From: a virus
Taxonomy: Duplodnaviria; Caudoviricetes
IMG/VR virus record: IMGVR_UViG_3300046717_000225
Coordinates: 1-64,000 of that record
Length of the DNA: 64,000 nt
Reading direction: 5' to 3' (one strand)
The notes below the pieces were generated by a model, which worked only from the letters and a program-made list of their open reading frames with translations, ran no database searches and had not been told where the DNA came from. The position numbers and the translations under genes were made by a program. Of the stretch, positions 1-64,000 are shown piece after piece. How positions within the stretch are numbered: position 1 is the first letter of the stretch; each line of letters opens with the position of its first letter.

Positions 1-168
1 CACCTTCGCGTTCGTGCCGTCCGGGCGGAAGCCCCTGAACTCCGAGTCCCCGTACCGGTCCGTCTTGCGTACGACCGACAGGGCCTCGTCCTCCGAGGAC
101 GCTCGGACCACGATTCCGTCGTACTCGTCGTAGTCCGTCCTGTCCGTGCGTGTGATCAGGTAGATCAT
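1..168 (-). CDS. hypothetical phage protein (runs off the left edge)
   Basis: ATG at 168 behind GAGGAGAGCCGATC; reads MIYLITRTDRTDYDEYDGIVVRASSEDEAL with GC-rich third positions. Confidence 0.7.
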   Translation of the reverse strand, partial: MIYLITRTDRTDYDEYDGIVVRASSEDEALSVVRKTDRYGDSEFRGFRPDGTNAKV

Positions 169-180
169 GATCGGCTCTCC

Positions 181-612
181 TCAGATCTCGTCCAGTCCCT
201 CGAACCGGCGCAGTGCGTTGGCGAAGCCGACCTGGTCGGCCTGTGCCGCCTTGCTGAGCGTGCCCCGCAGCTCGAACGTGTGGACGCCGGACTCGCTCAG
301 GTACGCGCTCGCCGCGCTCTCCCGCTGCGTCCAGGCCCAGGTCTCGGCCGTGTGCAGGACGCCTTCCCCGGACCGGCTCGTGCGCTGGGAAGGGGGCGTG
401 TCGGTCCACGGAGCCCTGGTCCGGATGTCGAAGTCCGAGCTGTGCCAGGGCATGTCCTCCCCGTCCGGACCCTCCAGGGTGATCCGGAACCGGGCCATCT
501 TCCGCACCCGGACGTTCTCGGTCCTCTGCTCCCGGTGCCTGTTCCCGGGCGTGACGAGGATCAGTTCATCCCCGACCGTCGGGCGGGGGAACTCGGGCTT
601 GGTCTTGTCCAT
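181..612 (-). CDS. hypothetical phage protein
   Basis: 143 aa, RBS GAGGAGAACCGATC-ATG, tightly packed with neighbours. Confidence 0.75.
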   Translation of the reverse strand: MDKTKPEFPRPTVGDELILVTPGNRHREQRTENVRVRKMARFRITLEGPDGEDMPWHSSDFDIRTRAPWTDTPPSQRTSRSGEGVLHTAETWAWTQRESAASAYLSESGVHTFELRGTLSKAAQADQVGFANALRRFEGLDEI

Positions 613-624
613 GATCGGTTCTCC

Positions 625-924
625 TCAGTTCTGGGCTGCCTGCTCGTCCTGCTCGGCCATCATGTCGGCCGCCTCGTGGGCCAGTGCCTGTCCCTGCTCG
701 CACCCGATGTCGTACACGGGCGTGTCCAGGCACTCCGGGCAGTCGGCCACGTGCTTCTCGTACACCCGCATGGCGGCGAAGTACGGCATCACGAGGCTGA
801 CCGGGCTGTCCTCCAGGACAGGCCGCTCTGACCCGAGGGCGAACATCAGGTCGGTCTCGTTCTCCCGGGCGGCCCACTGGGTCAGCTCGTCGGGACGGAT
901 CAGTTCGAACGTGGTCCTGCTCAT
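625..924 (-). CDS. hypothetical protein with HxxxCxxC...C motif
   Basis: 99 aa, RBS ACCAAGGAGAACCGACC-ATG. Confidence 0.75.
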   Translation of the reverse strand: MSRTTFELIRPDELTQWAARENETDLMFALGSERPVLEDSPVSLVMPYFAAMRVYEKHVADCPECLDTPVYDIGCEQGQALAHEAADMMAEQDEQAAQN

Positions 925-950
925 GGTCGGTTCTCCTTGGTCTTCTGGTC

Positions 951-974
951 CGGGGCCCGGTCGACCGGGCCCCG
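951..974. terminator. perfect 24-bp palindrome, probable terminator hairpin
   Basis: CGGGGCCCGGTCGACCGGGCCCCG just downstream of the 981-1460 stop. Confidence 0.55.
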
Positions 975-980
975 TCGTGC

Positions 981-1460
981 TCAGCTCTCGTCGGCGAACT
1001 CAACGGCGATGACGGCCACTTCGGCATGCGTTTTGGGGAGGGTGGTCTCCAGCTGGTCCCTCAGGGAGGGGCCAGTGTCCAGGGCCACGTTCCCCTTGCG
1101 GTCCAGTACGGTCACGTGCCAGTAGCCGTCGTACCGGCGACCGAGGGTACCTCCGCCGATCTTGCTGACCTCGATGATCCGGCCGTCGTCCCGCAGCTCG
1201 CGGTACTCCACAGCCTCCAGCGGGCACTCCTTGGCCACGTGGAACTGGTCGGCGTTGTCCCGCTGGATGTAGCCGTGGCTCCGGCCCCACGTGATCGGGG
1301 TGCTGAACGCGTCCGGCGGGGTCTTCCAGGTCTGGGTCGGGCCGCTGCGGCGGCAGACCTCGACGCTCGTCTGTTCCCCGCCCCGGGACTTGTGCGTACG
1401 GGTGCAGGTTCCGTAGTGGAACTCGTCCTCGCTCAGGGCCTGTTCCCTGGATACGGGCAT
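981..1460 (-). CDS. hypothetical phage protein
   Basis: 159 aa, RBS AAGGAGGA. Confidence 0.75.
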   Translation of the reverse strand: MPVSREQALSEDEFHYGTCTRTHKSRGGEQTSVEVCRRSGPTQTWKTPPDAFSTPITWGRSHGYIQRDNADQFHVAKECPLEAVEYRELRDDGRIIEVSKIGGGTLGRRYDGYWHVTVLDRKGNVALDTGPSLRDQLETTLPKTHAEVAVIAVEFADES

Positions 1461-1613
1461 GCGATCCTCCTTGATCGACTGTACGTGCGTGCCCCCGGCC
1501 CGGCTCGAACGGGCTGAAGTCCCTCCGCCGTGAGGCGGGTTCGGCGCTGTGCCCTACAGAGGGTCAGTGCTCAAGCGGGGGCTGGCCGGATCAGGCTCCG
1601 GCCGGGCCGTAGA

Positions 1614-1913
1614 TCAGATGCTGTTCTCGCGGTAGTCGTACTGCTCCGGGATCACGTCGTCGTGCACACCCGCCGGATACGGCTCCACGACTCCGTCATT
1701 GTCGAGGACGAACTCCTCGTAGGTACGGGAATCGGGGGCCGGGAGGACGGCCTCGGCCAGGATCTCCTCCGCCTGTGCGGTCTGGGCCTGCTCGTCGATC
1801 GCGGCGAAGACGCCTGCATCGTCCAGGGCCTGGAAGGCTTCCCGCTCGTCCAGGCTCAGGTTGCCCAGGTCCCGCAGAGCGGCCAGTGCGTCGATCACGT
1901 TCTGCTCGTACAT
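1614..1913 (-). CDS. acidic hypothetical protein
   Basis: 99 aa, RBS ACCAAGGGGA. Confidence 0.7.
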   Translation of the reverse strand: MYEQNVIDALAALRDLGNLSLDEREAFQALDDAGVFAAIDEQAQTAQAEEILAEAVLPAPDSRTYEEFVLDNDGVVEPYPAGVHDDVIPEQYDYRENSI

Positions 1914-1915
1914 GG

Positions 1916-2146
1916 TCAGTTCCCCTTGGTCTCGTAGTACGCGGAGCGGGCGGCCTGGAAGCCGACCTCGTACCGGCTCCAGCCGTACGCCTCCAGCAGC
2001 TTGTACGCCTCGCTGAAGTCCAGCCCGGCCTCCTTGAGCAGCTCGGTCATCACGGACCGGGCCTCCTCGCCCTGCTTGCCGTCCAGGCGGTCGCCCACGG
2101 GCTGGCCGGCGATCCGCTGTGCCTCGTCGATCATGGGCTGGTTCAT
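1916..2146 (-). CDS. hypothetical protein
   Basis: MNQPMIDEAQR start chosen from RBS GAGGAGCCGACC-ATG. Confidence 0.65.
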   Translation of the reverse strand: MNQPMIDEAQRIAGQPVGDRLDGKQGEEARSVMTELLKEAGLDFSEAYKLLEAYGWSRYEVGFQAARSAYYETKGN

Positions 2147-2377
2147 GGTCGGCTCCTCTGCCTGGCTCATCAGGACCGGGTGGCGCCCGGCCGACGGGAT
2201 CTTCCTGTTTCGCCTCGTCTTCTCGGTCGTCCGCTCGGGGTGCCGCTGCTGCACGCGTCCCGTCGGGTCTGGCCTGCCGTTTTCTTGGGGAGGGCCGGTG
2301 CCCTGTCGCCGGCGGCTACGAGAGCCGATTCGGGGCCTGAGCCCCGGGCCCTTACCGCTTGGGCCCTTCCCGCCTTA

Positions 2378-2415
2378 CTGGTTTAACTATATCTTGTCTC
2401 GGGAGCTTGTAAAGC
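2378..2415 (-). promoter_or_regulatory. leftward sigma70-like promoter
   Basis: TTTACA-N16-TATAGT on the minus strand, overlapping a TTTANNTAAA-like box. Confidence 0.5.
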
Positions 2416-2433
2416 ACCTCGGACCGGAGACTT

Positions 2434-2754
2434 TCAGTCGTTCAGTACGGCGGGCACGGCCAGGTTCTTGATCCGGCACAGCTTCCGGGCGATCCTCCGG
2501 ACGTCGGGGTCGCGCACGTACGGCTGGTTCTTCCAGTGCGGGTTGCTGCCCGACGGGGAGAGCAGGGCCCACACCCACCGGTACGCGTCCAGCTGGTTCC
2601 GGGAGACCCTGTGCTGGGAGAACCGGTCTTCGATCTGTCCCAGGCCCATCCGGGACATGTATTTGACGTCGCAGTCCTCGCAGCGGCCCTCGAAGTGGTA
2701 ATTGCCCACCTCGTCCAGGACCGGGCAGGTGATTTCTTCGGTCTCGTACAGCAT
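2434..2754 (-). CDS. hypothetical protein (CxxC)
   Basis: 106 aa, RBS AAGGAGA. Confidence 0.7.
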   Translation of the reverse strand: MLYETEEITCPVLDEVGNYHFEGRCEDCDVKYMSRMGLGQIEDRFSQHRVSRNQLDAYRWVWALLSPSGSNPHWKNQPYVRDPDVRRIARKLCRIKNLAVPAVLND

Positions 2755-2809
2755 GGTCTTCTCCTTGAACGGAACGAGGCCCGGGGCACCTGCCCCGGGC
2801 CCGGATGTC

Positions 2810-3514
2810 TCAGAAGCTGGCGTGGATCAGTTCCAGGTGCGCGTCCTGCTGCGCGACGGCCTTGGCGTCGGCCGCCTTGTCCAGGCTGTCCGTCTCGAAC
2901 AGGGTCCGCTCGCCCCGGGCCGGGTTGCGGTACTCGACCGTGTACGTACGGGCCTGGAACGCCTGGACCAGCTCGGCCTTGCTCGGGGCGGGAGCGTCCA
3001 TCCGGACGGTGAACGCGGTCCGGTGGGTCGTGTACGTGCGCACCCGGTCCAGCCGGAAGCTGCGCTTCTCGCCCGACTTGCGGTCGGCCGCCTTCACGAT
3101 GACGTCCCCGGCCTTGGTCAGGCTCAGGCTGGTCGGCTCGATGGTTCGTACGGTCTCCTCGCCGTCCGCCTTCACGTACGTCACTGTCACCGGCTGGACC
3201 TTGCGGACCGCCTTGTGCAGCCTGGCCGCTGCGTCGTCGGAGACCGTGAACACGGTCATGACCGTTCCGCCGGTCAGGAGGACGACAACCCGCAGCCCCG
3301 GCAGCTCGTACTCGAACACCTCACCCTGGCCGAACTCGTCGGTGTAGTCCTCGTTCAGCGCGTTGGCACGGTGTGCGTCGGCACAGTCGGCGATGACCGT
3401 GTCGGCTACTGCCGCGCGTCCCGGGGTCCAGACGACCGTTACGGTCTCGGTGTCGACCCGGCCCTCCACGAAGTGCACGGTCTCGACGGTCCGGGAGTTC
3501 GTGTTCTTGTTCAT
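2810..3514 (-). CDS. WYL-domain protein
   Basis: VTVTYVKADGEETVRTIEPTSL...DRKSGEKRSFRLDRV matches the WYL domain pattern. Confidence 0.8.
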   Translation of the reverse strand: MNKNTNSRTVETVHFVEGRVDTETVTVVWTPGRAAVADTVIADCADAHRANALNEDYTDEFGQGEVFEYELPGLRVVVLLTGGTVMTVFTVSDDAAARLHKAVRKVQPVTVTYVKADGEETVRTIEPTSLSLTKAGDVIVKAADRKSGEKRSFRLDRVRTYTTHRTAFTVRMDAPAPSKAELVQAFQARTYTVEYRNPARGERTLFETDSLDKAADAKAVAQQDAHLELIHASF

Positions 3515-3545
3515 GGCCGGCTCCTTGGTCCCTGGTCTGTACTGC

Positions 3546-3585
3546 TTTAGCTAAATCATAGTGCTGCGCAGGGTACAAGTAAACC
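3546..3585 (-). promoter_or_regulatory. leftward promoter with TTTAGCTAAA box
   Basis: TTTACT-N17-TATGAT directly followed by palindrome TTTAGCTAAA (3546-3555). Confidence 0.55.
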
Positions 3586-3644
3586 CCCTCCGACCTGGGT
3601 CTTTGGCCGGAGAGGGTACGCTTCTCGGGACGAGAGGGGCGATC

Positions 3645-3833
3645 ATGGTCAGTGCACGAGGTGGTCACTGGGGTTTCGTATTCCGCAATCGCCAGGCCGT
3701 GTACCGCGCCCTGCGCAAGCAGGGGATGAGCAAGGCCAAAGCGGCCCGGATCAGCAACGCCGGGCAGAGCCACGCTCAGCGCTCGGTCATGGCACGCAAG
3801 GGCGCGCAGACCCGCCGGGCCCGGGGCAACTAG
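3645..3833 (+). CDS. small basic protein
   Basis: VYRALRKQGMSKAKAARISNA motif; RBS GAGAGGGG; lone plus-strand gene in the left arm. Confidence 0.65.
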   Translation: MVSARGGHWGFVFRNRQAVYRALRKQGMSKAKAARISNAGQSHAQRSVMARKGAQTRRARGN

Positions 3834-4732
3834 GCCAGCGCGCGCCTGATCCCCTCCTCCAGAGTGACCTTGGGCGTGTAGATCGTCAGCATCCGCTCCG
3901 GATCACCGACCCGGTAGGCGACGCCCTGCGGCGCGTCCGGGTTGGGCCGTATCTCGGCCTCCTTCCCGGCGGCCTCCAGCATGAGCCGGCTGAGCTGGAC
4001 GAACGAGGTCGCCCGGCCCATGCACAGGTTGACCGGTAGGTCCGTGCCCGACTCGGCCACGGCCAGCGCACCCCAGACGACGTCCTCCACGTGGATCCAG
4101 TCCCGGACGCAGTCCCCGCACCACAGGTCGAGCGGCTGGCCGGGCTCAAGCGCCCTGACCCGGTCGAGGATCGCCCGGAACGGGTAGGACGGGTCCTGGT
4201 CTTCTCCGTAGCCGGAGAACGGCCGGACGACCGTGACCGGGACGCCCGCCTTCCGGAGCCTGTCGGCGAGGAGTTCCCCGGTCACCTTGCTCCAGCCGTA
4301 GACCTCGTCCGGCATCATGATGTCCGTGTCCCCGTTGTTCCAGATCTCGTCCTCCTGGAGGGCCGATCCCCCGGGCCCCCTCTGGAACGCGACCGGGTAC
4401 GCCGCACTGCTGCTCAAGTACAGCACCCGGCCCGGCCGCGCGACCGCAGCCCAGCGGAACATCTCCGCGTCGATGGACAGGCTCTCGGCCGTGGCCAGCG
4501 GGTCACGCTCGATCGTCTCCCGGCCGCCGACCACGGCCGCACAGTGGACCACGAGGTCGTAGTGCGTCCAATTGACGCGGGGGTTTCGAGCCTGCTGCTG
4601 GAAGAGCATCCGGCAGTCCTGGGTCTGGGTCGTTCTCACGTCGAAGCCCACGACGTCCCACCCCCGGGCCTTCAGCTCGGCCGCGAAGTGGCGTCCCAGG
4701 AAGCCCCGGTCTCCCGTGATCAATGCTCTCAT
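3830..4732 (-). CDS. NAD-dependent epimerase/dehydratase (extended SDR)
   Basis: Rossmann TGDRGFLG, HCAA, LSSSAAY, catalytic YGWSK, RPFSGYG, RDWIHVEDV. Confidence 0.92.
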   Translation of the reverse strand: MRALITGDRGFLGRHFAAELKARGWDVVGFDVRTTQTQDCRMLFQQQARNPRVNWTHYDLVVHCAAVVGGRETIERDPLATAESLSIDAEMFRWAAVARPGRVLYLSSSAAYPVAFQRGPGGSALQEDEIWNNGDTDIMMPDEVYGWSKVTGELLADRLRKAGVPVTVVRPFSGYGEDQDPSYPFRAILDRVRALEPGQPLDLWCGDCVRDWIHVEDVVWGALAVAESGTDLPVNLCMGRATSFVQLSRLMLEAAGKEAEIRPNPDAPQGVAYRVGDPERMLTIYTPKVTLEEGIRRALA

Positions 4733-4850
4733 CAGTACCACTTCCTCATGTGCGGGCAGTAGCACCGTCGGCAGATGGCCGAGGCGAACGGGCCACAGGA
4801 CACAAACGGATGGGGGACCACGGCCCACCACGCCCGGATCAGAAAACGGA

Positions 4851-5441
4851 TCACCACCGGCCCGGCACCCCGCTTGTGTGCTGTCCATGCCAATGCCATC
4901 TCCACGTGCGCCTGTTCAGGTGGGAAAACTTGGCGCCGGAGGCGAGCAGCTTCTGCCAGGTCCCGTGATCGTCGTTGAGGCTTTCGGGGCTGTCCGGGGT
5001 CTTGGCCGTGAACCCCCCGGCCGACCACAACAGGTCCGTCCGGACCAGGACCGTGATCGGAATGTAGTTCACGGTCCGGAGCAGATCCTCGTCGAACGGC
5101 TGCCCCTCCCTCTCCGGCCACGGGTCTCCCCAGGGCGCCTCGGGGATGTCGAACCACGGGTAGACCAGGTCGGCTCCGGTCTCCTGAGCGTGTTCGAGCA
5201 GGAGCCGGACGTGGTCCGGGCACCACTCGTCGTCGTCGTCCAGCAGGGCGGACCACTCCGTGCCCACTCCGGACAGGGCCCGGCTGCGGTTCTTGGCCGA
5301 GCCGAGCCGGCCGTGGTCGACCGAGACGCTGATCGCGTCCACGGGCCGGTCCTGCTGGAGCACGCTGTCCAGGGCCCGGTGCAGTTCCTTGCCCACCCGG
5401 GGCGGGATGGACGCTATGATCGCCGTTACCCCAGGCCTCAT
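4851..5441 (-). CDS. GT2 (GT-A fold) glycosyltransferase
   Basis: AIIASIP, RALDSVLQQ, NRSRAL, ALLDDDDEW, ADLVYPW; ATGA overlap with upstream gene. Confidence 0.88.
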   Translation of the reverse strand: MRPGVTAIIASIPPRVGKELHRALDSVLQQDRPVDAISVSVDHGRLGSAKNRSRALSGVGTEWSALLDDDDEWCPDHVRLLLEHAQETGADLVYPWFDIPEAPWGDPWPEREGQPFDEDLLRTVNYIPITVLVRTDLLWSAGGFTAKTPDSPESLNDDHGTWQKLLASGAKFSHLNRRTWRWHWHGQHTSGVPGRW

Positions 5442-6070
5442 GCGCGCACCGCCATCCAGAGCTGGAAGGTGTAGGCGTCCGGGTAGTTCAGGGTCGACTG
5501 CGGGGTGAACAACTGGACCTCCAGCGGAATCCAGCCGTTGGCCTGAAGCATCTCGTGCACGTCCGCCTGGCCCCATCCCCAGTAGTGCTCGGCGTTCCCG
5601 GTCGAGGCGGGCTCGTCCAGGGGCGTGGACAGGAACAGGTAGCGGGCGTTCTGTGCAATCGCCCGGAGCAGTGCGTCCGGGTCGTCCACGTGCTCGATCG
5701 TCTCGGACAGGACGAACAGGTCGACCGGGGCGGGCAGGTGCACGAGCGTGTCCGGCAGGGGACCGGGCGGCACGTCCTCGGCGTCCATCGCCCCGCACGA
5801 CACCAGAGCCGACACCGGTGCCCCGTTCAGGTCACCGAAGACCGCATTGTCCAGGTACCGGCTGATCATGTTGAGCAGCGCCCCGTCCCCGCAGGACAGA
5901 TCAGCCGCCGACCGGATCGCGCCCCGGTACCTGTCGATCAGGTCGGCCGACGCCTTGACCCGCTCAATGTGATCGGGCCAGCGGTCGTGCTTGTAACCGT
6001 CCGGGTAGGTCCGCGCGTAGAACGCGGCCTCGCCCTCGGGACGGGCCTCACGCAGCCGGGTCCTTGTCAT
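5438..6070 (-). CDS. class I SAM-dependent methyltransferase
   Basis: DLSCGDG motif I, DLFVLSETIEHVDDP, LFLSTP. Confidence 0.85.
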   Translation of the reverse strand: MTRTRLREARPEGEAAFYARTYPDGYKHDRWPDHIERVKASADLIDRYRGAIRSAADLSCGDGALLNMISRYLDNAVFGDLNGAPVSALVSCGAMDAEDVPPGPLPDTLVHLPAPVDLFVLSETIEHVDDPDALLRAIAQNARYLFLSTPLDEPASTGNAEHYWGWGQADVHEMLQANGWIPLEVQLFTPQSTLNYPDAYTFQLWMAVRA

Positions 6071-6330
6071 ACGCACCCCTTGGTCGACTTCTCGTAGCCT
6101 TTGCCCTCGTAGGTACAGACAGGGCAGATGCCGTGGAACGTACAGGGGTCCTTCTCGTCCGGGATCGAGAAGACCTTTCCCTGGACCTCGCGCCACTCAT
6201 GGCCGCCCATCTCCCGGCCGCACAACGGGCACGGGAGCCAGAAGTACCCCCCGGTGAAGGCCCACCACTCATGGACCCAACGGGGCAGGAACGAGATCCG
6301 GCCCCGGGCCTCACGCAGCCGGACGCGCAT
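6067..6330 (-). CDS. hypothetical Zn-binding protein
   Basis: CPLCG...CPVC; overlaps flanking genes. Confidence 0.65.
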   Translation of the reverse strand: MRVRLREARGRISFLPRWVHEWWAFTGGYFWLPCPLCGREMGGHEWREVQGKVFSIPDEKDPCTFHGICPVCTYEGKGYEKSTKGCV

Positions 6331-7027
6331 CGCTGTACTCCTCCCGGATCTGCCGGACCAGGCTGTCCAGCCAGCCGTTGTTCCGGTACGTCTCCCAGGC
6401 TTGCCGGTCCGCCTGGTCCGCCTCGGACGCGTTCACGACCCGGTACCGCTCGTCCCACTCCGCCTTGCCCGCGATCGGGTGCAGGTGCTCGATGACCACG
6501 TCGTCCAGGTAGACGAGTCCGTTGAGCTTCTCGCCCAGTTCCTTCCAGAAATTGTCCAGGTAGAGGTGCCGCATGACCGGAGGCGCCATCATCTCCATGA
6601 CCCTGACCAGGCGAGACTGCATGAACACGGCCGTAGGCAGGTTCGCGCCCTGGAGCAGGTCGTTCCCGTACACGATCCGGGGCTCCAGGCTGTCCAGCGC
6701 GTCCAGCACCCGGCCGTCCCACCCTCGCGTGCGAGGTAGGTGGTCGTCCCCCATGAAGCCGACCGCCTCGTACAGCTCGGCGTAGCGGACGGCCGCGTAG
6801 TTGAGCGCGCGGCACATGCCGCCACCGTGCCTGTCCGGGATCATCAGCCGGGGGATCTTTCCCTCCTCCAGCAGGGCCCGGTACCCCGGCAGCTCCGGGT
6901 CGTCCGAGTCGGCCACGAACACGGGCAGGGCGTCCAGGGCATCGCTGCTCCTGAACGCCTGCGCCAGCCGGGCCGCGTTCTGCGGCCGTCCCCGGGTGGG
7001 GACGATCACTGCGAGGGGTGGGGTCAC
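6311..7027 (-). CDS. GT2-like glycosyltransferase
   Basis: VIVPTRGRP, ALNYAA, FMGDDH, YLDNFW, VIEHLHP; RBS AAGGAGG with GTGA overlap. Confidence 0.85.
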   Translation of the reverse strand: MTPPLAVIVPTRGRPQNAARLAQAFRSSDALDALPVFVADSDDPELPGYRALLEEGKIPRLMIPDRHGGGMCRALNYAAVRYAELYEAVGFMGDDHLPRTRGWDGRVLDALDSLEPRIVYGNDLLQGANLPTAVFMQSRLVRVMEMMAPPVMRHLYLDNFWKELGEKLNGLVYLDDVVIEHLHPIAGKAEWDERYRVVNASEADQADRQAWETYRNNGWLDSLVRQIREEYSDARPAA

Positions 7028-7434
7028 CTGTTCCTCCTTGACGGTCTGGCCACCGCGTGCGCCAGCTCCGAGTTGATCTGGGACTCCCGGGTCGTCTTGA
7101 CCAGGTGGGAGATGACGGCCGCGAGCAGGGCCAGGCCGATGAGCCCGAGCAGCAGCGCCACCATGACCACGGCCAGTATGAACGCGCAGATCGTCCCGAT
7201 GATGCAGGACAGCAGCGCCACCCACAGCCACGGGATCACCTGCTCGGCTACGGTCGGCTTCGGGGGCGGGGGCGGCGGAGCGGGGGGTGCGTAATGGTGA
7301 TGTTCGTGCACGTGGATGACCTGCCCGCCGGGACCCGTGCCGGAGGGCTCGCCGGCCAGCCCTGCGGGCAGGGGGTTCATCTTCAGGTACTCCACGATGG
7401 CGGGTAGCCGGTCGTTTTCCTGGTCCATGGTCAC
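7024..7434 (-). CDS. membrane protein, Streptomyces plasmid spread (Spd)-like
   Basis: HEHHHYAPPAPPPPP followed by two hydrophobic helices; adjacent to TraB. Confidence 0.6.
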   Translation of the reverse strand: MTMDQENDRLPAIVEYLKMNPLPAGLAGEPSGTGPGGQVIHVHEHHHYAPPAPPPPPPKPTVAEQVIPWLWVALLSCIIGTICAFILAVVMVALLLGLIGLALLAAVISHLVKTTRESQINSELAHAVARPSRRNR

Positions 7435-7452
7435 ATCTCCTTGCTCAGCGGT

Positions 7453-7680
7453 TCAGTGTCCGGAGGCGATGCGCCGCTGGACGTACTGGTCCAGCAGCCA
7501 CCACGGCACGGTGCATACGGCGACGAACACGACCGATCCGAACACCGGAAGGTTCAGCCAGTCGCCGGGAACGAGCCCCACCGCCATGTACGCGGTGAAG
7601 AACCCCAGCACCAGGTCCAGGGCGATGAACAGGTAGGTCTGGGTCTCCCACCACAGCCACCGCATCCAGTATTGGATCAT
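7453..7680 (-). CDS. small membrane protein
   Basis: 75 aa, two TM segments. Confidence 0.7.
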   Translation of the reverse strand: MIQYWMRWLWWETQTYLFIALDLVLGFFTAYMAVGLVPGDWLNLPVFGSVVFVAVCTVPWWLLDQYVQRRIASGH

Positions 7681-7754
7681 GTCCGTTTTGCTCCTTCTGT
7701 GTGGGTTGACGGGTCAACCGTGTGAGCCCAAGAACCTCCTAGGCCAGAACGGTC

Positions 7755-7780
7755 GTCACGGTCTTGGTCACGGCCGTGAC
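7755..7780. repeat. GTCACGG repeats just downstream of traB, clt/TRS candidate
   Basis: GTCACGG at 7755 and 7767; inverted copy at 7774 forms palindrome GTCACGGCCGTGAC. Confidence 0.4.
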
Positions 7781-7803
7781 GGCCATTCTCGTCAAGGACG
7801 TGA

Positions 7804-9762
7804 TCAGGCGGTTGACGACTCCTGGAACTTGCGCAGGATGGTGTAGATGGCCTTGCCCTTCGGGGGCTTGTGCATCTTCATCACCCCCGCCTCGACCAGG
7901 AGACTGAGCTGGTTGTAGATCCAGCCGGGGGTCCGGCCGACCTCGGTCTGTACCCCGTCCAGGTCGTCGAAGGTGATGTCGTAGTGACCGCCCCGGGCCA
8001 GCACCTCCAGCCGGTTCATCAGACGGCGCCGGGCCTCCCCGGTGTCCATGTTCGTCTTCGCCTCCTTGCCGAAGTCGAAGCCCAGCCCGGCGGCGGGCGG
8101 GGTCAGGGGCTCGTTCACGTCCACACCGGTCAGCTCCTCCAGGGTCGGGGGCTCGATCTCCTCCGCCTCGTCATCCTCAGCGTCCTCGTCAGCCACCCCA
8201 TCAGTAGCTGTCAGCCCCAGGGCGAGACGCTCGTACGTACCCGGGTCGAGCACGGCCCAGAACTGCCGGGACTGCTCCAGGGCCATGTGCTTCTCGGCCG
8301 CGCTCATGTACACCGCCCGGCCGTCGATGGGCCAGCGGGCCTTGTCCGTCCCGGTCATCTCCGCGTACAGGCTGCCCGGGGCGTCCGGGCCCCACTTGGT
8401 CGGGTCGGCGCCGGCCTCCAGCGTGTCCGGATGCAGGGCGTACTTGGCGTCCTGGTACTCGTTCTGGCCGTGGGCCAGGGACTGGCTGAACTGCCCGCGC
8501 GTCTTGCGCGGAATGTTGTCGTAAGGCATGGTCTGCATGCTCAGGCACAGGTGGATGCCTACGGACCGCAGCTTACGCACCGCGTTGTCCAGCTCCATGT
8601 CCATGTCCATCACGACGTCGGCCGCCTCCTCGATGTCGATGAAGACGAACGGGACGCCGTGCCGCGTGTAGCACTCCGGCTCCCACTGCTTGTAACCCGT
8701 GCCCCCGTCCGACCGTTCAAGCGATCCGAGCAGTCCCGCCCGGTAGCTGACCACCTCCGGCAAGTTGGCGATCAGTTGCTTGACCTGGTCTTCCGTCTTG
8801 GCGGCGATGCCCAGGCAGTCCTCGATGTCCCGGAAGCCCTGGTTGAACTTGGCCGGGTCGGCGACGACCGGGACCACGTCCGTCCGCCAGCGCATGTCGA
8901 TGATCGCGGTGCAGATGGTCTCCGTCTTGCCGGCGCCGGTCACTCCGGTGCACTTCGTGTGGGCGACGGGACGGGGGTTCTTCGGGTCGGTGGACCCGAC
9001 GATCCAGTACTCGATGTCCGAGCCGTCCGTCCGGCGTCCGAGGTACAGCGGAGCTGCGGCGATGGACTGCCCGGGAGCGCTCGGACCCCGGTAGACGAGG
9101 GGCTTGCTGGTGTCCTGCGCCCGGGTGAACACGACGTCGACCTTGCCCTCGTCGCCCTTGACCTTGAGGACTTTCACCTGGTCAGCGCCCACACCGGCCA
9201 CGGCAGCGATCTGCTCCCGGGCGTGCTGCGCGTCGCCGGAGGTGGTCGGGGCGTCGAGCTTTGTACGGAAGCGCAACTCGTCCTCGGTCTCCTTGACGCT
9301 GCTCTTCTCCGTCCGGCTGCCCTTGAAGGCACTGATCCTGCCCGCCAGCCAGCCCCCGTCCTCCTTCTTGTCGGTCCGGTCCCGGTCGTGCCCGCCGACG
9401 ATGCCCGCGTGACGGATCATCCAGAAGGACGACAGGGCGAACCCGCCCACGGCCCATGCCTTGAGAAAGTCTCCGGACCAGGGCGTTCCCGTCCCGGCCA
9501 GGGTGACCCACGCGAGCATCGCACCCGTGAACAAGGTGACCGTGGCGCGGGTCTCGTGCTTGTGGACTTTCCAGGTGTGCCACGTGGCCCAGGTGATGAC
9601 CGTGCAGATCACGCCCACGATCGTCATCCATTTCGGGTCGTTCCCGAGTGTGAAGTGAAGCAGCACGGCCACCGGCATCGCAGCGAGCATGAGCAGCCAC
9701 GGAGCCACGTACGGGACCGTCTTCTCCCCCGGGCTCAGGCGGGGACCCCGGCGGCCGGCCAT
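7804..9762 (-). CDS. traB: FtsK/SpoIIIE-like conjugative DNA translocase (TraB)
   Basis: N-terminal TM helices, Walker A GVTGAGKT, Walker B VFIDIEEAA, LRSVGIHLCLSMQ, C-terminal winged-helix-like RTPGWIYNQLSLLVEAG. Confidence 0.85.
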   Translation of the reverse strand: MAGRRGPRLSPGEKTVPYVAPWLLMLAAMPVAVLLHFTLGNDPKWMTIVGVICTVITWATWHTWKVHKHETRATVTLFTGAMLAWVTLAGTGTPWSGDFLKAWAVGGFALSSFWMIRHAGIVGGHDRDRTDKKEDGGWLAGRISAFKGSRTEKSSVKETEDELRFRTKLDAPTTSGDAQHAREQIAAVAGVGADQVKVLKVKGDEGKVDVVFTRAQDTSKPLVYRGPSAPGQSIAAAPLYLGRRTDGSDIEYWIVGSTDPKNPRPVAHTKCTGVTGAGKTETICTAIIDMRWRTDVVPVVADPAKFNQGFRDIEDCLGIAAKTEDQVKQLIANLPEVVSYRAGLLGSLERSDGGTGYKQWEPECYTRHGVPFVFIDIEEAADVVMDMDMELDNAVRKLRSVGIHLCLSMQTMPYDNIPRKTRGQFSQSLAHGQNEYQDAKYALHPDTLEAGADPTKWGPDAPGSLYAEMTGTDKARWPIDGRAVYMSAAEKHMALEQSRQFWAVLDPGTYERLALGLTATDGVADEDAEDDEAEEIEPPTLEELTGVDVNEPLTPPAAGLGFDFGKEAKTNMDTGEARRRLMNRLEVLARGGHYDITFDDLDGVQTEVGRTPGWIYNQLSLLVEAGVMKMHKPPKGKAIYTILRKFQESSTA

Positions 9763-9763
9763 G

Positions 9764-10240
9764 TCAGCTCCTGCTCATGCTGAAGCCGCCCCGGCTACCC
9801 CGGTGCGGACGGTCTACGTTGCCGGACTCGATCTCCTCCAGGAAGTCCTGCATGATCGCGTAGGTCTTCACGGAGGAGGTCGCCGCGTCCAGCAGGGCTT
9901 CGGCCGCCGTGTTGTCCATCTGGCGGCCGATCTTGCGCAGGGCCTGCTGGAGCTTCACCTTCTGGGCCAGGGTCAGGCGGCCGTCGGCGTTGTCCCGGGC
10001 GCCCTTGCGGGCCGCTGCCTGCACCTGGGACGCCGCCGCGTGCACGAAGAACGCCATGCCCGTACTCAACGCACGCAGGGCCTCCAGGAACTCGTACAGC
10101 CCCTGCGGGTCCAGCACCTCCCCCTCGGCGAGGGTGGCGAGATGCTGCTCCATGGACTTCTGGGTGGCCTTGCCCTGCGCCTGTGCCCCGGACGTGGTGG
10201 TGCCTTTGGGCGGGGGCTTGACCGTGCTTGCTGTGGTCAT
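9764..10240 (-). CDS. TraA-like plasmid transfer accessory protein
   Basis: 158-aa helical protein directly upstream of traB, where TraA lies in Streptomyces plasmids. Confidence 0.55.
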   Translation of the reverse strand: MTTASTVKPPPKGTTTSGAQAQGKATQKSMEQHLATLAEGEVLDPQGLYEFLEALRALSTGMAFFVHAAASQVQAAARKGARDNADGRLTLAQKVKLQQALRKIGRQMDNTAAEALLDAATSSVKTYAIMQDFLEEIESGNVDRPHRGSRGGFSMSRS

Positions 10241-10274
10241 GATCGGTGTTCCTCTCTCGGTTGGTTGGGACAGC

Positions 10275-11066
10275 TCAGGCTGTCCTGCGGAGTGCCTTGT
10301 TTATCGAGTTGTCCTTAGCGCCCTCGTAGCCGGGGACAGTGGGGACAATCGCCTTGATCATGTCCTTGTCGTGTCCCGCCGCGCGCAAGGCGCGGATGAT
10401 CTCGGTCAGGGACCGGAGACGGGACAACTCGTCCACTGGGACAGAAGCAGGAGCAAAGGTCTTGATCAAGGACACTGCGGGGACACGGGGCGGGGACACC
10501 GTCCTCGGGGCCCGTGACGGACGCGGGGATGCGGGGACAGGCTGTACAGGAGCCGTTGTCCTGGCCTTGGGGAGGGGACGCTCGGCCTGGACCTTCCGGG
10601 ACACTGTCCCTGCGGGCATCGCCGCGAAGTGCAGGAGGTGTCCCAGGATCAGCGGGGGGACAGAGGACACCGTGGCCACCAGCCACAGCGGGGGACGGGG
10701 GTCTGCGGACAAGTAGCCCGTAACGAACATGTGGCTCACCGGCTGAGCACCCATGGCGAGCGCGAGGCTCAGGATGGCCCCCCAGACCGACGAGGTCTTC
10801 CCCCGGCCGCCCTTGGGCAGCTGGGTACTGATGACGGCCGCCAGGCCCGCGTAGAGGGTGAAGAGACCGCTCAGGCCCCAGCTCATGGTCGGGCCCCAGC
10901 CGGACAGATCGGCGAGGTGCTGCTCCCCCGGTGCACAGAGCACCAGGACGAGGATCGCGGCAGCCGGGACACCCCAGCGCCGGAACTCGGTCACCCAGCC
11001 AGGGACATCCTCTGTCCCGGGGACCGTGTCCCCGGACGTCCGGTGGGACACGAAGGGATTGCGCAT
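10275..11066 (-). CDS. Spd-like membrane protein with Pro-rich linker and possible C-terminal DNA-binding domain
   Basis: 3-4 TM segments (LVLCAPGEQHLA...SSVPPLILGHLLH), low-complexity linker, basic helical C-terminus. Confidence 0.65.
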   Translation of the reverse strand: MRNPFVSHRTSGDTVPGTEDVPGWVTEFRRWGVPAAAILVLVLCAPGEQHLADLSGWGPTMSWGLSGLFTLYAGLAAVISTQLPKGGRGKTSSVWGAILSLALAMGAQPVSHMFVTGYLSADPRPPLWLVATVSSVPPLILGHLLHFAAMPAGTVSRKVQAERPLPKARTTAPVQPVPASPRPSRAPRTVSPPRVPAVSLIKTFAPASVPVDELSRLRSLTEIIRALRAAGHDKDMIKAIVPTVPGYEGAKDNSINKALRRTA

Positions 11067-11165
11067 TGCCCTGTCCTCCTTGGTCCGTGGTCGATTAAGT
11101 TAAAGCGTCTGTCCCCAAGGTATGTCCACGGAGGACAGCCGTCAAACCGGGCGGGGGGCACGACA

Positions 11166-11198
11166 AAGCCCGAGGACACTTTCCTTGTCCTCGGGCTT
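11166..11198. terminator. 13-bp inverted repeat terminator
   Basis: AAGCCCGAGGACA-N7-TGTCCTCGGGCTT downstream of the 11210 stop. Confidence 0.7.
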
Positions 11199-11209
11199 CG
11201 TCCTCGGGG

Positions 11210-11509
11210 TCAGATGCCGTTGTCCTCGGGGGACAGACGGGACTTGTCTAGGGACACGGACTTGTCCTGGGACACGTCCGGGACAGAGACGGGCTCCAGG
11301 TACACGTAGTGGAACCGGGTCAGGACACAGTCCTCGGACAGGACACCGTCCGGCATGTCCGGGTGTCCCGGCAGATTGTCCAGGACGAGCTGCTGGAGAT
11401 CAATCTCGGACAGGACACCGTCCGCCGTGGCCGTCCCGGACATCTCGGCATAGCCGTCCCCGTTGAAGTGCGCCCGGTAGGTGAAGAGGTAGCTGTACTT
11501 GGTCTGCAT
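11210..11509 (-). CDS. hypothetical protein
   Basis: 99 aa, RBS ACCAAGGAGGA. Confidence 0.65.
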   Translation of the reverse strand: MQTKYSYLFTYRAHFNGDGYAEMSGTATADGVLSEIDLQQLVLDNLPGHPDMPDGVLSEDCVLTRFHYVYLEPVSVPDVSQDKSVSLDKSRLSPEDNGI

Positions 11510-11632
11510 CTGTCCTCCTTGGTCGGTGGTCCTGTCCGGAGTTTACCCGGACAGCTCATTTAGCTAAACGAGTGTTTCCGGACACAGGACGACCCCGGAA
11601 CGATCAGGTTCCGGGGTCGTGTCCAGGGTCGG

Positions 11633-12028
11633 TCAGACGTCATACCCGTCCGGGTAGCTGTCCGCGCCCGAGGACCGCCGGGCCGCGCGCCGGTCGGCCG
11701 TCGTACGGAACTCGTCCTCCTCCTGCACGATGCGGGTCAGCTCGGCCAGGTGGAACTGGAGCACGGCCCAGTCCTTGGCGGAGAGATCCCGGACGATGGA
11801 CCGGGCTGCGTCCGGGTCGTCCTGGATGACGGACGTGAACGCCAGGACGAACTCCATGTCCTCGGCCGTCTCCAGCTTGATGTCCGGGCGCCGGACGGAC
11901 GGGTGGAGTGGTCGGGACATCAGTTCGGACACGGTGCGGGGGAACGCCCCGGACGCTCCGTCCGGGTTCGGTCCAGCGACGGTCCCCCGGTTGTCGCTCA
12001 GCCACCTCGGCAGCTTGATCAGGCTCAT
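11633..12028 (-). CDS. hypothetical protein
   Basis: 131 aa, RBS ACCAAGGAGA. Confidence 0.7.
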   Translation of the reverse strand: MSLIKLPRWLSDNRGTVAGPNPDGASGAFPRTVSELMSRPLHPSVRRPDIKLETAEDMEFVLAFTSVIQDDPDAARSIVRDLSAKDWAVLQFHLAELTRIVQEEDEFRTTADRRAARRSSGADSYPDGYDV

Positions 12029-12064
12029 GGTCTTCTCCTTGGTCTGTGGGTGAACGGTCCGGGC

Positions 12065-12715
12065 CTACAGGCCCCGGCCGGCGGTGCTCTTCGGGTTGGC
12101 TCGCCAGTACCAGGTCTTCCGGTCCACGTGTTCGAACGTGTCCTGCACCCGGTGGCCACGGGCCTCGGCCGCATCCAGCAGGCGGATGAGGTAGTCCTCG
12201 TCCTCGCCCCGGTACCGGCCGGACGGGAGCGTGTACCCGGGCTTGAACCCGCCGATCGCCCGGACGGCCTCGGTCCGGACGAGGTGGGTCATGGGGATGA
12301 ACGACCCTATCTGCCGGATGTGCTCGGCGTGCTCCTGCGTGAAGCGCAGGCCCCAGGGCGAGGTCGGGAAGACGCTCTGGTGCGTGACGGCCGTGGGGTC
12401 CTGCATGCCGAGGAAGACCGGCCGGGGGTAGACCAGGTCCGGCTTGAACGGGCTCTGCTCCAGGACCCGCATGCACACCTTGAGGTGCGAGGGGTTCAGG
12501 GTGTCGTCATCATCAAGGAAGGAAATTACGTCGCACTGAACCCGGGCGAGCGCGCGGTTACGCGCAGCCCAGGCTCCGGTGCGCTCGCTGTCCCGCTCCA
12601 CGATCAGCTGGTCCGCCTTGCGCTCCTGACGGAGGGCGGAGAGGCGGGCCTGTTCGAGCGAGCGCTCCCGCCCGGGGATTGTCGGGATGATCACTGCGAC
12701 GGTGAGGCGGGCCAT
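12065..12715 (-). CDS. GT2 glycosyltransferase
   Basis: VAVIIPT, AARNRAL, ISFLDDDD, DLVYP, GEDEDY. Confidence 0.9.
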   Translation of the reverse strand: MARLTVAVIIPTIPGRERSLEQARLSALRQERKADQLIVERDSERTGAWAARNRALARVQCDVISFLDDDDTLNPSHLKVCMRVLEQSPFKPDLVYPRPVFLGMQDPTAVTHQSVFPTSPWGLRFTQEHAEHIRQIGSFIPMTHLVRTEAVRAIGGFKPGYTLPSGRYRGEDEDYLIRLLDAAEARGHRVQDTFEHVDRKTWYWRANPKSTAGRGL

Positions 12716-12867
12716 CCCAGCTCCCTCCTTATCTCGTCCTCCGACAGTCCCCGGTTGGGTATCCAGGACGGGACCCGGACCTCGATCTCGACGACCCGGT
12801 CCGGAGGACGTACCCGTCCCCGGATCTCCTGGTGCCGGGCCTTGTCCACGGTCGTCCTCAGGCGCAT
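12691..12867 (-). CDS. small hypothetical protein
   Basis: fills the gap between flanking genes; start uncertain. Confidence 0.4.
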   Translation of the reverse strand: MRLRTTVDKARHQEIRGRVRPPDRVVEIEVRVPSWIPNRGLSEDEIRRELGWPASPSQ

Positions 12868-13115
12868 GGGTTGCTCACATCCGCACTCCACACCGCACCC
12901 GGCCCGGCCGTGTCCGCACAGATACGGACCAGGCCCGCCCGGCGCAGCCGGTCCAGGGAGAGGTAGACGATGGTCTTGTCCAGGCCCAGTCCCTCGGCGA
13001 TCGAGTTCCGGGGCTTGGGACCGAGGTCCCTCAGCAGGCTGAGGATCATCCGGTCTCTCTCGATGGTCTCCTGGGGACGCGGGCGGCCCCGAGGACGCTT
13101 CTCTTCGGTGGTCAT
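12858..13115 (-). CDS. winged-helix DNA-binding protein with AT-hook-like motif
   Basis: RPRGRPRP then ILSLLRDLG...SIAEGLGLDKTIVYLSLDRLRRAGLV. Confidence 0.75.
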   Translation of the reverse strand: MTTEEKRPRGRPRPQETIERDRMILSLLRDLGPKPRNSIAEGLGLDKTIVYLSLDRLRRAGLVRICADTAGPGAVWSADVSNPCA

Positions 13116-13140
13116 GGTCCCTCTCCTCGGTTGATTTACC

Positions 13141-13464
13141 TTAACCGTTATTACCCGCATCAGTGCCGTTCCACGCCCCGCCGGGCGCCTGGAGCATTCC
13201 GGACCGGTGGGTGAGCGCGGTCGCCTTGTCCGTGTCCAGCATCGTGATGACCGGGATGGGCTCCGTCTCGGCCCAGGCCGGAACGACATACCGGCCGGGC
13301 AGCTCCAGGTCCAGGGGCTCCTCGGCCCGGTCCTCCAGGACGCCCTGGTGGTCACGCTCCAGCGCCGCATACGCGGCGCTCAGCTCCCGGTACCGGCGCC
13401 ACAGGGCGAGGTACGTGCTCCGCCGGACGAACGGACCGACAGAACTGCGCTTGTGCCGTGCCAT
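13141..13464 (-). CDS. hypothetical protein
   Basis: 107 aa, RBS ACCAAGGAGA. Confidence 0.7.
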   Translation of the reverse strand: MARHKRSSVGPFVRRSTYLALWRRYRELSAAYAALERDHQGVLEDRAEEPLDLELPGRYVVPAWAETEPIPVITMLDTDKATALTHRSGMLQAPGGAWNGTDAGNNG

Positions 13465-13511
13465 GGTCTTCTCCTTGGTCGGGCCCGGGGTTCACGCCCC
13501 GGGCCGATCGG

Positions 13512-14414
13512 TCAGCCGTTCAGCCTGTAGCAGGTCAGCCACGTACTCGTGATGTCCACGGACGAGCCCTTGGCCGCGTACCCGCCGGCCAGCGCGCTCT
13601 CGTTCTGGAGGATCCAGTCCGCCGTGTCCGGGAAGTCCGCGTGCACGGTCTTGAAGAGGCGCCCGTCGTAGTAGAAGCGTACGGACCCCGGGACGATCTC
13701 CTGGGAGTAGGTGTGCCAGCCGGTCCAGGCCGCGTTCCCGGCCGCGTCCGCTCCCGACTCGGCGAAGCCGTGGGTGAACTCGCTCACCGGGTCGCTCCGG
13801 AAGTTCCCGCCCGCCTCGGGGTAGTCGATCTCGTTCGGGGTGTAGCGCAGGTGCGCCATCTTGTACCCGTCGGTCAGGGCGCTCACGTGCGTCCGCTCGG
13901 TGAACTTGCCGTACCTCAGGTTCATGCATTTGAGCGGAACCGGTGCGGAGACGTGGTTGCTGCCGCCGGCGGATGGGCGCCACATGTGGACTTTGAGCTG
14001 GCCGTCGCCCTCGGGGGTCTTGATGACGGACATGGTGTCCTGTGGGGTGTACTTGCCGCCGAAGGTGCGGTTGTTGCCGTTGCTGTGGTTGGAGGGGTCG
14101 GCCGTGTCTCCCCAGCCGGACGGGTAGGCGCCCAGGGTGTTGTAGTACCCGGGGTACCGGGTCCGGAGACCGGAGCACTTGAAGTTGCCGTCGCCGGCGC
14201 AGCCGCTGAACGCTCCGAGCGGCACCTGGACCGCGTTGAAGTTCTCCCGGTAGACCTGGGTGAACGGGCCGCAGTTGCCGCTCGGGGCGTTGTTGTTGAC
14301 CGTATGACAGGCGTCCTGGCTCGGACTCGCTGCCCCCGCCGGAGGACTGAACGCGAAGACGAAGGCCCCCACCGCGACGAGCGCGGTGAGGACCCTGAGG
14401 ACTGACTTGAGCAT
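13512..14414 (-). CDS. secreted GH16-like glycoside hydrolase
   Basis: signal peptide ending PPAGAA; catalytic EIDYPE (ExDxxE); WHTYSQEIVPGSVRFYYDG. Confidence 0.75.
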   Translation of the reverse strand: MLKSVLRVLTALVAVGAFVFAFSPPAGAASPSQDACHTVNNNAPSGNCGPFTQVYRENFNAVQVPLGAFSGCAGDGNFKCSGLRTRYPGYYNTLGAYPSGWGDTADPSNHSNGNNRTFGGKYTPQDTMSVIKTPEGDGQLKVHMWRPSAGGSNHVSAPVPLKCMNLRYGKFTERTHVSALTDGYKMAHLRYTPNEIDYPEAGGNFRSDPVSEFTHGFAESGADAAGNAAWTGWHTYSQEIVPGSVRFYYDGRLFKTVHADFPDTADWILQNESALAGGYAAKGSSVDITSTWLTCYRLNG

Positions 14415-14456
14415 GTGACCGCCCTGGTAGCCGGAATTGGTCCACCAGGGAAGGTA

Positions 14457-14543
14457 TCAGCGGCCTGAGATCCACACCGTCGCGAGCAGTACGGCGAACA
14501 GGACCAGGACGGTTCCGTACGGCCACCAGGACGGGCCCCTCAC
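14457..14543 (-). CDS. 28-aa TM peptide
   Basis: GTGA overlap with upstream gene; hydrophobic. Confidence 0.45.
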   Translation of the reverse strand: MRGPSWWPYGTVLVLFAVLLATVWISGR

Positions 14544-14773
14544 CGGTGGATGTACCAGTCGAGCAGGTTGTCCAGCTCGGTCTGCTCCCTCTCGGTCAGG
14601 GTCGCGCTGTGCAGCAGGTGCATCATGCGGGCCTCGTTCGGCTGGGTCTGGGCACGGCGCTTGGCCGCGTAGTCCAGGCCCGGACCGGGGGAGCACTCCT
14701 TGCACGCACAGGGGACCGGTGCGTCCGGAGCCCGGCACCCGCACCGGCAGGGAGTGTAGGTGGTCGCGCTCAT
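14540..14773 (-). CDS. Cys-rich hypothetical protein
   Basis: CRCGC...CACKEC; ATGA overlap. Confidence 0.65.
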   Translation of the reverse strand: MSATTYTPCRCGCRAPDAPVPCACKECSPGPGLDYAAKRRAQTQPNEARMMHLLHSATLTEREQTELDNLLDWYIHR

Positions 14774-14979
14774 CGCAGAGTCACTTCCAAGTCCTCTTCC
14801 CGTACGTAGCGCAGGGACTCGTCCCCTCCGCCGCAGACATCAGCCTCCGAGTCGTCTTCCAGGGGGTCTCCGTGCTCGGGGCAATCCGGGTGAGCGTAGG
14901 CGACCTCTCCTGTCCGGCTGTACTCAGGCAGGCCAATGTCGGCCGCCGTCAGACAGATCCCGTTGCATTCGTCCTTCAC
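14770..14979 (-). CDS. hypothetical protein
   Basis: 69 aa, coupled overlaps on both sides. Confidence 0.6.
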   Translation of the reverse strand: MKDECNGICLTAADIGLPEYSRTGEVAYAHPDCPEHGDPLEDDSEADVCGGGDESLRYVREEDLEVTLR

Positions 14980-15167
14980 GCCCGTGCCCCCTTCAGCTTC
15001 GGGTGGGCCGGGCAGACGTTCAGACCCAGCTTGTCCTTGCGCCAGCCGAGGTCACGTGCGGCTCGCTCCACCCCCGCCTTGGGGAGGTAGGCGTCCCAGT
15101 GCAAGTAGGCCAGGCACGTGTCCATGTCGCAGTTCAGTCGCGTCTTGGCGCTGTGCTCGATGCTCAC
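14976..15167 (-). CDS. hypothetical Zn-binding protein
   Basis: CDMDTC...VCPAH; GTGA overlap. Confidence 0.6.
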   Translation of the reverse strand: MSIEHSAKTRLNCDMDTCLAYLHWDAYLPKAGVERAARDLGWRKDKLGLNVCPAHPKLKGARA

Positions 15168-15316
15168 GCCTGTCCCTTCCAGTGCGCCCAGATGATGAGC
15201 AGGATCACGACGGTCAGCAGGACCCGGCCGTGCCACATGCTCGGACGGGCGGAGCGGACCGGAGCGCGCCTACGGGACCGGGAATGGCTCCTGGACGTGC
15301 TCCGCCTGCGGCTCAT
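15164..15316 (-). CDS. 50-aa basic membrane peptide (absent from ORF track)
   Basis: MSRRRSTSRSHSRSRRR...VLLTVVILLIIWAHWKGQA; 4-nt overlaps at both ends. Confidence 0.55.
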   Translation of the reverse strand: MSRRRSTSRSHSRSRRRAPVRSARPSMWHGRVLLTVVILLIIWAHWKGQA

Positions 15317-15768
15317 GTCACCACCCGCTGAAGTGCGGCACGGTACGCGGCATTGATCTTGCCGTCGTACTCGGAGGCGGTTTCGAGCGCGCGCCGGGCC
15401 ACGAAGGTGAACGACGCCCGGCCGCTCTCGCTCCAGGTGGCCAGGGCGGAGACGACCGCCGGGCCGTCCGGAGCCCAGCCGAGGGTGGTGATGTCACTCT
15501 CCTGAGGGACGACGGACCGGCCCGTCTGCACGACGAGGTAGCGGCCGTCCCGGTCCTGGAAGACGCGGATCTCCATCCACCGGCAGGTGGAGCAGTGCTG
15601 TCCCTTGGCTGCATGCGGGGGGAAGGGGTGCTTGTGGAAGGGCCGGTGGCTGGAGCCGAGGCCGAGGAAGTCACCGGCCAGTGCGGCCTCCGTCCCGTAC
15701 CGGTCGGTCAGCTCCCAGTGGCCGGCCTGGCCGGCCTCGGTGAACGGGGGCAGTGCGGTGTCCGGCAT
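15313..15768 (-). CDS. hypothetical protein
   Basis: RBS GAGGAGA; HKH...HCSTC motif. Confidence 0.7.
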   Translation of the reverse strand: MPDTALPPFTEAGQAGHWELTDRYGTEAALAGDFLGLGSSHRPFHKHPFPPHAAKGQHCSTCRWMEIRVFQDRDGRYLVVQTGRSVVPQESDITTLGWAPDGPAVVSALATWSESGRASFTFVARRALETASEYDGKINAAYRAALQRVVT

Positions 15769-15879
15769 GGTCGTGTCTCCTCGGTCCGTGGTCTCGTCCT
15801 TGACGAGCGTACCCAGAGGCACAGTCATCGCCCCGCTTCAGGGGTGTGATGCATGGTCATTGCTCCTTGGTCGGGTGAG

Positions 15880-16404
15880 TCATTTGGTCTGTTCGCGCCG
15901 CTTCCTCTTGTACCGGCGCATCCTCGCGTTGTAACAAGATCGGCATCGTAGCCGGTACCCTTCCGGACGCCCGGCGCTCTTCTCTTTGAAGACGTTCGCC
16001 CTTGTCAGCTTGTGTCCGTACCTACAGGACTCCCGGGGAGCCCGTACGGGGACTTCCTTCACCCCCTCGAACTTCGGGACCCTGTTGAGCTTCCTACGCC
16101 CTACAGGGGCTCTGCGCAGGTTGACCAGTTGGGTCACAGGCTCCAGGTGCCACGGGTTCCAGCACGCTCGGTTCCGGCACAGATGATCTATCTGGAGTCC
16201 CTCCGGTATGTCCGCCCGCATCGTGGCGTATGCAAAGCGGTGCACTCCCATGGTGCGACCCTCGTGCTTCAGAACTGCATACCCCGAGGGCTGGTTGGCC
16301 GGGACGGTCCAGCACAGAGGCCCCAAGCCCCTGACCAAACAAATTGCAGGGGTGGATCGGGCAGCCAGAAGTCCAATCCGTCCAAGTGCGTTCTGTCGGG
16401 CCAT
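15880..16404 (-). CDS. HNH endonuclease
   Basis: VHRFAY...IDHLCRNRACWNPWHLEPVTQLVN; C-terminal CRYGH...CRSC; lower GC; start uncertain. Confidence 0.88.
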   Translation of the reverse strand: MARQNALGRIGLLAARSTPAICLVRGLGPLCWTVPANQPSGYAVLKHEGRTMGVHRFAYATMRADIPEGLQIDHLCRNRACWNPWHLEPVTQLVNLRRAPVGRRKLNRVPKFEGVKEVPVRAPRESCRYGHKLTRANVFKEKSAGRPEGYRLRCRSCYNARMRRYKRKRREQTK

Positions 16405-16419
16405 ACGTTGGGTATACCC
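16390..16419 (+). promoter_or_regulatory. GTTC-N16-GGGTAT promoter with palindrome GGGTATACCC
   Basis: lies at the divergence point upstream of ruvC. Confidence 0.5.
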
Positions 16420-16457
16420 CGATAGACAAAAACAAACCCGACCAAGGAGAGCAGACC

Positions 16458-17084
16458 ATGCGGATCATGGGAGTGGACCCGAGCGTCACCTGCACGGGCA
16501 TCAGCCTGCCGGACGGATGGACGATGGCGGTCAAGCCCCGGAGCAAGGGGGACGACCGGCTGATGGAGCTGGCCGACAACCTGCACACCCTGGCCGTATC
16601 CAACCAAATCGAGATGGTGGTGATCGAAGGACTCGGGGGCGTCTACCAGGGCGAGGCGGCGAAGGTGATCCCCATGCTGCACGGGGCTCTGCGGCTGGAG
16701 ATGAAGCGACTGCCCGTGCCGTACATGGTGCTGCTGCCGTCCAGCCTGAAGAAGTTCGCCACAGGTAACGGCTCTGCTGACAAGACCGGCATGGCGTTGG
16801 CGGCCCTCAAGCGGCTCGGCAAGGAGTATCGGACGAGCGACGAGTGCGACGCGGACTGGCTGCGGATCGCGGGCTGCTTCGCGTACGGGATGCAGGAGGC
16901 CGTGCCGACTGCCCAGGGCCGGGTCCTGAGCATGCCCCAGCCGCAGCTTCACGCTCTGCGCATGAACATGAAGCGCAAGCCGATCGTGTGGCCCGTGGTC
17001 GGGAAGAACCTCCCCTGGCACGAGCCCGGCAAGGCCACGCTCTGCCCGGACTGCAAGGAGCGGGGCCGGATGGTCTGCGGATGA
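16458..17084 (+). CDS. ruvC: RuvC-like Holliday junction resolvase
   Basis: MGVDPSVTCTG, VVIEG, PSSLKKFATGNGSADK, DECDA. Confidence 0.9.
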   Translation: MRIMGVDPSVTCTGISLPDGWTMAVKPRSKGDDRLMELADNLHTLAVSNQIEMVVIEGLGGVYQGEAAKVIPMLHGALRLEMKRLPVPYMVLLPSSLKKFATGNGSADKTGMALAALKRLGKEYRTSDECDADWLRIAGCFAYGMQEAVPTAQGRVLSMPQPQLHALRMNMKRKPIVWPVVGKNLPWHEPGKATLCPDCKERGRMVCG

Positions 17085-17233
17085 GCGGGGACGGAGAGGT
17101 CGTGAAGATCGGTGCCGAGTTCCACGTCGTCCCCGAGGCAGCGGAGCGGTTCCGGGCCGCATTCCACGACCTGGTCGGGGAACTCCTGGAAGACTTCAAC
17201 GACGGGGAGGTCATCGACTACGGAGTGGACTGA
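17081..17233 (+). CDS. small acidic protein
   Basis: ATGA overlap with ruvC stop. Confidence 0.55.
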   Translation: MSGDGEVVKIGAEFHVVPEAAERFRAAFHDLVGELLEDFNDGEVIDYGVD

Positions 17234-17240
17234 ACAGAGA

Positions 17241-17277
17241 GGAGCCCCGCACCCTCGGAGGGGAGGTGCGGGGCTCC
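17241..17277. terminator. bidirectional terminator between convergent operons
   Basis: GGAGCCCCGCACC-N11-GGTGCGGGGCTCC. Confidence 0.8.
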
Positions 17278-17336
17278 GGTGTCACCGGATGCTCGCGACA
17301 TCCGGGAGACGTCCTGTCACGGGCGTCTCAGGTAGC

Positions 17337-17789
17337 TCACTTGGCCGGGCTGGCGAACGGGTCGGCCGGCTCCGCCTTACGGCCCTCCAGATAGTCGCGG
17401 GCGACGGCCTTCTGCGCGTCCGTGGGCTCCTTGAGTGCCCACGGAGGCGACTGCTTGGGCTTCTTGCGGGCCTCGTCCTGGAACAGGACCCCGAGGATCA
17501 TCTTGGGATAGCCGGTCTGGGGGTCCACGCCGTTCTTCTCGTTGAACGCGGCCTGACGCTTCATGGCGCCGATCAGGATCCGCTGGAACACCAACTGGTC
17601 CTCGACCTCTTCCGGTCCGTCCGGTGCGTCCAGGACGACGAAGTCCACCCGGACCGCGTCCGCGTCGCCGTAGGTGGTGCTGATGGACTCGACGTACTCG
17701 ACCGGGGTGATGAGGAGGAGCTGTCCCTCGTACTCGGTGATGCCCGCTCCGCCGTCCGAGCCTGACTTGAACGGGTCGTCGTTGCTCAT
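17337..17789 (-). CDS. putative ssDNA-binding/annealing protein
   Basis: acidic beta-rich protein ending DPFASPAK, next to the exonuclease. Confidence 0.5.
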   Translation of the reverse strand: MSNDDPFKSGSDGGAGITEYEGQLLLITPVEYVESISTTYGDADAVRVDFVVLDAPDGPEEVEDQLVFQRILIGAMKRQAAFNEKNGVDPQTGYPKMILGVLFQDEARKKPKQSPPWALKEPTDAQKAVARDYLEGRKAEPADPFASPAK

Positions 17790-17991
17790 GAGGTCTCGCT
17801 TCCGCTTGATGTTGGTCTTGGGTTGAGCAGAGGTGCGGGGCAAGTTACACCGGCCTGAGCCTATGACCCCTGCCCCGCTGTTCTGTTGTTGATCCGTGCA
17901 GGGCCGCTCGTAGATCCGAGCGCCTCCGGGGAGTGGTTTGACCCGTCCTGCGGTACCTGAAGTGTACCCTGAACGATTTCCTTAAACCGCC

Positions 17992-19170
17992 TCAGGCACC
18001 CTGTTCCGTGAACGACTTGAGCTTGTCCTGCATGAGCTGGACGAGCGCGTTCACCTCGGCCACGGGCGTCCGGGCGGCGACCGCTTCCTGGTACACGGCG
18101 GAGGCCTCGGCCCGGCTCGTGACGGCCCGTGCCTTGTCGGCCAGGGTGACGGGGCGGCTGGCCGGAGCAGGCCGGGAGACGGGCGCCTGTGGCTCCGGGT
18201 GCAGCCGGTCCGGTCCGGGGTCCACGGCCACGTCCGCAACTTCGAGCGGGGTGGCCAGCTTGCGCTCCTTGCGCCAGGAGCGGACCTGAGCGCACAGCAC
18301 CGCCGCAGCCCAGCCCGCCGTCAGGTCGACCGCGTACAGGGTGGCGAGAGGTGCCTTGGTCGCGCTCCGGTCCACCGGCAGGTGCGGGACGAGGCCGATG
18401 TCCGTACGGACCTGGATCTGCACCCCGTTCGCGTCCGCCGGCCGGCCCCAGGTGCGCGTGCCCCAGTCCCAGACGCCGGAGGTGTTCAGGCCCTGGGAGT
18501 AGAGCGCGAGCTGGATGGCGATCTCCTGCCAGCCGTAGCTCAGGTCCGCGCCCGTCTTAAGATCACCTAGGATGTACTCGCCCGCGTACAGGGTGACCGG
18601 CCGTCCGTTGAGGCTGATGGTGATGTCCCGGGTGACCCGGTACACCCGGTCCGCCGTACCCCCGATGTCGTACTGGACGACGCCCGTGCTGAACTCGATC
18701 AGTCCGGGGACGGGTTCGAGCCCGAAGTCCTGGAGCACGGCCGCGTACGCCTCCACCGTGGGCACGAACTCCTCGGGCACGGTCTTGAGTTCGACCTCCA
18801 TGCCGACCAGGGTCTTGTCCCGCTGCTCCGTGTAGGCGTGCACGGCCGTGCCCTTGTTGGCCGCGATCTTGTCTCCGGCAGCCTTCTTCGCCTCGTCGAC
18901 CAGACCGTTCATCCGGTCCTTGTCGGCCTTGACTTCGAGCGTGCCGGCGGCGGCCGTCAGGTCGGAGCGGATCGAGGCACCCTTGAGCACCATCCGCTGG
19001 CTCCACATGGACAGGGCGTACGTGTCCTGGATGGACTTGCAGAAGGTGGTGGCCCGGGTCCAGTTGACCTTCTTGCCGGTGACCGGGTGGAGCATCTTGT
19101 ACCGGCCGTAGTTGTCGTACTTCTCCGACTGGTTCACGGCCTGCTTGGGGGTGCTGAAGGCGTCAGTCAC
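17992..19170 (-). CDS. PD-(D/E)xK (RecB/Cas4-like) exonuclease
   Basis: RATT, KGTAVHAYTE, IGGTADR, GDLKTG, QLALY; GTG start overlaps the upstream stop. Confidence 0.82.
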   Translation of the reverse strand: MTDAFSTPKQAVNQSEKYDNYGRYKMLHPVTGKKVNWTRATTFCKSIQDTYALSMWSQRMVLKGASIRSDLTAAAGTLEVKADKDRMNGLVDEAKKAAGDKIAANKGTAVHAYTEQRDKTLVGMEVELKTVPEEFVPTVEAYAAVLQDFGLEPVPGLIEFSTGVVQYDIGGTADRVYRVTRDITISLNGRPVTLYAGEYILGDLKTGADLSYGWQEIAIQLALYSQGLNTSGVWDWGTRTWGRPADANGVQIQVRTDIGLVPHLPVDRSATKAPLATLYAVDLTAGWAAAVLCAQVRSWRKERKLATPLEVADVAVDPGPDRLHPEPQAPVSRPAPASRPVTLADKARAVTSRAEASAVYQEAVAARTPVAEVNALVQLMQDKLKSFTEQGA

Positions 19171-19432
19171 TGGCGCAGTCCTCGTGCTCGTACCGCCCGA
19201 GTCCCCGGCCGTCCGCCCGGATACGGTCCCCGGGCTCGATGTGGTACTCGTCGCAGCCGGAGCAGAAGCCTTCGTGGTCGGCCTCGAACCAGGGGCCGGG
19301 ACCGTCGTCGGGTCCGGACCGGTCCGGGGTGCTGAAGGGGTCGACCGGGGGCCGGGGTTCGGGGTGCTGGGTGAGGTGGTTCCGGAAGCGCGGTCCCGCC
19401 GGGGGACCGCCCGTCCCGTCTGATCCGTGCAT
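19163..19432 (-). CDS. small Zn-binding protein in a frame overlapping the 913-aa ORF
   Basis: GAGGAGG RBS, very high GC3, FCSGCDEYHIEPGDRIRAD...YEHEDC. Confidence 0.65.
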   Translation of the reverse strand: MHGSDGTGGPPAGPRFRNHLTQHPEPRPPVDPFSTPDRSGPDDGPGPWFEADHEGFCSGCDEYHIEPGDRIRADGRGLGRYEHEDCASD

Positions 19433-20688
19433 GTGACCTCCTCGGTCAGGTTGGTGAGAGGGCCGCTCCGTCCGAGATACGGACCGGGGGTGACGATCGC
19501 GGCCAGGACGGCCGTCCGGGACTCGTGCTCGGCCAGCCGGTAGACGAGCTTGTCCAGCGGAGCCTTGGCCGTGTGCCGGACGAAGAACGCGCCTTCGTCC
19601 AGGTCGGACAGGCGGGCCTCGGTCGGGTGCTGGGGGCGGCAGCTCGGGGTTACACCGCACGTGTCCGGGCAACGGCTGCCGCCCCCGGCTGCGGAGCACG
19701 TCCAGACGACGTGCCGGGCCAGGACCGAGCCGTCCGGCTCGAACCGCTCGGCCAGCGGGGTGACCTCGTGCCCGCACTCCCAGCACTCCGGGTTGTCCTC
19801 GGCGAGGCGCCGGACACCCTCCGGCATCTTGGCCCGGATGTCCGGTGGGCAGTGCCAGTCAGCCGGGCCGGGCTCGATCCGCCCGTGCACCGGGCAGTCG
19901 GCCGCCGGGCCCTCCAGGTCTCCCGGACTGGTCGTGCAGGTGCATGGGTCGATCAGCCCGCAGTGCTTGCACGCGGTCACGACCGTGTCCTGGCCGTCCT
20001 CGTCCTGGTCGACCTCCGGGCCCCACTCGTGATCGCACAGCTCGGGCGACCGGGGCAGGCCGAGTTCCCGGCTCGCGGTCTCGTCCATGCGCCGGGCCGT
20101 CTCCAGTTTCTGTTCGGGCGTCCGACGTCCGAGGATCTCGACTGCTGCGGCCGTCAGCCGGGACATCTTCTCGGCGTCGGTCTCCGGCCCGGCCGGGGGC
20201 GCGAACCGGTCCAGGTCGTCCGTCCGGTCGTGGGGCAGGTCGACCACCTCGGTCGGCCGGATCGTCCCGTTCCGGGCCTCGCCCGCGAACACGTCCCCGA
20301 GGGAGGGCACCGGGCACAGGATCTTCTCCCACAGCTCCTCGGTCCAGCCGATCGTGTCGTTCCGCACCCCGTCCGCGTCCAGAGCGATCGGGTGGTCGGA
20401 CCCGCCTATGCACTGCTCGTCCTGGCCGTTCAGGTGGGAGCGGGCCCGGTGGTTCGCGGTGAGCTGGACCTCGTGCCCGCAGCCCCCGGGTCCGGCAGGC
20501 ACCCGGCACAGGAACCGGACGGGTCCGGCCTGTTCCGCCTTGGGCTTCTGGCCCGAGCCGGGGCAGGCCGGGTTGTCCGGGCCGACCCTCTTCCCGTTCG
20601 CCGCGTGGACACGCAGGCCGCCGGTCGCGGTGATGCTCACGTCGGTCCGTGTGCAGCCCGTGCACGCGCCCTTACTGGCCTCAGTCAT
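19420..20688 (-). CDS. multi-Zn-finger protein; no stop of its own before 17992, true 3' end uncertain
   Basis: MTEASKGACTGC; repeated H...CPGSG, CKHC, CWEC, CPDTC motifs; RBS AAGGAGA. Confidence 0.65.
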
Positions 20689-20950
20689 TGCTCTCCTTGA
20701 ACGGGTCGACCGGCTCGGGGGCGGGCTCGTCACAGCTCCAGCACGTGTCCGGCTGGTAGTCCTTGAACTCGTGCTCGCACGTCATGCGCCGGACCACGTT
20801 CTCAGCTGCTTCCCTGACGTTCCCCAGGGCCCGGCTGTCCAGCTCGGCCGTCTCGTACGGGACGTCCAGGCCATGAGCCGCACGGCCGAGCACCTGGAAC
20901 GCCTTGACGATCTCCTCCCGGACGATGGTCCGGATCTCCTCCTTGGTCAT
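20681..20950 (-). CDS. hypothetical protein
   Basis: CEH...CWSC; ATGA overlap. Confidence 0.65.
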   Translation of the reverse strand: MTKEEIRTIVREEIVKAFQVLGRAAHGLDVPYETAELDSRALGNVREAAENVVRRMTCEHEFKDYQPDTCWSCDEPAPEPVDPFKESND

Positions 20951-21282
20951 GATCCGTCCCCCAGTACCCATCCCCAGCCGAAGCCGCCGAGCCGGTCCAG
21001 CTTGGCCGTGTGGCGCTTCTCGGCGGTTTCCTGCGCAGAGGGCAGGGCCTCTTCCTGGATCAGGGCGTCGATCACGTCCCGGAGGTCGTGCAGCTCGTCC
21101 AGCATCTTGGCCTGGTTGGGTGCGCTCAGCACCTCACCGACCTCCTCGGCCAGCTTGAGCCGGAGCAGGAGCTTCCTCTCCGTGCCCTCTGCCCGGCGGA
21201 ACGTCCAGTCCCGGGGAATATCCCCCGGTTCCAGTTCACCCGCCTGGTGCAGTGCGGGGATGTGGTCACGTACGATCTTCAC
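20947..21282 (-). CDS. MazG-like/all-alpha NTP pyrophosphohydrolase
   Basis: KIVRDHIP...KLAEEVGE...DELHDLRDVI. Confidence 0.75.
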   Translation of the reverse strand: MKIVRDHIPALHQAGELEPGDIPRDWTFRRAEGTERKLLLRLKLAEEVGEVLSAPNQAKMLDELHDLRDVIDALIQEEALPSAQETAEKRHTAKLDRLGGFGWGWVLGDGS

Positions 21283-21296
21283 GGTCTCCTCCTTGG

Positions 21297-21512
21297 TCAG
21301 TCCCGGTCGGGGCAGGGCCCCAGGTTCTCCTGCATGGACCGTGGCATCAGGTCCCAGGCGAGCCGTACTGCTTCGGCCAGGACCCGGGCATCTACTGGGT
21401 CCACGTCCTCCACGTCATCGACTTCGAGAGTGCCGCTCACGTGATGCCAGATGCCTTCCTCACCGATCGCGTCCGCCATGCGCACGATCAGCCACGCTTC
21501 GTCCTTGGTCAT
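21297..21512 (-). CDS. hypothetical protein
   Basis: 71 aa, RBS ACCAAGGAGGAG. Confidence 0.7.
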   Translation of the reverse strand: MTKDEAWLIVRMADAIGEEGIWHHVSGTLEVDDVEDVDPVDARVLAEAVRLAWDLMPRSMQENLGPCPDRD

Positions 21513-21531
21513 CCCTCTCCTCCTTGGTCGG

Positions 21532-21572
21532 TTTAGTTAAACCATACCCTGCCTGGTCCTACGCGAACCGGT
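21532..21572 (-). promoter_or_regulatory. GTTC-N15-GGGTAT promoter followed by TTTAACTAAA box
   Basis: near-identical architecture to the 32260-32297 site. Confidence 0.6.
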
Positions 21573-23247
21573 CGATCTTCCGGGACGCCAGGCTGACCGA
21601 GATGAGATCGCCCACCTCGCCGGCGCGCGCACCCTCGGGCACGTCCTGCCCGAGCCGTGCAGCGTAGTTCACCTGTGCCTCGGACGCCTTCTTCTTCCGC
21701 CAGCTCGCGCCCTTGCCGGTATTGATCGCGCTCCGCTCCTCGGCCTCGGACTCCCCCCAGGCCATGGCCATGCTCAGTTCCAGGCCCGTGTGCAGCCTCT
21801 GCCACGGCACCTTGCGCTCGGCCGGCGCCCAGACGACGTCCCACAGGCCCTCGGCCGGCCAGAGCAGGATCTCACCCGCACCCCCGAGCGGGATGAACTG
21901 CACGCCCTTGGCCGTGCGCAGCCACTGGTAGGCCGGGCTGGACTTGAACAGGTCCAGATCCTTGGTCTTGAGCTGGAGACGGAGCGGACGGGCCTTCTCC
22001 TTCCCGTTCAGGCTCTCGCGGATCTCCTCCTGCCGCTCGTACGCCTCGGCCAGGGACTCGCCGTCCAGCACGGGGACGATGACCTCCGGCTCCAGGTCGA
22101 TCAGGGTCCGGATCGAGCCGCCCTGGCCGGAGAGGAAGAGGATCAGGGCGTCGGTCTTGCCCGTGGCCGGGGACGGCCGGAGCACCCGGCCCATCATCTG
22201 AATCGCCAGCGTTTCATTGCTCGTCGGCCGGGCGATGACCGCACAGTCCGCATACGGGAAATCGGCCCCTTCTGTCAAAACCATACAATTGACGACAACT
22301 CGGACATTCCCGGTCCGGAAGCCCTCGTACAGGGCGAGGCGCTCCGGACGGGGCGTGCCCCCGTGGACGATGCCCGCAGTGATCCCGGCCGCGTTCAGGG
22401 TCTGTGCCGTCTCCTGGGCCAGCGCGACCGTGGGCGTGAAGACCAGGATCGACCGGCGTCCGGCCGCATGCTTCTCGATCACCTGCCGGATCACCTCGGG
22501 GGCGCCGGCGTCCTGCATGGCCTGGCCGAGATCCTTGACCTGGTAGTCGCCCTTGCTCCGCTTGACGGACTTGAGGTCAAGGTTCTCCAGGTCGATCTGC
22601 TGCGCCCGGACGTCGGTCAGGAAGCCGTCGGCGATCATCTTGAGGACGGAGCGGGTGAACACGACGTCCTGCCAGACGTCACCGAGGCCGCGTCCGTCGC
22701 CCCGGGCGAGCGTGGCCGTGAAGCCGACCGCGACCGTTCCGCTGTCCGGGTCGTAGCAGCCGAACGCGGCCATCACGTTCCGGTAGCTGTCCGCGACCGC
22801 GTGGTGACACTCGTCAACGATCACCAGCCCCACAGGTCCCGCGTACGCCTGCGCGTCGAGGAGTTGGGCCGCCCGGCTGGGCCGGGCCAGGGTCTGGACG
22901 GAGCAGACCATGACGTCGGCGGTGACTTCGTTGTCCTCGGCCTTGACCTTGCCGACGGACAGTTCGGGGGCGACTGCGCGCAGCTTGTTCAAAGCTTGAT
23001 CGCACAGTTCGTCTCTGTGGACGAGCACGACCACCCGGGCCCGGCCGGAGGGCCGGACCTTGAGCGTGTCCAGCGGCCCGGTCTGCGCGTCGATGAAGTG
23101 CCGGGCGACATGGGCGAAAACGACCGTTTTGCCCGATCCGGTCGGGAGCACGATCGCCGGCCGCTGCATGCCCTCGCGCCAGGCGGTGAACAGGCGCTCG
23201 ATCGCTTCTACTTGATACGACCTGGGATAGAGCAGGGTCTGGGTCAT
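21559..23247 (-). CDS. SF2 DEAD/DEAH-box helicase
   Basis: RSYQ, LPTGSGKT, VDECHH, GFTAT, LTEGAD, QMMGRVLR. Confidence 0.93.
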   Translation of the reverse strand: MTQTLLYPRSYQVEAIERLFTAWREGMQRPAIVLPTGSGKTVVFAHVARHFIDAQTGPLDTLKVRPSGRARVVVLVHRDELCDQALNKLRAVAPELSVGKVKAEDNEVTADVMVCSVQTLARPSRAAQLLDAQAYAGPVGLVIVDECHHAVADSYRNVMAAFGCYDPDSGTVAVGFTATLARGDGRGLGDVWQDVVFTRSVLKMIADGFLTDVRAQQIDLENLDLKSVKRSKGDYQVKDLGQAMQDAGAPEVIRQVIEKHAAGRRSILVFTPTVALAQETAQTLNAAGITAGIVHGGTPRPERLALYEGFRTGNVRVVVNCMVLTEGADFPYADCAVIARPTSNETLAIQMMGRVLRPSPATGKTDALILFLSGQGGSIRTLIDLEPEVIVPVLDGESLAEAYERQEEIRESLNGKEKARPLRLQLKTKDLDLFKSSPAYQWLRTAKGVQFIPLGGAGEILLWPAEGLWDVVWAPAERKVPWQRLHTGLELSMAMAWGESEAEERSAINTGKGASWRKKKASEAQVNYAARLGQDVPEGARAGEVGDLISVSLASRKIDRFA

Positions 23248-23633
23248 CGCCTGAACACCCACCATCCGTCGTAGCCGGCGGGCACGGCCGGGAAGTTCTC
23301 CAGCATCGGCCGGAGCAGGTCCGGGTACGGGTTCACGTACGGCAGGGACGGATCGGTCCACAGCCGTTCCCCGTCCCAGCGGGCCACACAGTTCGCGCCG
23401 TAGCGGGCCGTCCCGATCCGGTCCAGGAAGTCGGCCGTGTCCCGCACGCTGGGCATGTGGTCCCACAGGATTCCCGCGCAGGCCACGGTGACGCCCGCCC
23501 GGCGCCGGAACCAGACGGCCTGCATGGTCACGCTGCCGTGCAGGCTGATGTCCAGGCTCATGGTCTTGACCGCGTACGGCTTCTTGCTGATGAGGAACGC
23601 GTCCGTGCGCTCCATGCCCTCGGGCCGGCTCAC
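23244..23633 (-). CDS. hypothetical protein
   Basis: GTGA/ATGA coupled overlaps. Confidence 0.65.
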   Translation of the reverse strand: MSRPEGMERTDAFLISKKPYAVKTMSLDISLHGSVTMQAVWFRRRAGVTVACAGILWDHMPSVRDTADFLDRIGTARYGANCVARWDGERLWTDPSLPYVNPYPDLLRPMLENFPAVPAGYDGWWVFRR

Positions 23634-23713
23634 CTGCGCCCACCCCACCCCGTGCCCAGGCCGACGGCCAGGCAGGCGAGCAGCAGAAGCACTGCGATGA
23701 TCAGATTGGTCAC
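23630..23713 (-). CDS. 27-aa TM peptide
   Basis: hydrophobic; coupled overlaps. Confidence 0.45.
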   Translation of the reverse strand: MTNLIIAVLLLLACLAVGLGTGWGGRR

Positions 23714-24288
23714 TGGTCCTCGGTTCCCTTCAGGGGATTGTCCGTGTGGGTCCGGGCCCACATCTGCATGAGGTGCCGGGCGGTGTGCACGGCCTCCGGA
23801 GAGGAACTGGGGAAGGTGCCGGTCCGCATCCAGCCGCAGGAGCAGGCAGCGGCCCAGACGCCCTCGGGCAGGCCCGTGTCCAGGGCCGTGGAGACCGTGT
23901 GGCCGGGCGGGACTGCCCCCTCCTGAGGGTTCTCCCGGTGCGTCCGGACCCACCGGTCGATCAGGTGCTGGATGTAGTTGACCGCCTCAGGGGCGGAGTT
24001 GTGGAAATGACCGCTCTTGACCCAGTCGCAGGAGCACGCCACGGACCAGGAACCCCCGGGCCCGGCCGGGTCCATAGTCAGTGAGGTGGCCAGGGTGTGG
24101 CCGGGCGGGTCCGGGGAGGGTTCGGCCTCTGCTCCCGGCCGGCCGAGCCAGCCCGGATGCGCGCCCCGCCGGTCGACCAGACGGTCCTGGCCCCTGAACG
24201 CTTCGAGCAGCAGGGCCCGGCAGACCGTACAGTCCAGCTCCTGGCCCGTGCGGTCCTGGCCGTCCAGGCAGGTGTGCTTGAAGATCAC
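23710..24288 (-). CDS. protein with two tandem H...CSC...H repeats
   Basis: PPGHT...W.xACSC.W...PEAV...HL...W.RTH.xNP present twice. Confidence 0.7.
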   Translation of the reverse strand: MIFKHTCLDGQDRTGQELDCTVCRALLLEAFRGQDRLVDRRGAHPGWLGRPGAEAEPSPDPPGHTLATSLTMDPAGPGGSWSVACSCDWVKSGHFHNSAPEAVNYIQHLIDRWVRTHRENPQEGAVPPGHTVSTALDTGLPEGVWAAACSCGWMRTGTFPSSSPEAVHTARHLMQMWARTHTDNPLKGTEDQ

Positions 24289-24467
24289 CGCTTCCTCCCC
24301 TGCTGAAGCAGGCGGCCGGCTATGGCACTCATCTCGTCCGCGATCAGGTCCACGGTGTCCTGACCCAGCTTCCTCACCAGGTCGTCCGGCTCCCATCCGT
24401 TCAGGTTCCCGATCAGCATCAGCCCGGCCTGGCGCTTCGCCTCTTTCTTGATCTCCTCCTCGGTCAC
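24285..24467 (-). CDS. hypothetical protein
   Basis: coupled overlaps. Confidence 0.6.
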   Translation of the reverse strand: MTEEEIKKEAKRQAGLMLIGNLNGWEPDDLVRKLGQDTVDLIADEMSAIAGRLLQQGRKR

Positions 24468-25186
24468 AGGGTCCACCCCCGCATCTCCGGCTCCGTGGCC
24501 TCGTCGTCCAACCAGGACAGGTACGCCCGTCCGATCCACTCCGTGTAGGCCGGGGGCAGCGCCTCCCGGAGGCTGAAGTGGTCCTTCGACCAGTCGATCC
24601 CCTTCGCCTCGCGCATCTCGGAGACCGTGGCCTTGCCCCCGCCGTTGCCGTACGCGGCGACGTAGGGGCCGTGGAAATACTCCCCGTGCCGCCAGCCACG
24701 GATCCGACCCCGGTGCTTGGGGTGGGCCGGCTGTGCGGTCGTCCAGCCCCCCAGCTCGAAGTAGCGGTGCATGAGGACCCCCAGGCCGAACTGTTCACCG
24801 CACAGGCGGACGTCCTTACGGACCTCGGACCCGGGCACGTTCTCCATGGCCCAGGGGCGGCCGGTGGATTCAAGGGCGGCCCGGGTGGGGGCGATCAGCC
24901 TGGGGTGGACACGCCCCAGTTTTCGGTCACGGGCCGCGTTCGTCCCCTTGGCCGGAGAGCCTTCGCCCTGGCAGGGCGGAGAGGCGTGGATGAAGTCGTA
25001 CTCATGACCGTGGGCGCGGATGTACTCGATGGCGTCGCCCTGGACGAAGACGTCCCCGCAGTACTCCCCGGTGTCCACCAGGTCGATCCCGGTGACGTGG
25101 AGGTCAGGGCCGAACGCGTTCCTGTACCCGGCCGTCGATCCGCCTATCCGGCAGTACGCGTCCAGGAGTTTCCAGGGTCGTCTCAT
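24464..25186 (-). CDS. C5-cytosine DNA methyltransferase-like protein
   Basis: LLDAYCRIGG (motif I variant), HASPPCQ (motif IV), MENVPG (motif VI), RHRYFE-like HRYFE. Confidence 0.8.
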   Translation of the reverse strand: MRRPWKLLDAYCRIGGSTAGYRNAFGPDLHVTGIDLVDTGEYCGDVFVQGDAIEYIRAHGHEYDFIHASPPCQGEGSPAKGTNAARDRKLGRVHPRLIAPTRAALESTGRPWAMENVPGSEVRKDVRLCGEQFGLGVLMHRYFELGGWTTAQPAHPKHRGRIRGWRHGEYFHGPYVAAYGNGGGKATVSEMREAKGIDWSKDHFSLREALPPAYTEWIGRAYLSWLDDEATEPEMRGWTL

Positions 25187-25356
25187 CCGTTCGCACCCCA
25201 CAGCATGTTGATCAGCTCGGTGAGCAGGGCGAGGTAAGCACGCTTCTCGCTCTGGCCCATGGACAGGATGACCTGCTGGGCACGGACCCGGTCGCCTTGG
25301 ACGAGGGCGTACAGGGCGTGTGTGCGGGCGTCGGCCGTCACCTTGGGGACGATCAT
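25183..25356 (-). CDS. hypothetical protein
   Basis: ATGA overlap; start uncertain. Confidence 0.55.
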   Translation of the reverse strand: MIVPKVTADARTHALYALVQGDRVRAQQVILSMGQSEKRAYLALLTELINMLWGANG

Positions 25357-25363
25357 GTGTCCC

Positions 25364-25729
25364 TCACGCACGGCTCAGCTCCAGATATTCCGTGATGTGC
25401 TGCGGCAGGGGTGTGCTGCGGTATTTGATCCCGTCGTAGGGTCCGCACCAGTGCCAGCGGTACGTGAACTGCTTGATCCCCAGCTCCATCAGGGCGACGG
25501 CACGGTGATGTCCTTCGGACAGGAGAACGTGCCGGCTGCGGCGTCGCACCCTGAGGATGAGCGGCTCCAGCAGGCCCTCTTCAGAGATGCTGGCCAGCAA
25601 CTCGTTCAAGATCCGCCGGTCGTCCGGAAAATGCTTGATCTCGTGGCGGGCCGTGGGCCAGTCCGGGTAGTCGCCGGGCTCGATACAGCCGTCATCCAGC
25701 AGGTCCACCGGCAGGGTCGGGTACTTCAT
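25364..25729 (-). CDS. ParB/Srx-like domain protein
   Basis: LLASISEEGLLEPL...LLSEGHHRAVAL. Confidence 0.75.
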   Translation of the reverse strand: MKYPTLPVDLLDDGCIEPGDYPDWPTARHEIKHFPDDRRILNELLASISEEGLLEPLILRVRRRSRHVLLSEGHHRAVALMELGIKQFTYRWHWCGPYDGIKYRSTPLPQHITEYLELSRA

Positions 25730-25902
25730 CCGTTCCTCCGGTCTACTGCCTCGCGCTGGCCGATGAGCAGCCGTGCCTGGTCGAACGCGTTGAGCAGGCG
25801 GGCGCGCTCCTTCGGACGCAGGGGAAGGACAGCGGTCAGCACGTCCTCCTCGTCGCCGTTGAGGGCGGCGGTCAGGACGCTGAGGTACTTGTCCACGGTC
25901 AT
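25726..25902 (-). CDS. hypothetical protein
   Basis: coupled overlaps. Confidence 0.55.
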   Translation of the reverse strand: MTVDKYLSVLTAALNGDEEDVLTAVLPLRPKERARLLNAFDQARLLIGQREAVDRRNG

Positions 25903-26216
25903 GCCTCCGGGTCGCCGACGGCCTTGCGGACCACGGCGGGAACGAGAGCAGGCCACACCTCGTGAATCCACTCGTACGCCCACTCGTCCCCGGCCCGGCC
26001 GGTCGAGTCCAGATCCTCGAACACGGCCTTGAGCGCGGCTTTGACCTTGTCGAAGGTCAAGGCCTGCTCAGGCGGGAAGACCTGAGCGTGCACGCCCGGG
26101 GCAGGGCATTTCAGGCCCGGGTACGTGTGCCCGGAGCAGGCCCACTTCGGGTGCCCGAGGCCGATCCATTCCTGGACCATCTCGTCGTGCCTGCGCTTGG
26201 CTTCTTCGAAGCTCAT
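25899..26216 (-). CDS. hypothetical protein
   Basis: first gene of the leftward operon, RBS ACCAAGGAGGA. Confidence 0.7.
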   Translation of the reverse strand: MSFEEAKRRHDEMVQEWIGLGHPKWACSGHTYPGLKCPAPGVHAQVFPPEQALTFDKVKAALKAVFEDLDSTGRAGDEWAYEWIHEVWPALVPAVVRKAVGDPEA

Positions 26217-26252
26217 CCGTTCCTCCTTGGTCGGTGGTCGGGGTCGTGTTGA

Positions 26253-26283
26253 GGGTATACCCCGACTGACACAGGGTATACCT
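26253..26283. promoter_or_regulatory. tandem GGGTATACC boxes in divergent control region
   Basis: GGGTATACCC at 26253 and GGGTATACCT at 26274. Confidence 0.6.
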
Positions 26284-26311
26284 TGATGTACCCGACCTAC
26301 AGGAGAAGAAA

Positions 26312-26494
26312 ATGGAGCGGGAGTACATCACCGTGGAGGAGGCGGCGGAGCTGGCCGGGGTCAAGGTCATCACCGTCCGCAGCTGGTACAGGAAGAACAA
26401 GATCACCAAGTACCTGGTCCGGGGGCGGCTCGTCCGCCTCGACCGGGCCGAGGTGGAGCAGTACAACCGGCCCAAGGCAGGGGCGGACGCATGA
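26312..26494 (+). CDS. excisionase/MerR-like HTH protein
   Basis: YITVEEAAELAGVKVITVRSW...VRLDRAEVE. Confidence 0.8.
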   Translation: MEREYITVEEAAELAGVKVITVRSWYRKNKITKYLVRGRLVRLDRAEVEQYNRPKAGADA

Positions 26495-26733
26495 ACCCGG
26501 CCCAGAAGAAGGAGCAGGACGAGGTCACGGAGCACGAGCTGTTCCGGTTCCTCGGCGGGGACGTGCTCGCCCGGAGAATCACCGGGGCCCTGGTCCGGTG
26601 GGGCTGTATCGACACCGTGGAACAGCTGCGCGAGGAGTACGGCCTGTACGGGCCCGACGGCCTGAACGACATCCGCCTGATCGGCGGGAAGGCCATCGAC
26701 CGGATCGCGGAGAAGCTGGGGGCCCGTACGTGA
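26491..26733 (+). CDS. RNA polymerase alpha-CTD-like HhH protein
   Basis: RITGALVRWGCIDTVEQL...LNDIRLIGGKAIDRI. Confidence 0.55.
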   Translation: MNPAQKKEQDEVTEHELFRFLGGDVLARRITGALVRWGCIDTVEQLREEYGLYGPDGLNDIRLIGGKAIDRIAEKLGART

Positions 26734-27206
26734 GCCCGATCAAGGCCATCCCGGTCCGGGCGTACGGCTGTCACTTCAGGTCCACGCTCGAATACCGCTG
26801 GGCAACCTTCTTCACGGCCGCCGGCTTCGACTGGGAGTACGAGCCGGAGGGCGCGGCCCTGGACGCCGGGAACTACCTGTGCGACTTCCGGATCACCGGG
26901 CCGAACGGGGTCCGTGTCTGGGTCGAGGTGAAGCCGAAGCTGGAAGTGGACCAGCCGGATGACCCGCGCTGGGCGGAGCTGGCCGCGAAGAGCGGCATGA
27001 TGCTCTTCACCGTCCGGGGCATGCACCGGATCCACGACCGGTGTGAGAGCGCCCACAGCGCCCGTGTGTGGATGCCCGACGGGACGGTGGCGGACGTGCA
27101 CCGGCTCTGGCAGGGGAAACAGTACGAGGCCGCCTGGAACGCGGCGAGCGAGGCCCGTCCGGACAGGCCGGGCAAAGGACCAAGGAGAAGGAGGGGGAAG
27201 AGGTGA
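26730..27206 (+). CDS. PD-(D/E)xK nuclease-like protein, paralog 1
   Basis: FRSTLEYRWA...WEYEPE...YLCDF...WVEVK. Confidence 0.7.
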   Translation: MSPIKAIPVRAYGCHFRSTLEYRWATFFTAAGFDWEYEPEGAALDAGNYLCDFRITGPNGVRVWVEVKPKLEVDQPDDPRWAELAAKSGMMLFTVRGMHRIHDRCESAHSARVWMPDGTVADVHRLWQGKQYEAAWNAASEARPDRPGKGPRRRRGKR

Positions 27207-27940
27207 CCATCAAGGCCATCGAGACCCGGTACGCGGGGTGCAGGTTCCGGTCCCGGCTGGAGGCGCGCTGGGCCGTGTTCTTCGACTCTCTCGGGGTCGC
27301 CTGGGAGTACGAGAAGGAGGGGTTCGAGACTCCGGATGGCGGGTACCTTCCGGACTTCTGGCTGCCCAACGGGGGAGGCTGGTGGGAGATCAAGGGGGAA
27401 GCTCCTTCCGAGCACGACCTCAACCGGTGCCGCTGGGTCCCTGGCCTGTGTGTCCTTGTAGGGGACATCCCTCGGGACATTGAAAGCCCGGACACGATCC
27501 AATGGCTCATGTACGGCTCCTGCTCAGACTGTGAACACGTGGGGCCTTGCTTCTGCGGGCATGGGAGCGTCTTCTGCCGGTGTGCTCCGGGACAGGAGGC
27601 GAAACGCTGGTTCACTGCGAGCTGGGACGAGTACTGGCCGTTCGGGGACAACCCTCGGCGGGTCTCCGACCAAGAGGCCCTGAACAGGGCCAGGTCTGCC
27701 CGGTTCGAGCATGGGGAGTCCGGAGCCCCTAAGGCTCAGCCCCCCAAGCGGGCTGCACCCCTGCACACGCCAACCGATAACCCGTTCAAGCCCCGGGGTG
27801 TGCTAGGTGAGCCCGAGGGGACGGAGCCCTGCTGCTCACGCTACCCATTTGGCTGTGACCACATCTGGTGCCCCCGCTGCAATGACTGGGGCAAGGACAC
27901 CGGGTCCGGCTGCTCCAAGCATGCCAACCCGTCCTGGTAG
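27203..27940 (+). CDS. PD-(D/E)xK nuclease-like protein, paralog 2
   Basis: FRSRLEARWA...WEYEKE...YLPDF...WWEIK. Confidence 0.7.
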   Translation: MTIKAIETRYAGCRFRSRLEARWAVFFDSLGVAWEYEKEGFETPDGGYLPDFWLPNGGGWWEIKGEAPSEHDLNRCRWVPGLCVLVGDIPRDIESPDTIQWLMYGSCSDCEHVGPCFCGHGSVFCRCAPGQEAKRWFTASWDEYWPFGDNPRRVSDQEALNRARSARFEHGESGAPKAQPPKRAAPLHTPTDNPFKPRGVLGEPEGTEPCCSRYPFGCDHIWCPRCNDWGKDTGSGCSKHANPSW

Positions 27941-27956
27941 ACCAAGGAGCCTGCGC

Positions 27957-30900
27957 ATGACCATGGAAATGGCTCCGGCCGACCTGCTGCCCGGACACGC
28001 TCGTGAGCTGGAGGAGAGCTGTATCGCGCCGCAGGTACGGGACCGGCGCCGGTACGAGACCCTGTACGACACGGAGGAGAGCCGGGCCCGGCTCAAGGAG
28101 CTGCGTATCCCCCGCTGGGCCTGGCGGGACCCGATGGCGTTCCCGGGCCTTCTCATGCCCATGTACCGGGTGACGGGAGAGGAAATCGGGCACCAGTTCA
28201 AGCCCGCTCTGCCGCAGGAGGCCCCCGGGGGAAAGCTCCAGAAGTATGCGAGCCAGACCGGTGTGCCCAACCGGCTGGACGTGCCGCCGGCGGTCGCGGA
28301 CGACGTACGTGACCCGAGCAGTCCCCTCTGGATCACCGAGGGTATCAAGAAAGGGGACTGCCTGGCCTCCCTCGGCAAGGCCGTGATCACCCTGACCGGG
28401 GTGTTCAACTGGCGGTCCAAGATGGGCACGCTCGGAGACTGGGAGGACATCCCGCTCCGGGGCCGCACGACGGTCATCTGCTTCGACTCAGACGCCCGGG
28501 ACAACCGGAACGTCCTGGGGGCGATGCAGAGGCTCGGCCGCTGGCTGGAGAGCAAGGGTGCGGCCGTCCGGTACCTGATCGTGCCGGGCGAGGTGGAGGG
28601 TACCGAAGTCAAGGGCGTGGACGATTTCTTCCACGCGGGCGGGACGCTCGAAGCCCTCGGCCAGGCCAGCATGGACCAGCTGCCCAACGAGGCCCGGGAC
28701 GCGACCTTCACGGACAGGGTGCTGGCCGACACGGTGTGCTCGGAGGAGCTGGACGGCCGGTTCAGGTGGGCGTCCGGCCGGGGCTGGATGCAGTGGACGG
28801 GCAAGGTCTGGCGCGAGGCCACTGAGGTGACCGTCACGGAGACGATCAGCCGGTGGGCCCTGGAGCAGTACCACCAGGCCGTGGACCAGCAGCACAACGG
28901 CACGGGGAGGGACCTGGGCTCCGTTGTGGAGGGCTGGCGCGGGATGCTGAGCGGGAGCCGGGTGGGGGCGGTTCTCCGGCTGGCCAAGGGCGTCCTGGAG
29001 TGTGACGCGGAGGCGTTCGACCGGGACCCGGACCTGATGAACTGCCCCAACGGAATCGTGGACCTGCGGACGGGGACACTCACGCCGAACGACCCCGACC
29101 TGCTGATGACGAAGATCACGGGGGCGGAGTTCGTCAAGAACGCTGAGCACCCCGACTGGGCCAAGGCCCTGGAGGCCCTGCCGGACGACGTGGTGGACTG
29201 GTTCCAGCTACGGGTCGGACAGGCATTGACAGGGCACATGACGCCGGACGACACGGTCGTCATCTGTCAGGGCGGGGGAGAGAACGGCAAGAGCACAGTG
29301 TACGACGGGCTGGCGCTGGCAGCCGGGAAGTACCACGTCCAGGTGAGCGACCGGGCGATGATGGGCGGCGCGACGGACAACCACCCGACGGAGATCATGG
29401 ATCTGATGGGGGCCCGGTACGCCGTTCTCGAAGAGACCCCCGAGGCCCGCCGGCTGGACACCAACCGGCTCAAGAAACTGACCGGGACCCGGGAGATCAC
29501 CGGACGGCGCATCCGGCAGGACCCGGTCACCTTCGAGGCGACGCACACCATCTTCATCAACTCCAACCACAAGCCCGTCGTGGACGAGACGGATCACGGC
29601 ACCTGGAGGCGGCTGGCTCTGCTGGCGTGGCCCTACACGTTCAGGAAGCCCGGACAGGCGCTCCACGGGGCCAACGACCGTCCCGGGGACCCGACCCTGC
29701 GCGACCGCATCAAGCTCGATCCCCAGGTCCAGGAGGCTGCGCTGGCGTGGATGGCGGCCGGGGCACGGCGCTGGTACGAGCTGGAGAAGATCATGCCCGA
29801 GCAGCCTGTCCGTGTGCAGGCCGACACCCTCGCGTGGCGTAAGACGGCCGACCTGATCCTCGCCTTCGCCACGGAGGTCCTGGAGTTCGACCGGGACAGC
29901 TTCATTGCCTCCACGGAGCTACGGAGCGTGTTCAACGACTGGCTCCGGGAGAAAGGGGCGAAGGAGTGGGGGGAGAAGACTTTCAGTGCCCGTTTCGGAG
30001 GGCACGACGCGGTCACGCAGCGAGGCGTGGAGTACAAGATCGTACGTAACGGTCCGGGGCTCAGCACAAAAGCCCTTAATCCCCCGTCCGGGAAGACTCT
30101 ACGCGTATGGGCTGGAATACGCTTTTCGGGCCTACCCCCGTGCGACCGGGGTAATTCGGGTGAATCGGGCCCACCCCAGGTCAGCGGACCCACCCAAGAT
30201 CACGTTACGCCTGTTACGCCAGATCCTGTAACCCCCCTAGAAGTCACCCACGCGAGTGTTATACCTGCGACGCGTAACAGGCGTAACACGATCTTGGATG
30301 AGTACGGTCCGGACCCGTTCGAGCCCGAGCCGGCCGAGCCCGCACCCCCCGTCCTCAACGGCCCGGTCGCGTTCGACCTGGAGACCCCGAGTGCGAAGGA
30401 ACTGTTCACGTTCCGTAGCGGAGAGCAAACGCCCTACGCCCGGCTGAACGGGGTCCTGGACGGGGACGGCAAGGAGATCATCACGACCGACCCGGCCGAG
30501 CTGGTCCGCCTCCTGACGGCCGCTCCCGCCCTGTATGCCCACAACGGCTACCGGTTCGACCTGATGGCGCTCGCGTGGCACCACGGGGCCGACTACGACG
30601 CCCTCGCCGCTAAGACGTGGGACACCTACGTGGACGAGACCGTGCTGGACCCTCCGGGCGCCAAGGGCCAGAAACCCTGGGCGACGGAGGGCTACTACGG
30701 GCTGGACAAGGCCCTGGAGCGCCGGGGCGAGCCCGGCAAGACCGATCACCTGCCCGCTCTCGCCCGTGAGTTCGCGGCCGATGGCCTGACGGGCAAGGCG
30801 GCGGAGGAGGACGGATACGGAAAAATCCCGCCGGACAACGCCCGATACAACGCCTACCTGTCCGGCGACCTGAAGGCTCAGGACCGGCTGTACCGGACCC

Positions 30901-32249
30901 AGCAGGCCGACCCGGACCGCATGGAGTACCGCCGGCGTGAGCAGCGCGTCGCCCACATCCAGAACCGGATGACGCTGTCTGGCTGGAAGGTCGACGTCCC
31001 CCTGCTCGCCCGGTGCGTCCGGGAGGAGGCCGACAAGGTCCGGGAGAGCCTGGGCTGGCTGAACGAGAACTGCGGCATCCCGCTGACGAAGTCGGTCGGC
31101 ACCGGCCGGGGCAAGAACCGGACCTTCCGGGACGAGCCCGTGCTGAGCCCGCTCACGACGACCGTCGGCCGGGAGGCGGTCAAGGCCGCGTTCCGGGACC
31201 GGGGGCTGCCGTACTTCCTGGAGACCGAGAGCGGCGCGCTGGCTCTGAACAAGGACGCCCTGGGAGAGGGCAGCTACATGGTCGGCAAGGGTGCGGCCGG
31301 GAAGCTGCTGCCCGGCCTGCTGAACCCGGCGCGCATGGCCCGGCTGCCCGGGGCCGACTGGGAGGCGATAGCGGAGATGGCCGGACACATCCGGCTCGTC
31401 ACCACCGCCGTGCAGAAGTACCAGGAGATCCAGGGCTTCCTCCTCGGCGACCGGGTGCACGCTCACGTTGGCGAGACGCAGGGCAGCCGTCGCTGGGCCA
31501 TGGTGAAGCCGAGCATCACCAACCTGGGGAAAAGAGGCGGCAAGGTCGTGCAGCGGGCGCCATTCATCGCCGACGACGGCTGCGTGCTGATCGCCTTCGA
31601 CTTCGACCAGGTGGACATGCGCGCGTTCGCGGGGCACTGCGGCGACCCGGAGTACGTCGGCATGTTCCTGCGGGAGGAGGACCCGCACTCCATGGTCGCG
31701 GACATGGTGTTCGGCAGGCATGATGGGGACTGGCGCGAGCACGCCAAGGGCGCCGGCCACGGCTGGAACTACGGCCTCAGCGTCGGCGGCATGGTCAACC
31801 AGGGCATCGAGCGTCCCCTGGCCGAGCGGTTCGACGCCGGTATGAACGAGAACTACCCGGTGCTCTGCTCCTGGCGGACCGAGGTCCGTGCACGGGCGGC
31901 GGACGGCCAGCTCCTGGAGAACGGGTTCGGCGCCCTGCTGCGGTGCGACCCGGCCCGTGCGTACACCCAGGCTCCGGCCCAGATCGGCCAGGGCACGGCC
32001 CGGGACATCATGTGTGAGGGCCTGCTGCGCCTGCCGCAGGAGTACGTGCCGTGGCTGCGGGGCGTGGTGCACGACGAGGCCGTGTTCAATGTGCCCGAGG
32101 GCCGGGTGGAGGAGTGCGTGGAACGGGTGACGGCCGCCTTCACGATGGACCTGGCCGAGATCACGAACGGACGGTTGCACTCGGTGCCGATTGTGGCCGG
32201 GGCGTCCAGGCCGGGGCACGACTGGGCATCTTGCTATTCCAAGGACTGA
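27957..32249 (+). CDS. primase (TOPRIM/DUF3854-like)-SF3 helicase-family A DNA polymerase fusion, 1430 aa
   Basis: WITEG, FDSD, KGVDDF; D5-like NCPNGIVDL; Walker A GGGENGKST, INSNH; exo DLET, HNGYRFDL, YLSGD; pol DFDQVDMR, REHAKGAGHGWNYG, VHDE. Confidence 0.92.
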   Translation: MTMEMAPADLLPGHARELEESCIAPQVRDRRRYETLYDTEESRARLKELRIPRWAWRDPMAFPGLLMPMYRVTGEEIGHQFKPALPQEAPGGKLQKYASQTGVPNRLDVPPAVADDVRDPSSPLWITEGIKKGDCLASLGKAVITLTGVFNWRSKMGTLGDWEDIPLRGRTTVICFDSDARDNRNVLGAMQRLGRWLESKGAAVRYLIVPGEVEGTEVKGVDDFFHAGGTLEALGQASMDQLPNEARDATFTDRVLADTVCSEELDGRFRWASGRGWMQWTGKVWREATEVTVTETISRWALEQYHQAVDQQHNGTGRDLGSVVEGWRGMLSGSRVGAVLRLAKGVLECDAEAFDRDPDLMNCPNGIVDLRTGTLTPNDPDLLMTKITGAEFVKNAEHPDWAKALEALPDDVVDWFQLRVGQALTGHMTPDDTVVICQGGGENGKSTVYDGLALAAGKYHVQVSDRAMMGGATDNHPTEIMDLMGARYAVLEETPEARRLDTNRLKKLTGTREITGRRIRQDPVTFEATHTIFINSNHKPVVDETDHGTWRRLALLAWPYTFRKPGQALHGANDRPGDPTLRDRIKLDPQVQEAALAWMAAGARRWYELEKIMPEQPVRVQADTLAWRKTADLILAFATEVLEFDRDSFIASTELRSVFNDWLREKGAKEWGEKTFSARFGGHDAVTQRGVEYKIVRNGPGLSTKALNPPSGKTLRVWAGIRFSGLPPCDRGNSGESGPPQVSGPTQDHVTPVTPDPVTPLEVTHASVIPATRNRRNTILDEYGPDPFEPEPAEPAPPVLNGPVAFDLETPSAKELFTFRSGEQTPYARLNGVLDGDGKEIITTDPAELVRLLTAAPALYAHNGYRFDLMALAWHHGADYDALAAKTWDTYVDETVLDPPGAKGQKPWATEGYYGLDKALERRGEPGKTDHLPALAREFAADGLTGKAAEEDGYGKIPPDNARYNAYLSGDLKAQDRLYRTQQADPDRMEYRRREQRVAHIQNRMTLSGWKVDVPLLARCVREEADKVRESLGWLNENCGIPLTKSVGTGRGKNRTFRDEPVLSPLTTTVGREAVKAAFRDRGLPYFLETESGALALNKDALGEGSYMVGKGAAGKLLPGLLNPARMARLPGADWEAIAEMAGHIRLVTTAVQKYQEIQGFLLGDRVHAHVGETQGSRRWAMVKPSITNLGKRGGKVVQRAPFIADDGCVLIAFDFDQVDMRAFAGHCGDPEYVGMFLREEDPHSMVADMVFGRHDGDWREHAKGAGHGWNYGLSVGGMVNQGIERPLAERFDAGMNENYPVLCSWRTEVRARAADGQLLENGFGALLRCDPARAYTQAPAQIGQGTARDIMCEGLLRLPQEYVPWLRGVVHDEAVFNVPEGRVEECVERVTAAFTMDLAEITNGRLHSVPIVAGASRPGHDWASCYSKD
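30204..30287. repeat. 16-bp perfect inverted repeat made of TGTTACGC iterons, putative origin
   Basis: GTTACGCCTGTTACGC (30204-30219) and GCGTAACAGGCGTAAC (30272-30287) in an AT-richer intragenic patch. Confidence 0.65.
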
Positions 32250-32254
32250 GCACG

Positions 32255-32297
32255 GGCCCGGTTCGTCCGGGCCGGGACAGGGTACGATTTAACTAAA
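32255..32297 (+). promoter_or_regulatory. hairpin plus GTTC-N15-GGGTAC promoter and TTTAACTAAA box
   Basis: GGCCCGG-TTCGT-CCGGGCC after the polymerase stop; AGGGTACGATTTAACTAAA. Confidence 0.6.
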
Positions 32298-32317
32298 GGT
32301 CCAAGGAGGATATGATC

Positions 32318-32758
32318 ATGACCGCCGGACAGATCGTCTCGCTCGTCCTCGGTCTCGTGCTCGGCCTGCCCTTGATCGGGCTCGGTCTGCACATGGCCGT
32401 GGGCGACACGCGGCACACGCTCTGGCCCCGGGGACTGCGCTGGTTCCCGCCCGCCTGGGACAGGCTGTCCGACCGGACCGAGCGGCTCCTGTGGCCCGAC
32501 CGGGACCTGTTCCCGTCCAGCCGCTACACCCGGTACCTGGAGGAACTGGACGACTCGTTCAAGTACTCGGTCAAGCTGTACGGCACCTGCCCCGAGTGGA
32601 CCGGCAGGGACGATCTGCACGGCCGCTGGATCTCTTACGGGCGGGAGACGGACACCTGCTCGTGCGGCTACGTGCGTGAGTGCGCCCTCTGGTGCGGGGA
32701 CGGGCATGAGACTGGGCAGTGCCCGGACGACCATGGACGGGGCATGCGATGGGGATGA
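32318..32758 (+). CDS. membrane-anchored Cys-containing protein
   Basis: N-terminal TM helix; RBS AAGGAGG. Confidence 0.7.
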   Translation: MTAGQIVSLVLGLVLGLPLIGLGLHMAVGDTRHTLWPRGLRWFPPAWDRLSDRTERLLWPDRDLFPSSRYTRYLEELDDSFKYSVKLYGTCPEWTGRDDLHGRWISYGRETDTCSCGYVRECALWCGDGHETGQCPDDHGRGMRWG

Positions 32759-32997
32759 TCCGTAAGATCCTTCGCGCAGCGGTCGCGCAGCCCTGGGACT
32801 ACATGGGTGAGGGGGCTCCGAACGAGTGGGAGTTCCGCATCAGCCCGGATGAGGAGACCCTGGCGGTGTACAACCCGAACCACGGCCGCTGGGTTCTCTT
32901 CCACGACGTGGTTGTACAGGCCGAGGTGAAGACCAAGGAGATGGACCGGCGCACGGACGACTGGGCGCGGTACGTGGAACAACTGGACGAGGAGTAG
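32755..32997 (+). CDS. hypothetical protein
   Basis: ATGA overlap. Confidence 0.65.
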   Translation: MIRKILRAAVAQPWDYMGEGAPNEWEFRISPDEETLAVYNPNHGRWVLFHDVVVQAEVKTKEMDRRTDDWARYVEQLDEE

Positions 32998-33000
32998 ACC

Positions 33001-33258
33001 GTGTTCGGACTGAGTGAGGCCGACTGGAGCATTTTCTTGACCGGCGTCATCGTCGCCTCGTACTTGCTGTTCAGCAAGTTGCTGAGCGTGGTCCGGGCCC
33101 GTGGCCGCCGGGTCATCGTGCGGGTGGACGAGCAGACCGTGATCGACGTCCGGGGCATGGGCGACGATCAGGTGTCGCACCTCGTGCGGAACCTGCGCGG
33201 GGAGGACCGGACCGTGGTCCGGATGCAGAAGGCAACGGCGGAGGACGTCCGGCAGTGA
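33001..33258 (+). CDS. small membrane protein
   Basis: N-terminal TM; RBS GAGGAG. Confidence 0.65.
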   Translation: MFGLSEADWSIFLTGVIVASYLLFSKLLSVVRARGRRVIVRVDEQTVIDVRGMGDDQVSHLVRNLRGEDRTVVRMQKATAEDVRQ

Positions 33259-33431
33259 CCTGGACGGCCCGCAAGAGGCACGGCCGGTGGCACTGGGTAT
33301 GCACCTGGTGCTCGCCGGCCGTTTCCGGTTCCACGGCCGCCTTCGGCCGCCTGCTCGTCAGCCTGCGGCATCATGAACGAGTGCGCCGGTGCCATCACAG
33401 GCATGTGGCCCGATCAAGGAGAGTCAAGTGA
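33255..33431 (+). CDS. 58-aa basic His/Cys peptide (absent from ORF track)
   Basis: MTWTARKRHGRWHWVCTWC...; GTGA overlaps at both ends. Confidence 0.5.
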   Translation: MTWTARKRHGRWHWVCTWCSPAVSGSTAAFGRLLVSLRHHERVRRCHHRHVARSRRVK

Positions 33432-34174
33432 CCACGGAGTACGTCGAGACCAGGATGATCCGCCTGGACGAGCTGACCCCCTTCCCGGGCAACGCCCGGC
33501 GGGGCGACCCGCACAAGCTGGCCGAGTCGCTCGAAGCCAACGGCCAGTACCGCAGCCTGATCGTGAGGCAGGCCCCCGACGGCCTGATCGTCCTCGCCGG
33601 TAACAACACCCTGCTCGCCCTGGAGGCGAAGGGCGAGACCGAGGCCCGCTGCGAGATCGTCCAGTGCGACGAGGCGACCGCCCTGCGGGTCAACCTGGTC
33701 GACAACAAGACCAACGACTCCGCCACTTACGACGACGCTGCGCGCGCGGCCCTGCTTGTGCTCCTGGACGGGGAACTGGCCGGCACCGGCTACGACGACG
33801 ACGAGGCCGACACGATCATCGCCCGGTTCGAGGAGGAGGAGATCACCCCCCTGTCCGAGCCGGCGGTCCTGGACTACAACGACGACCAGGCCGAGCGCGA
33901 GGCGCGCATCCTGAGCCACGGCGGGGAGAACAGCCGGACCATGGAGAGCCGGGGGATCCGGGACGTCATTCTCGCGATGCCCGCTGCCGAGGCGGACGAA
34001 CTCGGTCGGCTGATCATGGCCCTTCGGGCCACCTGGGGCGCGCTGCCGCAGGGAGACATCCTGCTGCGGGCGGCACGGGTGGCGTATGCGGCTCTGGAGC
34101 AGGGTGACGACCTGACCCGTGCGGACCTGGCGGCGCATGCCGACGAGCCGTACGCGCCCGAGGAGGGATCATGA
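33428..34174 (+). CDS. ParB-like N-terminal domain protein
   Basis: LTPFPGNARRGD...LAESLEANGQYRSLIV...VLAGNNTL...NLVDNK. Confidence 0.85.
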   Translation: MTTEYVETRMIRLDELTPFPGNARRGDPHKLAESLEANGQYRSLIVRQAPDGLIVLAGNNTLLALEAKGETEARCEIVQCDEATALRVNLVDNKTNDSATYDDAARAALLVLLDGELAGTGYDDDEADTIIARFEEEEITPLSEPAVLDYNDDQAEREARILSHGGENSRTMESRGIRDVILAMPAAEADELGRLIMALRATWGALPQGDILLRAARVAYAALEQGDDLTRADLAAHADEPYAPEEGS

Positions 34175-34269
34175 CCGTAATGGAGGCGCTCTTCGCGGGC
34201 ATGGGGATGGGCTGGGCAATCGCGATGGTGGGGCTCTTCGTCGGGACCTGGATCGGGCGGGACGGGTGA
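34171..34269 (+). CDS. 32-aa TM peptide
   Basis: coupled overlaps. Confidence 0.45.
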   Translation: MTVMEALFAGMGMGWAIAMVGLFVGTWIGRDG

Positions 34270-35354
34270 CCGAGCTGAAGGCGGGCATGGACTTCCGCCT
34301 CCCGGAGCACAGGAGGGAGGTTTTCCTGCGTTTCCTCCAGTGGTCGCACCAGCACAAGTCCTTCCCAGGAGGAGTGCATTACGTGCTCCCGTACCTGGCC
34401 AAGGCGCTCGAACTGGACCTTGAACAGAGGTACTGGCTGGCCTGGCTGAACGCGAACACACAGAACCCGGTGACGAGCCTGCTTCTGTTCAGGGCCGCGC
34501 CCCGGATGCAGGACCACGAGAAGGCGATCGACCTCTGGCGGACCCACTACCGGGCGCTGGACTGGGACACCGACCGCCGGTACCACAAGGCCCGGTTCGA
34601 GGACGCGGTACGCGGCTACGTCCGGGCGGTCGACTGCTCCTGCTCCGGCCCACAACACAGGTACTTCCGGGTCGGGTACGAGTGGCAGGCCTGGTGGGAC
34701 GTCGCGTTCGCCCTCCCGACCATGGGCAGGCTCAGCACCTGGAGCTATCTGGAGTACCTGCGCATTCTGCTCGGGCCGACCGTCGTTCCCGATGCGGACA
34801 CGCTGATGCTGGAGGACATCCAGGGCAGCCGGTCGCACCGCAACGGGCTCGCGCTCGTGCTCGGCCGGGACGAGTGGATCGTGGACAAGCAGCTCGGCTC
34901 CGGCCGCACGGACGCGGTCTGCACCCCGGACGTCCTGGCCGAACTCGGGTACGAGTCGAACGCCCTGTTCCTCCAGGCACGGGAGCGCATAGGCCCGGCG
35001 GCCGACCGTCTGAGCCTTGAGAGTGCGCTGTGCACGTACAAGAGCTGGCACAAGCCGAACCGCCGGTACCCGGGCGTGTACAACGACATGCTGTACAACC
35101 GGCTGGTCTCGGCCGAGAACCGGTGGGGCCAGCGGTTCGGGGTCATCTGGGACGCGCGTGCGGAGGCCCTGCCGGACAGGCTGCTCCTGGAGCGCTCGCC
35201 GTACGACCCGGGCCTGAGCCCGGTGAAGCAGAACTGGTACCTGGCTCATGGCCAGTGTCTGAATATGTCGGAGGAGTGGCCGTGCTTCCAGAACGACTTC
35301 GAGAAGACTGTCCAGAAGCACGGGTTCGGGGTCCGGGCACGGCCCTGGATCTGA
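34266..35354 (+). CDS. alpha-glutamyl/putrescinyl-thymine pyrophosphorylase (aGPT-Pplase)-like amino acid:DNA transferase
   Basis: YWLAWL, DWDTDRRYHK, MGRLSTWSYLEYL (HhH-glycosylase-like), SHRNGL, ESALCTYK. Confidence 0.82.
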   Translation: MTELKAGMDFRLPEHRREVFLRFLQWSHQHKSFPGGVHYVLPYLAKALELDLEQRYWLAWLNANTQNPVTSLLLFRAAPRMQDHEKAIDLWRTHYRALDWDTDRRYHKARFEDAVRGYVRAVDCSCSGPQHRYFRVGYEWQAWWDVAFALPTMGRLSTWSYLEYLRILLGPTVVPDADTLMLEDIQGSRSHRNGLALVLGRDEWIVDKQLGSGRTDAVCTPDVLAELGYESNALFLQARERIGPAADRLSLESALCTYKSWHKPNRRYPGVYNDMLYNRLVSAENRWGQRFGVIWDARAEALPDRLLLERSPYDPGLSPVKQNWYLAHGQCLNMSEEWPCFQNDFEKTVQKHGFGVRARPWI

Positions 35355-36211
35355 GGAACTGGCTGAGCCCGGTCGAAGATCGTGACGGCCGTCTGTACAA
35401 GCGCGAAGATCGCTGCGCCCTGCCCTCCGGCGTCAACGGGTCCAAGCTGCGCGCCTGCGATCACCTGATCCGTCAGGGAGCTGCGGCCGGCGCGCGCCGG
35501 GTCATCTCGGCCGCTTCCGTGCTCAGCCCCCAGAGCGCCATGGCAGCCATCGTCGCCGCCCGGTACGGGCTGGGCTGCACGGTCGTGCTCGGGGGCACAT
35601 CGCCCCGGACTGCCTTCACGCACCGATCGCCCGCCCTCGCCCGGGAGTACGGCGCGCAGTTCGAGTTCGTGGGCGTCGGGTACAACCCGGTGCTCCAGGC
35701 ACATGCTGAGAAGCTGGATCGCTCGGACCCGCTGGCCTACTGGCTCCAGTACGGCATCACGACCGCACCGGACGCGAGCGCCCGGGAGGTGCGCGCCTTC
35801 CACCGGATCACAGCCGACCAGTGCGCCAACCTGCCGGAGGGCATCAAGACCCTCGTCGTCCCGTTCGGCTCGGGCAACACCGGGGCGGGCGTACTCATGG
35901 GCCTGAACCAGCACGCACCACGTTCCCTGGAGAAGGTCGTCCTCGTCGCCATCGGACCGGACCGGCGCTCCTGGCTGCGGCACCGGTTCGAGTACATGGG
36001 CGTGAGCCTGCCCCGCTACCGTGTCATCGACCTGCACGGCTCGGGCTACGCCGCCTACGGCGACCGCATGCCCGGTACGGCGGACGGGATCGTGCTCCAC
36101 CCGACGTACGAGGGCAAGGTGGTCCGCTACCTGGACGCGAAAGCCCCGGACTGGTGGGTGCGCCGGGACGGCACGACCTGCCTCTGGATCGTAGGAGGAC
36201 CGCTCAAGTGA
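35282..36211 (+). CDS. fold-type II PLP enzyme (ACC deaminase/D-cysteine desulfhydrase-like)
   Basis: YKRED...GVNGSKLR (PLP lysine), VPFGSGNTGAG, LHPTYEGK; start inferred from GGAGGAG RBS. Confidence 0.82.
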   Translation: MLPERLREDCPEARVRGPGTALDLRNWLSPVEDRDGRLYKREDRCALPSGVNGSKLRACDHLIRQGAAAGARRVISAASVLSPQSAMAAIVAARYGLGCTVVLGGTSPRTAFTHRSPALAREYGAQFEFVGVGYNPVLQAHAEKLDRSDPLAYWLQYGITTAPDASAREVRAFHRITADQCANLPEGIKTLVVPFGSGNTGAGVLMGLNQHAPRSLEKVVLVAIGPDRRSWLRHRFEYMGVSLPRYRVIDLHGSGYAAYGDRMPGTADGIVLHPTYEGKVVRYLDAKAPDWWVRRDGTTCLWIVGGPLK

Positions 36212-36228
36212 CCAAGGAAGAGGAACTC

Positions 36229-36762
36229 ATGACTGAGCGTTACACACCCCAGCCCGGGGACATCGGCCTGACCACGATCTCCGGCGCCGGGGGCAAGCTC
36301 ATCCGCCTCGGCCAGTGGCTCAACGGGGACGGCTGGAAGGCCCAGCAGCATGCCTTCGTCGTCACGGAGTACCGGCAGGGCCTGGACCTGAAGAATCTCC
36401 CGAACCCGCCCTGGATCGTGGAGGCGATGCCCGGCGGGGCGCAGCACGTCAAGAACTGGCACACGGACTGCGTCTATCTGCGTTGCCCGGACGAGTACCG
36501 GGACGCGGTCGCAGCTGCGGCGCGCGGGTACGTGGGTGTGCCGTACTCGTTCCTGGACTACGGCGCGCTGGCCCTGCACCGGTTCCACATCCCCACCCCG
36601 CACCTGAAGCGGTTCATCGCCGACGGGGGCCATCAGATCTGCTCCCAGCTGGCCGATCAGTCGGCAGCCGATGGCGGCTGGAACCTGTTCCAGAACACCT
36701 GGCCCGGGGACATCACTCCTGGGGACCTGGCCCGGCTGTACCGGAAGCAGGTGTACGCATGA
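36229..36762 (+). CDS. permuted papain-like (NlpC/P60, YaeF/YiiX-type) enzyme
   Basis: PQPGDI, HAFVV, VEAMPGG, GVPYS, ICSQLA (His precedes Cys). Confidence 0.7.
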   Translation: MTERYTPQPGDIGLTTISGAGGKLIRLGQWLNGDGWKAQQHAFVVTEYRQGLDLKNLPNPPWIVEAMPGGAQHVKNWHTDCVYLRCPDEYRDAVAAAARGYVGVPYSFLDYGALALHRFHIPTPHLKRFIADGGHQICSQLADQSAADGGWNLFQNTWPGDITPGDLARLYRKQVYA

Positions 36763-37349
36763 TCAACCACATGCTCTACATCGCGGGCCCGCCTGGCGTC
36801 GGCAAGTCGACCCTCGCCCGGGAGCTGACGGCCGGCTGGGACCGGGAGCTGATGGCGCACCACCCCGTAGTGCCCCATGTCCGTCTCCGGCACCCGGTCT
36901 CCGGCCTGAAGATCGGCCTGGAACTCGGCGTGCCCCGGCCTGCCTTCCCGGGCACGGACGCGCTCAGCATGAGCATCGGTCCGGCCGCGCTCCAGTTCCT
37001 TCTCGACCGGACGAGTGCTTTCCCCTTCGCCCTCGGAGAGGGCTCACGGCTCGCCACGCGCCCGTTCCTGGGCGGGCTGGTGGCAGCGGGCGTCCGGCTC
37101 ACGTTCGTGTCTCTGAGCGCGCCACAGGAAGTCCTGGACTACCGCTGGAAGGTCCGGGGCGGGAAGCAGAACCAGAGCTGGCGCAAGGGCGCGGCCACCC
37201 GGGCGGAGCGGATGTTCGAGTGGGCGCTGCTCACGGACGGGGTCCGGACCGTCCGGTCGGAGTCCGTGGACCGTACGGACATGACCGAGATCGCCGACGA
37301 GGTCCGGGACGCGTTCCCGCTCATCGACCTGAGGGAGAGTGCAGCGTGA
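36759..37349 (+). CDS. P-loop nucleotide/hydroxymethylpyrimidine-DNA kinase
   Basis: IAGPPGVGKST, GTDALSMSI, GEGSRL. Confidence 0.82.
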   Translation: MINHMLYIAGPPGVGKSTLARELTAGWDRELMAHHPVVPHVRLRHPVSGLKIGLELGVPRPAFPGTDALSMSIGPAALQFLLDRTSAFPFALGEGSRLATRPFLGGLVAAGVRLTFVSLSAPQEVLDYRWKVRGGKQNQSWRKGAATRAERMFEWALLTDGVRTVRSESVDRTDMTEIADEVRDAFPLIDLRESAA

Positions 37350-37369
37350 TGCGGCTCAAGGTACGCTGA
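37346..37369 (+). pseudogene. orphaned original N-terminus of the TET/JBP gene (M-M-R-L-K-V-R-stop)
   Basis: coupled to the kinase stop, with RBS; parallels VSLRIR, which precedes SRISKEE at 37790-37807. Confidence 0.55.
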
Positions 37370-37374
37370 CCCTT

Positions 37375-37794
37375 ATGACAAAGGTGATCTATGGTCTCGT
37401 TGACCATGAGGGCGTTACCCGGTACGTAGGGCAGTCGGGGGAGGCGTTCTCTCGGCTGGAGTACCACATATCCAGATCCTTCCGGGAACGGAAGGAGGAC
37501 CGGACCCCAGCACAGCAGTGGGTCTGGGACCAGATCGTGGTCCATCGGCACGTCCCGGGGATAGATCTCCTGGAGTTTCCGGAGGATGCAGAGGCCAATG
37601 CTGCGGAGCGCCGGTGGATAGAGCATTACGGTTATGAGCAGCTCACCAACACCTCGTACGCGGAACGCTTGGCCAAGGCACGTCCCAAGCTGAGTGCGGC
37701 CACACTGGGCCGGAAGGACAGTGCAGCAACCAAGAAGCGCAAGAGCGAGAGTGCAAAACGAGCCTGGGAGAAGCGCCGTGCAGCCGATCGTTAG
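37375..37794 (+). mobile_element. GIY-YIG homing endonuclease gene
   Basis: VIYGL...RYVGQS...RLEYH...EANAAERRWI, NUMOD3-like tail; lower GC3. Confidence 0.85.
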
Positions 37795-38683
37795 TCTGAG
37801 AATCAGGTCGCGCATCTCCAAGGAGGAGCTGGACCTCAAGGTCGGCAAGGTGATCGGCGACGACGCGTACAACGTCCTGCTCACCGGGCCGACCCGGGTT
37901 TATATGCCGAACGGGAAGATCCTGTGCGTGTACCTGCCCGGGGCGCTCAAGGACCACGTGACCGAGGAGCAGTACGCGGTGCTGCACTCGCTGCGCTCGC
38001 ACAAGACCGACTCCCGGGGGCAGGCCTCAGGCAGTCAAAGTGTGGTGAGAACGGGCGAGCAGCGGACGCGGAGATTCCTGCCCGTCAGCTCCAGCATCCT
38101 TGGCTCCTTCGACCCCAATCTCACGTTCAAGTTCTGCCGCACCACGGCCTGGACCGGGCGTCACGTTCCGGAGTGGGACACGCTGCGCCCCCTGCTCCAG
38201 CAGGTCGCCGGTCACATGGAGCAGCAGGTGCCCGACCGGTACGCGGCGCAGATGGCCGAGATCGGCCGGACGCATCCGGACTGGGTCGTGCCCGGTACTC
38301 CGTTCACTACCCTCACGGTCAACAACACGTACCCGACCGGCGTGCACACCGACAAGGGCGACCTGGACGCCGGCTTCAGCACGATCGCCGTGCTGCGCCG
38401 GGGGAGCTACACCGGGGGCCGGTTCGTGTTCCCGGAGTTCCGGGTCGCGGCCGACCTCCAGGACGGGGACCTCATCCTCATGGACGCGCACCAGTGGCAT
38501 GGGAACACGGCCCTGGTCTGCGCCTGCGGCGAGAAGAGGGCCAAGATGTGTGAGGCCTGCGGGGCCGAGAGGATCAGCCTGGTCTCGTACATGCGCACGG
38601 CCATGACCAGCTGCGGAAGCGAAGAGGAGGAGAACCAACGCGCCGTGGAATACCGTGAAAGGACCAAGGGAGTGATCAGGTAG
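37778..38683 (+). CDS. TET/JBP-family 2OG-Fe(II) dioxygenase
   Basis: PFTTLTVNNT, GVHTDKGD (HxD), WHGNT, RISLVSY. Confidence 0.85.
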   Translation: MQPIVSLRIRSRISKEELDLKVGKVIGDDAYNVLLTGPTRVYMPNGKILCVYLPGALKDHVTEEQYAVLHSLRSHKTDSRGQASGSQSVVRTGEQRTRRFLPVSSSILGSFDPNLTFKFCRTTAWTGRHVPEWDTLRPLLQQVAGHMEQQVPDRYAAQMAEIGRTHPDWVVPGTPFTTLTVNNTYPTGVHTDKGDLDAGFSTIAVLRRGSYTGGRFVFPEFRVAADLQDGDLILMDAHQWHGNTALVCACGEKRAKMCEACGAERISLVSYMRTAMTSCGSEEEENQRAVEYRERTKGVIR

Positions 38684-38704
38684 CGTCCACGGAGGGTAAG
38701 GATC

Positions 38705-39334
38705 ATGGACCCGCACAGTGCCGGTGATCACGCCTCGGTCGAGGCCCGCCGCTGGAAGGCCGTCACCCTGGCCAACCGGGGCCTCACGCACAAGATGATC
38801 GCGACGGAGATGGCCGAGGAGTACCGGCGGCACAACCCCCGGCTGACCCTGGTCCAGATCGAGAGCCACGTCGGAGTGGACATCACCCGGGCGCTCAAGG
38901 ACTACCGCAAACGCGCGGATCAGGCCATCGAGGAGAAGCTGACCGCAGCCTCGCTGCGCCTCAACGAGATCCGCCGGCGCCTGTTCGCGGTCATCGTGGG
39001 CAATCATTACGTGCTGCACTCGGGGGAGATCGTCAAGGACGGGGACGGCCGCCCCCTCCAGGACGCCGCTCCCGTGCTCGCAGCCCTGGCGCAGCTCCGC
39101 GCCCTGGAGGAGCAGCAGGCCCGGATGGAGGGCACTAACGCCCGGGAGAAGATCGACATAGCTCTCGGCCGCCGGGTGGACGAGGAGGCGATGGACGTCA
39201 CAGAGGCGATCCTCGCCGCGTTCGCCGCCCTGCCCGAGCTGGAGCCTGCCCTGCGTCAGCGGGCGCTGGAAGCCGCCGGCGCCCACCTGCGTACCATCGA
39301 GGGCGAAGTCATCGCTGACGTGGAGGAACCGTGA
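38705..39334 (+). CDS. terminase small subunit-like HTH protein
   Basis: AVTLANRGLTHKMIA, ALAQLRALEEQQARMEG. Confidence 0.65.
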   Translation: MDPHSAGDHASVEARRWKAVTLANRGLTHKMIATEMAEEYRRHNPRLTLVQIESHVGVDITRALKDYRKRADQAIEEKLTAASLRLNEIRRRLFAVIVGNHYVLHSGEIVKDGDGRPLQDAAPVLAALAQLRALEEQQARMEGTNAREKIDIALGRRVDEEAMDVTEAILAAFAALPELEPALRQRALEAAGAHLRTIEGEVIADVEEP

Positions 39335-40179
39335 CCGTCACCCCGTACCCGCTCGGCCGTGTGCAGTACCACGACCCCCGTAACGCACAGCCGCAATACG
39401 CGGTAGCTGAGCTTCCCCGTCGCGCGCTCAAGTCCGTGGACTGGCACCGTCGTGCTCCGATCTTCGATCAGGGCCAGCTCGGGTCCTGCGTCGGCAACGC
39501 GGCCGTCGGCTGGGTCGGTACGGACAATGTGACCCGACAGGGGCGCACGTTTGTCGACGTCAGTTCAACCACAGCCATGGCAGCCTTGACCGGGGATGCT
39601 CGCCTGGATACTGGATCCGGTCCAAAGGTATTGGCCACGGTCCCCGTGGACGAGGCACTAGCGGTCCGTGACTACGCCTTCGCCACCGGCCTGGACACCT
39701 TCAGCGGTACCTACCCGCCCGACGACACCGGTACGGACGGCCCCTCCGGCGCGAAGGCTCTGGTCAAACTGGGCCTGGCCGGGAAGTACACGCACGCGTT
39801 CTCCCTCGCCGCGCTCCAGGCCGCGCTCCAGCTCGGTCCGGTCATGTGGGGCACGGTCTGGTACAACTCGATGTTCGACCTGAACTCGTACAACCACCTC
39901 GTGGTGGACGAGAATTCGGGCGTTGCTGGCGGCCACGAGCTGCTCATCGTCGGGTGGGACACGGCCACGGACGTCTACAAGATCGCGAACTCGTGGGGAA
40001 CCAGTTGGGGAGAGGCCGGGTACTGCTACGTCAACACTCCGGACCTGACCTACCTCGCGGCACAGGGCGGGGACTTCACGCAGCCGGTCGATCTCGCCGC
40101 TCCGGCCCCGTCCGTTGTCACGGCTCAGAAGTTCTACGATCAGATCAAGGCCTCCGCCACGGCAGGAGGGCTGAAGTGA
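39331..40179 (+). CDS. papain-family (C1) cysteine peptidase
   Basis: DQGQLGSCVG, GGHELLIVGWD, ANSWGTSWG. Confidence 0.88.
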   Translation: MTVTPYPLGRVQYHDPRNAQPQYAVAELPRRALKSVDWHRRAPIFDQGQLGSCVGNAAVGWVGTDNVTRQGRTFVDVSSTTAMAALTGDARLDTGSGPKVLATVPVDEALAVRDYAFATGLDTFSGTYPPDDTGTDGPSGAKALVKLGLAGKYTHAFSLAALQAALQLGPVMWGTVWYNSMFDLNSYNHLVVDENSGVAGGHELLIVGWDTATDVYKIANSWGTSWGEAGYCYVNTPDLTYLAAQGGDFTQPVDLAAPAPSVVTAQKFYDQIKASATAGGLK

Positions 40180-40475
40180 GCGAGATCGAAGATCGGTTCA
40201 AGATGACGCCCGAGGAGTTCTTCGAGCAGCAGGCCGGGCAGGTGTACCACTTCACCGCCGTGCACGACGACCGGTACGTGTGGCAGGAGGTCACGCCGCA
40301 GAACCTGGAGCAGATGCCTCAGTCGGTCCGGAACCAGGCTCCGGGCTGGCCCCTGGTGGACGGGAAGACGACCTGGTCCGACTTCCGCCGCTACCGCATC
40401 ACCGGCTGCGCGCACCGTGCCTACGGTCCGGACGGACTCTGCTTCACCTGCGGGTTTGGACCAGCCGAGATTTAG
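40176..40475 (+). CDS. hypothetical protein
   Basis: GTGA overlap; CAH...CFTC. Confidence 0.6.
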   Translation: MSEIEDRFKMTPEEFFEQQAGQVYHFTAVHDDRYVWQEVTPQNLEQMPQSVRNQAPGWPLVDGKTTWSDFRRYRITGCAHRAYGPDGLCFTCGFGPAEI

Positions 40476-40613
40476 GTAAATACTCAGCAGAGTCCTGGAC
40501 CCGTGGCGATGCGACCCACAGGAATGTCGGGGCTGGCGTCCTCCGGAGGGAGCGGGTGGGTCCGCAAGGGACCGGAGGGCGCCACACCAACCCAGACCAA
40601 GGACCAAGATCTT

Positions 40614-41174
40614 ATGCCAACTGCGCCGCTGCCGCTACCCGAGCTGGAACGTGACGTCCTCTGGATGGCGTCGCAGGGCTTTCGGTCCTCCGCCATCGCC
40701 AAGCAGCACCACATGAGCGAGGGCGGGGTCAAGAACATCTACTGGCGCATCACGCATCGCCTCGGCACCCGCAACCTGGTCCACTCCGTGGCTCACGGAA
40801 TCATCACGGGCATCATCGGCCCGTACCGGGACTGCGGGGAGCGCCGGGCCTACCTGCGTCATCTGCGCCGTGGCGAGACCCCGTGCGTGGCCTGCCGCCT
40901 GGCGAACGCCACCTACGTTTCAGCCCAGTGCAACGCACCGTTGCCTGCCGATGCCGGGCTCACGCCCACGCAGACCCGCGTGCTCCGGTACCTGTACGAG
41001 CACGACTGCTCCCAGAGCGAAGCAGCCCAGGGCCTGAGCATGGACCGCAAGCGCGTGGCCTCGCACATGTCCGCCGTGTACCAGCGCCTCGGCGTGTTCC
41101 ACATGCACCGCTACGACCGCATGCGCGCGGCGATAAAGATCGCGAAAGATCGCGGCTACCTGGAGGAGAGCTGA
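40614..41174 (+). CDS. double LuxR-type HTH regulator with central Zn-like motif
   Basis: ERDVLWMASQG...IAKQHHMSEGGVKN; CGERRAYLRH...PCVAC; LTPTQTRVL...AAQGLSMDRKRVASHMSAVYQRLG. Confidence 0.78.
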   Translation: MPTAPLPLPELERDVLWMASQGFRSSAIAKQHHMSEGGVKNIYWRITHRLGTRNLVHSVAHGIITGIIGPYRDCGERRAYLRHLRRGETPCVACRLANATYVSAQCNAPLPADAGLTPTQTRVLRYLYEHDCSQSEAAQGLSMDRKRVASHMSAVYQRLGVFHMHRYDRMRAAIKIAKDRGYLEES

Positions 41175-41725
41175 TGTCAAGCACGGAGTCCGACCACCTG
41201 CCCGAGTCCTGGTTTAACGAGATCGGCAGCGACGACTGCCCGCACGGTGCCGAGCCCGACGACGAGAACACCCCGGAGTGGGAGGCCTGGTACGACCTGA
41301 CGTCCGCCCGTCACACCGGCAGCCCGCAGGACGTCCGCATCTGCCTCGACGCCCCCGTCGGGAAAGCGTGCGGCGTCTGCTCCGAGAACGACGGCGAGTT
41401 CGTGCCGTGGGAGGCCTGCCGTCTTCGAGACCGCGCCCGCCGCGAGGAGATCCCCGCTGCCGAGCAGCCCGTCCAGCACCGCCCCGTCACCGTGCACGTA
41501 GGCACCGCCGACTGCCTGGAACGCGAGTGTGAGGAGTACTACACCGAGGACGGCGAGGAGATTCCCAGCAAGGAGCGCTGCTCGCACCTGCGGGAGGAGC
41601 AGATCTGCGAGGCCTGCTCCGAGACGCCCCTTGATGACGGCGAGTACCCGGCCGTTGTCGCGTGGGCCGACTGCGCGCAGCGGGCTGCCGTCCGGGCGCT
41701 CACGGAGACCGACCACCCTGAGTGA
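41174..41725 (+). CDS. acidic Cys-rich protein
   Basis: coupled start; several CxxC motifs. Confidence 0.65.
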   Translation: MSSTESDHLPESWFNEIGSDDCPHGAEPDDENTPEWEAWYDLTSARHTGSPQDVRICLDAPVGKACGVCSENDGEFVPWEACRLRDRARREEIPAAEQPVQHRPVTVHVGTADCLERECEEYYTEDGEEIPSKERCSHLREEQICEACSETPLDDGEYPAVVAWADCAQRAAVRALTETDHPE

Positions 41726-41788
41726 ACCTCTGCCCTGTCTTTTGGTAGCACGGTGTAAAGCCGTTACCGTGCGGGCGGAGGTGGTCAC

Positions 41789-42838
41789 ATGGCCGCGCAC
41801 AGGAAGCCGAAGGAGAAGCGCGCCCTTCTGGCGGGCGCAGTGGGGGTGAGCACAGTTGCCGTTGCCCTCACCGTGGGCAGCGGCAGTCCAGCCTCGGCCG
41901 CGAGCACGTCGACGTGGGACAAGGTGGCCCGGTGCGAGTCGGGCAATCAGTGGAGCCGCACGTTCAGCACGGGAGTTCCTCTGGGGGGCGGACTCCAGAT
42001 CAAGGACGCGACGTGGGCAGCGTACGGGGGGCTCAAGTACGCCCCTCATCCCTACCTCGCGACCAAGACGCAGCAGATCGCAGTGGCGGAGAGAGTCCTG
42101 GCGGGACAGGGAGCCCAGGCGTGGGCATGCGCGCCTCAGGCCGGACTGACGACGTCACAGGCAGCCCCTCGCCCCCTGCTTCGCAGTCAGGCAGCCCCGG
42201 CAGCTCCCCGAGCGGCAGCCCCGTCCAGCCGAGCGGCACGAGCAGTCGCCTACGCGATCAGCAAGATCAGCAGCGCCCCGTACCTGTGGGGCGGGAACGG
42301 GCCGACCCGCTTCGACTGTTCGGGCCTCACGTCCCAGGCGTGGCTGCATGCGGGAGTGCGTATCCCACGGACAGCGGTACAGCAGCTCCGGGGACTGCCA
42401 CGGGTGTCCCTCGGCTCGATCCGTCCGGGCGACCTGGTGGTCTACTCGTTCAACTCCTATGCGGATCACGTGGCGCTCTACGTGGGCTCGGGCAGGACGG
42501 TTGACACCGCCACGCACCACGTGAACTCAGGAGTCGGCTACAGCACGCTCCACCGGGCCGGAGGGACGATCGCCGGCGTGGTGCGCCCGTACGGGTCGAC
42601 GGCCCCGGCCCGGTCCGCCGCACCGCCGAAGGCGCACACGGAAGCCTCCGAAGGGGCGCAGCCCGTGGCCGCCGGTACGTACACCGTGGTCGAGGGCGAC
42701 TGGCTGACGAAGATCGCCCGTGCGCACAGGACGACCTGGCACGTGATCTACAGCCTCAACCGGGACCGGATACAGGACCCGGACCTCATCTATCCCGGCC
42801 AGGTGCTGCGCATGCCCGAGGGAGCGATGACCACGTGA
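41789..42838 (+). CDS. secreted Rpf transglycosylase-NlpC/P60-LysM peptidoglycan hydrolase (lysin)
   Basis: signal peptide; WDKVARCESG...GGLQI...TWAAYGG...QQIAVAERVL; YLWGG...FDCSGL...HVALY; YTVVEGDWL...PDLIYPGQVL. Confidence 0.92.
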   Translation: MAAHRKPKEKRALLAGAVGVSTVAVALTVGSGSPASAASTSTWDKVARCESGNQWSRTFSTGVPLGGGLQIKDATWAAYGGLKYAPHPYLATKTQQIAVAERVLAGQGAQAWACAPQAGLTTSQAAPRPLLRSQAAPAAPRAAAPSSRAARAVAYAISKISSAPYLWGGNGPTRFDCSGLTSQAWLHAGVRIPRTAVQQLRGLPRVSLGSIRPGDLVVYSFNSYADHVALYVGSGRTVDTATHHVNSGVGYSTLHRAGGTIAGVVRPYGSTAPARSAAPPKAHTEASEGAQPVAAGTYTVVEGDWLTKIARAHRTTWHVIYSLNRDRIQDPDLIYPGQVLRMPEGAMTT

Positions 42839-43020
42839 CGGACGAGCCGTACGACGTGAAGGTCGAATACGTTCTGCTGTCCGGCTACTCGTCCACGGCC
42901 TACCTGGACCGGCGGGACGGAGACACGGCGACGGGTGTGAACAAGTACACGGACGAGCCCGTGACCGTCCGGTGGGGCGGGGTCAGGTGGACTGAGATCG
43001 ACCCGGGTGCAGTAGCCTGA
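42835..43020 (+). CDS. hypothetical protein
   Basis: GTGA overlap. Confidence 0.6.
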   Translation: MTDEPYDVKVEYVLLSGYSSTAYLDRRDGDTATGVNKYTDEPVTVRWGGVRWTEIDPGAVA

Positions 43021-43040
43021 GCCCGCTCACTCAACAATCA

Positions 43041-43075
43041 GAGGCCCCCGGGGTGTGTCCACGGTCGGGGGCCTC
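43041..43075. terminator. 10-bp inverted repeat
   Basis: GAGGCCCCCG...CGGGGGCCTC before the terminase gene. Confidence 0.55.
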
Positions 43076-43105
43076 GCCCCTGCCCGGACCGCCTATCCTC
43101 GGTCC

Positions 43106-44470
43106 ATGAGTGATCGGCAGCGCAGAGCGGGCCAGGCGGCGGAGCGTCTCCTGCTCCACGCGAGCACGCTCACCGAGCCCCGCTGGACCCCGCTCCCCTA
43201 CCAGGTCCCTCCGCCCGGGGACTGGTACGGCTGGCTGCTGCTCGCCGGCCGTGGAGCCGGCAAGACCGACGCCTGCGCCAAGTACATCTCCGATCATGTC
43301 GCCGGACCGCCGTGCCTGCCCGGTCCGGTCCCCCACTGGGTCGGCATCATCGCTCCGACCCTGGGGGACGCGGCCACGAGCTGTGTCACCGGACCGTCCG
43401 GCATCCTCCGTCACAGCCCCCAGGCCAAGATGGTCAACACGATGGGCGGCACGGTCGTCCGCTGGCCCAACGGAAGCGTGGCCAAGCTCTTCGGCGCCAA
43501 CACCCTGGAGGACACGGAGCGCCTGCGGTCCGGCGGTAACCGGTGCGCCGTATGGGGTGAGGAGATGGCCGCGTGGCGTTATCTGGACGAGGCCTGGGCT
43601 CAGATGCGGTTCGGCCTGCGTACCGGCCCCAGGCCGCACTGGGTGGCGAGCACGACCCCCAAGCCCCGCCCGCTCATCAAGAAGCTGGCCGCCGGGGGAG
43701 AGGCCAAGGTCGTTCTCAGCCGGGCCTCCATGTACGACAACCCCCACCTCCAGGAGCACGTCCGCCAGGCCCTGCTGGACGAGTACGAGGGCACCGACCT
43801 CGGCCGGCAGGAGCTGAATGCCGAGCTGCTCGACGAGGACAGCAACGCCCTGTGGACGCGGTCCTCCGTGGAGGCGAGCCGTCTCGCCGTGCCGGACACG
43901 AAGCTCATCCGCGTCACGATCGGCGTGGACCCCTCTGGCGGAGCCGGCGAGCAGGGCATCGTCGCCGTCGGCAAGGGAATGATCGTCCGGGACCATGAGG
44001 ACCCCCGCAAGCGCGTCCCCCTGCCGCACGGCTACGTCCTCGGCGACCGGACCGTGCACATGCGCCCGGAGGGCTGGGGGCGGGCAGCAGTCCAGGCTGC
44101 TGTGGAGTTCGAGGCGGACGACATCTGTGTCGAGATCAACTTCGGAGGGGACATGGCCGTCTCGACCATCCGTGCGGCAGCCGACGCCATGGGAGTCAAC
44201 ATTCCGATCAAGGTTGTCCGTGCTACCCGGGGCAAGCAGGTCCGTGCGCAGCCCGTGAGCGCGCTCACCGCACAGGGCCGGTTCCACATGGTGGGGGTGC
44301 ACCCCGAGCTGGAGGATCAGATGTGCGTCTGGTACCCGGAGCTGGACTGGAGCCCCGACCGGCTGGACGCGATGGTCTGGCCCGCCTGGCACAACCGCAT
44401 CGTCAAGATGACCATGACCGGCGGGGCTGTGAGCGGCGGCATGGAGCAGATGGCGCGCTCGATCGGGTGA
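43106..44470 (+). CDS. terL: terminase large subunit
   Basis: AGRGAGKT, WGEE, STTP, GRQELNAE, IGVDP, VEINFGG, SPDRLDA. Confidence 0.95.
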   Translation: MSDRQRRAGQAAERLLLHASTLTEPRWTPLPYQVPPPGDWYGWLLLAGRGAGKTDACAKYISDHVAGPPCLPGPVPHWVGIIAPTLGDAATSCVTGPSGILRHSPQAKMVNTMGGTVVRWPNGSVAKLFGANTLEDTERLRSGGNRCAVWGEEMAAWRYLDEAWAQMRFGLRTGPRPHWVASTTPKPRPLIKKLAAGGEAKVVLSRASMYDNPHLQEHVRQALLDEYEGTDLGRQELNAELLDEDSNALWTRSSVEASRLAVPDTKLIRVTIGVDPSGGAGEQGIVAVGKGMIVRDHEDPRKRVPLPHGYVLGDRTVHMRPEGWGRAAVQAAVEFEADDICVEINFGGDMAVSTIRAAADAMGVNIPIKVVRATRGKQVRAQPVSALTAQGRFHMVGVHPELEDQMCVWYPELDWSPDRLDAMVWPAWHNRIVKMTMTGGAVSGGMEQMARSIG

Positions 44471-44478
44471 CGCACGAA

Positions 44479-44496
44479 GGGGCCCCGAAGGGCCCC
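44479..44496. terminator. UUCG-tetraloop hairpin
   Basis: minus strand GGGGCCC-TTCG-GGGCCCC. Confidence 0.65.
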
Positions 44497-44502
44497 GACG
44501 CG

Positions 44503-44590
44503 AGAGGTGCGCTGACCAAGCTGCGCTACGCCTTCCGGACGGCGGCCCGGTCGGAGGCGGGATTTGAACCCGCGACATCCTCTTCCCCAT
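44503..44590 (-). tRNA. circularly permuted tRNA-Pro(GGG)-like element (3' half precedes 5' half)
   Basis: 3' half ATGGGGA-AGAGG-ATGTC-GCGGG-TTCAAAT-CCCGC-CTCCG-ACC; 11-nt linker; 5' half CGGAAGGCG-TA-GCGC-AGCTTGGTCA-GCGC-A-CCTCT; acceptor stem imperfect. Confidence 0.6.
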
Positions 44591-44622
44591 CAGGGTACCC
44601 CGATCGGATAAGCTAAATCCTC

Positions 44623-44805
44623 GTGGTCACTCTCTCGCTCACTACCGTGCTGGTCGTTTTCCTGCTGGGGTTCCTGCTGCACCGGCACGCCTCGGTCCGT
44701 ATCGCGGCCGTCGGCTGCTTCGTACTGGGGGTCCTCGTAGCTGCGAACCCCGTGGTCCACACGGTGGTGCATACTCTCGACGGAGCGTTCAACGCGCTCG
44801 TCTGA
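44623..44805 (+). CDS. small membrane protein
   Basis: two TM segments. Confidence 0.6.
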   Translation: MVTLSLTTVLVVFLLGFLLHRHASVRIAAVGCFVLGVLVAANPVVHTVVHTLDGAFNALV

Positions 44806-44821
44806 TCCCCTAGGAGGGGCC

Positions 44822-45046
44822 ATGGCCGCAAAGTATGTGCTCGATCTGGCCGAGAGAGTCGGCTCCACGTTCCTGCTCGCTGGGGCGTCCGTCCTGGTGG
44901 CTGCGGGGCCCGCCGACCTCTTCCACGCCAGTACCCTCCAGGCCGCAGGCGCAGCCGGCCTGGCCGCTGCACTGACCCTGGTCAAGGGCCTGCTCGCCCG
45001 GTACGTGGGCAACAAGGACAGCGCGTCCCTGGCCAAGGGCGTCTGA
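44822..45046 (+). CDS. holin (r1t-like)
   Basis: DLAERVGSTF...AGLAAALTLVKGLLA...ASL. Confidence 0.8.
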   Translation: MAAKYVLDLAERVGSTFLLAGASVLVAAGPADLFHASTLQAAGAAGLAAALTLVKGLLARYVGNKDSASLAKGV

Positions 45047-45158
45047 ACCCGGAACCAAACGGTCCTGCCGGGTATCCCTACAGACAGCGGGGTGCCCGGC
45101 CTGTGACCACCTCCACGTCAAGCACGCTTGGCACCCCGTCTACCGATCAAGGAATCCG

Positions 45159-45422
45159 TTGACCAGACGCCGATGGGCCGCGTACGGGCTCGTCCTCCTC
45201 AGCGCGGCAGTGGTCGTGTTCGTCCTCCTGACCGGCGCAGACTCCCGCCCGGACAAGACCGCCTGCAAGTCCGCCATGCGGGCCCAGTTCGCCTACGGCA
45301 TGGCCCACCCGGACGCCCCAGCGGGTACCCGGCCGGGCGCCTGCAAGGGCGTGAGCGACGCGGACCTCCAGCGCTTCACCTCCGAGATCATGAACGACTA
45401 CCTGAACGGGGGCGGCTCATGA
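45159..45422 (+). CDS. membrane-anchored/secreted protein
   Basis: TM segment, then a two-Cys domain (ACK...ACKGV). Confidence 0.6.
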   Translation: MTRRRWAAYGLVLLSAAVVVFVLLTGADSRPDKTACKSAMRAQFAYGMAHPDAPAGTRPGACKGVSDADLQRFTSEIMNDYLNGGGS

Positions 45423-45628
45423 CCACGGTGCAGATCGTCTTCTGGGTCCTGTCCATCGGGGCCGTAGCTACTCTGGTCGGGTTCCTGTTCGCCACCTGGG
45501 CCCAGCTGTTCCGTTACCTGCGTGCGGGCACGGCCGCGTTCGAGCGGTACACGGAGCAGCCCGACCTCCCGGTCCCGCACCCGCCCACGGCCCCCAACGA
45601 CCCCTACTCCGGATGGGACCGACGATGA
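45419..45628 (+). CDS. membrane protein
   Basis: ATGA overlap, TM. Confidence 0.6.
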   Translation: MTTVQIVFWVLSIGAVATLVGFLFATWAQLFRYLRAGTAAFERYTEQPDLPVPHPPTAPNDPYSGWDRR

Positions 45629-46044
45629 GCGTCTTCCTGGTCCCGGTGCTGCTCGTGCTGGCCTCGTACCGGGGCACCCGCCTGGTCGTCCGGGACGATT
45701 TCCCGCCCCTGCTCTGGATGCGCGACCGGCTCGCCGGCGGGTGGCGTCCCGCGACCGAGGCGGAGCACAAGAAGGTGCTGAGTCCGGAGTACCTGAGCAC
45801 TCCCGTACTCGAACGTCAGCCGACCATGGAGCATGAGGGGCAGCTCAAGGTCTGGATTGAGCGTGCGTCCTGGTCCCCGCACTGGCTGGCCGAGCTGGTC
45901 ACCTGCCCGTGGTGCGCCTCGGCCTACGTGTCCGGCGCCCTGGTCGCGCTCACGTGGGCGTTCGCCGGGCTGCCCGTGCCGCTGCTCATGTGGCCCGCCG
46001 TGTGGGCCGGGTCCGCTCTCCTGGCCAGTCGGGAGTGGGCGTGA
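45625..46044 (+). CDS. membrane protein (DUF1360-like)
   Basis: YRGTRLVVRD...ELVTCPWCASAYVS. Confidence 0.7.
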   Translation: MSVFLVPVLLVLASYRGTRLVVRDDFPPLLWMRDRLAGGWRPATEAEHKKVLSPEYLSTPVLERQPTMEHEGQLKVWIERASWSPHWLAELVTCPWCASAYVSGALVALTWAFAGLPVPLLMWPAVWAGSALLASREWA

Positions 46045-46136
46045 TGGACGACTTCACCCTGTTCGTGCTCGGGGTCACCGGGGGCGCGGTGCTCGTGCTC
46101 GGTCTCGGGTATCTGGCCCTGCGGAGGTGGGCATGA
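46044..46136 (+). CDS. TM peptide
   Basis: TGATG overlap. Confidence 0.5.
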   Translation: MDDFTLFVLGVTGGAVLVLGLGYLALRRWA

Positions 46137-46185
46137 GCCTGCTGCGCCGTATCCGGGACTGGCTGTACGAGGGGATGATCCGGGA

Positions 46186-46425
46186 ATGACCAACCAGCCG
46201 AGCGTGGGCCGCATCGTGCACTACGTGAGCTACGGGACACCCGGCGGGGAGTACACCCCGCAGTGCAGGGCCGCGATCATTACGGAGATCGTCAACGACG
46301 GCCTTGTCGGCCTGGCGGTGCTGAACCCAACGGGACTGTTCTTCAACCGATCCCAATACGACGATCTGGAAGGGGCTGCACCGCAAGGTGACTCCTGGCA
46401 CTGGCCGGAGAGGACAGGATCATGA
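46186..46425 (+). CDS. hypothetical phage protein
   Basis: PSVGRIVHY...AAIITE...WHWP. Confidence 0.7.
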   Translation: MTNQPSVGRIVHYVSYGTPGGEYTPQCRAAIITEIVNDGLVGLAVLNPTGLFFNRSQYDDLEGAAPQGDSWHWPERTGS

Positions 46426-46709
46426 CCGAACCGCCTCAGGGCCCTCCGCCCTTCGACCCCGCGCACCCGGCCGTCGGCAGCGTGCAGGCGTGGCTCAACC
46501 TCGGCAAGCAGCGCACCCCGCAGGGCGAGTTCCTCATCCTCACGCTCCGGGTGCCGAACACGACCGTCACCGCCCTGCTCAGCAAGTCGGATGCCCAGGC
46601 CTGGATCGACGCCCTCCAGAACGAGGTGAACCAGATGTCCAGCCTGGTGATCGCGCCCCCGGGCGCAGTCGTTCCCCTGGGGAACTCGAACGGACGGCCC
46701 CATGGCTGA
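46422..46709 (+). CDS. hypothetical protein
   Basis: ATGA overlap. Confidence 0.65.
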   Translation: MTEPPQGPPPFDPAHPAVGSVQAWLNLGKQRTPQGEFLILTLRVPNTTVTALLSKSDAQAWIDALQNEVNQMSSLVIAPPGAVVPLGNSNGRPHG

Positions 46710-47292
46710 GTACAAGCTGTTCGAAGGCGATGTCCCGCACGTGAGCACGGCCGCGTTCCATGCCTACCGGGAGCGCGCCCCGCACCTGGAGCAAGCTGGA
46801 CACCGGCCTCGGCTCCTGCTCGCAGCCGAGTTCGTACGGGAAGCCCTGTCCCGGCCGGACGCCTTCACCGTGTCCGACCTCGGCTGCGGGGACGGCGGCC
46901 TGCTCAGTCTGATCAAGGGTATTCCGGACACGATCTCCTGGGGGTACGACTTCTGCCCGGCGAACGAGGCCGGGTGGGCTGAGCGCGGGGTCAAGGCCTA
47001 CCTCAAGGACGCGCTCTCCGACCTTGATGCTGTGGGTACCGTCGGCGACGTCGTGGTCATGACCGAGGTGCTGGAACATATCGCCAACCCTCACGGTGTT
47101 CTGCGTCGTTTGCGGTCCCGGTCGAAGAGCCTGGTCTGCTCCAGCCCCTGGAACGAGAACCTGAACAACCACAGCCCCGAGCACGCCTGGGCCTGGGACC
47201 TGGAAGGCTACGCCTCCATGATCCAGTCTGCGGGCTGGACCATCGAGCGGCACCAGCAGGCCGGACTGTTCCAGGTCGTGCTCGCGCGGTAG
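46702..47292 (+). CDS. class I SAM-dependent methyltransferase
   Basis: DLGCGDG, VMTEVLEH, CSSP; similar to 5438-6070. Confidence 0.85.
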   Translation: MAEYKLFEGDVPHVSTAAFHAYRERAPHLEQAGHRPRLLLAAEFVREALSRPDAFTVSDLGCGDGGLLSLIKGIPDTISWGYDFCPANEAGWAERGVKAYLKDALSDLDAVGTVGDVVVMTEVLEHIANPHGVLRRLRSRSKSLVCSSPWNENLNNHSPEHAWAWDLEGYASMIQSAGWTIERHQQAGLFQVVLAR

Positions 47293-47322
47293 CCTGAGGA
47301 TCGTCCTCGGACGGACAACGAG

Positions 47323-47353
47323 AGCCCCTGCACTGGATAGCGGTGCAGGGGCT
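47323..47353. terminator. 11-bp inverted repeat
   Basis: AGCCCCTGCAC-N9-GTGCAGGGGCT. Confidence 0.65.
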
Positions 47354-47418
47354 TCGTCCTGCGCACGGCCCGTCTCCCGATCCCCGGTATCCTGCCCCCG
47401 ACATGATCGGGAGGCGCC

Positions 47419-49194
47419 ATGGCCTGGAAGCCCTTCGGCCGCAACACCCCAGCCGCTGTTACGGCCGCTGCCGCTCCGCCGTCCCTCACCGCCGCAGCGG
47501 CCAAGCCCAAGGACACCAGCGCGCGGTTCCTCCGCCACCCGGACAAGTGGCAGAACGAGGTCTGGGCCTACTACGACAACCTCGGCGAGTTCAACTACGG
47601 GGTGTGGTGGCTGTCCAACATGCTGAGCCGGGTCCGGCTACGGGCAGCAAAGCTCCAGCCCGACGTGGACGAGCCGGACATCGTGAACGAGGGCCCGGCT
47701 GCCGAACTGATGATGAGCCTCGGAGGCGGCGTCACCGGCCAGGCTCAGCTCATGAAGCGCCTCACCGTCCAGCTCTCCATCCCCGGGGAGGGCTACCTGA
47801 TCGGCGAACAGCAGAACGGCAAGGAGCGCTGGCAGGTCCGCTCCGTGGACGAGATCCGTTCCCAGTCCGGCGGGTACTACGTCATGGACGAGAACAGCGT
47901 CAACACCGGGCAGGACTGGCGGCCCCTGGCGGGGGACTCGTTCGTCACCCGGGTCTGGCGTCCGCACGACCGCTACTACCACCTGGCCGACTCGCCGGCC
48001 CGCTCCGCCCGGGACATCATGCGTGAGCTGGAGCTGGTCAACCGGAAGATCGTGGCAGAGTACCTGAGCCGTCTGGCGAGCGCGGGCATCATCGGCATCC
48101 CGGACGAGCTGACCTTCCCCGTGCGCGAGGAGTTCGCCGACGCGCCCAACCCCCTCGTGGCCGAGTTCATCGAGATCGCCGCACAGGCCATCGAGCACCC
48201 GGGCACGGCGAGTTCCGTCATCCCGATCCCGCTCGTCGGCCCGGCCGAAGCCATCAAGGCCATCACGCACATCGACTTCACCTTGGCGATGGACAGCGAG
48301 ATTATCGCCAAGCGGGACAGTGCGATCAAGCGCCTCGCGACGAAGCTCGATATGCCCGCAGAAGTCCTGCTCGGCATGGGCGACGTGAACCACTGGGGGG
48401 CCTGGCAGCTGGAGGAGGGTGCGCTCAAGACGCACATCGCGCCCGTGGCCGAGCTGATCTGTGACTCCCTCACCCGGGGCTACCTCGGTCCCCGGCTGGA
48501 GGCCAGCGGAGAGGACCCCACGGACTGGGTCGTCTGGTACGACATGAGCGAACTCGCCCTCCGGCCGGACAGGTCCGAGAACGCCCTGACCGCGTACGAC
48601 CGGCTGGAGTTGAACGGCGAGGCTCTGCGACGCGAGGTCGGGTTCGACGAGGACGACGCCCCCACGCCCGACGAGCTGGAGCAGATGGGTCTCAAGCTCC
48701 TGCTGCGCACCGTGCCCGCCGTCGCGCCCGAGGCGCTGGACAAGCTGGTGGGCCGGAAGGTGTTCACCCCGGAGGAGATCGCAGCGACCAAGCCGAAGCC
48801 GCCGGTTCCCGGGGCACCCCCGGGCAAGGCCCCGTCCGCACAGGGTCCGCCGGACACCCAGGGCAACGCACCCCCGCCTCCGGACCAGGGGGTCAAGCAG
48901 GCTGCCCGCAGCGCCAAGCTCCTCCAGCAGGCCCGCACGCAGCACATGGTCCGCTTCCGGGCGACCACGGGAGCGACCGAGCTGCTGCACCCCCGTCTGT
49001 GCCACGAGTACGAGTACTCCTGTCCCTTCACGCACGCGGTGAATGCGGGAGGCCGGGCCCGGCCGGGTACCTCCGGCGTCTACCTGTGCCACCTGGACAG
49101 CATCGGCCGGTTCGTTCTCGACGGGCCGTCCCCGTACTCCACGACGGGCGATCTGATCAGCACGATGATCCCGGCGGTGAACGGACATGGCTGA
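47419..49194 (+). CDS. portal protein
   Basis: large gene heading the virion operon; GEFNYGVWWL...SRVRL, IPGEGYL, RLATKLDMPAEVLLG, NHWGAWQ. Confidence 0.85.
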   Translation: MAWKPFGRNTPAAVTAAAAPPSLTAAAAKPKDTSARFLRHPDKWQNEVWAYYDNLGEFNYGVWWLSNMLSRVRLRAAKLQPDVDEPDIVNEGPAAELMMSLGGGVTGQAQLMKRLTVQLSIPGEGYLIGEQQNGKERWQVRSVDEIRSQSGGYYVMDENSVNTGQDWRPLAGDSFVTRVWRPHDRYYHLADSPARSARDIMRELELVNRKIVAEYLSRLASAGIIGIPDELTFPVREEFADAPNPLVAEFIEIAAQAIEHPGTASSVIPIPLVGPAEAIKAITHIDFTLAMDSEIIAKRDSAIKRLATKLDMPAEVLLGMGDVNHWGAWQLEEGALKTHIAPVAELICDSLTRGYLGPRLEASGEDPTDWVVWYDMSELALRPDRSENALTAYDRLELNGEALRREVGFDEDDAPTPDELEQMGLKLLLRTVPAVAPEALDKLVGRKVFTPEEIAATKPKPPVPGAPPGKAPSAQGPPDTQGNAPPPPDQGVKQAARSAKLLQQARTQHMVRFRATTGATELLHPRLCHEYEYSCPFTHAVNAGGRARPGTSGVYLCHLDSIGRFVLDGPSPYSTTGDLISTMIPAVNGHG

Positions 49195-49540
49195 GGTGGA
49201 GGAGTGGGGGTCCTGGATACGGGAGAACTTCGACATCGATCTCGGGGACGGTCACTATGGGAAGTTCTCGGGCTGGGGCCCTGACAGGGATCTGAACCCT
49301 CAGTACGAGGGGGTCCCTGATGTCGAGAAGTACGGGTTGGAGATCCTGCACCCGAACCCGGCCGGGGCGCCTTGCGTGAGTTTCGTGACCTTCTCAGGCG
49401 ACGTCCAGCGCAGAATCGAGCCCGCCCGGCGGAACACGTGGGACGTCCAGGGCTGGGACCCGCTGACGATCAGTCCGTCCGTCCTCTGCTCCTGCGGAGA
49501 CCATGGATTCATCCGGGAAGGACGGTGGGTCCGTGCCTGA
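49187..49540 (+). CDS. hypothetical protein
   Basis: LTISPSVLC...CGDHGFIREGRWV. Confidence 0.65.
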   Translation: MAEVEEWGSWIRENFDIDLGDGHYGKFSGWGPDRDLNPQYEGVPDVEKYGLEILHPNPAGAPCVSFVTFSGDVQRRIEPARRNTWDVQGWDPLTISPSVLCSCGDHGFIREGRWVRA

Positions 49541-52500
49541 GACCTTTCACCGCCGGGGCAACCATGTGCAGAAGGCGCACGGCCGCCGGACCGCCCTGGC
49601 CGCTCAGGACAGTCACCTGTCCGGCGGAATGATCGCCCTCATGCCCACGGCGCAGGACGCCCGGCGCCTCGCGCTCCCGGGCGGGGAGGCCCCGGAGGAG
49701 CTGCACTGCACGCTGCTCTACCTGGGGGAAGACGGGTCGGTCTTCTCGTCCGACGACCGGGACCGCATGGAGTCCGCCGTCCAGGCGTACACGCAGGGGC
49801 TCGGTCCGGTCCAGTCCAAGATATTCGGCGTCGCTCACTGGAACGGGGACGGCGAGAAGCCGAGCTGGGTGTGGTCCGTGGGGGACGGTCCGGACGCGGA
49901 AGGACTCGGTCTCGCCAAGGCGCACGCCATGGCCTACGCAGCGGCGGAGGACGTTGCCGGGGACCTGATCCCCGAACAGCACAGCCCCTGGGTCGCGCAC
50001 GTCTGTGCCGCGTACACGGACGACCTCACCCTCGTCCGACGCCTGGAGAAGGGCCTCGGCCCGGTCACCTTCGACCGCATCCGGCTCAGCTTCGGGGACG
50101 ACGACCGGGACATCCCGCTCAAGGGTGAGGCGCTCACGGCCAGTGCACTGCGCCGGGACCTGCTCCCCCACGAGGACGGAACCGACTTCGCCGAGCACAA
50201 CGCTCAGTGGGAGAACGCGGTCGCCTCGGCGGACGGGCGCCTGCTCCAGGTCTTCTCGTCCTGGCGGGCGGGGATACGGGACCAGATCAAGGCGGGCATC
50301 GACACCCCGGACGAACTGACCGGGCTCACGGCCGACCCGGACGCGGCGGCCGAGATTCTGTCCGAGGCCATGGTCGACCTAGCGCACCGGGCGGGCCAGT
50401 CCCTGGTCCGACAGGCCGAGCGGCAGGGCGTCACCGTGCCGGACTGGAGCCTGCCGGACGACACGGTTACGGCGGCCGTCGGCGGCAGGAAGCTGCTCCG
50501 CTCCGTCGCGCAGATGACGGCCGACCTGCTGTCCACGTCCGTCGTTCAGACGGCGAAGCGCACGGTCACCGGCCTGTTCGCCCGGGACGCCTCGCCGGAG
50601 ACGATCGCCTCCGAGGTGGACCGGGCCCTGGCCGACGCACAGGACGGTCTGCTCAAGGGTCCGGTCGGCACGGCCATGAGCACCGCCCAGACCGCCGGCC
50701 GGGAGGCCGTACTGCGCGCGGCTCCGCCGGGCGAGTACTACGCGAGCGAGATGCTCGACAAGAACACGTGCGGCCCGTGCCGTTCCGTGGACGGAGAGCA
50801 GTTCGGTTCTCTGGAGATCGCCATCAAGGCGTACCCGGTCATGGGCTACAAGGACTGTGTCGGCCCCCGGTACGGGCACTCGTGCCGGGGACTTATCGTG
50901 GCCCGCTGGGCTCCGGACGAGGCCCAGACCGCATCGGCGGCTACCATGCGCGCAGAAGATCAGCCCGAGGAGGAACCGGTGACGACTGAAGCCCTGCGCA
51001 AGGGCAAGCCCTCCAAGGGCACCAAGAAGGACAAGCGGCTGGACGAGAACCAGTACGCGGACGAGGGGCACTTCCAGGGGGATGCGGAGACGCTGAGCTG
51101 GAACGGGAGCGCAGCCCGGTTCACCGACCCCGAGTACCGCAAGGCCTGCGCAGGCTGCGACTCCGGCGGCACCGCCAAGGCCAGCTGCTTCCTGCCGCAT
51201 CACGAGCCCGGAGGCGCCCTGAACAAGGACGGTGTCCACGCGGCGGCGCAGCGGGTGGATTCCCTGTCCGGACACAGCCCGGAGGCGGTCGCCCGCGCGA
51301 AGGCGCACCTGCGGGGCCACTACAAGACCCTCGGGGAGAAGCCCCCGGACTCGATCGCGGCGACGGACGCGGAGATCGAGACCTTCGGTGTGGAGGACGG
51401 GTACGAGACCGTGGAGTTCGAGTCCACCTGTCCCCCCGGCACCCACCGGGTCAAGGGCGGCGACTGCGAGGCCTCCCAGAAGAAGAACCCGGGCCAGCTG
51501 GAGGAGGACGACATGGAGACTCTCGCCAAGGGGGACTGCCCTCCCGGCATGGAGATGGACAAGACGACCGGCAAGTGCGCGGAGATGCAGCAGATGGCCG
51601 TCCAGGTCAGCGACACCACAGCCCCCTGGCGTGGTCCGCTCACCGTGGAGGGCATCGAGACCGGCGACGGACGGCAGTTCGACACCGGGTCGCTCACCTG
51701 GGCCGATCTTCCGCTCCCGCTGCGCTGGAACATCGAGGACTCGCACGGTGGCGAGGCGAGGACCAAGGCCGTCAACGTCGGCCGGATCGACAAGATCTGG
51801 CGCGAGGACTCCGGCCTCATCATGGGTGAGGGTGTGCTCGACCTCGGGGACGACAACGGCCAGGCAGCCCAGAAGAAGATCGAGGGAAAGTTCCTGCGGG
51901 GTGTGTCGGTCGACGTCGACTCCGTCAAGGACGCGGACATGGAGCTGATCTGGCCGGACCACGACCCGGACGGCGGTGAGGAGGCGGACCCCTTCGCGCA
52001 GCTGTTCGCCGCTCCGGAGAAGGTCGTGTTCCACAAGGGACGCATCCGGGCGGCGACCCTGGTCGACATCCCGGCCTTCGCCGAGGCGTACATCGCGCTG
52101 CTCGACGGGGAGGGTGCGGTGACCGCCGGCGGGGAGCCGATCGGTGCGCTGCGCGCGAGCCAGGCACCCCGAACCCACCTGGCGCTCGCTCCGCCCGTAC
52201 AGCCCCCGGCGGACTGGTTCCGCAACCCGGATCTGTCCGTGCCCACGGGTATCACCGTCTCGGCCGACGGCCGGGTGTACGGGCACGCTGCCCTGTGGGG
52301 CACCTGCCACATCGGTCAGGCCGGAGTCTGCGTCACTCCGCCCCAGGAGGACGACCACCCGTACTTCATGACCGGGTCGGTCCTGCTGGACGACGGGGAG
52401 CAGGCCTCGGTCGGACAGATCACCCTCGGCACGGGGCACGCGCCGCTGGACTACGGCCACCGGCAGGCCAGCGACCACTACGACAACACGGGCTCCGCCG

Positions 52501-52847
52501 TGGCGGACGTCTCCGTCGGCAACGACGCGCACGGCATCTGGGTCGCCGGATCGGTCCGTCCGGGTACGGACCCGGCCCGTATCCACGAGCTGCGCGCGAG
52601 CGGACAGGTCTCGGGCGACTGGCGCAGCATCGGGGGCAAGCTCCGCCTCGTCGGCCTGCTCGCCGTCAACGTGCCGGGCTTCCCCGTGCCGAAGCTGCGC
52701 ACCAAGTACACCTCCGGCCGTCAGTGGGCCCTGGTCGCGGCGGGCATGCCCGATCTCCGTGAGAGCATGACGGAGGACGACCTGGATCAGTGGGCGTACC
52801 GCAGGGTCCTCGTCAAGCTGGCCGAGCGAGTGCACCGGAAGAGGTGA
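49533..52847 (+). CDS. 2H-phosphoesterase + MuF-like head morphogenesis + capsid maturation protease fusion
   Basis: LHCTLLYLG and AHVCAAY (2H motifs); SEMLDKNTCGPC...CRG (MuF); EGIETGDGR, HGG, GVSVD, IPAFAEA (protease-like). Confidence 0.8.
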   Translation: MPETFHRRGNHVQKAHGRRTALAAQDSHLSGGMIALMPTAQDARRLALPGGEAPEELHCTLLYLGEDGSVFSSDDRDRMESAVQAYTQGLGPVQSKIFGVAHWNGDGEKPSWVWSVGDGPDAEGLGLAKAHAMAYAAAEDVAGDLIPEQHSPWVAHVCAAYTDDLTLVRRLEKGLGPVTFDRIRLSFGDDDRDIPLKGEALTASALRRDLLPHEDGTDFAEHNAQWENAVASADGRLLQVFSSWRAGIRDQIKAGIDTPDELTGLTADPDAAAEILSEAMVDLAHRAGQSLVRQAERQGVTVPDWSLPDDTVTAAVGGRKLLRSVAQMTADLLSTSVVQTAKRTVTGLFARDASPETIASEVDRALADAQDGLLKGPVGTAMSTAQTAGREAVLRAAPPGEYYASEMLDKNTCGPCRSVDGEQFGSLEIAIKAYPVMGYKDCVGPRYGHSCRGLIVARWAPDEAQTASAATMRAEDQPEEEPVTTEALRKGKPSKGTKKDKRLDENQYADEGHFQGDAETLSWNGSAARFTDPEYRKACAGCDSGGTAKASCFLPHHEPGGALNKDGVHAAAQRVDSLSGHSPEAVARAKAHLRGHYKTLGEKPPDSIAATDAEIETFGVEDGYETVEFESTCPPGTHRVKGGDCEASQKKNPGQLEEDDMETLAKGDCPPGMEMDKTTGKCAEMQQMAVQVSDTTAPWRGPLTVEGIETGDGRQFDTGSLTWADLPLPLRWNIEDSHGGEARTKAVNVGRIDKIWREDSGLIMGEGVLDLGDDNGQAAQKKIEGKFLRGVSVDVDSVKDADMELIWPDHDPDGGEEADPFAQLFAAPEKVVFHKGRIRAATLVDIPAFAEAYIALLDGEGAVTAGGEPIGALRASQAPRTHLALAPPVQPPADWFRNPDLSVPTGITVSADGRVYGHAALWGTCHIGQAGVCVTPPQEDDHPYFMTGSVLLDDGEQASVGQITLGTGHAPLDYGHRQASDHYDNTGSAVADVSVGNDAHGIWVAGSVRPGTDPARIHELRASGQVSGDWRSIGGKLRLVGLLAVNVPGFPVPKLRTKYTSGRQWALVAAGMPDLRESMTEDDLDQWAYRRVLVKLAERVHRKR

Positions 52848-52852
52848 TCAGC

Positions 52853-52927
52853 ATGTGCGGGTGTAACCAACCTCCGCCCCCTCCGCCCCCGGCTCCGCCG
52901 GGCCCCGGAGGAGAGAACGGTTCCTGA
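52853..52927 (+). CDS. 24-aa MCGCN/poly-Pro peptide
   Basis: MCGCNQPPPPPPPAPPGPGGENGS behind GAGG RBS. Confidence 0.5.
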   Translation: MCGCNQPPPPPPPAPPGPGGENGS

Positions 52928-52965
52928 CCAGGGGATATAGATGGACCGGTTAAAGGATTTCGATC

Positions 52966-52996
52966 TTTTGGCCGGTCCTCTTTTGTCTGCTACGGT
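52966..52996 (+). promoter_or_regulatory. putative late promoter upstream of the capsid gene
   Basis: TTGGCC-N17-TACGGT in an AT-rich intergenic gap. Confidence 0.45.
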
Positions 52997-53037
52997 CCGC
53001 TCGACATGATCGCTCGGCTGGACCCACGGAGGTTACA

Positions 53038-54837
53038 GTGCCGGAGCCTGAGCTTTTCGCAGCACCAGCCGACCTCACCCTGGAGCAGGTCGAGCGCCTT
53101 CAGACCCTGGAGACGGAGGCGGTCGCCGAGTTCGACCGCGTCATGGGCCTGGAGCAGCACACCCCCGCAGACCTCACCTACACCGAGAACCTCGCCGGCG
53201 ACCTGGACCGCATCCGGGCCGAACTGCGGGTCCGGGCGACCCGTGAGGCCGAAGCGGCCACCCTCGCGCAGCAGGAGCAGCAGCGTCAGCTCGCAGCCAC
53301 CCGTGCCCGGGTCCACGGCCCCGAGGGCGGCAGCGGCACGGCAGCGGCGGCGGCCGACGTGCACACGGACCTCTCGGTCGAGTCCATCGCCCAGGCCACG
53401 GCCCAGGGTGTAGCCCTCGCCCTGTTCGGCGACGACAAGAACAAGCTGGCCCAGGCGCAGCAGCGTTTCGCGTCCCTCTCCGCCACGCAGCGCGTAGCCC
53501 CCACGCCCAAGGTCCCCGAGCGCACGCCGAACGCGGTCACCGCGTCCATCGACATCCCCGGCATCGCGCACGGCACCGACCTGCCCGACCTGCGCGCGCT
53601 GGGCGAGGCCTTCCAGCGCAAGGTGAAGGCCATCCCCACCACCCGGGACGGCAACGGTGCTCCGCGTCACCTCGTGGCGAGCGTGCGCAACACCTTCGAC
53701 CACACGGTGGACGAGCGCACCAACCCCGCCATCGTCGAAGAGCTCTGGCGCTCCATGCAGCAGGGCGGCGGAAGTGCGGAGGCCCTGGTGGCGGCGGGCG
53801 GATGGTGTGCCCCGTCACAGCTGATGTACGACTTCTTCAACATCGCCTCCGCCGCACCCCAGGCGATCGACCTCCCGACCGTGGGCATCAGCCGGGGTGG
53901 TATCCGCTTCCCGGTCAGTCCCGCCATCGGTGACGTGTTCTTCCAGGCGGGCGGCTCCAACCCGGCGTCCGGCTTCGGTGGCTTCGCCTTCAGCATGGCC
54001 AACACGACAGACCCGTGGCTGTGGTCCGAGACGGACGACCAGCTCACCGTCACCGGCTCGGTCAACAAGCCGATCCTCCGGGTGCCCTGCCCGACCTTCA
54101 GCGAGAACCGCCTGGAGTGCTACGGCATCTCTCTCACCGCAGGCAACCTGACGGACGACGCCTACCCCGAGAGCACGCAGAACTTCATCCGGCTGCTCCG
54201 GGCCGCCTACGCCCACGCCATCAACGCCCGGCTCATCGGCCTGATGGTCACCGCGTCCGGCGGCGCGAACACCGTAACGGGCCCCGTGGGTGATGCGGCC
54301 GTACCGCAGATCATCAACTCGGTCGGCCTGGCCGCCACGGACTACCGCACCCGGTACGCCATGGGTGAGGACGACACGCTCGAAGTCGTCTTCCCCGACT
54401 GGGTCCAGGAGGTCATGCGGTCCGACCTCGGGTACAAGCCCGGCATCAACGACCTCGGCCTGTACAACGTGGCCGACGCGACGATCGCGGCCCTGTTCTC
54501 CTCTCGCAACGTCCGGGCGCAGTTCGTCTCGGACTGGCAGGTGCGCGGTACCCCGGGCGTGAGTGCGTTCGGTACCTCCACCGTGATGACCACCTGGCCC
54601 ACGGCGGTCAACTTTATGCTCTACGCGGCGGGCACGTTCCTCCACGGCACGGGCCTCCAGCTGGACCTCGGAGTGATCCGCGACTCGGTCATGAACGCGG
54701 AGAATGACTTCACTGCGCTGTGGGCCGAGGAATGCCACCTCATCGCGCAGGTCGGTCACGCCTCCCGCCTCTACACGGTCAACTTCAACGTCGGCGGCAA
54801 TGTCGCCATCGGGAAGGTCGACACGGCCAAGGTCTAG
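53038..54837 (+). CDS. major capsid protein with N-terminal scaffold/coiled coil
   Basis: 599 aa; LVAAGGWCAPS, RGGIRF, acidic helical N-terminus; follows the protease gene. Confidence 0.85.
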   Translation: MPEPELFAAPADLTLEQVERLQTLETEAVAEFDRVMGLEQHTPADLTYTENLAGDLDRIRAELRVRATREAEAATLAQQEQQRQLAATRARVHGPEGGSGTAAAAADVHTDLSVESIAQATAQGVALALFGDDKNKLAQAQQRFASLSATQRVAPTPKVPERTPNAVTASIDIPGIAHGTDLPDLRALGEAFQRKVKAIPTTRDGNGAPRHLVASVRNTFDHTVDERTNPAIVEELWRSMQQGGGSAEALVAAGGWCAPSQLMYDFFNIASAAPQAIDLPTVGISRGGIRFPVSPAIGDVFFQAGGSNPASGFGGFAFSMANTTDPWLWSETDDQLTVTGSVNKPILRVPCPTFSENRLECYGISLTAGNLTDDAYPESTQNFIRLLRAAYAHAINARLIGLMVTASGGANTVTGPVGDAAVPQIINSVGLAATDYRTRYAMGEDDTLEVVFPDWVQEVMRSDLGYKPGINDLGLYNVADATIAALFSSRNVRAQFVSDWQVRGTPGVSAFGTSTVMTTWPTAVNFMLYAAGTFLHGTGLQLDLGVIRDSVMNAENDFTALWAEECHLIAQVGHASRLYTVNFNVGGNVAIGKVDTAKV

Positions 54838-54882
54838 TCCTCCTCCCCGCCGCATCCCACAGGACCGAAAGGAGGGTGAGCC

Positions 54883-55803
54883 GTGGCAGGCTTCAGGCAG
54901 ATCATCTCGGGGCCCGGGTTCACCCCGCTCCCGAACTTCCTGTGGGACGCGGCACAGCACCCGTCCGAGACGGAGACCGGGCCGCACTGGCAGCAGGGCG
55001 TCACCTGGATCGAGCGCTGCGGCGGCGGCGGCACCCTGTACGACGAGTGCCTCGCCGTCACCGGCACGGGCGGCACCCCCGCCGCACAGGGCAGCCTGGC
55101 CAGCAACGTGAGTCAGACCAACCGGGGCGCGACGGCCTTCACCGTGCAGGCGGAGTTCGACTGCTCCCCGGTGGGCCAGGACTACACGCAGGACAAGGCC
55201 GAAGAAGCCCTGTCCAAGATGGAGTCCTACCTGGTCACCCGGGCGTTCTGGACCGGGACGGCCGGGTACACCGGCACCCCGCCCGGCACCAGCCAGACCA
55301 CCGTCTGGCCCCATCTGGCCTCCGCCACCACCCTCGACGACCCGCAGGGCATCAGGCTCCAGACGGCAGCCAGCCCCCTGGTCACCGGAGGCGAGGACGT
55401 AGACGTCGCCCTCGGACAGATCGAGGCCAACCTGGCTGCCTGCTACGGCGGACAGGGCGTCATCCACATCCCGTACTCGGCCCTGCCGACCTTCACGAGC
55501 AGGATGCTCGTCCTCCCCGAGACGCCGAACGGTCCCCTGCGCACGCTCGCGGGGAACCTCGTGGTGCCGGGGGTGGGGTACACCGGCTCGTCCCCGGCTG
55601 GGGCGGCACCTGCCGCAGGCACGGCTTGGATCTACGCCACCGGGGCCGTGTTCGGCTTCCGGAGCGGTGTCTACGTCCGGGAGTTCCCGGGCACCTTCGA
55701 CCGTGCGGAGAACACGGTCAGAATGATCGCCTCCCGCACCTATCTGTTCGGGTTCGAGTGCTGCCACTACGGAGCCCTCGCCGTACTCGGCGTTCCCACG
55801 TAA
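54883..55803 (+). CDS. capsid-associated/decoration protein
   Basis: position after MCP; HWQQGVTW, FDCSP, GQGVIH. Confidence 0.6.
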   Translation: MAGFRQIISGPGFTPLPNFLWDAAQHPSETETGPHWQQGVTWIERCGGGGTLYDECLAVTGTGGTPAAQGSLASNVSQTNRGATAFTVQAEFDCSPVGQDYTQDKAEEALSKMESYLVTRAFWTGTAGYTGTPPGTSQTTVWPHLASATTLDDPQGIRLQTAASPLVTGGEDVDVALGQIEANLAACYGGQGVIHIPYSALPTFTSRMLVLPETPNGPLRTLAGNLVVPGVGYTGSSPAGAAPAAGTAWIYATGAVFGFRSGVYVREFPGTFDRAENTVRMIASRTYLFGFECCHYGALAVLGVPT

Positions 55804-55813
55804 GGGGTGAACA

Positions 55814-56512
55814 GTGGTTTCGACAGTCTCCCAGTGCGCTACCCCGATCAAGGGAACGCACATCAGGATCGTCCGGGTGGACGCCTGTGGTATTCCCGTG
55901 ACCGGCGCCACGTCCCTGGTCGTCGTGACCAAGGGCTTCGTGCAGGTGAACAACGAGCCCCAGTACGAGGACGGCCAGGAGTTCTTCGAGCGCACGGCGG
56001 ACGGCACCGTCTGCGTGAACCAGAAGGACGACCCAATCCTCAAGCGGTTCCTGTGCACGATCGACTTCTGCGAGGTCAACACGACCGCGTTCGCCTTCAT
56101 GGCGAGCGCGCGCGAATTGACCGCCAACGCAGCCGGCGTGACGGGCTTCGGCTTCGCCTTCGCCGAAGGGGCGCCGTCCAACCGGTACTCCCTGGAGGTC
56201 TGGCAGAAGGTGGCGGGCTCCGGCGCCTGTGACCCCACCGGGGCGCAGCGCTACATCTACAACGCGTTCCCCAACCTCGGAGCGACGAAGATCGGCGCGT
56301 ACTCGATCCAGAACGGCCGGTCCACCTTCCAGATCATCAGTGAGTCGCAGCCCGGGAGTACGACGGCCGTCACCGGCTGGCTCAACGGCCCCGGCACCGG
56401 GACCAGCTGGCTGCCCGCGAGTGAGACACTCGGCACCGGGGAGCACTGGCTCTGGAACGTCACCACTACGGCGCCTCCGTCCCCCGCCTGCAACCCGACA
56501 ACTCTCACGTAG
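55814..56512 (+). CDS. major tail (tube) protein
   Basis: RIVRVDACG, EFFERTADG..C, LEVW. Confidence 0.75.
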   Translation: MVSTVSQCATPIKGTHIRIVRVDACGIPVTGATSLVVVTKGFVQVNNEPQYEDGQEFFERTADGTVCVNQKDDPILKRFLCTIDFCEVNTTAFAFMASARELTANAAGVTGFGFAFAEGAPSNRYSLEVWQKVAGSGACDPTGAQRYIYNAFPNLGATKIGAYSIQNGRSTFQIISESQPGSTTAVTGWLNGPGTGTSWLPASETLGTGEHWLWNVTTTAPPSPACNPTTLT

Positions 56513-56518
56513 GTGGTC

Positions 56519-56833
56519 ATGGCCGTCCTTCTCCCGCCCACCGTGTGGGTCTGCGCCAACGGGTGTCCTGTCCGGGACCGGACGCCCGGCGCGGTACCCA
56601 ACCGCTTCCATTCCTGCCCGGCGCTCGGGGGCCTCACCGCGCCCCTGGTGGCGGAGGGCAGCCGGGTGAGGGTGCGCGCCGTGGAGCGGGAGGACTACGA
56701 GGGCGGCCAGCTCGTCCAGAAGGACGCGAACGGACGGCCCGTGCAGTCCGTCATCACCGACCGGCCGGACGGATCGAACGACATCGTCGTCCTGGCACCG
56801 ACTGCGGTCTGGTCCGCTGAAGGGATGATGTGA
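56519..56833 (+). CDS. hypothetical virion-region protein
   Basis: RBS AGGTGG. Confidence 0.65.
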   Translation: MAVLLPPTVWVCANGCPVRDRTPGAVPNRFHSCPALGGLTAPLVAEGSRVRVRAVEREDYEGGQLVQKDANGRPVQSVITDRPDGSNDIVVLAPTAVWSAEGMM

Positions 56834-56834
56834 C

Positions 56835-57329
56835 ATGGCCTGGGCCGACAGCAGGGTCTTCCAGGAGTGGGTCAAGAACCCGCTCTTCAATGGATCGGGC
56901 GGTACGCCCCCCACGGGCTACACCGGCTACCTGACCGACACGATGAACTGCGCCCTGTTCGTGTTCACCGGCCTCACCCCGGACCGGAATGCAATTCTGT
57001 CCGCCACCGGCTACAACACGGGCGTCTGGACCACGGGCAACGAAAAGACCGGTTCATCCGAATGGGTCGCGGGCGGCCGAGCACTCGCAATCAAGACCAA
57101 CGTGGCAAGTGCGGGCACGATCACTCTCGATGCCCAGGACCTTACGGGCGTGGCCTCCATCACCATGGCGGACGTCGGCGGCTGCATGATCTACGACAAC
57201 ACGATCACAGCGGGCACCGTGGCCAAACAGGGCATGTGCTACTTGTACTTCGGCGGAACCCAGTCGGTCACGGCGGGCACCTTCACGGTCAGCTTCTCCG
57301 CCTCTGGCATAGTCACAGCGACGGTCTAG
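56835..57329 (+). CDS. virion structural protein
   Basis: YNTGVW, AGGRAL, TAGTFTVSFSASGI, beta-rich. Confidence 0.7.
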   Translation: MAWADSRVFQEWVKNPLFNGSGGTPPTGYTGYLTDTMNCALFVFTGLTPDRNAILSATGYNTGVWTTGNEKTGSSEWVAGGRALAIKTNVASAGTITLDAQDLTGVASITMADVGGCMIYDNTITAGTVAKQGMCYLYFGGTQSVTAGTFTVSFSASGIVTATV

Positions 57330-57341
57330 GAGGCCTGAGTC

Positions 57342-57875
57342 ATGGCACGCACTCTCTATGTGGCGCCGGTTCCGCCGCTGAACGTCACGGCTGGCACGGC
57401 CTACAACACCTCGGTCACGCTGACCGATGTCTCCCCGGCGCCTCAGATCGTGCTGCCCGCGAACCTGCTCGATGTAGGTCAAGTGCTCCGGTTGATGGCC
57501 TTCGGTGTGTTCTCCACCACTGGCGCCCCGACGCTTCTGGAAGGCTTCTACTACGGCGGCGTGGCAGGTACGGCCCTAGCCGCGACCGGTGCGACTGCCA
57601 CTGCCTCAGGCGTGACCAACGTCCCGTGGCGGATCGAGTGGGAGGGCCGGGTGCGGTCCACTGGCACAGCGGGCACGATTATGGGCCACGGTTTCGAACT
57701 CCGAGGCACGACGGTGGCAGCGGTCGGGGTGGTCCCGATTCCGATCACGGCACTCGCGGCGGTCACCATCGACACCACCACGGCCAAGCAGCTCACCGTC
57801 GGTGCCCAGTGGGGTACCAGCTCCGCCTCGAACACCCTGACCTGCCACCACTTCAGCGTCGAACTGATCGGCTGA
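57342..57875 (+). CDS. beta-rich virion protein
   Basis: RBS AGGAGG; Thr/Ala/Gly-rich. Confidence 0.7.
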   Translation: MARTLYVAPVPPLNVTAGTAYNTSVTLTDVSPAPQIVLPANLLDVGQVLRLMAFGVFSTTGAPTLLEGFYYGGVAGTALAATGATATASGVTNVPWRIEWEGRVRSTGTAGTIMGHGFELRGTTVAAVGVVPIPITALAAVTIDTTTAKQLTVGAQWGTSSASNTLTCHHFSVELIG

Positions 57876-57903
57876 TTCCGACCGACTCTGAGGGGGTGAC
57901 CCC

Positions 57904-60123
57904 GTGGCGCTGATCCCGGGCAACCTCCTCAGCGAGAACAACCAGTCCGTTGAAACGTCCATCGGCGGCTGGGCCTCGTTCACCTCCGTCTCCTCGGGCA
58001 TCGTCCAGTCCACGACGCAGGCCTTTGACGGCACCCACTCCGCAGCCAGCACCGCCAACGCAGGTACGGCGGGCGCGCTCGGCGGTCTGGTGACCACGGT
58101 CGACCTCCCCGTGGTCCGGCCGGGTTCCGCGTACGAGTACAGCTACTTCGTGTTCAGCCCGAAGAAAGCGATCTTCAACGCGAACCTGGACTGGTACCAG
58201 GCCAACAACACGACCTTTGTCAGTTCGACGAACAGTCCGGGCCAGGAAGTGCCGGTCAACACCTGGACAAAGATTACGGGTGGAGGCATTGTCCCGGCTC
58301 TGTCCGGGCTCGCGCGCTGCTACCTCCAGGTGACGAGCGGCCTGGCGGCTGCGGACGTCGTCTTCTTCGATCAGATGTTCTTCGGCTGGCCATTGGCGGC
58401 CGATCTCGTCCCCCTGTTCCGGCCGGAGGGTCTGCCCTGGTCCAGGTTCCGTCCGTGGGAGGGTGCGCCGGACGGCATCCACAACGTGATCGTGAACGCG
58501 GGCACGGCCTCGGTCACCTTCCGGACCCCGTCCACCCGGCTGCGCCTGCTGCTCGCGCTGACCAGCGAGTCCGGCCAGGGCGCCACCGTCACCACGTTCA
58601 ACGACGCCGCGCCTCTGGGTGTTCTGCTCACCCCGGACGACCCCCTCGGCGGGATGCAGCCCTGGACCGGTGCACCGGACAGCACCTCTCCGGCGGCCAC
58701 GGTCGCTACGGCGGGAGCGGCCTCGGTCACGTTCATTGGCTTGACGGCTGCGGCTGCTCTCGGAGCCCTTCCCGGGACGGGCTCGGTCAGCCTGTCCGGG
58801 CAGCAGGCCACGGCCGGGCTGACGGGACAGCCGGGGAACGCGTCCGTCGCCCTGAGCGCTCAGGGGCCGACGGCCGGGCGCGACGCTCTTCCCGGGACCG
58901 CAGCGCTCACGCTCACCGGGCTGAACGCCACGACCGCCCTGAGCGCGCTGCCCGGTACGGCCTTGGTCACGACGAGCGTGCCGCAGGAGACCACGGCCCT
59001 GGGGACCTTCCCGGGCAACGCCCCGGTCAGCCTCACCGCCCTGAACGCGGGCACGACCAGCACCGAGGGGACCTACGACCCCTCCCCCGTGCTCTTCCTG
59101 CCGGACGATCCGCTCGGGGGCGTACAGCCCTGGGCCGGCGCCCCGGACAGCACCACCCCGGGTGCGACCACGGCCACGGCCGGGACCGCTTCCGTCAGCC
59201 TGGTCGCTCTCGCGCCGGCCGCCGGACTTGGCGCCCTGCCGGGTACGGGCTCGGTCACGCTCACAGGGCAGAGCCCGTCCGCCTCCCTCGGCGCGCTCCC
59301 GGGCACGGGCGCCCTCACCCTGACGGCACAGACCCCCTCCGTTGCGCTGTCCGCGCTTCCGGGAACGGGCTCGGTCTCCCTGACCGCCCAGGCCCCGTCC
59401 GCCGGCCTGAGCGCCCTGCCCGGCACGGCCTCGGTCACGACGAGCGTGCAGCAGGACGTGCCCGGACTCGGCGCCCTGCCGGGTACGGCTCCGGTCACCT
59501 TCACCGGGCAGAGCGCCACGACCTCCACCCAGGAGGACCCGCAGGCGCTGCCCGTCCTGCTGCTCACCCCGGACGACGTGCTCGGCGGGATGCTGCCCTG
59601 GACGGGCGCACCGCAGGGAATCGTCACCGGGGACATGACCGTGAACGCGGGCGCGGCGGCCGTCTCGGTCACCGCACAGGGGCCGTCCACCGCCCTGGTC
59701 ATCAGCACGGGCACGGCGGCCTTCACCCTGACGGCGCAGAACCCCTCAGCCGCCTTCTCCGGGACTGCGACACCGGGCACGGCCACGGTTACCCTGACGG
59801 CCGCCGGGACGTCCCTTGCCCTCACCGCGCTGCCGGGAACGGCCGCTTCCGCCCTGTCCGCCCGGAGCCCGGCTGCCGGTCTCGACGCCCTGCCCGGACC
59901 GGCCGTTCTGACCCTGACCGCGTACGAGCCCACGGTCACCGTCCCGCAGGCGGCCCACGGCCGGACCGTCTCCGGCCGGGAACCCGCGAGCACGGCCAGG
60001 GGCAAGGAGCCCGACGCCCTGCTGTCCGGCCGGGAGCCCTCAGCGAGGCTGAAGGGCAAGGAGCCGGTATCTTCACGATCAGGGAATGAGCCGGACGACA
60101 CGATCAAGGGGAGGGAAGGATGA
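57904..60123 (+). CDS. repetitive fibre/appendage protein with N-terminal carbohydrate-binding-like domain
   Basis: CBM4-like N-terminus; many ALPGTxSVTLTAQ units; PDDPLGGxQPWxGAPD motif x3-4. Confidence 0.7.
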   Translation: MALIPGNLLSENNQSVETSIGGWASFTSVSSGIVQSTTQAFDGTHSAASTANAGTAGALGGLVTTVDLPVVRPGSAYEYSYFVFSPKKAIFNANLDWYQANNTTFVSSTNSPGQEVPVNTWTKITGGGIVPALSGLARCYLQVTSGLAAADVVFFDQMFFGWPLAADLVPLFRPEGLPWSRFRPWEGAPDGIHNVIVNAGTASVTFRTPSTRLRLLLALTSESGQGATVTTFNDAAPLGVLLTPDDPLGGMQPWTGAPDSTSPAATVATAGAASVTFIGLTAAAALGALPGTGSVSLSGQQATAGLTGQPGNASVALSAQGPTAGRDALPGTAALTLTGLNATTALSALPGTALVTTSVPQETTALGTFPGNAPVSLTALNAGTTSTEGTYDPSPVLFLPDDPLGGVQPWAGAPDSTTPGATTATAGTASVSLVALAPAAGLGALPGTGSVTLTGQSPSASLGALPGTGALTLTAQTPSVALSALPGTGSVSLTAQAPSAGLSALPGTASVTTSVQQDVPGLGALPGTAPVTFTGQSATTSTQEDPQALPVLLLTPDDVLGGMLPWTGAPQGIVTGDMTVNAGAAAVSVTAQGPSTALVISTGTAAFTLTAQNPSAAFSGTATPGTATVTLTAAGTSLALTALPGTAASALSARSPAAGLDALPGPAVLTLTAYEPTVTVPQAAHGRTVSGREPASTARGKEPDALLSGREPSARLKGKEPVSSRSGNEPDDTIKGREG

Positions 60124-60449
60124 GTCTTCAGATCGGGCCTTACACCCAGGGTGAGAAGCCCGCTCCGCTGACCTATCAGTTCCTGGACAACGACGGGAAC
60201 CTGATCAACCTTCTCGGCTACTCGGCCAAGTTCAGCTACCAGGAGCACGACGGCACAGCCACCGTCGCCAACGCCACCGTGAGCGACGCAGCGAACGGGA
60301 AGGTGACGTACACCTTCACCGGGGCAGAGTTCGCGACCGCCGGGCACTACCGGGCGCAGTTCTGGTCGGGGAACGGCGTGAACCGTCTTGCTTCGGTGGA
60401 TCTTCTCTTCGACGTCGCCGTGTCCGTCGGCGCGGCCCCGAGCATCTAG
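60120..60449 (+). CDS. BppU-like/Ig-like virion protein
   Basis: LTYQFLD..G..INL.GY...GKVTYTF...AGHY.AQF. Confidence 0.6.
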   Translation: MSLQIGPYTQGEKPAPLTYQFLDNDGNLINLLGYSAKFSYQEHDGTATVANATVSDAANGKVTYTFTGAEFATAGHYRAQFWSGNGVNRLASVDLLFDVAVSVGAAPSI

Positions 60450-60458
60450 GAGACGGCC

Positions 60459-60845
60459 ATGGCACACGGACAGGTACCCGTCACCCCGGGCTCCGGGCTG
60501 TCCATCGACGCCCACCAGGTAGGCGACGGCGGCTGGCAGCAGATTGTCCGTACGGTGCGCGCGGACACCCGCATTCCGGTCACCTGGACTCCGGTCACCA
60601 CGGCAGCGGCCCTGATCGCAGCGGACGAAGCCCGGGTCGGCCTGCTGATCTACAACGCCTCGTCCGTCCGGGTCTACCTCCAGTTCACCAATGCAGCGAC
60701 CGTGACGACCGCGAACGCGGACTGGTACCTCGACTCGGGGGACCGCTGGGATGTCCCGGAGGAGTGGGTGCCGATGGCCGTCTCCGCCGTGGGCGCCTCC
60801 GCTGGTACGGGCACCGTCAACTTCACCCTCGGAACGGAGACCTGA
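60459..60845 (+). CDS. virion protein
   Basis: RVGLLIYNAS..VYL. Confidence 0.65.
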   Translation: MAHGQVPVTPGSGLSIDAHQVGDGGWQQIVRTVRADTRIPVTWTPVTTAAALIAADEARVGLLIYNASSVRVYLQFTNAATVTTANADWYLDSGDRWDVPEEWVPMAVSAVGASAGTGTVNFTLGTET

Positions 60846-62608
60846 TGCCTGTCTCCCCGGCGCAGGCTGCGCAGGTGCCCGACTTCTGGGCCGTGTTCGG
60901 GCACAGCTACATGCAGTACGCCTTCGGCACGTACACCCAGAACGGCCGGGCGGACGCCCTGTTCTTCGCCTCCATGGACACTGAAGCCACCAACCGCCGC
61001 AACTGGGCCGTGAACGGGAGCCGGGCCTGCATCGAGGGCGCGAGCACCGGGGGCTTCCGCCGGTTCTTCAACGGAGCCAAGAAGCCCCAGCGCGGCGCCC
61101 CGTACACGGCGGACGGGGGCGCGGCCCTGTTCTGCTGGGGCATCAACGACCTCGGCCTGGCCGGGTTCACGACCCAGTTCAAGACCGCCTACGCGCACGC
61201 CATGCGGACCTGCATCAGCCGCTGGCGCATGGCGGTCATCTATGAGAACGGCTTCCAGGTCGGCACCCGGACCAGTTACGGCGCCGGGTTTGGGGCGGTC
61301 GCCGCCGTCGGCTACACCTCGGGGGACAGCGCGCACTGGTGCACCGCGACCACGAACGCCAACTTCACCCTCACCCTGCCGAGCGACTACAACGGCGAGG
61401 TCGTGTCGGTCTGCCTGGTCGGGGCCGGGGGCGTGTCCGGGGGCATCGTCACCTGGGGCGGCACGGCCGGCGTCTCCGGCACCACGAGCACAAGCAACAT
61501 CCTGCCCAGCTCGGCCGTGAGTCACTGCCCGGTCACCGTCCGCTTCTCCGGCCTCACTTCCGCCAACGCCGGGCAGACCATCACCGGCACGGTGAACACG
61601 CTCGACGCCGGCGGAGCGGTGATGTTCGACTACTGGGGGCTGGAGTCCAAGTACCCGGCACCGGTCGTCTGCTGCAACACGGCCCGCCTCCCCGCAGCCG
61701 GCTATACGGCCAACTACCCCAGCTGGACCGGGACCGAAGCCAGCCGGGACCAGGACGTCCTCGACCTGAACAGCAACCTGGCCTCGGTGGTGGCCGAATT
61801 CGACGGCATGGTCCAGATAGCCGACATGGACTCCGTGGTGAGCAAGGACGCCACCCTCCTGGCCAGCGACAGCCTGCACCCCAACGAGTACGGGGCGGCA
61901 GCCATCGTGGACGCCATCCAGGCCGCGCGCAAGCGCCTGAGCCCCACCTCTCCCAGCCAGACCCGGAACCTGAACGTCCCGGCGCCCCGGGCGGGCGGGA
62001 CCCGCCGTCCCCGCCGGTCGGGCCTGTGGTACACGGCGGACAACGTGCCGCCCCCAGCCGCCACCACAGCCGCGACCATCGTCGCCGGGGACCTGTGGGC
62101 CATCCCGGTCCAGGTGACCGAAGCCCGTGAGTTCTGGAACCGCCTGGCCCTCGAACTGGCCACGACCGTGGCAGCCGCCGGCTCCGTCCGCTGGGGGATC
62201 TACGACGACGTCGGCTGGGACGCGTACCCCGGGGAACTCGTTGCCGAGCCCACGGCCGCGAGCGGCGCCCTGTCCACAGGGACAGCCGCAGGTGCGGTAT
62301 TCAGTCCGACGTCGGGCAACGGGTCGTTCCAGACAGTCATGGACCCGGGCCTGTACTGGATCGGCCTGCTGATCGTGACCATTGGCACCCCGGTGGTCCT
62401 GCGGTCCATCCAGGGGCCGAACGGCGTCATGTCCAACACGACGACAACCGGTGCCCTGGGGGCGATGACCCTCGCGACGATGCCCAACGGATACAAGCTC
62501 ACAGGGCAGGCGACGACAGCCATGCCCACCAGCTTTCCGGCGAGCGCGGTCGCGACGGCGAACGCACCGTACGTCGGCTTCCAGGTCAACATCAACGCGA
62601 CGAACTGA
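60845..62608 (+). CDS. SGNH/GDSL hydrolase-domain virion protein
   Basis: blocks FGHSY, AVNGS, WGIND, DSLHPN, with inserted and C-terminal beta domains. Confidence 0.8.
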   Translation: MPVSPAQAAQVPDFWAVFGHSYMQYAFGTYTQNGRADALFFASMDTEATNRRNWAVNGSRACIEGASTGGFRRFFNGAKKPQRGAPYTADGGAALFCWGINDLGLAGFTTQFKTAYAHAMRTCISRWRMAVIYENGFQVGTRTSYGAGFGAVAAVGYTSGDSAHWCTATTNANFTLTLPSDYNGEVVSVCLVGAGGVSGGIVTWGGTAGVSGTTSTSNILPSSAVSHCPVTVRFSGLTSANAGQTITGTVNTLDAGGAVMFDYWGLESKYPAPVVCCNTARLPAAGYTANYPSWTGTEASRDQDVLDLNSNLASVVAEFDGMVQIADMDSVVSKDATLLASDSLHPNEYGAAAIVDAIQAARKRLSPTSPSQTRNLNVPAPRAGGTRRPRRSGLWYTADNVPPPAATTAATIVAGDLWAIPVQVTEAREFWNRLALELATTVAAAGSVRWGIYDDVGWDAYPGELVAEPTAASGALSTGTAAGAVFSPTSGNGSFQTVMDPGLYWIGLLIVTIGTPVVLRSIQGPNGVMSNTTTTGALGAMTLATMPNGYKLTGQATTAMPTSFPASAVATANAPYVGFQVNINATN

Positions 62609-62611
62609 GGG

Positions 62612-63412
62612 ATGGCCATGGCTCTGGACGTCGGGCCCTGCTCCGACTGGGTTCCTTACTGGACCTGTGACGACGTACTCACGGCGTCCCCGGCCCTGAC
62701 CGGCTACGCCGTGAACGCGGCCACCCGCGTGCTCTGGTCCCTGTCGGGCCGGCGCTTCGGCACGTGCCAGGCGACGCTGCGGCCCTGTCGCCGGGAGTGC
62801 TACACGGACTTCCCGCTGGGCTGGAGCCAGTGGGACCGGGCGTCGCAGGGCAACTTCGTCTGGAGCGACTACCGGTACTGGTTCCCGCTCGGCTGCGGCT
62901 CGTGCGAGGGCAGCTGCTCGTGCACGCGGATCTCCGAGACCGTGCTGCCCGTGCCCGTGAACACGGTCGTCCAGGTGAAGGTGGACGGGACCCCACTCGT
63001 GACCGGCGCGTACCGGGTCGACAACAACCGCCTCCTGGTGCGGACGGACGGGCAGGTCTGGCCCCGGTGCAACGACCTGAACAAGGACGACACCCAGGCC
63101 GGAACCTGGTCCGTCACGGCCACGTACGGGGAGGACGTCCCCCAGTCGGCCCGGTTCGCCGTGGGCGAGCTGGCCTGTGAGATCATCAAGGCGGCCACCG
63201 GGACGGACTGCCGCCTGCCCCCGGGCATCACCAGCCTGGCCCGGCAGGGCGTCAACATCTCCATCCCCGACTTCGGCGACCTGCTCAAGGACGGCCGGAC
63301 GGGGTTGTACCTGGTGGACATGTTCCTGGTCACGGAGAACCCGCACCGGCTCCAGCAGCGGGGCCGGGTGTTCAGCGTGGACCACCCGAGCGTACGGAGG
63401 ACGGGCACATGA
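62612..63412 (+). CDS. head-to-tail adaptor
   Basis: LWSLSGRRFG.C, YRVDN..LVRTDG..WP.C, CRLP...RQGV. Confidence 0.75.
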   Translation: MAMALDVGPCSDWVPYWTCDDVLTASPALTGYAVNAATRVLWSLSGRRFGTCQATLRPCRRECYTDFPLGWSQWDRASQGNFVWSDYRYWFPLGCGSCEGSCSCTRISETVLPVPVNTVVQVKVDGTPLVTGAYRVDNNRLLVRTDGQVWPRCNDLNKDDTQAGTWSVTATYGEDVPQSARFAVGELACEIIKAATGTDCRLPPGITSLARQGVNISIPDFGDLLKDGRTGLYLVDMFLVTENPHRLQQRGRVFSVDHPSVRRTGT

Positions 63413-63909
63413 TCAGTGGAGCGCTGCGCTGGTACACCGTGGGCGGGTATCTCATGGTCGCCGTCCGGGATGGCCTCACGGTACCCGTGGCCCGCTCCGG
63501 GCAGGTGCCCGGGGAGATCGCATGGGACGAGTGCTGTGACGGCATGCTCGCCGTCGCCGCCCCGCGTGCCTACTTCTCCGAGGAGTTCCCGGCCGAGGCC
63601 GAGAGCACGATCGGCATCCTGTGCCAGGCGCCGTACGAGGTCGGCGAGTTCACGGTCACCGTGCTGCGCTGCGCCCCGGTGCCCGACGGACAGGCCGTCG
63701 CGCCCACGGCGGCCGAGCTGGACGCTTCTGCCGCGCTGCTGCTCCAGGACATGGCCGAGACGATGGACGCCGTGGCGGCTGTGCTGTGCTCCCTCAAGGC
63801 GAGCGACCTGATCAGTGACTACCTGCTCACCCCGGCCGAGGCCGCCGGTCCGGAGGGCGGCTGCGTCGGGCTCAACCTGCGGGTGCTCGTAGGTCTGGAG
63901 CGTGCGTGA
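63409..63909 (+). CDS. neck/tail-terminator protein
   Basis: EIAWDECC, VLRCAP, GPEGGCVG. Confidence 0.6.
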   Translation: MISGALRWYTVGGYLMVAVRDGLTVPVARSGQVPGEIAWDECCDGMLAVAAPRAYFSEEFPAEAESTIGILCQAPYEVGEFTVTVLRCAPVPDGQAVAPTAAELDASAALLLQDMAETMDAVAAVLCSLKASDLISDYLLTPAEAAGPEGGCVGLNLRVLVGLERA

Positions 63910-64000
63910 TGGCCACGGTCAAGGTGAAGATCGACGACGCTGCGGTGGACAGGATGCTGCGCAGTTCCGGCGGACCGGTGGGCCGGGACCTCCAGCGCCG
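63909..64000 (+). CDS. neck/minor tail protein (partial)
   Basis: MATVKVKIDDAAVDRMLRSSGGPVGRDL; TGATG overlap. Confidence 0.55.
   Translation, partial: MATVKVKIDDAAVDRMLRSSGGPVGRDLQR

What the first reader, a model, noticed from the sequence alone, without database searches (positions are those of the whole stretch)
44479..44610. Circularly permuted tRNA-Pro(GGG)-like element downstream of terL
Seen, on the minus strand: an anticodon loop, V loop and T arm with a 3' end (44590-44549) come first, then an 11-nt linker, then a 5' half with D arm (44537-44503), then a cUUCGg hairpin. Joined, the halves make a perfect CCTCT/AGAGG anticodon stem with a 7-nt loop (GGG, G37), U8-A9, GG in the D loop, a G15-C48 pair and a TTCAAAT T loop. 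A GATT-N15-GGGTAC promoter-like sequence ends 4 nt before the 3' half, so transcription would start in the anticodon loop. Caveat: the acceptor stem is irregular (about 5 bp plus a bulge, ending ACCG). Known: permuted tRNA genes are described in some algae and archaea; I know of none in phages. Inference: it could be a processed or ligated tRNA, a tRNA-mimic decoy for anticodon nucleases, or the relic of a tandem duplication or att event.
Basis: partly seen in the sequence, partly recalled or inferred. Interest (0 to 1): 0.85.

Follow-up and report, generated by a model that had tools for sequence, protein, structure and literature searches.

The report
Inside-out tRNA-Pro mimic after terL
A 130-base insertion just after the terminase gene of one uncultivated actinophage carries a proline tRNA turned inside out (acceptor end sealed, chain opened at the anticodon), the layout of bacterial Y-RNA tRNA mimics; it occurs in this phage only, has no Ro-binding handle and no partner gene, and nothing here shows that it is used.

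Summary
On the minus strand, 44503-44590 carries every core feature of a tRNA-Pro(GGG), with the 3' half ahead of the 5' half. Re-joined, the halves align without a break to real actinobacterial tRNA-Pro genes (up to 87% identity, D arm to T arm).

It is not a working tRNA gene. ARAGORN rejects the re-joined sequence at default settings. The acceptor strands form a sealed 28-nt hairpin. The phage encodes no RNA ligase, RtcB or splicing endonuclease.

The order (closing stem, V loop, T arm, sealed acceptor hairpin, D arm) is that of the tRNA-like module of YrlA Y RNAs. Rfam YrlA is the best hit (25.5 bits), and a model built from YrlAs of related phages scores 25.3 bits. Several relatives carry Rsr plus YrlA between terL and portal. 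This phage has no Rsr, and the element lacks the handle motifs.

The element is a ~130-nt insertion, antisense to the late operon and flanked by an 11-nt duplication of the terL end. It is absent from all 41 relatives checked and from every collection searched, so covariation cannot be tested.

Best reading: a stand-alone tRNA-mimic RNA derived from tRNA-Pro (0.45). Main rival: an inert relic (0.3). Earlier follow-ups in this scan reported YrlA-topology mimics in other phages.

The parts
43055..44470 (+). terL (large terminase), the gene upstream of the insertion
   Evidence: Pfam Terminase_6N/6C and PHROG 2; 45% identity to Streptomyces phage mu1/6 TerL
44460..44470 (+). Direct repeat copy 1, CGATCGGGTGA: the true 3' end of terL including its stop codon
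   Evidence: It differs from copy 2 by one synonymous change and one stop-to-stop change
44479..44496 (.). Perfect 7-bp GC hairpin with a UUCG (minus strand) or CGAA (plus strand) loop. It may end the minus-strand RNA and/or be the usual post-gene hairpin of terL
   Evidence: This phage often has 'stop, 6-8 nt, GC hairpin' after genes, in the orientation of the gene. No U-tract; not called by the generic terminator scan
44503..44507 (-). CCUCU, tRNA positions 27-31: 3' strand of the closing ('anticodon') stem
   Evidence: 5/5 Watson-Crick pairs with 44583-44579; pair probability 0.76-0.95
44509..44526 (-). D arm GCGC-AGCUUGGUCA-GCGC (A14, G15, G18, G19, A21), preceded by U8-A9 at 44528-44527
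   Evidence: Read directly from the sequence; aligned to the D arm of YrlA models and of real tRNA-Pro
44529..44556 (-). Sealed acceptor-like hairpin (28 nt, CGCC loop), made of the two acceptor strands, the ACC remnant and the linker
   Evidence: 9 of 12 in-register pairs, p=0.016 against shuffles; inner 6 of 6 pairs, p=0.02. It is the MFE fold of the segment. In the whole RNA it competes with an alternative fold
44557..44573 (-). T arm GCGGG-UUCAAAU-CCCGC
   Evidence: pair probability 0.88-0.98
44574..44583 (-). AGAGG (tRNA positions 39-43, 5' strand of the closing stem) followed by the V loop AUGUC (G46, C48)
44584..44590 (-). AUGGGGA: remnant of the tRNA-Pro(GGG) anticodon loop, left as a 5' single-stranded tail
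   Evidence: collinear with real tRNA-Pro across the joint
44593..44600 (.). Palindrome GGGTACCC. On the minus strand GGGTAC is a -10-like box; the YrlA model instead aligns it with the conserved GGUUAC(UUC) motif
44601..44611 (+). Direct repeat copy 2, CGATCGGATAA: a duplicated terL end, identical to the terL end of relative L010
44615..44619 (-). GATTT, a -35-like box 14 nt upstream of GGGTAC. It lies in flank sequence that relatives share
   Evidence: One mismatch to the GGTTY-N14/15-GGGTAY family. The family has 6 exact sites against 0.2 expected, but one-mismatch sites number about 8 against 5 expected
44623..44805 (+). Next late gene (60-aa membrane protein). In relatives it starts 5-45 nt after the terL stop

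Best explanation
The element is a stand-alone tRNA-mimic RNA cassette derived from a tRNA-Pro(GGG), with the topology of the tRNA-like module of YrlA Y RNAs. The two ends pair through the former anticodon stem. The V loop, T arm and D arm keep every nucleotide needed for the tRNA elbow. The acceptor end is sealed into a hairpin. Shown: the anatomy, the descent from tRNA-Pro, that it is a ~130-nt insertion specific to this phage and antisense to the late operon, and that it has no Ro handle and no Rsr or other evident partner gene. Inferred: a ~110-130-nt minus-strand RNA is made, running from about 44590 (or from further upstream) to the GC hairpin. It folds into an L-shaped tRNA core and is recognised by host enzymes that read tRNA shape (TruB, Dus, RNase P, CCA-adding enzyme). 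It would then act as a decoy or sponge, or as a nuclease-resistant scaffold. As with the YrlA of Mycobacterium smegmatis (another actinobacterium), RNase P might open the sealed acceptor loop and the encoded ACC might be completed to CCA. It does not decode proline codons.
For: Rfam's best hit over the region is YrlA: full model length, 25.5 bits, E=0.003 locally and 1.1e-4 for the whole genome. A covariance model built from five Rsr-linked YrlAs of related phages finds it at 25.3 bits (E about 2e-4). Unrelated YrlA-like RNAs score 30-32 bits with that model. True YrlAs of this phage lineage also fall below Rfam's cut-off, at 26-51 bits. All stems are perfect (5+5+4 bp), and U8, A14, G15-C48, G18, G19, A21, G46, G53-C61, U54, U55, C56 and A58 are all present. 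The YrlA-type fold lies within 1.4 kcal/mol of the MFE. The linker is complementary, so the acceptor is closed (p about 0.02). The insertion consists of little besides a -10-like box, the RNA and a GC hairpin. Relatives of this phage carry Rsr plus YrlA in the same terL-to-portal region, and the phage has a second, conserved non-canonical tRNA-like RNA. tRNA-like RNAs are therefore recurrent cargo in this lineage. M. smegmatis YrlA is cut by RNase P and gains CCA in vivo (PMC4201824).
Against: There is no homologue anywhere, so conservation and covariation are untestable. It is absent from 38 IMG/VR relatives, from the three closest Logan contigs (TerL 84-89% identical), from full records of 30 relatives, and from pattern scans of IMG/VR, GTDB genomes and JGI metagenomes. 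Promoter evidence is weak. The generic scan calls no sigma-70 promoter or intrinsic terminator. The hairpin matches the phage's usual post-gene hairpins in the orientation of terL. The D arm and sealed acceptor have only about 6% probability in the thermodynamic ensemble. No transcript data exist.
Confidence: 0.45

Rival explanations
1. Inert relic. A fragment of a head-to-tail pair of tRNA-Pro genes (3' half, spacer, 5' half) was inserted behind terL together with a standard post-gene hairpin. It is tolerated but not used.
For: It is a singleton insertion missing even from an 89%-identical TerL relative. The remnants of the anticodon loop (AUGGGGA) and of the 3' ACC look like leftovers, not functional parts. 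Tandem tRNAs are a known source of false YrlA hits (PMC4201824). The 11-nt duplication of the terL end points to an insertion or illegitimate recombination event. Promoter evidence is weak.
Against: A clean cut at both strands of the anticodon stem, so that the ends pair 5/5, needs two precise deletions. All 14 stem pairs and all tertiary-contact nucleotides are intact, even though the element differs by at least 13% from any known tRNA. The spacer is complementary and closes the acceptor. No tRNA with this anticodon arm plus T arm exists in 185,579 genomes or in JGI metagenomes, so it is not a recent capture from a sequenced host.
Confidence: 0.3
2. A plus-strand cis element. What matters is the structured spacer in the late mRNA: the post-terL hairpin plus a compact domain closed by pairing of the two repeat copies. 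It would insulate terL from the next gene or keep the two translationally coupled. On this reading the tRNA likeness of the opposite strand is incidental.
For: The element lies inside the + strand late operon. The arrangement 'TGA, GCACGA, GC hairpin' recurs after other genes in the orientation of the gene. The MFE of the extended region pairs CGAUCGGG with CCCGAUCG, which encloses the whole insertion. Relatives keep terL and the next gene 5-45 nt apart.
Against: This does not explain why the filler is a complete tRNA core with canonical T and D loops on the other strand. Relatives do without any spacer.
Confidence: 0.1
3. A true Y RNA that works with a host-encoded Rsr (Ro60). Its handle would be formed by flanking sequence, such as UCCGAUCG upstream pairing with CCCGAUCG downstream.
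For: Close relatives encode Rsr plus YrlA in the same genome region. [quoted passage not shown]
Against: The phage has no TROVE gene. The lineage's conserved UGCGNAG, GNUUACUUC and UUGAUCUC motifs are absent. The candidate handle is terL coding sequence that is also present in relatives lacking the element. Whether the host has Rsr is unknown.
Confidence: 0.1
4. A genuine permuted tRNA-Pro(GGG) gene whose transcript is processed and joined, or used as two pieces, to decode CCC/CCU.
For: The order of the halves, the intact GGG anticodon with G37, the C1-G72/A73-like remnant and the encoded ACC. The re-joined sequence aligns without a break to tRNA-Pro.
Against: ARAGORN rejects the re-joined sequence at default settings because the acceptor is irregular. 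Known permuted tRNAs need BHB splicing endonuclease and ligase, and are known only from algae and one archaeon (PMC3978253). The phage has none of these enzymes, and the splicing endonuclease family rang only in the archaeal controls. A primary transcript has a 5'-triphosphate end and this one carries a 3' trailer, and no known bacterial pathway would join those.
Confidence: 0.04

Closest known systems
YrlA (Y RNA-like A; Rfam RF02553; Chen et al. 2014, PMC4201824), including the YrlAs of mycobacteriophages and of relatives of this phage
   Same: Same order of elements: closing stem, V region, T arm, acceptor-like stem closed by a loop, two nucleotides, D arm, return strand. The T-stem sequence (GCGGG/CCCGC) and the tertiary-contact nucleotides are the same. 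It is found in actinophages, and in close relatives YrlA lies in the same terL-to-portal region.
   Different: No Rsr-binding handle (GNCGAAN0-1G; in this lineage UGCGNAG with UUGAUCUC). No rsr gene in the phage. It lies on the strand opposite to its neighbours. It keeps a full 7-nt anticodon-loop remnant and an ACC remnant, and is 81-87% identical to real tRNA-Pro, so it arose from a tRNA on its own and is not a diverged YrlA. The acceptor hairpin is 28 nt, against about 18 nt.
Circularly permuted tRNA genes of Cyanidioschyzon merolae, green algae and Thermofilum pendens (Soma 2014 review, PMC3978253)
   Same: The 3' half lies upstream of the 5' half, with a short intervening sequence (1-74 bp in known cases) between the acceptor strands.
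   Different: Those genes mature through a BHB motif, splicing endonuclease, ligase and a circular intermediate, and their re-joined sequences are good tRNAs. Here the joint lies at 31/32, no such enzymes are present, and the acceptor is irregular and sealed.
Two-piece tmRNA from permuted ssrA genes (alpha-proteobacteria, cyanobacteria; from my own knowledge, not checked here)
   Same: A bacterial precedent for a permuted tRNA-like gene whose acceptor loop is cut out, leaving two paired pieces.
   Different: ARAGORN, which detects permuted tmRNA, finds nothing. There is no tag reading frame and no pseudoknots, and a true D arm is present.
Permuted tRNA mimics with YrlA topology reported by earlier follow-ups of this scan in other phages (e1-5665627, e1-5367721, e1-2703945, e1-3443960)
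   Same: A tRNA core with a sealed acceptor and an opened anticodon arm, encoded by phages.
   Different: Those sit on a conserved stem or handle next to a conserved partner protein (Ro60-like or DUF7873) and recur in many genomes. This one has no handle, no partner and no second copy anywhere.

Membership tests
YrlA (RF02553) | tRNA-like module in the order T arm, loop-closed acceptor stem, D arm, closed by pairing of the flanks | tested here: met
   cmscan alignment over model positions 1-114; lineage model R1 aligns positions 13-111; manual model within 1.4 kcal/mol of the MFE
YrlA (RF02553) | Rsr-binding motif GNCGAAN0-1G near the 5' end (in this lineage UGCGNAG, with UUGAUCUC on the 3' side) | tested here: not met
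   The motifs are invariant in five lineage YrlAs and absent from the element. R1 leaves model positions 1-12 and 112-131 unaligned. The only near match (UCCGAUCG) is terL-derived flank sequence
YrlA (RF02553) | Encoded within about 4 kb of rsr (TROVE protein), on the same strand | tested here: not met
   No TROVE match in the complete 79-kb phage. Neighbours are terL, small membrane proteins, a methyltransferase and portal; large ORFs carry no Ro-like domain
YrlA (RF02553) | Score at or above the Rfam gathering threshold (69 bits) | tested here: not met
   25.5 bits. Rsr-adjacent YrlAs of relatives also score only 26-51 bits, so this test does not discriminate well in this lineage
Circularly permuted tRNA gene | 3' half upstream of the 5' half, with a short intervening sequence | tested here: met
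Circularly permuted tRNA gene | The re-joined sequence is a valid tRNA | tested here: not met
   ARAGORN finds 0 genes at default settings; it reports a tRNA-Pro(ggg) with a mismatched acceptor only with relaxed -ps. tRNAscan-SE and Infernal could not be run on a re-joined sequence with these tools
Circularly permuted tRNA gene | BHB motif at the joint, with splicing endonuclease and ligase available | tested here: not met
   The phage has no tRNA_int_endo, RtcB or RNA ligase families. The endonuclease family rang only in the archaeal controls. The BHB fold itself was not modelled
Circularly permuted tRNA gene | Circular intermediate and a mature, aminoacylated tRNA | not testable with these tools
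   Needs outward RT-PCR and acid-gel northern blots
Canonical tRNA gene (RF00005) | Detected by ARAGORN or Rfam as a contiguous tRNA | tested here: not met
   0 tRNAs in the window and in the whole genome. RF00005 scores 22.5 bits against a cut-off of 29, with the anticodon arm deleted
Phage attP or tRNA-derived att relic | An integrase in the genome and a tRNA 3'-part core shared with a host tRNA | tested here: not met
   No tyrosine or serine recombinase. No genome or metagenome tRNA carries this anticodon arm plus T arm
Two-piece (permuted) tmRNA | Detected by ARAGORN's permuted-tmRNA search; tag reading frame present | tested here: not met

The most novel reading that the evidence does not exclude
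A Ro-independent, stand-alone permuted tRNA-Pro mimic that host enzymes convert into a two-piece tRNA-like molecule. RNase P would open the sealed acceptor, as in M. smegmatis YrlA. The encoded ACC would be completed to CCA. The product would then be charged, or would soak up a host factor or defence toxin that recognises the tRNA elbow or acceptor. This would make it a minimal phage-made tRNA decoy that arose recently and directly from a tRNA gene.
Probability: 0.08. Interest if true: 0.8.

Novelty: new variant of a known kind. Interest (0 to 1): 0.4.

Why it matters
If it is expressed, it would be a very young, minimal example of how a tRNA mimic of the Y-RNA type can arise directly from a tRNA gene. 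It has no Ro handle and no partner protein. It sits in a phage lineage whose other members carry the full Rsr-YrlA module in the same genome region. That would give a natural comparison for asking what the tRNA-like module does on its own. If it is a relic, it documents that such permuted fragments are generated and tolerated inside a tightly packed late operon.

Tried and rejected
1. Canonical tRNA or tmRNA: ARAGORN finds nothing in the window or the genome.
2. Homologues by sequence: blastn against cultured phages; blastn and nhmmer against 38 relative loci; BLAST against full records of 30 relatives, which gave only chance GC-rich matches inside coding regions.
3. Homologues by pattern: two IMG/VR scans returned true tandem tRNAs and one ordinary YrlA. 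GTDB scans returned tandem tRNA-Ser/Pro and one YrlA-like RNA. JGI metagenome scans returned nothing or chance matches.
4. Closer relatives through exact-protein look-ups: an identical second assembly, plus three contigs with 84-89% TerL identity that lack the insertion.
5. Partner protein: no TROVE, Ro-like or other candidate nearby or among the large ORFs. DUF7873 could not be searched by accession.
6. Ligation or splicing enzymes, integrases and reverse transcriptase: none.
7. Promoter: the family is real, but this site is only a one-mismatch member.
8. Minus-strand terminator reading of the hairpin: the recurring 'UCGUGC tail' I first noticed turned out to be the stop codon plus GCACGA of upstream genes read on the other strand. 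The orientation of the hairpin is therefore ambiguous.
9. Host assignment through Rsr content could not be done. The supplementary tables of PMC4201824 are not held.

Full report
WHAT IS THERE

The window is bases 1-64000 of a complete 79,319-bp uncultivated phage with 127-bp terminal repeats and 68% G+C. TerL relatives occur in Streptomyces genomes, so the host is probably a Streptomyces or a close actinomycete.

On the minus strand, the region 44590-44503 reads in this order:
- AUGGGGA, then AGAGG
- V loop AUGUC
- T arm GCGGG-UUCAAAU-CCCGC
- a 28-nt segment, then U-A
- D arm GCGC-AGCUUGGUCA-GCGC, then A
- CCUCU

This is followed by CGCGUC and a perfect hairpin, GGGGCCC-UUCG-GGGCCCC (44496-44479).

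The likeness to tRNA is not chance. Joining the 5' half to the 3' half gives a 77-mer that hits real tRNA genes in 348 of 401 sampled Actinomycetota genomes. The best matches are 87% identical over positions 9-70, so they run straight across the artificial joint. The top hit, G368, is an unpublished genome. The same 87% figure holds in G412 and G038, which are not on the unpublished list, and I rest the claim on those two. ARAGORN calls these hits tRNA-Pro with CGG, UGG or GGG anticodons. Annotated tRNA-Pro genes of cultured phages match at 77-80%. A second, independent assembly (Logan, SRR26075071) contains the identical 201 nt.

CONTEXT, AND A CORRECTION

Codon-position G+C, Pfam and PHROG hits, and the gene calls on the Logan contig all show that the real genes here lie on the + strand. 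In order they are:
- terL, 43055-44470
- a 60-aa membrane protein, 44623-44805
- a holin-like protein
- a DUF1360 protein
- a SAM methyltransferase
- portal, 47419-49194

The minus-strand ORF 44613-44972 is an antisense artefact. The element therefore lies antisense inside the late operon, not between convergent genes.

In the eight closest IMG/VR relatives, and in the three closest Logan contigs (TerL 89%, 84% and 84% identical), the next gene starts 5-45 nt after the terL stop. This phage therefore carries a ~130-nt insertion (44471-44600). The insertion is bracketed by an 11-nt direct repeat, CGATCGGGTGA at 44460-44470 and CGATCGGATAA at 44601-44611. The first copy is the working terL end. 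The second copy is identical to the terL end of relative L010. The two differences between them are one synonymous change and one stop-to-stop change.

IS IT A tRNA GENE?

No.
- ARAGORN finds no tRNA or tmRNA in the window or the genome. It rejects the re-joined sequence at default settings, and reports a tRNA-Pro(ggg) with a mismatched acceptor only in relaxed mode.
- Rfam's tRNA model gives 22.5 bits against a cut-off of 29, and only by deleting the anticodon arm.
- The 5' acceptor strand has nine nucleotides before U8. The 3' strand has five before the A-C-C remnant.
- Known permuted tRNA genes number 34, in six algae and one archaeon. They mature through a BHB motif, the splicing endonuclease, a ligase and a circular intermediate (PMC3978253). 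The phage encodes no tRNA-splicing endonuclease, RtcB or RNA ligase, and the endonuclease family rang only in archaeal control genomes.
- It is not an att relic either. The phage has no tyrosine or serine recombinase and no reverse transcriptase. No tRNA with this anticodon arm plus T arm exists in 185,579 species genomes or in the JGI metagenomes.

WHAT IT RESEMBLES

The best Rfam hit over the region is YrlA, aligned over the full model at 25.5 bits (E=0.003 locally, 1.1e-4 for the genome). YrlA Y RNAs bind the Ro60 orthologue Rsr. They contain a tRNA-like module with exactly this order: T arm, an 'acceptor' stem closed by a loop, then D arm, with the RNA ends pairing where the anticodon stem would be. 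They were reported in 254 bacteria and 22 phages, always within 4 kb of rsr (PMC4201824).

The 28 nt between the T stem and U8 form one continuous hairpin, in register with both. Nine of 12 positions pair (p=0.016 against shuffles). The six inner pairs, built from the ACC remnant and the 'linker', are all Watson-Crick or G-U (p=0.02). This YrlA-type fold of the core is within 1.4 kcal/mol of the MFE. The closing stem and T arm are near-certain in the ensemble, but the D arm and sealed acceptor compete with an alternative pairing.

THE LINEAGE

Relatives of this phage carry the real module. TROVE genes sit with YrlA-like RNAs in G020, G026 and G028. The same is true of the 84%-TerL relative L201, where YrlA lies at 5839-5947 (44.4 bits) about 230 nt upstream of the TROVE gene. 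In L201, G020 and G028 the module lies in the terL-to-portal region, on the terL strand.

Five of these YrlAs share invariant UGCGNAG and G-N-UUACUUC motifs on the 5' side and UUGAUCUC on the 3' side. A covariance model built from them finds our element at 25.3 bits. Two unrelated YrlA-like RNAs score 30-32 bits. For our element only model positions 13-111 align, so the handle is missing.

The phage itself has no TROVE gene and no Ro-like or other candidate partner among its neighbours or large ORFs. The element therefore shares the architecture of the YrlA tRNA module but fails three of the four defining tests of the family. Its 81-87% identity to real tRNA-Pro, including a full anticodon-loop remnant that YrlAs lack, shows that it arose from a tRNA independently and is not a diverged YrlA.

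IS IT EXPRESSED?

Only weak inference is possible.

Promoter. The phage has a genuine promoter family, GGTTY-N14/15-GGGTAY, with six exact sites against 0.2 expected and none at other spacings. The site in front of the element is GATTT-N14-GGGTAC, which has one mismatch. About eight one-mismatch sites exist against five expected by chance. Its -35 box lies in flank sequence that relatives also have. The generic scan finds no sigma-70 promoter and no intrinsic terminator.

Hairpin. The GC hairpin has no U-tract. The phage often places such hairpins 6-8 nt after stop codons in the orientation of the gene, twice with the same GCACGA spacer as behind terL. The hairpin may therefore belong to terL, to the minus-strand RNA, or to both.

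Long-range pairing. The two repeat copies contain the palindrome CGATCG and can pair (CGAUCGGG with CCCGAUCG). The MFE of the extended region uses this stem to enclose the whole insertion. On the plus strand, this would bring the terL stop close to the next start codon.

VERDICT

The 'permuted tRNA' description is structurally right, but the reading as a functional, ligated tRNA is not supported. The closest known kind is the tRNA-like module of YrlA.

| Reading | Probability |
|---|---|
| Stand-alone tRNA-mimic RNA cassette | 0.45 |
| Inert relic of a head-to-tail tRNA-Pro pair | 0.30 |
| Plus-strand structural spacer | 0.10 |
| True Y RNA using a host Rsr | 0.10 |
| Real permuted tRNA | 0.04 |

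Arguments for function:
- the exact trimming at both strands of the anticodon stem
- intact stems and tertiary-contact nucleotides despite at least 13% divergence from any known tRNA
- a complementary linker that seals the acceptor
- an insertion with almost nothing in it beyond the RNA

Arguments against function:
- it is a singleton, so there is no conservation or covariation to test
- the promoter and terminator are unproven
- there are no transcript data

Earlier follow-ups of this scan reported YrlA-topology tRNA mimics in other phages. Those have conserved handles and partner proteins, and this one has neither.

Noticed in passing
G000 79003-79143, minus strand (outside the window; L002:1425-1565): A second non-canonical tRNA-like RNA. 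RF00005 gives 25 bits with a 32-nt insertion that extends the anticodon arm, and a hairpin with loop AGCCGUAAU precedes it. It is conserved in relatives G006 (75% identity) and G028 (70%). The consensus fold has 35 pairs, 11 of them with compensatory changes. No Rfam family reaches its threshold.
   Followed up: partly
L201:5839-5947 and 6175 onward; G028 78200-78304 and about 76-77.8 kb; G026 13106-13346 and 14362 onward; G020 912-978 and about 86.3 kb: Relatives of this phage carry an Rsr (TROVE) gene with one or two YrlA-like RNAs. In L201, G020 and G028 these lie in the terL-to-portal region. All score below Rfam's YrlA cut-off (26-51 bits) and share UGCGNAG, GNUUACUUC and UUGAUCUC motifs.
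   Followed up: partly
window 16414-16438(-), 17964-17988(-), 21544-21569(-), 27321-27346(+), 32260-32285(+); G000 78602-78626(-): A promoter-like family, GGTTY-N14/15-GGGTAY: six exact sites against 0.2 expected and none at other spacings. Three are followed 2 nt later by a near-palindromic TTTA(G/A)CTAAA box. A related box (ATAAGCTAAAT) sits between terL and the next gene here and in relatives.
   Followed up: partly
window 930-1000, 2760-2830, 13465-13530, 32225-32300, 44468-44496: A recurrent intergenic module: stop codon, 6-8 nt (twice GCACGA), a perfect GC-rich hairpin, then the ribosome-binding site or promoter of the next gene. At 32255-32273 the hairpin loop holds the -35 box of the next promoter.
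   Followed up: no
L038:2753-5011 (G028); proteins P0059, P0062, P0074, P0079, P0084, P0091-P0093, P0108: Several TerL relatives are 570-750 aa long and carry Hint or intein domains (PF13403, PF14890), so inteins have invaded terL in this phage group. The terL in this window has none.
   Followed up: no
window 44460-44467 and 44599-44606: The two copies of the duplicated terL end contain the palindrome CGATCG and can pair as an 8-bp stem on either strand. This encloses the whole insertion as one folded domain and brings the terL stop next to the start region of the following gene.
   Followed up: partly
window 46702-47292: A SAM-dependent methyltransferase (Methyltransf_23) sits just upstream of portal. 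Its homologue in G028 lies directly beside the Rsr-YrlA module.
   Followed up: no
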